DNA of 32,000 bases, taken from Polynucleobacter wuianus. GTDB lineage: Bacteria > Pseudomonadota > Gammaproteobacteria > Burkholderiales > Burkholderiaceae. Below, in pieces: positions 1-32,000 of this stretch. The DNA lies in assembly GCF_001659725.1 (NCBI RefSeq), contig NZ_CP015922.1, positions 1,541,498-1,573,497 on the forward strand, in the 5' to 3' direction. Below the pieces are notes generated by a model. That model had not been told where the DNA came from and did not search any database. It saw nothing but the letters and a program-made list of their open reading frames with translations. Position 1 is the first letter of the stretch. Every line of letters starts with the position of its first letter. The position numbers were made by a program, and so were the translations under genes.

Positions 1-1
1 G

Positions 2-850
2 GAGTATCTGCGTAGCCGAATGCAGGCGTCCATTGTTTACGACCGATTCCTGGGTGGCTACAAGTTTGAGAATTCCTCATCGATCGAGAGGATCGAGATG
101 CCTGGACTCTGGTTCTCCGAGAAGGAGGCTACGGCCTTAGTGCTAATGCAGCACTTACTCTCTTCGCTCGATCAAGGCGGCTTAATTGGACCCCATATTG
201 AACCTCTTACCGCAATTATTGATGGAATTCTGGGTCAGAGTGATGCCACAGCCAAAGAGCTGCGCAAACGCATCAAGGTCATTGGTATGGGTTCGCGCAA
301 GAACTCGATTGAGAACTTCTCTGAAATTGGTGCAGCCTTATTAAAGCGTAATCGCCTTCAGATTACATACTACTCCAAAAGTAAGGATGAGAATACGGTC
401 CGTGAAATCTCCCCGCAACGCTTAATCTATTACCGTGAGAACTGGTACCTCGATGCGAATTGCCATTTGCGCAATGATTTGCGGAGCTTTTCGGTAGATG
501 GTATTCAGAGTGCGGTACTGACCAACAAGAAAGCTCAAGAGGTTTCTGAAAAAGAATGTCAGGAGCACTTTGCGCAGAGCTATGGCATCTTCTCAGGTAA
601 GGCGACACAGAGAGCTAAGCTTCGCTTTACTCCAGAGCATGCAAGGTGGGTATCGGGCGAGCATTGGCATGGCCAACAAGTAGGCAACTTTGATAAAGAT
701 GGTTATTACAACCTGGAGTTTGATTACAACCAAGATCCTGAATTAGTCATGGATATCCTGAAACATGGATCTGGCGTTGAGGTGATTAGTCCGGCTAGTT
801 TAAAAAATAAGGTTAAGGCTGAACTTAAGAAGGCAATAGAATTATATTAA
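2..850 (+). CDS. WYL-domain transcriptional regulator (YafY/PafBC-like), 5'-truncated by the window edge
   Basis: The frame of ORF 20..850 stays open back to nt 2 (..EYLRSR-MQASIVYDRF..), which resembles the end of the N-terminal HTH of WYL regulators. WYL core PQRLIYYRENWYLDANCHLRNDLRSFSVDGI. The C-terminal ~100 aa are WCX-like (GEHWHGQQ..VEVISPASL). Confidence 0.85.
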   Translation, partial: EYLRSRMQASIVYDRFLGGYKFENSSSIERIEMPGLWFSEKEATALVLMQHLLSSLDQGGLIGPHIEPLTAIIDGILGQSDATAKELRKRIKVIGMGSRKNSIENFSEIGAALLKRNRLQITYYSKSKDENTVREISPQRLIYYRENWYLDANCHLRNDLRSFSVDGIQSAVLTNKKAQEVSEKECQEHFAQSYGIFSGKATQRAKLRFTPEHARWVSGEHWHGQQVGNFDKDGYYNLEFDYNQDPELVMDILKHGSGVEVISPASLKNKVKAELKKAIELY

Positions 851-895
851 TAGGCGGGGGGCGAACTTCGGGCATCTCAATAATTTTGAGCCGTA

Positions 896-1054
896 TTTTG
901 CTGGTGGGTAGAAGCCCTCAAAAAAAACAAAGCCCCGTGGTTAGGGGCTATTCTATCGGTCTTGGCAGAAATGAGAGATGGCAAACTCCATATGTCGCAT
1001 AACCAAGAGAATAGAGATACCAAAAAAGATATTTAAATTGGAATTTTGGGCAAC
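896..1054. repeat. Copy A of a diverged ~160-nt direct repeat; contains a minus-strand terminator-like hairpin (stem 931-936/944-949)
   Basis: ttttgctggtgggtagaagccct..aaagccccgtggttaggggct aligns by eye with 2417-2471 (ttttgatggtgggtagaggagccct..agagccccatacttaggggct). Colinear weaker matches follow: tatgtcgcataaccaagagaat vs tctatcgccaacccttccagaat, and atttaaattggaattttgggcaac vs aattaaatctgggggtatttttgggggcac. On the minus strand the hairpin AGCCCC-N7-GGGGCT is followed by TTTGTTTTTTTT. Confidence 0.6.
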
Positions 1055-1080
1055 AAAAACCCCGCCGTAGCGGGGTTTTT
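1055..1080. terminator. Bidirectional intrinsic terminator immediately 3' of the cassette
   Basis: aaaaa-CCCCGC-cgta-GCGGGG-ttttt: a 6-bp GC stem with a 4-nt loop, an A-run on one side and a T-run on the other. It lies 17 nt beyond the stop of the minus-strand gene 1097..1384. Confidence 0.8.
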
Positions 1081-1096
1081 GTGTTGATAGTAGTTT

Positions 1097-1384
1097 TTAG
1101 TGCCTGGTAGATGCAAACAGCAATCTGCTCTTAATTAAATCGTTGATAAATTTTGTGGAATCCACGATCTTCAAATGTTGCTGAATATTCTGGATTGAAG
1201 TTACCTCAAGCAGGCGTACAAAGGCTGAGTTTATAAATGCTGAAGGGGTTGCGGGGATCTCTTTAAATGAAACTACAACATCTTCTCCCGCAGCTACTTT
1301 TTCAGAAATAAGCTTAAAAATAACCTCTCCATCGGCATAACTAGATGCGGAAGGGACGAGGTCTTTAATGTGTATATTTACCAT
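1097..1384 (-). CDS. Small STAS-like protein resembling the DUF4325 family (putative kinase partner/antagonist)
   Basis: 95 aa. Pattern ..DGEVIFKLISEKVAAGEDVVVSFKEIPATPSAFINSAFVRLLE.. matches my memory of DUF4325/STAS-like proteins (a beta-strand-FxxV-..-SFxxxaF segment). Its ATG lies inside the last codons of the upstream kinase gene (caATGGTAAat, 7-nt overlap). Confidence 0.6.
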   Translation of the reverse strand: MVNIHIKDLVPSASSYADGEVIFKLISEKVAAGEDVVVSFKEIPATPSAFINSAFVRLLEVTSIQNIQQHLKIVDSTKFINDLIKSRLLFASTRH

Positions 1385-2298
1385 TGGAATTCCTCCTTTT
1401 CAAGGCTACTTTCAGTCATTTTCATTGTATCAGTGCGTAATAAAACCTGCACCATAGTGCCTGGATAATATCCCTTTGGAATGGATCGAGAGGTTATATT
1501 TGGGGCTTTTGGGCCCATGGTTGCAGATAAATAGCCCATTCCAGAGTGAATTAGCACTACACCATCATTCTTTTGGGCAACAAATTTGACAAGCATTGTA
1601 AGGCCCGCGCCGCGATTTCTTACGTTTGATTGAGTGGTAAACCCCTCCTCAACGGCCTGTTTTAGGGCATCCTTATCGGACATGCTTGGGTAGATAGTTC
1701 TTACGTTCTCAGGAATCCCATGCCCAAAATCAGCAATGGCAATGCTAATTTGATTTTTTCTTGGAAAGTGTTGGGCAAAAAAACATCCTATCTTTACCCC
1801 AGAGTGAAAGATGATGTTGTGAAAAATCTCTTCCAAATGAACCCTGATTAGATCAAGCGGATCTCCGCCTATATTCGCCCTTTCTCCAATCCATGGAATT
1901 AAGGTGTTGAGAAGATAAGACTGCTGCTTTTCCTCCGGAAGAATATGAAGTGGGATGGTAGTGTCTCTAACTTTACTGCCTTCAAAAATATTCTGTTTGA
2001 GGTAGTACTTGAAAAACCCAGCATCATCAAGAAACCTTAGGGCTCCACTACCATGCTTATGATTTTTAAAGTAAATATTCAGTCTTTGTAGCTTGAAATA
2101 CTCTATGAGATTGGAGAGAGTTACTATGCCCTCTGGTTCAATAAATTCAAGCGCAGAAAAGTCAAAATAGATCTTAGCGCCTTTTGCGTTTTTATTGCCG
2201 TCAATTAAATTTTCGATGAAATCGATCATCGTATCTTTATTGAAAGACTGTGGTAAAGCTATGTTTAGATCACCCTTACTTAATATTTTGAAAATCAT
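1378..2298 (-). CDS. STAS-like N-terminal domain fused to a GHKL/Bergerat-fold ATPase (RsbW/SpoIIAB-type serine kinase-like)
   Basis: 306 aa. The N-terminus KIYFDFSALEFIEPEGIVTLSNLIEY is STAS-like. C-terminal Bergerat boxes: N-box LEEIFHNIIFHSG, G1 IADFGHGIP, G2 NRGAGLTML. SD-like GAGG lies about 6 nt upstream of the ATG at 2298. Confidence 0.7.
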   Translation of the reverse strand: MIFKILSKGDLNIALPQSFNKDTMIDFIENLIDGNKNAKGAKIYFDFSALEFIEPEGIVTLSNLIEYFKLQRLNIYFKNHKHGSGALRFLDDAGFFKYYLKQNIFEGSKVRDTTIPLHILPEEKQQSYLLNTLIPWIGERANIGGDPLDLIRVHLEEIFHNIIFHSGVKIGCFFAQHFPRKNQISIAIADFGHGIPENVRTIYPSMSDKDALKQAVEEGFTTQSNVRNRGAGLTMLVKFVAQKNDGVVLIHSGMGYLSATMGPKAPNITSRSIPKGYYPGTMVQVLLRTDTMKMTESSLEKEEFQW

Positions 2299-2416
2299 TC
2301 GTACCTCATTAGATTTTTGTTAATTATTACATTGGCTGGGGCAAGATCTTTACTCAAGCTCTAGTATTTTTAACCGGCCCTTTAAAAAAGAGGGATCGCT
2401 GCAATTTCAGCTAATG

Positions 2417-2600
2417 TTTTGATGGTGGGTAGAGGAGCCCTAAAAACAAAGAGCCCCATACTTAGGGGCTCTGCTGCCGTATGTGGCGGAAGAGGTGTAC
2501 GTATGGTTCTTTTTCTATCGCCAACCCTTCCAGAATCTGAAGACAATTAAATCAAATTGTACGAATTAAATCTGGGGGTATTTTTGGGGGCACTCTTTGA
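2417..2600. repeat. Copy B of the diverged direct repeat; contains a minus-strand terminator-like hairpin (stem 2451-2457/2465-2471)
   Basis: See copy A. The hairpin stem sequence is conserved (GAGCCCC/GGGGCTC) while the loop differs (atactta vs gtggtta). The minus-strand reading gives the stem followed by TTTGTTTTT. Confidence 0.6.
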
Positions 2601-2650
2601 AATTCGTACCTTTTCGGTAATATGTAACCCACTGTTTTTGATCTAGAAAA

Positions 2651-2682
2651 TGGGGTTTAGTTCGATCTCCGCCGACCCACCA
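2651..2682 (+). other. tRNA/tmRNA 3'-end-like fragment (T-loop-like GTTCGAT .. CCGCCGACCC-A-CCA); not an intact RNA gene
   Basis: tggggtttaGTTCGATctccgccgacccACCA resembles the T-loop, 3' acceptor strand and CCA of a tRNA/tmRNA. No complementary 5' acceptor strand (GGGTCGG) and no 5' T-stem half occur in the preceding ~100 nt. Confidence 0.4.
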
Positions 2683-2693
2683 ATTAAAGCAAG

Positions 2694-2720
2694 CCCCTCT
2701 GAATTTTGGAGGGGTTTTGT
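2694..2720 (+). terminator. Intrinsic terminator following the tRNA-like fragment; may also serve the convergent methyltransferase gene
   Basis: CCCCTC(2694-2699)-tgaattttg-GAGGGG(2709-2714) followed by TTTTGTTT. It abuts the stop codon (2721-2723) of the minus-strand CDS. Confidence 0.65.
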
Positions 2721-3878
2721 TTATCTGCTAGCCAAGCGCCAAAGCGACGTGGTCTCTTTCGCTCTTGCAAGATGCAGCGCATCTGTTTTATCAAAAGCTT
2801 TTGGATGCTGCGGCTTGGTATCTAATCGAGCAATCACTTTCAGTCCTGCAGACTCAATCCAAGAGAGTAAATCCTCTCTAGTACGCAAACCTAAGTGCTC
2901 AGCTAAGTCCGACAAAATTAACCAGCCCTCACCCTCAGGCAACAAGTGTTCTTTTAAATTATTGAGAAAGCCTTTGAGCATCTGACTATCTGGGTCATAG
3001 ACAGCATGCTCTAAAGATGAGCTTGGTCTTGCCGGCAACCAAGGTGGGTTGCAGACAACAAGCGCAGCCCTGCCCTCCGGAAATAAATTGGCTTTCTGAA
3101 TCTGAATGTGAGACCCCAAGTTTAGTTTCTCAATATTGTCTTTTGCACAAGTAATCGCACGATCATCCTGATCAGTTCCAATAATCTTTTTGATTTCTCG
3201 CATCGCGAGCACTATAGATAGGACACCCGTACCAATGCCGATATCAAATGCTATAGAACTTTGTTTGAGCGCACCGGGAAGTGGCGCCTTCAGCACAAGC
3301 TCAATATATTCGCCACGGATAGGTGAGAACACGCCATAGTGAGGATGAATCCGAATCTCTTCGTCATCTCTTACCAAAATGGGCACACCCTTCTTACGCC
3401 ATTCATGAGCACTGATGACACCAAGTAATTCACGTAACGAGATGACATAGGATTCACTTTTTTTCCCATATGCCTCAACACAGGCCTGAGCAACATCTGG
3501 AGCGCGTCTTAGGGAAATAGTGTGATCTGCATTTACTTGGATCAGTAGCATCCCTAAAATGCGGGCGCGCTGTGACTGAGATAAACGATGCAAATTAAAA
3601 GTGTCTAAAGGAGTTTTTGTTTTCTCTTTTGCAACTCTATCGGCTCTAGTTGATTTCTTAGAAGGCTTATCCACTCTCCTCACCAATGCTTGCAGCAATT
3701 GGCGAGCGTTTTGAAAGTCACCACGATAAAGAATAGCCGCACCCTCACATGCCAAACGGTAAGCGATATCAGCTGTTAGGGTATCGTCACCAATCTGAAT
3801 TTTTTTATGCGGCGCAATTCCGTTCTCGGAATGCCATTTTGCGGTACAAGTTTGCCCGCCCTCATCCCATTCGATCAT
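2721..3878 (-). CDS. Class I SAM-dependent methyltransferase (NPPW motif) with an uncharacterised ~170-aa N-terminal region
   Basis: Motif I FDIGIGTGVLSIVLA and motif IV VVCNPPWLP, as in amino-group (N6-A/N-Gln/m2G type) methyltransferases. The start codon overlaps the pirin stop (TGATG). Confidence 0.8.
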   Translation of the reverse strand: MIEWDEGGQTCTAKWHSENGIAPHKKIQIGDDTLTADIAYRLACEGAAILYRGDFQNARQLLQALVRRVDKPSKKSTRADRVAKEKTKTPLDTFNLHRLSQSQRARILGMLLIQVNADHTISLRRAPDVAQACVEAYGKKSESYVISLRELLGVISAHEWRKKGVPILVRDDEEIRIHPHYGVFSPIRGEYIELVLKAPLPGALKQSSIAFDIGIGTGVLSIVLAMREIKKIIGTDQDDRAITCAKDNIEKLNLGSHIQIQKANLFPEGRAALVVCNPPWLPARPSSSLEHAVYDPDSQMLKGFLNNLKEHLLPEGEGWLILSDLAEHLGLRTREDLLSWIESAGLKVIARLDTKPQHPKAFDKTDALHLARAKETTSLWRLASR

Positions 3879-4735
3879 CAGGGGACCACAAAACGATTAT
3901 TTTGATAATCGTCAATTGCCTGTTCAATTTCAGCTCGGGTATTCATCACAAAGGGGCCATATTGCACAACAGGCTCTTGCAATGGCAAGGCTGCTAGTAA
4001 GATGAACTGTGCGCCTTCGGTGCCTGCTTTTGCCTTTAACAAATCACCATCACCAAGAACAATCGCAGCCTGCCGAGGTACAGCGCGCATTGGGCCACCA
4101 ATCCCTAAGTCACCTTCATAGATGTATACAAATGCATTGAGTTCTTTAGGAATGCGATGCTCAAATTCTGCATTAGCAGGTAAATGCACATCCAAAAATA
4201 ATGGGGCTGTAGTAATACCTTGAATGGGGCCTTGAATACTGCTTCCTAGATGCTCATAGGAGCCAGCAATGACCTTTACCGTTCCGCCATTAACTAAAGA
4301 CGTCTTCGGAATATCTTCAACCTGAATGTCTTTATAGCCAGCGGGCTTCATCTTCTCTTTTGCTGGTAAATTAATCCACAGTTGAAAACCGCGCATTGCA
4401 CCGCTAACCTGTTGTGGCATTTCCGAATGAATGATTCCGCGCCCTGCCGTCATCCACTGCACGCCACCAGTCTTCAGATGCCCTTGATTACCTAAATGAT
4501 CTTCATGCAACATGTGACCCTCAATCATATAAGTCACAGTCTCAAAGCCACGATGGGGATGCGCTGGAAATCCTGCAACATAATCATTTGGATCATTCGA
4601 TGAAAACTCATCGAGCATCAGGAAAGGATCTAACCTCACCTGCTGCTGACCACCTAGACTGCGGCGCAACTTGACACCCGCACCATCTGATGTCGCAATG
4701 CCAGGAATAATGGTTTGAATATTGCGAATCATCAA
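3878..4735 (-). CDS. Pirin family protein (bicupin)
   Basis: Signature metal-binding region FPAHPHRGFETVTYMIEGHMLHEDHLGN and a 285-aa two-cupin length. Confidence 0.92.
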   Translation of the reverse strand: MMIRNIQTIIPGIATSDGAGVKLRRSLGGQQQVRLDPFLMLDEFSSNDPNDYVAGFPAHPHRGFETVTYMIEGHMLHEDHLGNQGHLKTGGVQWMTAGRGIIHSEMPQQVSGAMRGFQLWINLPAKEKMKPAGYKDIQVEDIPKTSLVNGGTVKVIAGSYEHLGSSIQGPIQGITTAPLFLDVHLPANAEFEHRIPKELNAFVYIYEGDLGIGGPMRAVPRQAAIVLGDGDLLKAKAGTEGAQFILLAALPLQEPVVQYGPFVMNTRAEIEQAIDDYQNNRFVVP

Positions 4736-4752
4736 TGTGTTTTTAGATTCAA

Positions 4753-5304
4753 TTAGGCCGGAGGATGATCTTCAGGATTGACGTCCAAGGCAATTAAGAA
4801 GCGAGACACCATGTTGTATGCCGCAATTACAGTCACTAACTCAACAGTATCTGTGCTGCCTAATGCTTTTTGTAAACGCTTCATGAGCTCAGGGTCCACC
4901 TTGATATTGCGAGTCATTTGGAAAGTCAAATCTGCCGCATCATTCTCCACCTGAGAAAATAAATTCCTTGGAAAACCGGCTTGCCCAATTAAGCGCAATG
5001 CTTGAACCTGTTCCTCAGTGCCGCCCGCCTTTTTAAATGGTGGCGCATGGTGGAAGAATTCATATTCGGCACCATTTAACACGGCAACGCCGCACATCGC
5101 TAGTTCACGCAGCTTGGGGTCAAGAGAAAGATTGTTGCGAATTTCACCAACAAAGTGATTCCAACCTTCAGCAATCGGTACGCTATGCAACAACATCCGA
5201 TCTAAGTTAATAAATTGACCGCCGCGACGTTTACGAATTGCAGCCACCAGCTCAGCTGGCTCAGCCAAATCCATTGGCTGGTAAGGAATTAAACGTTCAG
5301 ACAT
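4753..5304 (-). CDS. Carboxymuconolactone decarboxylase (AhpD-like) family protein
   Basis: 183 aa, all-helical. The region ELAMCGVAVLNGAEYEFFHHAP resembles CMD-family cores. Family-level call from memory only. Confidence 0.6.
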   Translation of the reverse strand: MSERLIPYQPMDLAEPAELVAAIRKRRGGQFINLDRMLLHSVPIAEGWNHFVGEIRNNLSLDPKLRELAMCGVAVLNGAEYEFFHHAPPFKKAGGTEEQVQALRLIGQAGFPRNLFSQVENDAADLTFQMTRNIKVDPELMKRLQKALGSTDTVELVTVIAAYNMVSRFLIALDVNPEDHPPA

Positions 5305-5313
5305 AAATACTTT

Positions 5314-6315
5314 CTATTGACCTGTTTCTTTGATGTTGTTTTCGATAACAAACTTACCCCAGATACCAATCTGCTTGCCAATAAACTCACGGGCAGTTTC
5401 AGTAGAGCCGCCAACGATTTCAATTCCTTGAGATTTAAACTTCTCAGCAACTGCTGGATTTTTCAATACCTTGTTCAAAGCCTTATTCATTGCATCCACA
5501 ATCGCAGGTGGTGTCTTGCCTGGAGCCAATACTGCCCACCATGCAGGCGCGCTAAATCCTGGGAAACCGCTCTCAGAAATCGTTGGCACATTAGGCAATG
5601 AAGGGGATCTCTTGGCAGTAGTAATAACCAAAGGAATCACGCCCTTGTTATCGATATGCGGCTTTACTAAAAACTCTGAACCAACTGCAAGCTCGACTTG
5701 GCCACCCAAAACATCTTGCATTAAAGGACCACCGCCACGATAAGGAATATGGTTCCAATCAAATCCTGCTTGCTTGGCTAAGCGCGCCATAGCTAAGTGG
5801 CCTAGGCTACCAATACCAATTGAGCCATAGCTAAATTTCTTACCCGCCTTGGATTGATCTACTAGTTGTTTAAAACTCGTGATTCCTGAATTTTTACTCG
5901 CTACCAAAACCATTGGCGACGTGCCCACCAAAATAATTGGTGAAATATCTTTAATAGTGTCGTAAGGGAGTTTTTCTTTGAGACTTGGATTAACGCCATG
6001 TGTATCAAAGACCACCGCAAAGGTATAGCCATCTGGATCAGAACGAGTCATCGCAGAAGTACCAATCACTCCAGAAGCTCCGCCGATATTTTCAACAATC
6101 ACGTTTTGCTTTAACTCAGCCTGCAAAGCGGGCGCCAAAATACGAGCAACTTGGTCAACAGATCCGCCAGGTGGAAAAACCGCAATAAATCGAATCGGTT
6201 TTTGAGTAGGCCATGTGCCCGCTCCCGCCGTTTGCGCTAACGCAAGGTTACCTGCTCCTAGGGTCAATAAGGCCAGTAATAGGGCTCTTTTGGCCGTTTT
6301 TGCTAGATCTAGCAT
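5314..6315 (-). CDS. Bug-family (TctC-like) tripartite tricarboxylate transporter substrate-binding protein
   Basis: Signal peptide MLDLAKTAKRALLLALLTLGAGNLALAQ. Bug motifs PIRFIAVFPPGGSVDQVARILA, DGYTFAVV and HIPYRGGGP. Start moved to ATG 6315, which has AGGAGA 7 nt upstream; the track start at 6366 adds a non-signal extension. Confidence 0.9.
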   Translation of the reverse strand: MLDLAKTAKRALLLALLTLGAGNLALAQTAGAGTWPTQKPIRFIAVFPPGGSVDQVARILAPALQAELKQNVIVENIGGASGVIGTSAMTRSDPDGYTFAVVFDTHGVNPSLKEKLPYDTIKDISPIILVGTSPMVLVASKNSGITSFKQLVDQSKAGKKFSYGSIGIGSLGHLAMARLAKQAGFDWNHIPYRGGGPLMQDVLGGQVELAVGSEFLVKPHIDNKGVIPLVITTAKRSPSLPNVPTISESGFPGFSAPAWWAVLAPGKTPPAIVDAMNKALNKVLKNPAVAEKFKSQGIEIVGGSTETAREFIGKQIGIWGKFVIENNIKETGQ

Positions 6316-6404
6316 GGATTTGTCTCCTATAAATAAGACCTCAAGATTACCACCCCCGAGCCTCATTTGCTCGATAATGCTGGGGTAGCTTGAAGAGAGA
6401 AAAC

Positions 6405-7175
6405 ATGAAGTCGATTTTGAATATTGCCGCCTATCTATTTGTCAGCCTTGATGGCCTGCCAGAGCTGCGCGCCAAAATGCTCGACCAATGCCAGAATCGG
6501 GAGCTCAAGGGCACTATTTTGCTCACCGGAGAAGGCATCAATATGTTTCTTGCTGGCAAAGCCGATGCCTTACGTGGATTTTTAGATTGGCTACAGACCG
6601 ATCCTCGCTTCGCACTTCTTCAAGCTAAAGAGAGTTGGTCAGACGAGCAGCCATTCAAGAAAATGCTCATCAAACTGAAGAATGAAATTATTCGGATGAA
6701 TCACCCCGCTATTCAGCCAGAAAAGGGGCGTGCAAATTTCATTTCACCAAAAAAATTACAAGAATGGCTGGATCGAGGGACTGATGATCTTGGTCGGCCA
6801 GTAGTAATGGTTGACACTCGCAACGCATTTGAAGTGGACTATGGGACTTTTGAAAACGCTCTGCACTTTAACATTGAAAAGTTCACTGAGTTTCCTGCTG
6901 CCATCTCAGCACATAAAGAAGAGTTGGCAGATAAAACACTTGTTAGCTTTTGCACAGGCGGGATTCGTTGTGAAAAATCTGGCTTATACATGCGCGAAAT
7001 CGGTATGGAGCATAGTTATCAACTGGAGGGTGGCATTCTCAAGTACTTTGAAGAGGTTGGCTCTGCCCACTATCAAGGGAGTTGCTTTGTCTTTGATGAG
7101 CGTGAAGCTCTTGAGCCAAACCTCGATTCCATCCCCGTTGAGCGGTCTATTCGGAAAAAGCTCAAAACTGGCTAA
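6405..7175 (+). CDS. trhO: Rhodanese-domain protein of the UPF0176/YceA family (tRNA uridine(34) hydroxylase TrhO-like)
   Basis: N-terminus ILNIAAYLFVSLDGL.., followed by a rhodanese domain with the active-site loop FCTGGIRCEKS. The ATG at 6405 is preferred over the TTG at 6390. Confidence 0.75.
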   Translation: MKSILNIAAYLFVSLDGLPELRAKMLDQCQNRELKGTILLTGEGINMFLAGKADALRGFLDWLQTDPRFALLQAKESWSDEQPFKKMLIKLKNEIIRMNHPAIQPEKGRANFISPKKLQEWLDRGTDDLGRPVVMVDTRNAFEVDYGTFENALHFNIEKFTEFPAAISAHKEELADKTLVSFCTGGIRCEKSGLYMREIGMEHSYQLEGGILKYFEEVGSAHYQGSCFVFDEREALEPNLDSIPVERSIRKKLKTG

Positions 7176-7271
7176 GTAGGCGCCTAACATCTAGCATAAA
7201 TAGTAAAATTAACAAACAGTGGTACTTTAATTGCAGCACACCAATACATAACAATAATTCGGACTTGAGAC

Positions 7272-8267
7272 ATGTCTAATACTATTTATCGGCAAAAGCC
7301 GATTTTTTTATCTTTTCTGTTTGCCTTAATTGGGCTAGCAACTAGCCTGAGCGCTCATGCTCAAACTCCTGCTTACCCCACTAAGCCGATCAAACTTATT
7401 GCACCTGTTGCCGCGGGCGGTGGCTTAGATAATATTGCTCGCGCTGTTGCCGAGAAACTATCCCGCTCACTTGGTCAGCCAGTTATCGTTGAAAACATGG
7501 GTGGCGGCGGTGGCGCCATCGCCTCACAAGCAACTGCAAAAGCGCCCGCTGATGGCTATACCCTGATGGTTGCGTATGTTGGCACTCATGGCACCAATCC
7601 AGCAGTTCGTCGACTTCCTTATGATGCGATCAAAGATTTCACTCCCATCGGCATGATTGGCGCAACTCCTAATGTCTTAATCATCAACCCTGAGTTGCCG
7701 ATTAAAAATTTTAAAGAGTTTGTGGACTACGCAAAAAAGAATCCAGCCAAATTAAGTTATGGATCAGCTGGACCAGGAACATTAACTCACCTCGGAATGG
7801 AGCAACTGAAGCTTGCCGCTGGCATCTTCATGGTGCACGTACCTTATCGTGGCGTCGGACCTGCCTACACAGACCTTCTAGCTGGACAAACGCAGGCGAT
7901 GTTGCCAACTCTATTTGCAGCCCTACCCTATATTGATACAAATCGCGTGCGGGGCCTAGCAGTTACTGGCGCTAAGCGCAGTTCAGCCGCCCCCAATATC
8001 CCTACCTTTAAAGAGTTGGGCTTTAGCGGTTTTGATGGTCAGCAATGGTATGGAATTGTTGGACCTGCAAATCTACCACCGGCCATTGTTAGCAAACTGA
8101 ATACTGAGCTGAATAAAGTGCTGGCCTTACATGACTTCTCAGAAAAGATGACAAGCGAAGCAATGACCTTAATGCCAATGTCTCCAAACCAATTCTCAAA
8201 TTACATCAAAGAAGATATTGCACGCTGGGCTAAAGTTGCCAAAGATCGTCACATTGAACTTGAATAA
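7272..8267 (+). CDS. Bug-family (TctC-like) substrate-binding protein
   Basis: Signal peptide ending SAHAQ. Motifs PIKLIAPVAAGGGLDNIARAVA, DGYTLMVAY and HVPYRGVGP. Confidence 0.9.
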   Translation: MSNTIYRQKPIFLSFLFALIGLATSLSAHAQTPAYPTKPIKLIAPVAAGGGLDNIARAVAEKLSRSLGQPVIVENMGGGGGAIASQATAKAPADGYTLMVAYVGTHGTNPAVRRLPYDAIKDFTPIGMIGATPNVLIINPELPIKNFKEFVDYAKKNPAKLSYGSAGPGTLTHLGMEQLKLAAGIFMVHVPYRGVGPAYTDLLAGQTQAMLPTLFAALPYIDTNRVRGLAVTGAKRSSAAPNIPTFKELGFSGFDGQQWYGIVGPANLPPAIVSKLNTELNKVLALHDFSEKMTSEAMTLMPMSPNQFSNYIKEDIARWAKVAKDRHIELE

Positions 8268-8315
8268 ATTTATCTCTTACATTCCCCATCATTCATATCA
8301 ATCATAGGAAATAAC

Positions 8316-9689
8316 ATGTCTCACGCTATCGCTGCAGCAGCCGATTTAAATGCGCCACCAGTTACAAAGATTCTGGCAGAGTTTGTCACCTCACATCCCA
8401 GCCAAGGCTGGACACCAGAAGTGGATCACGAAGCGCATCGCACTTTTTTAAACTGGCTTGGCTGCGCAATTGGTGCAGCTAACCATGAAAGCGTTGAGTC
8501 TTCATTAGCCGCTATTCGTGAATTTCAGCCAGCGCCGCAAGCCAGCATCCTCGGACGTAAAGATAAAGTTGATATGGGTGGCGCTGCTCTGATTAATGGC
8601 ATTAGTTCCCATACTTTTGACTTTGATGACACTCACTTAAAGACGGTGATTCATCCTGCGGGCCCAGTCGCTTCAGCAATCTTGGCTTTGGGCGAACACA
8701 CCAATGCCAATGGTCGCCAAATTATTGACTCCTTAGTTTTAGGTATCGATGTTGCATGCCGTGTTGGCAATGCTATGTACCCTGACCACTACCATCGCGG
8801 TTGGCATATCACCGGCTCAACCGGCATGTTGGGCTCTGCTGCGGCTTGTTCACGCTTAATGGGTCTTGATCTTCAAAAAACAACTATGGCACTCGGTATT
8901 GCCGCTTCACAGCCAGTTGGCATGCGCGAGCAATTTGGCACGATGACTAAGCCCTTTCATCCAGGTGGTGCTGCACGTGCTGGTCAACTCTCTGCGTTAC
9001 TAGCAAAACATGGTTTCACAGCCAGCCCTAAAGCACTTGAAGCAGGTCGCGGTTATATGCAAACTGTTTCTACCAAGAATGACTGGACAGAAATTGATCG
9101 CGCCCTGGGTAAATCATTTGAGATCTCTTTAAATACCTATAAACCATTTGCTTGTGGCATCGTGATTCACCCTGCGATTGATGCATGCGCACAGTTACGC
9201 GCACAGGGCGTCAAGGCTGAGGACGTAGAGCGTATCGAATTGCGCGTTCACCCACTCGTTCTAGAGCTTACTGGCAAGAAAACCCCTAAGGATGGTCTTG
9301 AGGGCAAATTTAGCGTCTACCATGGTTGTGCTGTTGGACTCATCTTTGGTCAAGCTGGTGAAGGCGAGTATGCGGATGACATCGTGAACCGTCCCGATGT
9401 TGTGGCATTGCGCGCTAAGGTGAACGCCACTACCGATACCTCTATTAGTGAAGCTTCAGTTGACGTTAAAGCCATCCTAAAAGACGGTAAAGAAGTACAT
9501 ATTTTTGTGAAGAATGCGATTGGTTCTGTAGAAAACCCAATGAGCGATGCCAATTTGGAACAGAAATTCACTAGCTTGGCAGAACCGATTATTGGCAAAG
9601 AGAAAACTCGTCAACTAATTTCCGCTCTATGGAAATTAGGCCAAGCCTCTGATCTCAAGCAGATCTTGAACCTTTGCACACCCGACTAA
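8316..9689 (+). CDS. MmgE/PrpD family protein (2-methylcitrate dehydratase-like fold; substrate unknown)
   Basis: 457 aa with the PrpD-family pattern ..NGISSHTFDFDDTH..HPAGPV.. and GWHITGSTG. Confidence 0.85.
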   Translation: MSHAIAAAADLNAPPVTKILAEFVTSHPSQGWTPEVDHEAHRTFLNWLGCAIGAANHESVESSLAAIREFQPAPQASILGRKDKVDMGGAALINGISSHTFDFDDTHLKTVIHPAGPVASAILALGEHTNANGRQIIDSLVLGIDVACRVGNAMYPDHYHRGWHITGSTGMLGSAAACSRLMGLDLQKTTMALGIAASQPVGMREQFGTMTKPFHPGGAARAGQLSALLAKHGFTASPKALEAGRGYMQTVSTKNDWTEIDRALGKSFEISLNTYKPFACGIVIHPAIDACAQLRAQGVKAEDVERIELRVHPLVLELTGKKTPKDGLEGKFSVYHGCAVGLIFGQAGEGEYADDIVNRPDVVALRAKVNATTDTSISEASVDVKAILKDGKEVHIFVKNAIGSVENPMSDANLEQKFTSLAEPIIGKEKTRQLISALWKLGQASDLKQILNLCTPD

Positions 9690-9710
9690 ATTTAAAGAGA
9701 GTATTGATTA

Positions 9711-10688
9711 ATGGCTTCATTACCAAATATCGTCATCCTTGGAGACTACGAGCGTGCTCTGCGTCGCTTCTCCAATTGGGAAAAACTTGAGAAGCAAGCA
9801 AATCTCACCTTTCACCATGAGCCACTGCGTGATGAGGCACTTTATGAAGCAGTGAAAGATGCAGATGCAATTGCAATCGTGCGTGATCGCTCTCCATTCA
9901 ATGAAGCCATGATTGCACGCTTACCGAAGCTGAAATTTTTGATGTTTACAGGTGAACGTAATGGCACTCTCGATGCGGCAGCATTGGTAGCTCGTAACAT
10001 TCCCATTGCCTGCTCACCTGGCGGTCCATCAAAGGAAACTACAGCAGAATTAACTTGGGCTCTCATTCTTGGCGCATCGAAACGTCTGATTGAAGAAAAT
10101 AAATTGATTGCATCAGGCGGATGGCGTGATCACCTTTCCGTTCTCCCCATGCTCTCAGGCGAACGCTTAGGCATCATGGGCCTGGGCGCAATTGGTAGTC
10201 GCGTAGCACGAGTTGGCGCTGCATTTGGAATGGAAGTCGTTGCTTGGAGTCCTCGTATGACTCCAGAGCGTGCTGCTGCGGAGAATGCTAAAGCAGTCAG
10301 TCTTGATGAATTGCTATCAACATCTAAGGTGGTATCCATGCATCTGGTAGCAGGACCTGGAACCAAAGGATTGATTAGTGCCGATCAATTGGCTTTGATG
10401 CGCCCTGACTCAATCCTGGTAAACACTTCACGTGCAGCCCTGATCAATATGGCTGATCTACAAAAAGCGTTGATTGCAGGCAAGCCAGGTCAAGCAGCTG
10501 TCGATGTATTTGATATTGAACCTCTTCCAGCAAATGATCCTTTACGCAACACACCGAATCTGTTGGTTACACCCCATTTAGGATTTATTGCAGAACCGAT
10601 CTTTGCTAGCTTCTCCAAGGGCATTACCGAAACTTTAGAAGCATGGTTGGACAACAAGCCATTGCCTCACCCATTTAAGCCACAGTAA
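9711..10688 (+). CDS. D-isomer-specific 2-hydroxyacid dehydrogenase family protein
   Basis: NAD-binding GIMGLGAIGSRVARV. Catalytic-region motifs NTSRAALI, DVFDIEP and TPHLG. Confidence 0.9.
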   Translation: MASLPNIVILGDYERALRRFSNWEKLEKQANLTFHHEPLRDEALYEAVKDADAIAIVRDRSPFNEAMIARLPKLKFLMFTGERNGTLDAAALVARNIPIACSPGGPSKETTAELTWALILGASKRLIEENKLIASGGWRDHLSVLPMLSGERLGIMGLGAIGSRVARVGAAFGMEVVAWSPRMTPERAAAENAKAVSLDELLSTSKVVSMHLVAGPGTKGLISADQLALMRPDSILVNTSRAALINMADLQKALIAGKPGQAAVDVFDIEPLPANDPLRNTPNLLVTPHLGFIAEPIFASFSKGITETLEAWLDNKPLPHPFKPQ

Positions 10689-10690
10689 TC

Positions 10691-11230
10691 TTGAAAACAC
10701 TCACGCCGCTCGAACTCTTTATTAGCTTTAGCAAAATTGGCATGTCCGGGTTCGGCGGGGTCCTTCCTTGGGCCAGAAGAACCCTGGTAGAGCGCGACAA
10801 GATTTTGACCTCTGAGGAATTTAGCGCCATCCTAGGTATCTGCCAAATTGTTCCAGGACCTAATATCGTGAATCTCGCAGTTTGTATTGGCTCTCGTTTT
10901 GGTGGCGCTAGAGGTGCACTTGCTGCGGTACTAGGTCTCACCTTGGGACCAATTTCTATTGTGATGTTGTTAGCGGTTTTATACGAGCACTACAGCTATT
11001 TGGACTCAGTTAAAGGAGTGCTCCGTGGAATATCTGCAGTAGGTGTAGGCCTGATTGCATCTACGGGTTTCAAAATGCTCAAGGATGAGTTTCGTTATCC
11101 AGCAATGTTCATTGTTGTCATCGTCACCATACTAGCTGCGAGCTATTTCCATCTTGGTTTAGGTTGGGTCGTCCTAATCTCTTCACCATTAGCCTTGGTC
11201 TTAGCCTGGAAGAAAGCCCACTCAGAATGA
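10691..11230 (+). CDS. chrA: Chromate transporter (CHR) family protein, short-chain half 1
   Basis: 179 aa. CHR motifs FGGVLPW..ERDKILTSEEF..CQIVPGPN. TTG start inferred because the conserved N-terminal segment (ELFISFSKIG) lies upstream of the first ATG. Confidence 0.8.
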   Translation: MKTLTPLELFISFSKIGMSGFGGVLPWARRTLVERDKILTSEEFSAILGICQIVPGPNIVNLAVCIGSRFGGARGALAAVLGLTLGPISIVMLLAVLYEHYSYLDSVKGVLRGISAVGVGLIASTGFKMLKDEFRYPAMFIVVIVTILAASYFHLGLGWVVLISSPLALVLAWKKAHSE

Positions 11231-11748
11231 GCATGCTTCTTAGCCTCTTTCTCAAGCTCTCTGCTTTCTCCTTGATCGCATTCGGTGGCGTGAATGCACT
11301 ACTCCCAGTTCTATTCAACTTAGCAGTAACCCAAGAACATTGGATTGATGTTCAGACCTTCTCTGACTATTTTGCCATTGCACAAGCGGCACCAGGTCCT
11401 AATTTCATGACCGTTACCCTATTGGGCTGGCATGTTGATGGAGTGATTGGCGCCCTCGTTGCCACATTTGCAATCGCCTGGCCTTCTTCCATTTTGATTT
11501 TTTACTTACAACGCCTCATTATGGGTATTGAGGATCCGCTAAAAAAGAAATCAATTCAATACGCAGCTGCCGCTCTTGCGATTGGCTTGGTTCTCTCTTC
11601 TGCCTGGCAAATTTCTTTACAAATTAACCATAGTGTCGCTGCTTATATATTGACGATCGCGACGATTGCGATTACCTTCTTTACACGTTGGCACCCTTTG
11701 TATTTAATAGTGATTGGGGCCGCATTAGGCTTACTAGGCATCATCTAA
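11227..11748 (+). CDS. chrA: Chromate transporter (CHR) family protein, short-chain half 2
   Basis: The start ATG overlaps the upstream stop (ATGA at 11227-11230). Motifs LIAFGGVNALLP..AQAAPGPN. The track ORF start at 11164 would overlap the preceding gene by 67 nt. Confidence 0.8.
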   Translation: MSMLLSLFLKLSAFSLIAFGGVNALLPVLFNLAVTQEHWIDVQTFSDYFAIAQAAPGPNFMTVTLLGWHVDGVIGALVATFAIAWPSSILIFYLQRLIMGIEDPLKKKSIQYAAAALAIGLVLSSAWQISLQINHSVAAYILTIATIAITFFTRWHPLYLIVIGAALGLLGII

Positions 11749-11759
11749 AAAGGATCAAA

Positions 11760-12737
11760 ATGAAGATCACCCATTTCTTTCTCACCGCATTGGGCTTAGT
11801 TAGCCTTCTCAATATTGGGACTGCGCAGGCTCAATCTAACTACCCTAACAAGCCTATCAATTTTGTTGTTCCTTATGGTGCCGGTGGTGGCGCAGATTCC
11901 CGTAGCCGTCAAATTGCACAGAAGATGAGCGTCATTCTGAAGCAACCTATCATCGTTGATAACAAACCAGGTGCTGGTGGCAATATTGGCACTGAATTTA
12001 TTTCTCGTGCAGCGCCCGATGGTTACACCATCGGCATGGGGAACTTTGCTCCAATGGCTGTCAATAAAACTTTATTTGGTAATTTACGTTACGACCCTGA
12101 AACCGATATCACACCAATCGTGTTAATCGAAAAAGGTCCTTTAGTTTTAGTAGTTAACCCAAACTCACCCTATAAAACAGTACAGGATATTGTTGCAGCT
12201 GCTAAAGCGAAGCCTGGCGTACTCACCTTTTCTTCTGGCGGGATTGGTGGTAGCCACCAACTGTCTGCAGAAATCTTTGAGCAAAATGCTGGTATCGATA
12301 TGATTCACGTGCCATATAAGAGTGGCTCGGCTGGCTTAACGGATTTGATGGCGGGTAACGTCACCATGATGTTTGATCAAATGTATTCAGCCATGCCCTC
12401 AATTAAGGCTGAGAAGCTTCGTCCAATTGCCATTACTAGCAAGAAGCGCTCTCCTCTACTGCCTAACATCCCCACTTTTGCTGAAGCAGGCTACCCAAAG
12501 GTTGAAGTACTCAATTGGCAAGGCCTGATTGCACCCAAGGGAACTCCAAAGGCCATCATTGATAAGCTCAATGCTGCAGCAAATGAGGCTTTGAAAGATC
12601 CTCAATTACGAGAGCTCATGCTATCTCAAGGAAATGAAATTGGTGGCGGCAGTCCTGCGGAATTTGCTGCGTTGATTAAATCAGAATCAGCCAAATGGAG
12701 TGCAGTTGTGAAAACGGCTAATATCAAACCAGAGTAA
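11760..12737 (+). CDS. Bug-family (TctC-like) substrate-binding protein
   Basis: Signal peptide MKITHFFLTALGLVSLLNIGTAQAQ. Motifs PINFVVPYGAGGGADSRSRQIA, DGYTIGMG and HVPYKSGSA. Start set at ATG 11760. Confidence 0.9.
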   Translation: MKITHFFLTALGLVSLLNIGTAQAQSNYPNKPINFVVPYGAGGGADSRSRQIAQKMSVILKQPIIVDNKPGAGGNIGTEFISRAAPDGYTIGMGNFAPMAVNKTLFGNLRYDPETDITPIVLIEKGPLVLVVNPNSPYKTVQDIVAAAKAKPGVLTFSSGGIGGSHQLSAEIFEQNAGIDMIHVPYKSGSAGLTDLMAGNVTMMFDQMYSAMPSIKAEKLRPIAITSKKRSPLLPNIPTFAEAGYPKVEVLNWQGLIAPKGTPKAIIDKLNAAANEALKDPQLRELMLSQGNEIGGGSPAEFAALIKSESAKWSAVVKTANIKPE

Positions 12738-12779
12738 TGAGTTTGATAAATAAAAAGGGGGGCTTAATAGCTCACTTTT

Positions 12780-13157
12780 TTATTTCAGGGCTTGATACGT
12801 CAAGATACCCAAAAAGGTTAACAGCAGTGAACCAACTAAATGCAGCATTGCCGTTCCCAGAGCCCAAGTAAATTCTCCACGCTGAATGAAGGCAACGACT
12901 TCAGCAGAGAAGCTAGAGAAGGTAGTCAGGCCACCTAAAAAACCAGTTACCACCAAGAGTCGCCACTCTGGCGAAAGCTGCGGATTATTACCAAAGAAAG
13001 CAACGGCTAGACCAACTAGGTAACCGCCCACCATATTCGAGATCAAAGTGCCCAGCGGAATGATGGAGGCAGCGCTTACCGTCAGAACGTTAAAGCCCGC
13101 TCTTAATAGGGCACCAAGACCAGCGCCAAAGAAGATTGCAAGAATAGAAAGCCACAT
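12780..13157 (-). CDS. crcB: Fluoride efflux channel CrcB/FluC
   Basis: About 125 aa with four TM segments. Motifs GAGLGALLR and GFLGGLTTFSSF. Start ambiguous: ATG 13157 gives the typical N-terminus MWLSILAIFFG, while ATG 13187 would overlap ygiD by 20 nt. Confidence 0.88.
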   Translation of the reverse strand: MWLSILAIFFGAGLGALLRAGFNVLTVSAASIIPLGTLISNMVGGYLVGLAVAFFGNNPQLSPEWRLLVVTGFLGGLTTFSSFSAEVVAFIQRGEFTWALGTAMLHLVGSLLLTFLGILTYQALK

Positions 13158-13167
13158 AATGTTTTCT

Positions 13168-13947
13168 TTATTGAATGGAAAAACCAAGCATGCTGATCGA
13201 ACTCATTTCGATACCATCAACAAACACTTTGGCATGCTCACCCTCTTGTTGTAAAGCTAAAGTATATAAAGCGGGCCAATAGTGCTCAGCCGTAGGAATG
13301 GATAGATGAGCAGCATCCCCATATTTTTCCCAGTCGATTAATGAATCATGGTGATTGGCGCGAATCTCCGCTGCGAAAAAATCATTAAATTCTTCTGCCC
13401 ATGGGTATGGTTCCGCGCCATCTTGCCAGTGAATCGTACGCAAGTTGTGCACGATATTACCGCTAGACAAAATCAGAATATTTTCATCGCGCAAAGGTCG
13501 CAACTGTTTTGCTAACTCATAATGCTCGCGGGCTGACATAGAGCCATCTAGGCTCAACTGGACCACGGGCACATCTGAATTGGGATAGAGGTATTTCAGA
13601 ACAGACCATGCACCATGATCAATACCCCATTCATTCTCTTCTAGAACAACGGGAACATTTAATAATTCTTGAACACGGTCTGCTAATGCAGGGCTTCCAG
13701 GGGCTGGATATTGGATATCAAATAGCGCTTGGGGAAAGCCGCCGAAGTCATGAATTGTTTTAGGCTTAGACATTGCAGTAACCCAAGTACCGCGAGTTAC
13801 CCAATGTGCGGAGATCACCAGAATGGCGTCAGGCCGTTTGAGTGATTTTCCTAGAGAGGCCCAAGCCGCTGTAAAACGGTTGGGCTCTATGGCGTACATC
13901 GGACTGCCATGGCCAGCAAATACAGCAGGTTGGCGATGGCTAGTCAT
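13168..13947 (-). CDS. ygiD: Class III extradiol dioxygenase, 4,5-DOPA dioxygenase (YgiD/LigB) family
   Basis: 259 aa. Motifs FAGHGSPMYA, VISAHW, IDHGAW and SGNIVHNL are typical of the YgiD family. Confidence 0.85.
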   Translation of the reverse strand: MTSHRQPAVFAGHGSPMYAIEPNRFTAAWASLGKSLKRPDAILVISAHWVTRGTWVTAMSKPKTIHDFGGFPQALFDIQYPAPGSPALADRVQELLNVPVVLEENEWGIDHGAWSVLKYLYPNSDVPVVQLSLDGSMSAREHYELAKQLRPLRDENILILSSGNIVHNLRTIHWQDGAEPYPWAEEFNDFFAAEIRANHHDSLIDWEKYGDAAHLSIPTAEHYWPALYTLALQQEGEHAKVFVDGIEMSSISMLGFSIQ

Positions 13948-13956
13948 TAAGACTGA

Positions 13957-14094
13957 TTAACCGAATACGTAACCAGTATGAGCAGCCACCAATGCAAACA
14001 AAATCGCCAAGCTAGTTGCAGCAGCCAACATCACGATCAATGTAATGATCTTTTTGTTAACTTCTTCTTTAGATTCGTTGTGCCATTCGTTCAT
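13957..14094 (-). CDS. Small single-pass membrane protein, 45 aa (not in the ORF track)
   Basis: Hand translation of the minus strand: MNEWHNESKEEVNKKIITLIVMLAAATSLAILFALVAAHTGYVFG*. GAGGA lies 7 nt upstream of the ATG (acaGAGGAtttagcATG). There is one clear hydrophobic helix. The overlapping plus-strand ORF 13978..14196 looks like noise. Confidence 0.45.
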   Translation of the reverse strand: MNEWHNESKEEVNKKIITLIVMLAAATSLAILFALVAAHTGYVFG

Positions 14095-14138
14095 GCTAAA
14101 TCCTCTGTAAACACATTAATAATGAGTGTAATTATCCA

Positions 14139-14306
14139 CTATCGACCGCGACCGGCCTTGCGCATCATGCCTTTTCCGCCACCAAAGCCTGCCTGAGGCC
14201 TGCCAGCGGGTCCTGATGGTCCTTTTGGTGCAGGTGGACGGGCTGGGGGCTTAGCTACTACTGGCTTAGCTGGGGTTTTTGGGTCTGTTTTCTTATCGTC
14301 AGTCAC
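14139..14306 (-). CDS. Small basic Pro/Lys/Gly-rich protein, 55 aa, GTG start (not in the ORF track)
   Basis: Hand translation: VTDDKKTDPKTPAKPVVAKPPARPPAPKGPSGPAGRPQAGFGGGKGMMRKAGRGR*. AGGAG lies 6 nt upstream of the GTG (atAGGAGctcaaaGTG). It sits 44 nt upstream of the 45-aa ORF on the same strand. Confidence 0.35.
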   Translation of the reverse strand: MTDDKKTDPKTPAKPVVAKPPARPPAPKGPSGPAGRPQAGFGGGKGMMRKAGRGR

Positions 14307-14334
14307 TTTGAGCTCCTATGGATATCATATTGCC

Positions 14335-14997
14335 ATGATTACTGACTATTCTATCCAAGCCGTCGCTATTAATGCGATTCCCCTAATTTTTGCCATCACC
14401 ATCCATGAGGCGGCCCATGGCTACGCTGCCCGCAAGTTTGGGGATAACACGGCTTACATGCTTGGCAGAGTAAGCCTTAACCCTGCTAAACATATAGATC
14501 CAGTAGGAACTGTGTTACTTCCTTTAGCATTAATTTTGATGCAGTCGCCTTTTTTGATTGGCTATGCCAAACCAGTACCCGTCAACTTTGGGCGCCTCAA
14601 AAATCCTAGAATCGACTCTATTTGGGTTGCCCTGGCTGGACCTGGGTCTAACTTTATTCAGGCACTAATTTGGTTAATTCTGCTAATTCTGCTGGTGGGC
14701 CTTGGTATTGATGAAAAATTCCTGATTTCGATGTCTCAAGCCGGTATCTCTTGGAACCTCAGCTTGCTTGTATTTAACCTGCTACCAATTCCACCTTTTG
14801 ATGGAGGACGAGTTCTATCGGGACTCCTCCCTACAAGACAGTCCTTGGCGCTCGATAGATTAGAAAAGTGGGGGTTTTATATTGTCCTTGGGCTCATGTT
14901 TACTGGAATTATCAGCAATCTCTGGATGACACCTCTCTTAAACTTCTTCCAATGGCTTATTCTTTTGCTAACCAGCCCCCTGCAGATGCTCTTCTAG
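14335..14997 (+). CDS. Site-2 protease (M50) family zinc metalloprotease
   Basis: HEAAHG zinc motif in the first TM segment and a later LLPIPPFDGGRV motif. Start set at ATG 14335 (MITDYSIQ..), 23 aa before HEAAH. Confidence 0.9.
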   Translation: MITDYSIQAVAINAIPLIFAITIHEAAHGYAARKFGDNTAYMLGRVSLNPAKHIDPVGTVLLPLALILMQSPFLIGYAKPVPVNFGRLKNPRIDSIWVALAGPGSNFIQALIWLILLILLVGLGIDEKFLISMSQAGISWNLSLLVFNLLPIPPFDGGRVLSGLLPTRQSLALDRLEKWGFYIVLGLMFTGIISNLWMTPLLNFFQWLILLLTSPLQMLF

Positions 14998-15086
14998 GCT
15001 TCCCGTCAAACAAAAGTCATCAATCTGGAGTATGCTGATTTCATAGTAGGCGGTCTCCATTCATCAATATATCTAAAGAGGTTCCC

Positions 15087-15539
15087 ATGAAACTACAGAA
15101 AATTCTTTTAGCTGGTACAGCAACCGTTTTAGCAATTGCCGCTGGTACTGCGATTGCGCAATTCCAAAAACCAGAAGATGCCATTAAATATCGCCAAAGT
15201 GCTTTTACAGTAATGGCAAATTCTTTTGGAAAAATTGGTGCGGTTGTTAAAGGCGAGGCTCCATATAACAAAGATGAAGTTGCCAAAAATGCAGCGATTG
15301 TTGCCATGATGTCGACCTTGCCATGGCAAGCATTTGGTCCAGGCACTGAAGGCGGTAAGGCGCAACCTGAAGTTTGGTCTGATAACGCGAAGTTCAAAGC
15401 AGCTTCTGAAAAAATGCAACTAGCAGTAGCTGATCTGAATAAAGCCGCTCAATCAGGTGATCTGGAAAGCATCAAGAAAACGTTTGGCGCTGCAGGTGCA
15501 AGCTGCAAAGGATGCCACGATGATTTCAAAAAGAAATAA
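15087..15539 (+). CDS. Cytochrome c' (class II c-type cytochrome)
   Basis: Signal peptide MKLQKILLAGTATVLAIAAGTAIAQ. Four-helix-bundle length with a C-terminal heme site CKGCHDDFKKK. Confidence 0.85.
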   Translation: MKLQKILLAGTATVLAIAAGTAIAQFQKPEDAIKYRQSAFTVMANSFGKIGAVVKGEAPYNKDEVAKNAAIVAMMSTLPWQAFGPGTEGGKAQPEVWSDNAKFKAASEKMQLAVADLNKAAQSGDLESIKKTFGAAGASCKGCHDDFKKK

Positions 15540-15544
15540 TCTGC

Positions 15545-16225
15545 TTATTTGGTAATCAAATAACCCACTGCGACGGCAATAGCGCTTAACAGCACCAAAG
15601 CCAGAGCACGCTGTAGACCTCCATCCTTGGAGGGTTGACCCAAGTCAGAAGGCAAATATTTTGCTTCCTCGCTTGGGTCGATTTCTTTATCGCCACTAAT
15701 CATTGGCTTTATTAAATTTTCGCCTTTGTATCTCTTATAAAACCAAATCGCAGCGATATGGATCGCAATCAAGGTGTAGATCACCACTTGATTGCCTTCG
15801 TGAATTTCAGATAAAAAAGAAACTACTGCATTAGGTACGTACTTCGCTAATGGCCCCTGAAAAGCAATCTCATCATCCACAAATAAGCCGGTGAACACTT
15901 GAACACTCAAGACAAAGAGCAAAGCAAAGACCGAGAGAGCACCAATCGGGTTATGCCCCAACATGCGTGGTGACTTCCCTTGCAGGTATTCCAAAATGCC
16001 GGCGCGGGTTGGGAAAAATGAAGCAAAGCGAGCATGCCTAGAGCCTACAAAGCCCCAGATGATTCTAAATATCAACAAGGTCAAGATGCTGTAGCCAAAA
16101 TAAGCATGGTATTCAATCGCGCTATCACCTAGGTTAACGCTAATTAAGCTACCAGTGATACAAAGCACCAGTAACCAGTGAAACAGGCGGATTGGCAAGT
16201 CCCAGACACGAATCGTTTTCTTCAT
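15545..16225 (-). CDS. Cytochrome b561 family membrane protein
   Basis: N-terminus IRVWDLPIRLFHWLLV and conserved His residues in four TM helices (HAYFGY.., HNPIGA.., IHEG..). Confidence 0.85.
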   Translation of the reverse strand: MKKTIRVWDLPIRLFHWLLVLCITGSLISVNLGDSAIEYHAYFGYSILTLLIFRIIWGFVGSRHARFASFFPTRAGILEYLQGKSPRMLGHNPIGALSVFALLFVLSVQVFTGLFVDDEIAFQGPLAKYVPNAVVSFLSEIHEGNQVVIYTLIAIHIAAIWFYKRYKGENLIKPMISGDKEIDPSEEAKYLPSDLGQPSKDGGLQRALALVLLSAIAVAVGYLITK

Positions 16226-16267
16226 ACCTTAAGGATAAAGCACAAACTCCCTTAAACTCACTAAAAC

Positions 16268-17473
16268 ATGAACCCAAGCAAAGCCTTTAGAACCCTACTG
16301 CTCTACCGTGTTGGCGCAACACTGAGCTACCAAATTACGATGGTAGCGGTAGGTTGGCACATATATGAACTCACTAATAGCGTTGTTTCATTGGGCTTAG
16401 TGGGTTTAGCTGAGCTTGTACCCTACTTCCTGCTGGCGCTCTATGCTGGTCATGCAGTGGATCATTACTCGCGCAAATTGATTGCTGCGATTGCCTGCAT
16501 GATTCATATTGCGGTTGCATTATTTCTGACAGCAATTGCCCTTAACTGGCTTACGCCACCCGTTCCCCTCATTTACACTGCGATCGCATGCATTGGAGCA
16601 GGTCGTGCTTTATTAAGGCCTTCCTATACCGCCATCTTTGGGCAGATTATTCCTAGAGAGCAATTACCACGTTACACAGCATATGCATCTTCAGCATTTC
16701 AGATTTGCGTTGTAGCAGGCCCAGGTTTGGGAGGCCTGATGATTGGTTTTGCAGGACTGGAATGGACTTATCTATTAGCGGGAGTTTGTGGCGCTATTGG
16801 TTTATATGGCATCACCTTTATTCACGCGCCCCAAGAAAAAATGAGCCAACTTTCTGGTCACTTTTTCAAAAGCTTTTTGGAAGGCTTTGAATATGTTCGT
16901 AAACATGAGTTGATTCTAGGCATCATGGCATTAGATATGTTTGCTGTTTTGTTTGGTGGTGCCGTTTCCATTCTTCCTGCTTTTGTTAAGGAAGTATTAA
17001 ATGCAGGCCCAGAAGTATTAGGCATTCTGCGTGCTGCACCAGCAGCAGGCGCTGTGATCACGGGAATCTATTTAGCGAAACGACCAGTATTAACAGACTC
17101 TGGTAAACACCTCTTCTTATCGGTTGCCGGGTTTGGCTTAGCGATTATTGCCTTTGGTCTTTCCAGCCATTTATGGGTGTGTGCATTCTTCTTATTTATT
17201 TCAGGATGCTGTGATTCTGTATCAGTAGTCATTCGCGGCAGCATCATGCAACTGACAACCCCCGATCATATGCGTGGGCGCATCAGCGCCATTAACGGTA
17301 TCTTTATTGGATCCTCAAATGAATTGGGTGCACTTGAATCAGGAATCGCGGCCAGCATGATGGGCTTAGTGCCTTCTATTGTCTTCGGCGGTGCAGCCAC
17401 TATTGCGATCGTATTGATCACCTATCGACTTGCGCCGCACTTAAGCAAACTCCATCTCAAAGATATTTCCTAG
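16268..17473 (+). CDS. MFS transporter (EntS/MFS_3-like)
   Basis: 401 aa, about 12 TM segments, with the pattern GHAVDHYSRK after TM2 typical of MFS loop 2-3. Confidence 0.8.
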   Translation: MNPSKAFRTLLLYRVGATLSYQITMVAVGWHIYELTNSVVSLGLVGLAELVPYFLLALYAGHAVDHYSRKLIAAIACMIHIAVALFLTAIALNWLTPPVPLIYTAIACIGAGRALLRPSYTAIFGQIIPREQLPRYTAYASSAFQICVVAGPGLGGLMIGFAGLEWTYLLAGVCGAIGLYGITFIHAPQEKMSQLSGHFFKSFLEGFEYVRKHELILGIMALDMFAVLFGGAVSILPAFVKEVLNAGPEVLGILRAAPAAGAVITGIYLAKRPVLTDSGKHLFLSVAGFGLAIIAFGLSSHLWVCAFFLFISGCCDSVSVVIRGSIMQLTTPDHMRGRISAINGIFIGSSNELGALESGIAASMMGLVPSIVFGGAATIAIVLITYRLAPHLSKLHLKDIS

Positions 17474-17484
17474 AAATGGAATTT

Positions 17485-17498
17485 GGCTTGATCAAGCC
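17485..17498. terminator. Perfect 14-nt palindrome between convergent genes (possible short bidirectional terminator hairpin)
   Basis: GGCTTGATCAAGCC lies between the MFS stop (17473) and the stop of the minus-strand dehydrogenase (17498). T-rich flanks are weak. Confidence 0.35.
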
Positions 17499-18439
17499 TA
17501 TTTGATTTCTGGTAACTCTTTTTGAATAATTTTTAAGCCCTCACGTAATGCAGACTGATAGCGCTCACGCTCTGCTTTAATAGTTTCTGCAGTCCAAGGA
17601 TAAAAACCCTCTCCAGTTTTCATGCCAAACTTCCCGCTCTCAACGCGCTCACTTAAGCACCTTGCAATCGTTGAGGAATTATTCAACGTAGGATAAATCG
17701 TCGCTCCGCCAGCGGCATGGATCTCAAGACCCGCATGATCCCGCTGCATTGCTGGACCGGCGGCGATATAGCGAAAGCCAAATCCATAGCGCACCGCCTT
17801 ATCAATATCCTCCGGTGTGCAAATACCTGCATCCACCATCGAGAAGGCTTCGCGTGATAAGGCATGTTGTAAGCGATTTGCCAGAAAACCTGGTAAATCT
17901 TTTTTAACGGTGACTGGCACCATACCACAAGCGGTCATGAGTCGAGTAAGGCTATCACCAACCATAGGTGAAGTCTTTGCTCCATAAATGACTTCAACAC
18001 AAGGAATCAAATGTGCTGGCATGAAAAAATGTAAGCCAATCATTCGGGCGGAAGTTTTTAATCCTTCTGCAATTTGGCTAATTGGAAAGCTAGTGCTATT
18101 ACTTGCAAGCACTGCTTCTGGTTTTGCATACTTCTCTAGCTTGGCAAATAATTCACGCTTAATATCCAACCGCTCTGGCACACACTCGATGACCAAATCA
18201 ATATCAGCCCAATCAACCTCTTCAAGCGAGCCTGCCACAGACAATAAATGGATACGATGCTCGTAACCCAAATCTGTCATGGTGTTAACAAAATAATCTG
18301 GCAATAGCGCACGACGCTCTGTAGTCGGCTCGACCACCTGGACGGCACAACCACCCCGCGCGCAGACGGCAGCGACATCGGCGCCCATCGTACCGCCACC
18401 GACAACGACCACTTTAGTTTCAGCTGGGGTAAACAACAT
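17498..18439 (-). CDS. 3-hydroxyacyl-CoA dehydrogenase family protein (NAD-binding; could be an L-gulonate/L-carnitine dehydrogenase-type relative)
   Basis: Rossmann motif VVVVGGGTMGADVAAV plus the C-terminal 3HCDH domain. Start set at ATG 18439, which has AGGAG upstream. Confidence 0.85.
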   Translation of the reverse strand: MLFTPAETKVVVVGGGTMGADVAAVCARGGCAVQVVEPTTERRALLPDYFVNTMTDLGYEHRIHLLSVAGSLEEVDWADIDLVIECVPERLDIKRELFAKLEKYAKPEAVLASNSTSFPISQIAEGLKTSARMIGLHFFMPAHLIPCVEVIYGAKTSPMVGDSLTRLMTACGMVPVTVKKDLPGFLANRLQHALSREAFSMVDAGICTPEDIDKAVRYGFGFRYIAAGPAMQRDHAGLEIHAAGGATIYPTLNNSSTIARCLSERVESGKFGMKTGEGFYPWTAETIKAERERYQSALREGLKIIQKELPEIK

Positions 18440-18489
18440 GACATTTTCTCCTAGAGGGGGAGGACTTTTTGCCAAAAATCCTCATACAA

Positions 18490-18505
18490 TGGAATCATTA
18501 TTCCA
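18490..18505. promoter_or_regulatory. Perfect inverted repeat TGGAAT-catt-ATTCCA in a divergent promoter region (candidate operator)
   Basis: A 6-4-6 palindrome in the 85-nt gap between the divergent genes starting at 18439 (-) and 18525 (+). Confidence 0.3.
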
Positions 18506-18524
18506 ATAAAAAATAGAGACAGAC

Positions 18525-19454
18525 ATGATCCCCGTCAATTCGGTGCTACAGGTCGGCCATTTCCCTGAGATTATGCAGGCGGAAATTGATCGCCGCTTTA
18601 CGCCTACTCGGCATCCAGATGTAAATGCCCCGCCGCCTCCAGGAAACTTCGAGGCCATCTTGGTTCGCTCCAATACAAAATTACCAGAAGCCCTTGTAAA
18701 GCAGATCCCGAGCATTAAATTGGTATCCACCTGTGGGGTTGGTTATGACAACCTACCGCTACCCTACCTAAAAGCCCATGGGATTAAGGCAAGCAATACG
18801 CCCGGCGTTCTCAATGATGCAGTCTGCGAACTTGCTATTGGCATGATGCTTAGCCTTATGCGACGCCTTCCAGAGTCTCAAGAGCATGTAAAAAGTGGCG
18901 CCTGGTCGAAAGGTCTCTTTCAACTCACCACTACCTTGGCAGGCAAACGGGTTGGCATTGCCGGCATGGGTCGTATCGGCCAAGATTTGGCGAAGCGCCT
19001 TGAACCATTTAAGGTAGAAATAGCCTACTCAGGACCTAATCCAAAGCCAGTGCCCTATACCTATTACAAAGAGGTAGTGGATTTGGCACTAGCTTGTGAT
19101 GTTCTGTTCTTGGCTTGCCCGGCTTCCACTGATACGGACAACTTAATCGACGCCAAAGTTCTTGAGGCACTTGGGTCGTCATCTTATTTGATTAATATTG
19201 CGCGTGGCAGTGTTGTAAATGAAGCCGCGCTTTTATATGCACTGCAACATAAACAAATTGCAGGTGCTGCCTTGGACGTGTTTAATAATGAACCCAATCC
19301 AAATCCTGCCTTTTTGGAGCTTGATAATGTTTTACTCACGCCCCATATCGGAAGCGCTACCTTGGAAACACGGATAGCAATGACGAACTTAGCTGTAGAT
19401 AATTTAGAAGCCTTCTTTAAACAACAACCACTTCTTACCGAAGTTCATTATTAA
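18525..19454 (+). CDS. 2-hydroxyacid dehydrogenase (glyoxylate/hydroxypyruvate reductase-like)
   Basis: NAD-binding GIAGMGRIGQDLAKR. Motifs NIARGSVV, DVFNNEP and TPHIGSAT. Confidence 0.9.
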   Translation: MIPVNSVLQVGHFPEIMQAEIDRRFTPTRHPDVNAPPPPGNFEAILVRSNTKLPEALVKQIPSIKLVSTCGVGYDNLPLPYLKAHGIKASNTPGVLNDAVCELAIGMMLSLMRRLPESQEHVKSGAWSKGLFQLTTTLAGKRVGIAGMGRIGQDLAKRLEPFKVEIAYSGPNPKPVPYTYYKEVVDLALACDVLFLACPASTDTDNLIDAKVLEALGSSSYLINIARGSVVNEAALLYALQHKQIAGAALDVFNNEPNPNPAFLELDNVLLTPHIGSATLETRIAMTNLAVDNLEAFFKQQPLLTEVHY

Positions 19455-19466
19455 ATTGGAGTCAGC

Positions 19467-20393
19467 ATGACTATCTCTTTGCATCCCTCTACTTTGCCAG
19501 CGGTGTTATCACCAGTGTTGACGCCATTTAAGGCAGACGGCAGCCCAGATGCCCAGAAACTACTAAAGCAATGTAAGTGGTTGGAGTCCAATGATGTTGG
19601 TCAAGCCGTCTTTGGCACCAACTCTGAAGCCAACTCCATGTCTGCCCCACAAAAGATGAGTACTTTGACCGCTCTCATTGAAGGTGGTTTGAATCCTGAA
19701 CATATGATGCCTGGAACTGGCGCAACTTCAATTGATGCCACAGTCAACATGACACGTCATGCAGTCAATCATAAGTGTGCTGGTGTATTGATGCTGCCGC
19801 CGTTCTACTACAAAGACGTTACTGATGATGGCCTGTTTGCTTATTTCTCAGAAGTCATTCAGAAGGTAGGTAATTCAGCCTTACAAATTTATATCTACAA
19901 CATTCCACCGGTTACTAAAATTAATCTTAGCCTATCACTACTGGAGCGTTTGTCAAAAGAGTATCCAAAAACAGTAGTTGGCATGAAAGATAGCTCTGGT
20001 GATTGGGCTTATACCGAATCTGTGATCAAGCTATTGGCGCCATCAGGCTTCCGCGTCTATGCTGGCAGCGAAGTCTTTTTGATGCGTACTCTGCGCGCTG
20101 GTGGCGTTGGCTGCATCTCTGCTACAGCAAACGTTAATCCTCACGCCCTTGCTGATCTTGCTGCGCACTGGAAAGACGCCAATGCAGATGAACGTCAAGC
20201 GGAGTTAGATAAGGTGCGTAGTGTGTTTGCAAAATATCAAATGATTGCCGGCATGAAAACAGCAGTTGCCCACTTTAGCAAAGATCCAGAGTGGCTGCGT
20301 GTACGCCCACCACTCATGCAATTGACAGCAGATCAACAAGCCCAGCTATTGAGCGAGTTAAAGCAAATTAACTTCAGCATGCCTGGTCTTTAA
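19467..20393 (+). CDS. Dihydrodipicolinate synthase (DapA/NAL) family class I aldolase/dehydratase
   Basis: 308 aa. Motifs GTNSEA, IYNIP and the Schiff-base lysine context VVGMKDSSGD. Confidence 0.85.
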   Translation: MTISLHPSTLPAVLSPVLTPFKADGSPDAQKLLKQCKWLESNDVGQAVFGTNSEANSMSAPQKMSTLTALIEGGLNPEHMMPGTGATSIDATVNMTRHAVNHKCAGVLMLPPFYYKDVTDDGLFAYFSEVIQKVGNSALQIYIYNIPPVTKINLSLSLLERLSKEYPKTVVGMKDSSGDWAYTESVIKLLAPSGFRVYAGSEVFLMRTLRAGGVGCISATANVNPHALADLAAHWKDANADERQAELDKVRSVFAKYQMIAGMKTAVAHFSKDPEWLRVRPPLMQLTADQQAQLLSELKQINFSMPGL

Positions 20394-20418
20394 TTCAAAA
20401 GATATATAGGAGACTTCC

Positions 20419-21369
20419 ATGAAACTACTCAAAGTCATTGTTCTATCACTCAGCTTTTTGTGGGCTGGAGCACAAGCGCAAAATATTTCGATTGCGACGG
20501 GTGGTACTGGGGGCGTTTACTACCCGATGGGCGGTGGTTTAGCCTCCGTTCTCTCCAGCAAAGTACCTGGCATGTCTGCAACTGCTGAGGTAACTGGCGG
20601 TTCAGTAGATAACCTCAACCTCATCGGTACCGGCAAGCCTTATGTTGGATTTTCAATGGCTGATGCTGCAAAAGATGCGCAGGTTGGTGAAGGTAAATTT
20701 GCAGGCAAGAAAGTAGATCTTCGTACCTTGGTGGTGCTCTATCCAAACCTGATGCACGTAGTGACTGTCGATTCCACTGGAATTAAATCCATGAAAGACT
20801 TAAAAGGTAAACGCGTCAGTACTGGCGCCCCTGGAAGCGCAACCGAAGTGATGGCATTTCGTATCCTCGAAGCTGCTGGTCTTGATAAAGACAAAGATGT
20901 TAAACGTGAGCGCTTAAGTGTTGCTGAATCAGTCAATGCCGTCAAAGATCGTAAGATCGATGCATTCTTCTGGGTAGGTGGCTTACCAACAGCAGCCGTT
21001 ACTGATCTTGCAAACACCCCTGGAACTAAAATCATCATGGTTGATACTAGCGATGAGGTTGCTACTATGAATAAGAAATACGGAAACCTGTATTTTGTTA
21101 CCACCATTCCTAAGGCTACCTATAGCGGCATGGCAAAAGATAACAAAGTTGCGGCCGTTGCAAATATTCTAGTGGTTAATGCAAACATGCCTGACGATCA
21201 AGCCTATAAGATCGTCAAGACTATGTTTGATAACAAGCTAGAGCTGGTTCGTACTCATCAAGAGTTTATGAATGTCAGCCTAGAAAATCAAAAGACAAAA
21301 TCAACACCAGTAGATTTTCACCCTGGCGCCCTGAAATACTTTAAAGAGAAAAACGTCAAATTGAATTAA
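20419..21369 (+). CDS. TAXI-family TRAP transporter solute-binding protein
   Basis: Signal peptide, then the TAXI hallmark ISIATGGTGGVYYPMGGGLASVL; 316 aa. Confidence 0.85.
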   Translation: MKLLKVIVLSLSFLWAGAQAQNISIATGGTGGVYYPMGGGLASVLSSKVPGMSATAEVTGGSVDNLNLIGTGKPYVGFSMADAAKDAQVGEGKFAGKKVDLRTLVVLYPNLMHVVTVDSTGIKSMKDLKGKRVSTGAPGSATEVMAFRILEAAGLDKDKDVKRERLSVAESVNAVKDRKIDAFFWVGGLPTAAVTDLANTPGTKIIMVDTSDEVATMNKKYGNLYFVTTIPKATYSGMAKDNKVAAVANILVVNANMPDDQAYKIVKTMFDNKLELVRTHQEFMNVSLENQKTKSTPVDFHPGALKYFKEKNVKLN

Positions 21370-21379
21370 AACTGCAATA

Positions 21380-21410
21380 GGGGTGAGTTAATCTCGCCCC
21401 TTCTGCTTTT
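21380..21410 (+). terminator. Hairpin with T-rich tail between the binding-protein and permease genes (partial terminator/attenuator)
   Basis: GGGGTGAG-ttaat-CTCGCCCC (8 bp including one G-U) followed by ttctgctttt. Confidence 0.55.
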
Positions 21411-21446
21411 AACGAAGTACATAAATATAAATATATAGGTTGAGAC

Positions 21447-23459
21447 ATGAATCAAAACGTCATCGATAACGAAACACAGGAAAAATTAGATGCCTTCATC
21501 AAGCAGGAGGAAGGTGACTCAAATGACTACAAAGGCTTATTAGCCAAGTTCATTACACTCGTTGCAGTGGGCATGTCTCTTTTTCATTTATACGCTGCAT
21601 ACTCCATCGTACCTACACAAGAGTTGCGCGTGATTCACGTGGCACTCGTTTTATTTTTAGTGTTCTTAAGCTTCCCTATTGCAACACGCTTTAAAAATCG
21701 ACTGATGCCCTGGGATATCGTCTTTGCAGTGGCATCGGTAGCGATTGCGTATTACATCCTCAGCGGCGGCGATGATTTTATGGATAGAAACACTGCCCCC
21801 AACGCAACCGATGTCATGGTGGGCATTGCCTTAATTCTTCTGATTTTAGAAAGCGTGCGCAGAACCAATGGGATGATCCTAGTTAGCGTTACAGCCTTGT
21901 TTTTGCTCTACGCTCTGTTTGGCAATCATTTGCCAGCGCCTTGGACTCACAAGGGATACGATCTCGATCGCTTAGTGGGTTACATGTACATGACGCTGGA
22001 GGGAATTTACGGCACAGCAGTAGACGTGTCCGCAACCCTCATTATTCTCTTCACGATCTTTGGCGCATTCTTGCAGTTCACGGGTGCAGGCAAATTCTTC
22101 ATTGACTTCTCTTTTGCAGCAATGGGTGGCAAATCCTCTGGAGTTGGTAGAACCATAGTGATGTCCTCCTTCCTCTTGGGTGGTCCATCAGGTTCGGGTG
22201 TAGCCACTACCGTGACTGTCGGCTCAGTTGCCGCACCAATGCTAGAAAAAGTTGGGTACGAGAAAAACGCTGCGGGTGGTCTTTTAGCTGCAGGGGGTCT
22301 TGGTGCCATCATTTCCCCGCCGGTATTAGGTGCTGCTGCATTCTTGATTGCCGACTTTCTAAAGATTTCTTATTTAGACGTGCTATTGATGGCCAGCATT
22401 CCGACTATCTTGTTCTACCTAGGTTTATTTGTCATGGTGGAAATCGATGTTCGCAAGTACAACATGAAGAGCATTCACTTTGAATCTACTGAGTCTGCTT
22501 GGCAGCTTACCCAGAAGTATTGGTTCCATTTCTTCTCACTCATCTCTATTGTGGTGTTTATGCTCATGGGCTTTTCACCAGTGATGTCCGTGTTCTGGGC
22601 AACAGTAGTTTCTGCTCTCTCTAGTATGTTGAGAGAAGATACCGCGATCATTCCTTGGGCCTGGTTTAAGGGCAAAGAACCAATTCTTTCCGGTTTGTAT
22701 AACTCCAACCTTACCAAAGCACTAGCCTCAGGCTCTACCGGCGTTTTAGCAATTGCAGCTACTTGCGCAGGCGCTGGCTTAATCGTAGGCACAGTGACTC
22801 TGACTGGACTTGGCCTCAAATTTAGCTCGATCGTGATTCAATACGCCGGTGGCTCACTACTGCTTACGACCATCTTCACGGCTCTAGTTGTTTGGGTTGT
22901 AGGTCTAGCAGTACCAGTGACAGCGTCATACATTATTTGTGCAGTGATCGCAGCGCCTGCCCTGATTAATTTGGGTGTACCAGCGTTTGCAGCACACATG
23001 TTTATCTTTTACTACGCTGTGCTATCTGAAGTATCTCCCCCAACCGCACTATCGCCATTTGCTGCGGCTGCAATCTGCAAGGGGAATCCCTACCAAACAA
23101 CTTTGCAGACTTGGAAATATGTTGCACCTGCGATCCTTGTTCCCTTCATGTTCGTGCTAGATAAATCAGGCGTCAGTTTATTGCTCATGGGATCAACCGA
23201 TGCGCTTGAGCAAGCCGACTGGTTGCAAATTGCTTGGGTATCCTTTACTGCAGTTGTTGGAATCATCTGCTTGGCTGGTGGTCTACAAGGTTGGTTTATT
23301 GAGAAGACTAAAGTCTTTGAACGCATCATCATGGTGGTCTCTGGCGTTGCCTTGGCCTATCCATCTACTGAAGCAGACTTAATTGGTTTTGTGGGCTTTG
23401 CTTTGGTATTGGCTACCCAAACGATTACCCACTTCAAGCTACACCCCAGATCAACATAA
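21447..23459 (+). CDS. TRAP transporter fused permease (TAXI-associated 4TM/12TM type)
   Basis: 670 aa, highly hydrophobic, directly downstream of the TAXI binding protein. The size and topology are typical of fused TAXI-TRAP membrane components. Confidence 0.85.
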   Translation: MNQNVIDNETQEKLDAFIKQEEGDSNDYKGLLAKFITLVAVGMSLFHLYAAYSIVPTQELRVIHVALVLFLVFLSFPIATRFKNRLMPWDIVFAVASVAIAYYILSGGDDFMDRNTAPNATDVMVGIALILLILESVRRTNGMILVSVTALFLLYALFGNHLPAPWTHKGYDLDRLVGYMYMTLEGIYGTAVDVSATLIILFTIFGAFLQFTGAGKFFIDFSFAAMGGKSSGVGRTIVMSSFLLGGPSGSGVATTVTVGSVAAPMLEKVGYEKNAAGGLLAAGGLGAIISPPVLGAAAFLIADFLKISYLDVLLMASIPTILFYLGLFVMVEIDVRKYNMKSIHFESTESAWQLTQKYWFHFFSLISIVVFMLMGFSPVMSVFWATVVSALSSMLREDTAIIPWAWFKGKEPILSGLYNSNLTKALASGSTGVLAIAATCAGAGLIVGTVTLTGLGLKFSSIVIQYAGGSLLLTTIFTALVVWVVGLAVPVTASYIICAVIAAPALINLGVPAFAAHMFIFYYAVLSEVSPPTALSPFAAAAICKGNPYQTTLQTWKYVAPAILVPFMFVLDKSGVSLLLMGSTDALEQADWLQIAWVSFTAVVGIICLAGGLQGWFIEKTKVFERIIMVVSGVALAYPSTEADLIGFVGFALVLATQTITHFKLHPRST

Positions 23460-23492
23460 GTCTTCATTTTTGATCAAAGCACCAGAAACAAT

Positions 23493-23524
23493 AAAGCCCA
23501 CAATAGCGGGCTTTATTTTGTTTT
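23493..23524. terminator. Bidirectional intrinsic terminator between convergent genes
   Basis: AAAGCCC-acaatagc-GGGCTTT followed by ATTTTGTTTT, with an A-rich left flank. Confidence 0.7.
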
Positions 23525-23538
23525 AGATCTTAGAAGAT

Positions 23539-24672
23539 TTAAGCAATCTTGGTCCAAGCAGCTTTACCAGCATATTTCTTGATGGCATTTTCATCAAATT
23601 CAAAGCCCAGACCCGGAGTTTGATGCAAGATCAAGTCACCATTCTTAAATGTAAGTTGCTTATTAATCAATCTGCGAAAGTTGAAGACTTGATCGTCCAA
23701 GAAGAATTCTACAAAACGTGCATTTGGTGTTGAAGCCACTAATGGTGCGTGCAAGTCATGCATCCAGTGCGGGCAAACCGTAATGCCTTTCGCGTCGGCA
23801 TAAGCAGAGATACGGCGCCATTCAGTGATTCCGCCACAAACAGCAGCATCCGATTGCAAAATCGCAGCGCCACCTGCGTCAATTAATTCTCTAAAACGCC
23901 AACGACCAGCCTCCATCTCGCCAGTAGCAACACTGATCTTGGTTTGACGAGCTAAGGCAGCATGCAAATCAATTGCATCCGGTGAAAAAGGCTCTTCAAT
24001 CCAATAAGGGTTGTAAGCCTCAAAACGTCTCACATACTCCAAGGCAGTCGGTAAATCACGCCAAGCGTTATTTGCATCTAGGGTTAACAGAATATCGTCA
24101 CCAATCGCCTCACGAGCTGCCTTTACACGCGCCTCCTCTTCGGCTGGGGATAGGCGCCCTACTTTCATTTTGACGGCTTTAAAGCCCTGCCTTACATAAG
24201 ACTCCATTTCCTTGCCAAGTTTGGCTGGTGTCTTGCCTTCTAGGTAATAACCTCCGCTGGCATAAGCAGGCACTCGATCATCCACTACAGAACCAAGATA
24301 GTGATGCAAAGGTAAACCAGCAGCTCGCGCATTCAGATCCCAAAGTGCTGTATCCAAAATTGAAATGCCACGCATTACAGCGCCGGCACGGCCTTGCAAG
24401 ATGGACTCGTTGTACATATCCATCCATAGGCCTTCGCTCCGATGGCTATTCTGTCGAATCAGTTTGGGGGCTAATAATTGCTCGACAGCAATTTTGGCAA
24501 TATCACCACCAGCACTTCCGACATAGCAAAAGCCAATACCCTCATTTCCATCCTTGCCGCGAACTTTAACTAGGCAGTAGTGGCGCTCTGATACGGTACG
24601 GGTTGAAAATGAGGTGACCTTATCTAGAGGCACGGCTACTGATGCAACTTGCACAGATTCGATGATCGGCAT
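23539..24672 (-). CDS. Enolase-superfamily enzyme (mandelate racemase/muconate lactonizing family; acid-sugar dehydratase-like)
   Basis: 377 aa. Motifs FKAVKMKVG, LTLDANNAW, WIEEP and ATGEME (metal ligands), with a C-terminal H..D region. Confidence 0.9.
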   Translation of the reverse strand: MPIIESVQVASVAVPLDKVTSFSTRTVSERHYCLVKVRGKDGNEGIGFCYVGSAGGDIAKIAVEQLLAPKLIRQNSHRSEGLWMDMYNESILQGRAGAVMRGISILDTALWDLNARAAGLPLHHYLGSVVDDRVPAYASGGYYLEGKTPAKLGKEMESYVRQGFKAVKMKVGRLSPAEEEARVKAAREAIGDDILLTLDANNAWRDLPTALEYVRRFEAYNPYWIEEPFSPDAIDLHAALARQTKISVATGEMEAGRWRFRELIDAGGAAILQSDAAVCGGITEWRRISAYADAKGITVCPHWMHDLHAPLVASTPNARFVEFFLDDQVFNFRRLINKQLTFKNGDLILHQTPGLGFEFDENAIKKYAGKAAWTKIA

Positions 24673-24802
24673 CTGAACTCCTTGATGAAAAAAATATTGT
24701 AGCCAGTATTGAAATACTCGGTTTGAGCTTGGTCTAGGGTTAATTTATTGCGCCACAACAAAATTATCTAGCCTGTGTTCCGCATTATTAGATAATTACG
24801 AA

Positions 24803-26242
24803 GTGAATAGAAAAGTAACCACTAATTACCGCCTCGCAAAAGGGTTGTCGCTCCTTCTAGCGAGTGGCTTACTCAGCCTAAGCCTAGGATTAGGTTCAGC
24901 GCAGGCCCAAACAAGCCAAGCCAAAAAGCCCACTCAGAACCGAGCCAAGGTCTATGTACAAAACTCCAAGCAGGTTGGGTTTAAAGATAAATCTGCAGGA
25001 ATTGGCTCAAAGATCAATAGCATGAGCTTAAATCCATCACTCTTTCAGAAAAAAGATCCGAGTGAGCTCATGCTTGATAGCGATGCCAACCTAGACTATC
25101 GAGTGATGCAGGGTTGCCTTCGACGCAGCTTTAATGAAGACAATTTGCCATCCAGTATTGGCATTGATAACCGCCAATTTTCTGAATTCTTCAAAAGCCA
25201 AACTAAAGGATTTTTTGACAAGATGCGTGGCGATTGCATTCCATACGCAGTTGCATTTACTACCCGTAATCGTTTTGATTCTTTAAGCATTATGAATGGT
25301 CCGATTCAGGATAGTAAAACTGAAGTTTGGACATTTACTCCATCTGCTTTTGGTGGCTTCTTAGTACAGCAAGATCTATTAAGAAATGAATCCAAAAATC
25401 TTACAGAGATTCGTGTACCTTTGAAAGAAGTTTTATATGACCCACGCAAGTTGGGCGATAAATTACCAGTCGAGTTGGTGTGGGAGCTGAACTCCATCAT
25501 CAAACAAATTTATCCCGAGGAAAATAACTCCCTAGAAAACACCAATAGCGTTGTCCGCCTGATTGTGGATTTTGGTGATCGAGATCGATGGGCTCAGATC
25601 TGGGCAGCCGAGATTATTGATCCAGCCAATAAGGAGGTCTTTGCTGGTGCTTTCTGGGTAGATCGCAATGACATACCTGGCGCCTTCTTTACAGCCAGTG
25701 GTGAATCCCTAGAGAGATCTTTCTGGACTAATCCATTGAGCTATCGACGGATCTCACGTGGTGTGGGAATGGTGCGTGCTAGCGCGCCTAAGCGATCTAA
25801 AAATAATGTTGCTGTCACTCAACCCGCGCCTACCAAGCAGCGCTACCGCGCTCATATGGGAATTGACTACGCAGCGCCCATCGGCACACCCATATTTAGC
25901 GTGGCCAATGGGAAGGTAGTTCATCTTGGCTTTAGTGGTGCGTTTGGCAATCTCATTGTTTTAGAACACCCAGGGGGCTATCATACTTACTACGCACATC
26001 TGAGTAGCTACAACTCTGAACTTGAAGTCGGTAATGAGGTGCGCCGTGGTCTGGAAATTGGCTATGTCGGATCTACTGGTCGATCTACTGGACCCCATCT
26101 TCATTTTGAACTCAGAAAAGATGGGATCTACGTTGATCCTTACGGTTCAAGAACACAACTTGATCTCTGGTCAATGCGCAATAACGAAAGTGGGCAGCTT
26201 ACAAGAGAGATTTTGTTGCTAGGCAGCCCTCTCAATCGTTAA
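24803..26242 (+). CDS. M23 (LytM-domain) peptidase with a long N-terminal region
   Basis: Signal peptide ..GLGSAQAQ. The C-terminal M23 motifs are HMGIDYAAPIGTPI and GSTGRSTGPHLHFEL. Confidence 0.9.
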   Translation: MNRKVTTNYRLAKGLSLLLASGLLSLSLGLGSAQAQTSQAKKPTQNRAKVYVQNSKQVGFKDKSAGIGSKINSMSLNPSLFQKKDPSELMLDSDANLDYRVMQGCLRRSFNEDNLPSSIGIDNRQFSEFFKSQTKGFFDKMRGDCIPYAVAFTTRNRFDSLSIMNGPIQDSKTEVWTFTPSAFGGFLVQQDLLRNESKNLTEIRVPLKEVLYDPRKLGDKLPVELVWELNSIIKQIYPEENNSLENTNSVVRLIVDFGDRDRWAQIWAAEIIDPANKEVFAGAFWVDRNDIPGAFFTASGESLERSFWTNPLSYRRISRGVGMVRASAPKRSKNNVAVTQPAPTKQRYRAHMGIDYAAPIGTPIFSVANGKVVHLGFSGAFGNLIVLEHPGGYHTYYAHLSSYNSELEVGNEVRRGLEIGYVGSTGRSTGPHLHFELRKDGIYVDPYGSRTQLDLWSMRNNESGQLTREILLLGSPLNR

Positions 26243-26260
26243 ATTATATTTTCTACAGAT

Positions 26261-26296
26261 AAAAGAATGGGGCCTCTAGGACCCCATTCTTTTTTA
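26261..26296. terminator. Strong bidirectional intrinsic terminator
   Basis: aaaAGAATGGGGcctctaggaCCCCATTCTttttt: a 9-bp stem flanked by an A-run and a T-run, between the convergent M23 peptidase and Usp genes. Confidence 0.85.
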
Positions 26297-26310
26297 CAAA
26301 CTCGAGAATA

Positions 26311-26751
26311 TTAACCAAGCACTAACACTGGTAATTTTGAATGCACAATCACTTCATGTGTTTCGCTACCCAATAATATACCCTTGATACCGGTACGTTT
26401 GTGTGAAGCCATGACGATGACATCTGCTTTTGCTTTTTTAGCGCCATCCAAAATACCCTCTGAGAGATTTGTATTGGAGATATGCAAAGTCTTCGCTTTA
26501 ATAGTAGCACCGAGTGCTGTAGCCGCTTTTTTGAACACATCTTTTGCGTAGGCATCACAAGCGCTTTTATGTTCTTTTGCGGAAACTCCATAACCCATTG
26601 TGCTATCGGAATACACCAAAGGAGGCAATGGGTCGGATACATATACCAAGGTCACAGCTGCGCCATCCGCTTTCGCAAGCTCAGCAACCTTTTTTAAAGA
26701 CTTTTTGCTGACATCTGAACCGTCAACTGGCACCAATAAATGCTTAAACAT
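26311..26751 (-). CDS. Universal stress protein (UspA family)
   Basis: MFKHLLVPVDGS.. and the C-terminal ATP-binding-type motif VMASHKRTGIKGILLGSETHEVIVHSKLPVLVL. Confidence 0.9.
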   Translation of the reverse strand: MFKHLLVPVDGSDVSKKSLKKVAELAKADGAAVTLVYVSDPLPPLVYSDSTMGYGVSAKEHKSACDAYAKDVFKKAATALGATIKAKTLHISNTNLSEGILDGAKKAKADVIVMASHKRTGIKGILLGSETHEVIVHSKLPVLVLG

Positions 26752-26838
26752 ATTTACCCCCTTTAAATTAAACTACTAATCTACTCTTTGCATCATAATG
26801 CTTATTATTGACCTATAAAAGCACAAAGGGTAACTTAA

Positions 26839-27240
26839 TTGCTCAAGTATTTAGGGATCTACTTCTCCTTTTTAATCACCCTCATTGCCGTGGATTTAAT
26901 CTGGCTCCTGGGAATAGCAAAGAATCTCTATCGCGAGGATATGGGCGATTTAATGGCGAGCGAACCCAAACTTATAGCAGGCTTAGCGTTTTATATTCTG
27001 TATGCCCTAGGGGTTTGTATTTTTGTCATTGCGCCCGCACTATCAAAACAATCTCTCATTTATGCACTGCAATATGGGGCGCTATTTGGTTTCTTTTGTT
27101 ATATGACTTACGACCTCACCAATCTCGCAGTCATACGAGACTTCCCCACTCGCTTGGCATTCGTTGATATTGCCTGGGGATCCCTTGTGACAGCATGCTC
27201 TGCCGGATTTACCTACTGGGTAGGAAATCGACTCCCCTAA
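26839..27240 (+). CDS. DUF2177-like small integral membrane protein
   Basis: 133 aa, four TM segments. The N-terminus LKYLGIYFSFLITLIAVDLIWLLGIAKNLY matches my recollection of DUF2177. TTG start. Confidence 0.55.
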   Translation: MLKYLGIYFSFLITLIAVDLIWLLGIAKNLYREDMGDLMASEPKLIAGLAFYILYALGVCIFVIAPALSKQSLIYALQYGALFGFFCYMTYDLTNLAVIRDFPTRLAFVDIAWGSLVTACSAGFTYWVGNRLP

Positions 27241-27247
27241 GAGGATT

Positions 27248-28876
27248 ATGTTTTTTCATCCAAAAATCCTCGATTCTTTTCAGGGCTACAACCGCACCCT
27301 ATTTACCAAAGATGTTTTAGCGGGACTTACTGTTGGTGTCGTAGCGCTCCCATTGGCTATGGCTTTTGCAATTGCCAGCGGTCTAAAACCTGAAGCTGGA
27401 ATCTTCACCGCCATTATTGCTGGTGGATTAATTTCTTTGCTAGGCGGTAGTCGCGTTCAAATCGGGGGTCCGGCTGGTGCCTTCATTGTGATCGTTTACG
27501 GTATTGTTGATCGCTATGGAGTACCCAACCTATTACTAGCAACCGTAATGTCTGGCGTTTTTCTCCTGATCATGGGCTCGTTTCGACTTGGGACACTAGT
27601 ACGATTCATTCCTATTGCAGTAATCATTGGCTTTACCAACGGTATTGCTTGTTTGATTGCGCTATCGCAAGTTAAGGAATTCTTTGGTTTGACGATTGAA
27701 AAAATGCCAGCGCAATTTTTTCAATCGATACATGCTCTTTATAGCGCAGCAGATACCATCAACCCTGCTGCATTCAGCTTAGCCTGCGGCAGCCTAGCCA
27801 TCATTATTGGCTGGAGAATGATGCGCAAGAATTTAGGTTGGCTGAGCCATCTTCCAGGCACTGTTATAGCCATGGTAATGGCAACCGTCATTACTGCCTT
27901 GCTGGACTTACCAGTAGATACGATTGGCAGCCGTTTTGGTGGGATTCCCTCAAGCCTCCCACAGTTTGAATGGATCCCCATCAGTTGGGATACCGCCCAA
28001 TTTATGGTGGTGCCAGCCCTCACTTTGGCCCTCCTAGGCGCAATTGAATCATTACTTTGCGCCCGTATCGCCGATGGCTTGATCCATGATCGCCATGACT
28101 CTAACCAAGAACTGATGGCACAAGGTATTGCCAACTTAGTGACGCCATTTTTTGGCGGTATGCCAGCAACCGGGACGATTGCACGCACTGTTACTAATAT
28201 CGAAAGTGGTGGTAGATCACCAATCGCTGGGATTGTGCATGCTCTCACTCTATTGATTGTGGTTTTATTTGCAGCCCCACTAGCAAAAGATATTCCCTTG
28301 GCGAGTCTAGCTGCTATCTTGATGTATGTCGCTTGGAATATGGGTGAGTGGAAAAAGTTTATTGACTTGAAGCAGTTTCGCCTGCCCTATCAACTCACTA
28401 TCATTAGCGTGTTTTTGCTCACTGTTATTTTGGATCTCACGGTTGCAGTGCAAGTAGGTCTGCTACTTGCTTTCATCACTTTCATTTATCGCATCTCCAG
28501 CTTATCCCGTTGTGAGCTGGCAGATACCGAGCACTTCCCGCAGTTAAAAAACCAACAAGGTCGGATTGATGCCTACCGAATTTATGGCGCCATCTTTTTT
28601 GGTGCCGTAAAGCTTCTTGAAAAGATTGAAGAGAAGTTACCTTCTCAGGTTTTATTAATTGATCTCAAGAACGTGATTTACGTAGATACCTCAGGAATGG
28701 AAACCATTATCGAGTTGGCTCATCTATGCAAAATCCGCAACATCAAGCTCTGTATTTGCGGTCTAGATCATCAACCTTATGAGATGGCGCAGCGCAGTGG
28801 CTTTTTACAAACCTTGCCACAAGACTGCCTCTACCCCGACCTACTTTCTGGAATTGCTGCAGCAACTGGGCACTAA
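27248..28876 (+). CDS. SulP-family anion transporter with a C-terminal STAS domain
   Basis: 542 aa. SulP N-terminal pattern DVLAGLTVGVVALPLAMAFAIASG and a C-terminal STAS domain (VLLIDLKNVIYVDTSGMETI). Confidence 0.9.
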   Translation: MFFHPKILDSFQGYNRTLFTKDVLAGLTVGVVALPLAMAFAIASGLKPEAGIFTAIIAGGLISLLGGSRVQIGGPAGAFIVIVYGIVDRYGVPNLLLATVMSGVFLLIMGSFRLGTLVRFIPIAVIIGFTNGIACLIALSQVKEFFGLTIEKMPAQFFQSIHALYSAADTINPAAFSLACGSLAIIIGWRMMRKNLGWLSHLPGTVIAMVMATVITALLDLPVDTIGSRFGGIPSSLPQFEWIPISWDTAQFMVVPALTLALLGAIESLLCARIADGLIHDRHDSNQELMAQGIANLVTPFFGGMPATGTIARTVTNIESGGRSPIAGIVHALTLLIVVLFAAPLAKDIPLASLAAILMYVAWNMGEWKKFIDLKQFRLPYQLTIISVFLLTVILDLTVAVQVGLLLAFITFIYRISSLSRCELADTEHFPQLKNQQGRIDAYRIYGAIFFGAVKLLEKIEEKLPSQVLLIDLKNVIYVDTSGMETIIELAHLCKIRNIKLCICGLDHQPYEMAQRSGFLQTLPQDCLYPDLLSGIAAATGH

Positions 28877-29592
28877 GCAATACAGAATCCGCCTTTGAGT
28901 AAAGCTTCTGGCAGAACCCAAGCGCGATACAAACCAAAACTGCCAGCAACAAAGAGTAGCAAGACGGCAAAGTAGCGAACCCACACATACTGAGCGAATT
29001 GAGTGAGTGCCGCCGAAAATTTAGAAATCAGTAATAAGTTAGGCAAAGTGCCTAAGCCGAATGCCAGCATCAAGGCTGCGCCTGTCACCACATCTCCGGA
29101 TAAAAAAGCCAAAGGTAAAACGCTATAGACCAAACCGCAAGGCACCAAACCCCAAAGCATTCCACTAAACCAACGAGATGGACCGCTAGCAAAGCGCCCC
29201 AAATATTTTGCCCAGTAACTTGCAATCTGAGTGCTGAGCCACCGCCCACCAGTTCGACCCTTTGATTTACCAAGACCCAGCAAGCGAAGACCCATGTATA
29301 TCAACAATAAGGATGTCAGAACAAACAAGGATCTCTGAATCGGGAGAAAACTTTGCTGCCAAACAACCACCCCTATCCAAGCAGCTAAGGCACCCAATAA
29401 AACATAGCTTGTGACCCGACCCAAATGCATGATTAGCTGTAGATAAAAAATCTCAGATTTGGCTCGTAAAGGGGTCTCCAAGGCCGCTGGACGCTCTATG
29501 GCAGCGGCTATGCCACCACACATCAAAGCGCAATGCCAACCGCTCACTAACGCGCCCAAGAAAACAGCTAAAAGAAGGCTAGTAGTCAACAT
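28873..29592 (-). CDS. DsbD_2/TauE-like membrane protein (the type often linked to cbb3 oxidase/heavy-metal loci)
   Basis: 239 aa, about 6 TM segments. The N-terminal motif GWHCALMCGG lies in TM1. Its stop overlaps the convergent SulP stop by 4 nt. Confidence 0.6.
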   Translation of the reverse strand: MLTTSLLLAVFLGALVSGWHCALMCGGIAAAIERPAALETPLRAKSEIFYLQLIMHLGRVTSYVLLGALAAWIGVVVWQQSFLPIQRSLFVLTSLLLIYMGLRLLGLGKSKGRTGGRWLSTQIASYWAKYLGRFASGPSRWFSGMLWGLVPCGLVYSVLPLAFLSGDVVTGAALMLAFGLGTLPNLLLISKFSAALTQFAQYVWVRYFAVLLLFVAGSFGLYRAWVLPEALLKGGFCIA

Positions 29593-29664
29593 TTTGATAG
29601 CGGAATAAAAGGCAAAATTGGGTATTCACCCTAGTAGAATAAACTGTCTGCATAATTAACCCAT

Positions 29665-30435
29665 ATGAATTACAAGCCCACCGACAGCCCAACCAGCAAA
29701 TGCTCAGTCTGCGTTTTGGGGCAGTTCTGCCTTCCAGTTGGCCTCACCCCTACCGACGTATCCAAAATTGATACTCTGGTTAAAGAACGGGTTCATTTAC
29801 AAAAAGGTGAAAGCCTGTATCGCCATGGCGATCCTCTGAGCTCTGTTTACAGTGTTCGCTTTGGCACCCTCAAAACAGAATACTGCCTTCAAGATGGTCG
29901 TCAGCAGGTCATCGGCTTTCATCTCCCCGGTGAAATCTTAGGTCTAGATGGTATTGGCGAAGGCCACTATCAGTCTGATGCAATCGCTCTTGAAGAAAGC
30001 GAAGTCTGCATTATTCGCTACGATGCCTTTGAAGATCTTGCCCGTCAGATTCCAGTACTTCAAAATCAGTTTCATAAGATCATGAGCCGCGAACTTACTC
30101 AAGATCAACGCCACCTTCTATCTTTAGGCACGATGCGTGCCGAAGAAAGATTGGCTGCATTTTTATTAAGTCTTTCACAACGCTTAGCGGCTCGTGGATA
30201 TCTCAATAATGAATTCGATCTACGGATGAGTCGCGTAGAAATTGGCAGCTATCTTGGTATTCAAATTGAGACTGTTAGTCGCATGCTTTCTCGCTTTGCT
30301 GAATCTGGCCTCATTCAAATCAAGCAACGTCACATCAAATTGATAGACATGAATGGCTTATATGAACTAGCAGGCATCCCCAACCCAGATAGAACTGCCT
30401 GCGTCAGCAGCGAGATCCCTGTAAAGCACACGTAG
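29665..30435 (+). CDS. fnr: FNR-type CRP/FNR family transcriptional regulator
   Basis: N-terminal cysteine cluster KCSVCVLGQFC plus an internal Cys (EVCIIRY), a cNMP-binding-like fold, and a C-terminal HTH with the FNR-type recognition helix RVEIGSYLGIQIETVSRMLSR. Confidence 0.88.
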   Translation: MNYKPTDSPTSKCSVCVLGQFCLPVGLTPTDVSKIDTLVKERVHLQKGESLYRHGDPLSSVYSVRFGTLKTEYCLQDGRQQVIGFHLPGEILGLDGIGEGHYQSDAIALEESEVCIIRYDAFEDLARQIPVLQNQFHKIMSRELTQDQRHLLSLGTMRAEERLAAFLLSLSQRLAARGYLNNEFDLRMSRVEIGSYLGIQIETVSRMLSRFAESGLIQIKQRHIKLIDMNGLYELAGIPNPDRTACVSSEIPVKHT

Positions 30436-30437
30436 TT

Positions 30438-30698
30438 TTACAGCAGGCCCCGGTCAATTCCTTTGCCGTCTGGAGATTCAATGCCTGGCAATATATAGGC
30501 AGTCAATGCACTTGAGACAGCACAAAAAGTCCAGATAGCAAAAAATCCAATGGAGTAAATGCCTTCATCCGAAATATCTGGGTGATGACCAAAAAACAAG
30601 AGGTCTTGTGGATGAATCACGGTAAATAGCAAACCTTCTGCCATGCCAGCCACCAAGAAGGAAGGCCACAAAATCCAAATGAGTAGTCGGTATTTCAT
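30438..30698 (-). CDS. Small membrane protein of unknown function (86 aa), translationally coupled to the fixH-like gene
   Basis: Two to three hydrophobic segments. The ATG overlaps the upstream stop (ATGA at 30695-30698). Confidence 0.5.
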   Translation of the reverse strand: MKYRLLIWILWPSFLVAGMAEGLLFTVIHPQDLLFFGHHPDISDEGIYSIGFFAIWTFCAVSSALTAYILPGIESPDGKGIDRGLL

Positions 30699-30913
30699 TT
30701 GCCGGCCTGCGTATCTTTGCTTTGCTCAACTTTTAAACCTTGCTTTACAACGCCATCACGCAAGGGCTTATCCGCATAAAGATTAACAGCTAGCCAAATT
30801 GTAATTGCGCAACCAATCATGGCAACTGCTGGACCACTAATGAGTAGCCATGGCCACATCTGCTTCCACCAGGGTTTGATCATGTGCTGTTCGGTCATAA
30901 GCATCCTCTCCAT
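30695..30913 (-). CDS. FixH/CcoH-like small membrane protein
   Basis: 72 aa. PWWKQMWPWLLISGPAVAMIGCAITIWLAV resembles the FixH N-terminal TM segment. It lies immediately downstream of ccoG. Confidence 0.55.
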   Translation of the reverse strand: MERMLMTEQHMIKPWWKQMWPWLLISGPAVAMIGCAITIWLAVNLYADKPLRDGVVKQGLKVEQSKDTQAGK

Positions 30914-30928
30914 CTTTTGCTCGCCAGC

Positions 30929-32000
30929 TTAGCGGGGAATAATAAAAGTAGATTTCTCATCACGCTTTCTGGCAACCATCTCATTTCCAGAATGCTCTTG
31001 AGCAACTACATCAAAATAAATAGGGTAATTTCCTGGCTCATTTACGCCAAGCGCAGCACTCACCTTGATTGGCATTAATAGATTGCTAGCAGGGCCCACT
31101 TCAATTTCAGAGACGATTTGGCCTTGAGAATTCAAAATACTCAGGCCTTCCAAGCCCGTAGCCCTCAGCTGCACACTCATCTTATTTTCTGATGCATTCA
31201 TAATCTGAATGCGATAAATATTTTCAATTCGCACGCCCTCAACCTCACGAGCTAAGGCGCCACGATCCCGCATCACATCCACTCGTAATGGATTACGGGT
31301 TGCCAAAGACACCAAGAAAGCAGAGGCAAGAACGGTAATGAAGGCCGTATAAATCAACACACGTGGGCGCAAAATATGACGAATGGCGCTTTGATTCGAT
31401 TCTCGATCCTCGACCGCGCGTTCGGTGGTGTAGCGAATCAGCCCTTTTGGATAATCGACTTTCTCCATCACTTGATCACAAGCATCAATACAAGCACCGC
31501 AACCAATACACATGTATTGCATGCCATCACGAATATCAATACCGGTTGGACAGACCTGAACACAAATGCTGCAATCTACGCAATCGCCCAAACCCAATGA
31601 GGCATGATCTGCTGACTTGCTGCGACTACCTCTGGGTTCGCCACGAACTTTGTCATAGGTCACTAAGAAGGTATCTTTATCTACCATCACACTTTGGAAG
31701 CGCGCATAAGGACACATGTATTTACATACCTGCTCGCGCATAAAGCCCGCATTACCCCAAGTTGCAAAACTATAAAAACATAACCAAAATGTCTGCCATG
31801 GTCCAAGAGATAAATGAATTAATGCTGAACCTAGGGTTGTAATTGGGGTGAAGTAACCAATGAATGTAAAGCCTGTCCAGAAGGCGATTAAGAGCCAAAG
31901 GAAATGCTTAGTAAGCTTGAGTCGCCACTTCCGAATACCCCATGGCCATTCTTCACCGTCCAAGCGTATACGCGCAAAGCGATCGCCTTCAACTTTGCGC
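30929..32000 (-). CDS. ccoG: Cytochrome c oxidase (cbb3) accessory protein CcoG/FixG, 5'-truncated by the window edge
   Basis: Motif CKYMCPYARFQSV and two ferredoxin-type clusters, CVDCSICVQVCP and CIGCGACIDAC. The frame remains open from 31963 to nt 32000 (..RKVEGDRFARIRLDGEEWPW). Confidence 0.9.
   Translation of the reverse strand, partial: RKVEGDRFARIRLDGEEWPWGIRKWRLKLTKHFLWLLIAFWTGFTFIGYFTPITTLGSALIHLSLGPWQTFWLCFYSFATWGNAGFMREQVCKYMCPYARFQSVMVDKDTFLVTYDKVRGEPRGSRSKSADHASLGLGDCVDCSICVQVCPTGIDIRDGMQYMCIGCGACIDACDQVMEKVDYPKGLIRYTTERAVEDRESNQSAIRHILRPRVLIYTAFITVLASAFLVSLATRNPLRVDVMRDRGALAREVEGVRIENIYRIQIMNASENKMSVQLRATGLEGLSILNSQGQIVSEIEVGPASNLLMPIKVSAALGVNEPGNYPIYFDVVAQEHSGNEMVARKRDEKSTFIIPR

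Follow-up and report, generated by a model that had tools for sequence, protein, structure and literature searches.

Organization of the K-S locus

The window analyzed here, a stretch of 32,000 nucleotides of Polynucleobacter wuianus DNA, carries two overlapping minus-strand genes, which we call K (2298..1378 in the ORF list; 306 amino acids [aa]) and S (1384..1097; 95 aa), and the first-pass annotation had delimited both of them correctly. K is a Ser/Thr kinase with a STAS and a GHKL (SpoIIAB-like) part and a homologue of VapK, as judged from its open reading frame, its AlphaFold2 (AF2) model, its identity to VapK and its membership of phrog_3364 (E=1e-45). S is a DUF4325 STAS-like protein and a homologue of VapS, on the evidence of PF14213, its AF2 model and its membership of phrog_9989. 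The two genes share 7 nt (ATGGTAA, 1378..1384, minus strand), which are read as Trp306 and the stop codon of K and as Met1-Val2 of S, an arrangement that argues for translational coupling. The same overlap, in the form ATGGTRR, occurs in 28 of 40 homologous loci and is replaced by a 10-nt overlap in 8 further loci, so it is a conserved feature and not a product of chance, and the coupling proposed in the first-pass annotation is upheld.

The unit ends at a hairpin with a perfect 13-nt stem and T/A runs on both flanks (inverted repeat, 1053..1082), a bidirectional terminator-like site that bears out the earlier suggestion that the pair has its own terminator. The cassette is flanked by two copies of a 75-nt direct repeat on the plus strand, copy A at 896..970 and copy B at 2417..2491, each holding a minus-strand terminator-like hairpin (949..931 and 2472..2450, respectively); only these two copies were found in the approximately 41 kb examined. 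A weak sigma-70-like promoter match lies right upstream of K (2294..2323, minus strand), but it is not above chance, the promoter scan having returned 3 promoter-like sites versus 4.7 expected, and we therefore make no claim on a promoter or an SOS box. The GC content is 0.40 to 0.41 over positions 1001 to 3000 versus approximately 0.45 to 0.47 elsewhere; the AT-richness remarked on previously is thus real, though modest, and was left unused as evidence.

The K-S pair is located at the edge of a defense island of at least 11.3 kb that also contains a WYL regulator, GmrSD, and a restriction-modification (RM) methyltransferase with its specificity subunit. Leftwards of position 2682 the window is 99.2 to 99.9% identical to a second lineage, whereas the core flanks are 66 to 73% identical; by these identities, the island is a recent transfer between lineages. 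The drop in identity sets the right-hand boundary at approximately 2682, adjacent to a terminator-like hairpin at 2691 to 2717 that follows the core methyltransferase gene (feature 2682..2717), so that both the putative boundary and the island-like context, from which a defense or stress role had been considered plausible, are corroborated. The window contains no match to a tRNA or an Rfam family, and hence the island edge here is not accounted for by integration at a tRNA gene. No sigma factor, PP2C phosphatase or obvious effector was called in the 10 kb flanking the pair on each side, in agreement with what the first-pass annotation had reported for the vicinity.

The WYL/WCX regulator gene, of which the window includes the 3' part (1..850, plus strand; 322 aa in full, cut by the window edge), was identified through Pfam WYL and WCX and through PADLOC WYL models. 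It had been taken as a pointer to the role of K-S, and that reading had to be abandoned: the gene is convergent with K-S and divergent from the GmrSD gene outside the window, and WYL genes do not recur beside homologous K-S pairs. A functional link was therefore rejected, and the orientation makes it more probable that this gene is a BrxR/CapW-like regulator of the GmrSD module than a partner of K-S.

Domain architecture of K and S

The AF2 model of K is confident (pLDDT 91.5), and the best structural match in a fold search was SpoIIAB (TM 0.72 to 0.76; root mean square deviation, 3.4 to 4.1 Å). Conservation of its boxes and tail was scored over 91 homologues. The N-box of the Bergerat fold, E157...N161...H165 (1804..1830, minus strand), is invariant in 91/91; D190, G192, G194, I195 and P196 are invariant in the G1 box, D190-F-G-H-G-I-P196 (1711..1731, minus strand), as are N228, G230 and G232 in the G2 box, N228-R-G-A-G232, which forms the ATP lid (1603..1617, minus strand). 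Profile searches agreed in part with the family assignments made earlier: DUF4325 was recovered in S above its cut-off, but the matches of K to HATPase_c (PF02518; E=0.011, 16.6 bits versus a cut-off of 26.4) and HATPase_c_2 (PF13581; 12.6 versus 27.4 bits) fell below the gathering threshold, and the GHKL assignment consequently rests on motifs and fold. The STAS-like N-terminal domain (aa 1 to 120, approximate; 1939..2298, minus strand) is suggested by weaker evidence than the GHKL part, namely (i) the secondary structure of the model, (ii) weak matches of the K profile to prestin STAS, RsbS and SpoIIAA (E 0.007 to 0.2), (iii) precomputed PF01740 matches of several K homologues, and (iv) the homology to VapK. 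With these qualifications for its N terminus, K joins a STAS domain to a GHKL kinase of the SpoIIAB type in which every ATP-binding box is intact, and K begins directly with the STAS-like domain, Pfam giving no match to any helix-turn-helix (HTH) family. At the other end of the protein lies an acidic tail, E302-x-F304-x-W306-COOH (1381..1395, minus strand), which is clade specific and predicted to be disordered (pLDDT of <50 for residues 303 to 306). W306 is present in 91/91, E302 in 88/91 and F304 in 86/91 homologues, the last 14 aa have a mean net charge of -4.1, and the E-x-F-x-W motif is found in 115 of the 131 full-length K family representatives and is absent from VapK.

S matches PF14213 (DUF4325) with 35.4 bits (E=8.9e-9), above the gathering threshold of 23 bits, and its AF2 model has a pLDDT of 93.6. 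Together with the invariant GHKL boxes and the SpoIIAB fold of K, this substantiates the cassette of a STAS-GHKL kinase and a DUF4325 STAS protein that had been recognized from the sequence. The predicted phospho-acceptor of S is Ser48 (codon 1241..1243, minus strand), which aligns with S48 of VapS and lies at the N terminus of helix 48-54 in the model; position 48 is S or T in all rows of a 42-sequence alignment. The S family was built from the ORFs downstream of K across homologous loci, a word-indexed search with S having yielded only 5 proteins. When the S model was compared by Foldseek with PDB entries released by 8 April 2026, no match was significant, the best STAS hit being RsbV (TM 0.54, E=1.2); that release date probably explains why the CapS and VapS entries are not among the matches. 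S is a single 95-aa domain in which neither Pfam nor the AF2 model revealed a winged HTH (wHTH) or other DNA-binding domain, and it stops at residue 95, the alignment showing no equivalent of the VapS C-terminal tail.

Homology to VapK and VapS

In CapK/CapS and VapKSC, an ssDNA-activated kinase phosphorylates a STAS serine and thereby releases a PIN toxin or a repressor (Chambers et al., EMBO J 2026, PMC13373217). VapKSC is a toxin-antitoxin/anti-phage system (PDB 9Z7O), and CapK with CapS is a DNA-damage-activated controller of adjacent immune operons (PDB 9Z71-9Z73) (PMC13373217). K and VapK share 31% identity over 232 aa (pairwise E=5e-21), and VapK scores 106 bits against the K family profile (E=1e-25 at library scale), compared with at least 243 bits against the clade profile for each of the best 150 K family representatives. 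Among solved structures, the best sequence match of S is VapS (PDB 9z7o; pairwise E=4e-6), and both proteins match PF14213 over their residues 18 to 77, so that DUF4325, described in the first-pass annotation as an uncharacterized family, now has a characterized member. CapS is not recognized by PF14213, and the CapK fragment gave no match to the K profile. We regard VapK and VapS as homologues of K and S, and CapK and CapS as more distant ones. N161 of K aligns with VapK N160 in the N-box and, by motif position, would correspond to N218 of CapK, the tested catalytic Asn (PMC13373217); since CapK gave no match to the K profile, this last correspondence is putative. F52 of K (codon 2143-2145) aligns with F54 of VapK, a putative ssDNA-stacking residue, and position 52 is F, W or Y in 85/91 homologues.

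Distribution and neighborhoods of homologous pairs

Related loci were gathered with an 11-sequence K alignment as the query. At E<=1e-30 the K family comprises 332 representatives (one per 50%-identity cluster), and the pair is scattered over Proteobacteria, Firmicutes, Bacteroidota, Leptospira and phages. The nearest relative outside this species is 54% identical, and among the contigs read, the K protein is identical on the 12 that carry it, which come from several metagenome assemblies and one genome assembly. S lies directly downstream of K in 40/40 intact genome loci of close homologues and in 9/9 viral loci, and the pairwise identities of K and S correlate (r=0.68 versus a permutation maximum of 0.24). 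K and S are thus translationally coupled, co-inherited and always adjacent. At 2 loci K is pseudogenized and S intact, which fits weakly with a toxic K, although an assembly error could be the cause.

The viral and prophage loci place the pair in a variety of positions: in a lambdoid prophage it directly follows a cI-like S24 repressor and lies opposite cro, in a Burkholderia phage it has an integrase on one side and BrnTA/portal on the other, and in Streptococcus prophages it comes after the lysin; an integrase lies within 3 genes of K-S in 6/9 IMG/VR viral loci, and K and S are each assigned a PHROG family of their own. The pair rides in prophage accessory slots and in defense islands. Many homologous loci, on the other hand, adjoin housekeeping genes (tRNA synthetases, BirA, RecA, GroEL), so the association with defense islands is not universal. 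A role as a plasmid-maintenance module was rejected as a rule, the plasmid search having returned only 2 weak records. The position next to the repressor of the lambdoid prophage, the integrases that adjoin the pair in viral contigs and in the Burkholderia phage, and the response of the CapK/VapK relatives to DNA damage (PMC13373217) would all suit a module that serves the prophage instead of the host, acting as a DNA-damage sensor that tunes induction, the lysis-lysogeny decision or superinfection immunity via a phage protein. We nevertheless consider this explanation unlikely: such positions are also the classical slots of prophage-borne defense cargo genes, the pair resides in a non-prophage island or beside housekeeping genes here and at several other loci, and phages as different as these would not share a phage-specific target.

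The neighbors of K-S homologues are heterogeneous. No recurrent third gene was found in 40 species' genomes or 9 viral contigs, any other gene family is present in at most 7 of 49 loci, and the gene after S is on the opposite strand in many loci. These observations bear on the proposal that K-S, in the manner of CapKS, controls the transcription of an operon next to it, which at this locus would be the neighboring restriction genes or the methyltransferase. The pair does adjoin GmrSD and RM genes, and CapK/CapS relatives, which regulate adjacent immune operons, adjoin RM systems in 20% of cases (PMC13373217). This interpretation is, however, quite improbable, given that (i) the 95-aa S has no wHTH or any other DNA-binding domain and K no N-terminal HTH, (ii) the pair is closed by its own terminator and followed by a convergent gene, (iii) no downstream family recurs, and (iv) a divergent WYL regulator is already in place for the GmrSD module.

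An ordinary Rsb/SpoIIA-type partner-switching module, devoted to core stress signaling with its sigma factor encoded elsewhere in the genome, might be read from the structural proximity of the K kinase domain to the anti-sigma factor SpoIIAB, from the serine of S at a SpoIIAA-like position, and from the JGI annotation of K homologues as anti-sigma regulatory factor/anti-anti-sigma factor. Neither a sigma factor nor a PP2C phosphatase is among the recurrent or the 25 most frequent neighbor families of 41 genome loci (two genes of 90 aa or more being counted to the left and to the right of the pair), and the 10 kb on either side here likewise contain neither; moreover, RsbW and SpoIIAB are without the extra STAS domain of K, the nearest relative outside the species is just 54% identical, the pair is scattered over several phyla and phages, and the island is approximately 99% identical between lineages whose core flanks have diverged to 66 to 73%. 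We regard a core signaling role as very improbable. That K-S is a nonfunctional remnant of a decayed vapKSC locus, to which the homology and identical gene order of K and S and the absence of a third gene would be the clues, is scarcely credible, since the two-gene form is intact and conserved in approximately 40 species and 9 viral contigs across phyla, keeps its K/S overlap, comprises 332 family representatives with a PHROG family for each protein and one K sequence identical on 12 contigs from several assemblies, and has features of its own in the K tail and the shorter S. The classical Rsb module, the CapKS-type regulator and the decayed vapKSC locus were accordingly considered and rejected on the evidence given for each.

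VapC itself was sought by tblastn in the window and 49 genome loci (no match at E<=1) and by blastp among the ORFs of the 9 viral loci (no match at E<=1e-3), and the 25 commonest Pfam families of neighbor genes do not include PIN. One locus differs from the Polynucleobacter pair in carrying a candidate effector: in "Ca. Ozemobacteraceae" (locus L036) the K gene is followed, with a 7-nt overlap, by a 727-aa gene that starts with an S-type DUF4325 domain and continues with HATPase_c_3 (a GHKL-ATPase), a coiled coil and a NucS_C-like nuclease. This fusion protein matches PADLOC type II restriction enzyme (REase_II) models, so the effector comes in cis there, with the S domain fused to the nuclease, whereas S is a standalone 95-aa protein here; we read this fusion in favor of S serving as a switch domain for effectors.

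Proposed mechanism

We consider it fairly probable that K-S is a switch made up of a kinase and its substrate, similar in kind to CapK/VapK-CapS/VapS, that is autonomous and moves horizontally. By homology to these systems, K would probably be a DNA-damage-sensing protein kinase and S its small substrate, and the pair would most likely be a phospho-switch that DNA damage or phage sets off and whose output is either intrinsic or exerted in trans; as K-S travels in prophages and defense islands, it is plausible as a candidate anti-phage switch. The homology suggests the following sequence of events: (i) K would be held inactive until ssDNA arises from DNA damage or phage replication; (ii) ssDNA would bind between the STAS domain and the kinase domain of K, and F52 would stack against it; (iii) activated K would phosphorylate S on Ser48, breaking the complex made by unphosphorylated S. 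Activation by ssDNA is extrapolated from proteins that are 31% identical (VapK) or more distant (CapK), and the evidence for it in VapK consists of an AlphaFold 3 model and a single mutant (PMC13373217).

Since there is no effector in cis and the module works across phyla, we suggest, with low confidence, that the probable target is either K or a conserved protein of the cell or the phage. With equally low confidence, the output would most simply follow classical partner switching: as long as S is unphosphorylated, it would engage K and render it harmless; once phosphorylation has removed S, the released K would bind a conserved target or phosphorylate it, so that growth or phage development is arrested; as a conjecture, free K may act via its conserved acidic E-x-F-x-W tail, which is predicted to be disordered. 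A more specific form of this proposal, which we put forward as possible but doubtful, is that K-S is a complete two-gene abortive-infection/toxin-antitoxin-like immune system, in which the sensor kinase K would itself be the effector, unphosphorylated S would serve as a stoichiometric pseudo-substrate antitoxin, ssDNA from phage replication or DNA damage would switch K on, K would rid itself of its inhibitor by phosphorylating Ser48, and free K would use the tail to bind or phosphorylate a protein of the host or the phage that is universally conserved. If true, a kinase-as-effector K-S would represent a sigma-free partner switch repurposed for immunity. Knowledge of the target of the bare pair could reveal a minimal two-gene immune or stress system with the kinase as its effector; alternatively, it could show that the sensor borne by prophages and islands connects in trans to the machinery of the host. 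As the pair is compact, complete in itself and found in hosts and phages that can be cultivated, including Burkholderia phage vB_E188, Streptococcus agalactiae prophages, and Bacillus and Paenibacillus species, the question is directly testable.

Comparison with known systems

The suspicion that the pair is undescribed proved correct in part. Its homologues VapK and VapS have been described (PMC13373217), whereas the exact two-gene form is absent from the PADLOC v2 models and the Chambers datasets and, as far as checked in these two sources, is undescribed. A comparison with named defense systems in PADLOC-DB v2.0.0 found no model for S and a single DrmA model for K, matched at positions 135 to 246 via the GHKL region only; the Chambers datasets contain only three-gene vapKSC and capKS loci, and neither Polynucleobacter nor Thiomonas, the only KS-bearing genera searched for by name, is among them.

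With SpoIIAB-SpoIIAA and RsbW-RsbV, the pair shares the kinase fold and a small STAS-like substrate with a serine at the start of helix 2; it differs in having no cognate sigma factor or PP2C phosphatase, in the additional STAS domain of K, and in being mobile and phage borne instead of part of a core operon. With CapK/CapS it shares the logic of a GHKL kinase with an internal STAS domain that phosphorylates a conserved serine on a STAS partner encoded directly downstream. CapK, however, has an N-terminal HTH ahead of its STAS-GHKL part and CapS is a DNA-binding repressor with a C-terminal wHTH (PMC13373217), both of which are missing from K-S, and a terminator and then the convergent WYL gene come after S, with downstream genes that vary among loci, in place of a co-oriented immune operon. 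The likeness to VapKSC is closest: in both, the kinase is a STAS-GHKL protein devoid of an HTH that keeps the F54-equivalent aromatic residue, the substrate is a DUF4325 STAS protein with a Ser48 phospho-acceptor (predicted in S), the gene order is kinase to substrate, and other defense genes are often near. The K-S clade nonetheless has a different architecture from VapKSC and CapKS, with no VapC toxin gene and no recurrent third gene, an S of 95 aa without the VapS helix of residues 94 to 116 that inhibits VapC (PMC13373217), and an acidic tail on K that VapK does not have. CapK/CapS and VapKSC have established the GHKL kinase with its STAS substrate as a portable DNA-damage sensor that can be wired to different outputs (PMC13373217); beside them, the K-S clade forms a sizeable, phage-borne branch of the CapK/VapK sensor without a visible output and with one natural fusion of its S domain to a restriction-like nuclease.

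Organization of the K-S gene pair

The window derives from Polynucleobacter wuianus, and the 306-aa protein K that it encodes is identical to locus tag A8O14_07945. The K gene (2298..1378, minus strand) is directly followed by that of the 95-aa STAS-like protein S (1384..1097, minus strand). The two genes overlap by 7 nt, ATGGTAA, in which the final codon and stop of K double as the start region of S. A perfect hairpin with a 13-bp stem and A/T runs on both sides (1053-1082) is located 15 nt beyond the S stop, and the GC content over the cassette is 0.40-0.41 versus about 0.45-0.47 elsewhere. With the open reading frames, overlap, hairpin, and lower GC content all found, what the first-pass annotation had described in the sequence is present in full.

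Properties of the K and S proteins

The STAS and GHKL assignments made in the first-pass annotation were borne out by profile searches for S, which scores above the Pfam DUF4325 threshold (E = 8.9e-9), and less directly for K, whose Pfam HATPase_c score is subthreshold. Despite this score, K can be identified as a predicted GHKL kinase by three lines of evidence: (i) the Bergerat boxes E157/N161/H165, D190-x-G192-x-G194-I-P, and N228-x-G230-x-G232 are invariant among 91 homologues; (ii) the AlphaFold2 model is confident (pLDDT 91.5, pTM 0.89); and (iii) the closest fold to the C-terminal domain is that of the anti-sigma kinase SpoIIAB (TM 0.72-0.76, rmsd 3.4-4.1 A). The N-terminal part of K, about 120 residues, is an alpha/beta domain that gave weak profile matches to the STAS domain of prestin, RsbS, and SpoIIAA, and some K homologues carry precomputed STAS (PF01740) matches at this end. 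Separately, residues 146-258 in the GHKL region (window 1525-1863) match positions 135-246 of the 1,750-position PADLOC model of DrmA (DISARM) with an E value of 7e-11, which raises the possibility that some DrmA proteins have an N-terminal K-like module.

K terminates in an acidic tail, E302-x-F304-x-W306-COOH (window 1381-1395), which is predicted to be disordered. Its E-x-F-x-W motif shows little or no variation across the K-S family, and 115 of the 131 full-length representatives have the tail. The tryptophan is present in all 91 K sequences, forming the exact C-terminal end in 80 of them, and the last 14 residues carry a mean net charge of -4.1 over the same set. This tail might mimic DNA for autoinhibition or might serve in docking.

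The S model is likewise confident (pLDDT 93.6) and places Ser48 at the N terminus of a helix; S or T occupies this position throughout a 42-sequence alignment of S. A fold search against the PDB library returned no significant match (RsbV, TM 0.54 at E = 1.2), and the best sequence match among solved structures is "Escherichia VapS" (PDB 9z7o).

A recently transferred defense island

Contigs encoding an identical K protein extend past the left edge of the window and reveal the surroundings of the pair. Leftward from S lie, in order, the complete gene for a WYL/WCX regulator of 322 aa, which is convergent with K-S and transcribed away from its left-hand neighbor (window 1-850; complete together with GmrSD at 11449-15135 of the homologous locus L051); the type IV restriction enzyme GmrSD; a restriction-modification methyltransferase, best matched by a PADLOC type II methyltransferase model and more weakly by type I and type IIG models, with its specificity subunit; and NT5C and DUF1376 genes. 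In a second Polynucleobacter lineage, the sequence from about position 2682 leftwards is 99.2-99.9% identical over at least 11.3 kb, whereas the core flanks share only 66-73% nucleotide identity. This sharp change establishes as real the island boundary that had been suspected near the pair, at about 2682, and shows that the whole defense island, K-S included, has recently moved between lineages into the same site. The island setting thus holds, with the pair being part of a larger defense island (window 1-2682 and on past the left edge, L051:9617-20921; at least 11.3 kb, its far end not being reached).

The insertion site is downstream of a gene (2721-3878), directly outside the boundary, whose product is an MTS/PrmA-type methyltransferase of 385 aa that has an NPPW motif; this gene is shared by both lineages (66% nucleotide identity) and thus counts as core rather than island content. 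Ordinary core metabolism occupies the window to the right of 2682, and this core part also encodes a sulfate transporter of the SulP type (PF00916 plus PF01740; 27248-28876), whose C-terminal STAS domain is canonical and which is unrelated to K-S.

The WYL regulator is best read as a BrxR/CapW-like controller of GmrSD and hence as belonging to the neighboring module, not as a partner of K-S, the divergent layout being the arrangement expected for such a regulator. Homologous pairs are not recurrently accompanied by WYL genes.

Two diverged direct-repeat copies of 55 to 75 nt (896-970 and 2417-2491) bracket K-S exactly, 72% identical ungapped and about 85% identical over 54 nt with gaps, with no third copy in about 41 kb. 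This bracketing suggests, without proving, that K-S entered the island as a cassette of its own. A minus-strand terminator-like hairpin lies inside each copy, and the repeats may be either the scar of cassette insertion or a duplicated terminator module.

Distribution and genomic contexts

A genome scan with one genome per species yielded 49 loci, including 40 intact loci of close homologues. S is directly downstream of K in all 40, with an overlap of 7 nt (ATGGTRR) in 28 and of 10 nt in 8, and pairwise identities of K and S correlate (r = 0.68; permutation maximum, 0.24). Every other gene family is limited to at most 7 of the 49 loci. The flanking genes fall into two groups, namely, housekeeping genes (tRNA synthetases, BirA, RecA, Lon, and GroEL) and mobile-element markers (integrases, prophage lysins, YolD/ImpB, HigB, AbiEii, and restriction subunits). 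K and S are thus obligately coupled, lack an effector gene in cis, and move about in contexts related to genetic conflict.

Members of the family are widespread: hosts include Betaproteobacteria, Gammaproteobacteria, Alphaproteobacteria, Desulfobacterota, Firmicutes, Bacteroidota, and Leptospira, and an exhaustive profile search, counting one representative per 50%-identity cluster, retrieved 332 representatives at E values of ≤1e-30 and 3,216 at ≤1e-10. Both proteins match PHROG families of unknown function (K, phrog_3364, E = 1e-45; S, phrog_9989, E = 8e-20), and the pair occurs on nine IMG/VR contigs, in six of which an integrase is at most three genes away. It follows a cI-like S24 repressor, opposite cro, in a lambdoid prophage, sits between the integrase and the BrnTA/portal block in Burkholderia phage vB_E188, and follows the lysin in Streptococcus prophages; plasmid records with the pair are rare (2 of 72,556).

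Some loci deviate from this organization. In Paenibacillus ferrarius (L023:8879-9712), a single K is followed by two tandem S genes of 101 and 109 aa. In Brevibacillus parabrevis (L039:7995-8870) and at locus L015 (8001-8922), K is frameshifted and S intact, which could mean either that a costly kinase is decaying or that the assembly is in error; these two genomes hint only faintly at a cost of K to the host.

Relationship to kinase-STAS switches and a working model

Two systems have been described by Chambers et al. (EMBO J 2026; PMC13373217). In vapKSC, which protected E. coli against one phage, the STAS-GHKL protein VapK is proposed to phosphorylate Ser48 of VapS, releasing the PIN toxin VapC; in the other, CapKS, phosphorylation by the ssDNA-activated kinase frees a repressor from the promoter that drives the immune operon downstream. 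We reconstructed the VapK, VapS, and VapC sequences from the deposited models and compared them with K and S. K shares 31% identity with VapK over 232 residues (pairwise E = 5e-21), and the K family profile recognizes VapK with 106 bits (library-scale E = 1e-25). F52 of K falls opposite VapK F54, for which those authors proposed stacking on ssDNA, and 85 of 91 family members have F, W, or Y here; VapS is also a DUF4325 member, over the same stretch of residues as S, and the two Ser48 residues align. These matches identify K and S as homologues of VapK and VapS, so the pair can no longer be considered to lack a characterized relative, and the description of DUF4325 as uncharacterized is now out of date.

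The catalytic motifs of K are intact, and S has a serine at the right position. By analogy with CapK and VapK, (i) ssDNA arising from DNA damage or phage replication would activate K, (ii) active K would phosphorylate S48, and (iii) this phosphorylation would dissolve the complex made by unphosphorylated S. The use of S as a phospho-switch for effectors is supported by a natural experiment in Ca. Ozemobacteraceae (OZ223236.1, L036:8828-11011), where a K gene is followed, with a 7-nt overlap as in K-S, by a gene for a 727-aa fusion of an S-type DUF4325 domain, HATPase_c_3, a coiled coil, and a NucS_C-like nuclease. The fusion is recognized by PADLOC models of type II restriction enzymes and appears to be a kinase-gated restriction-like effector. 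The output of the bare pair must be, we propose with low confidence, K itself or something conserved across phyla. In the partner-switch model that we favor, S would hold K harmless until S is phosphorylated, and free K, perhaps via its conserved tail, might act on a conserved host or phage protein.

The initial view of the pair as self-contained, island-borne, and devoid of a sigma factor stands with three corrections, concerning the characterized relative, the WYL gene, and the larger island, and a defense role is plausible. K-S is not either of the described systems, whose published datasets include neither Polynucleobacter nor Thiomonas entries. Searches with VapC gave no match, either by tblastn across the window and all 49 genome loci or by blastp among the open reading frames of the nine viral loci. 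Unlike in VapKSC and CapKS, S is followed here by a terminator and a convergent gene; it ends at residue 95, without the VapC-blocking tail of VapS (residues 94-116), and VapK lacks the acidic E-x-F-x-W tail of K. In contrast to CapKS, S has no wHTH and K no HTH. Judged from sequence, K-S adds a new two-gene form to the CapK/VapK-type kinase-STAS switches.
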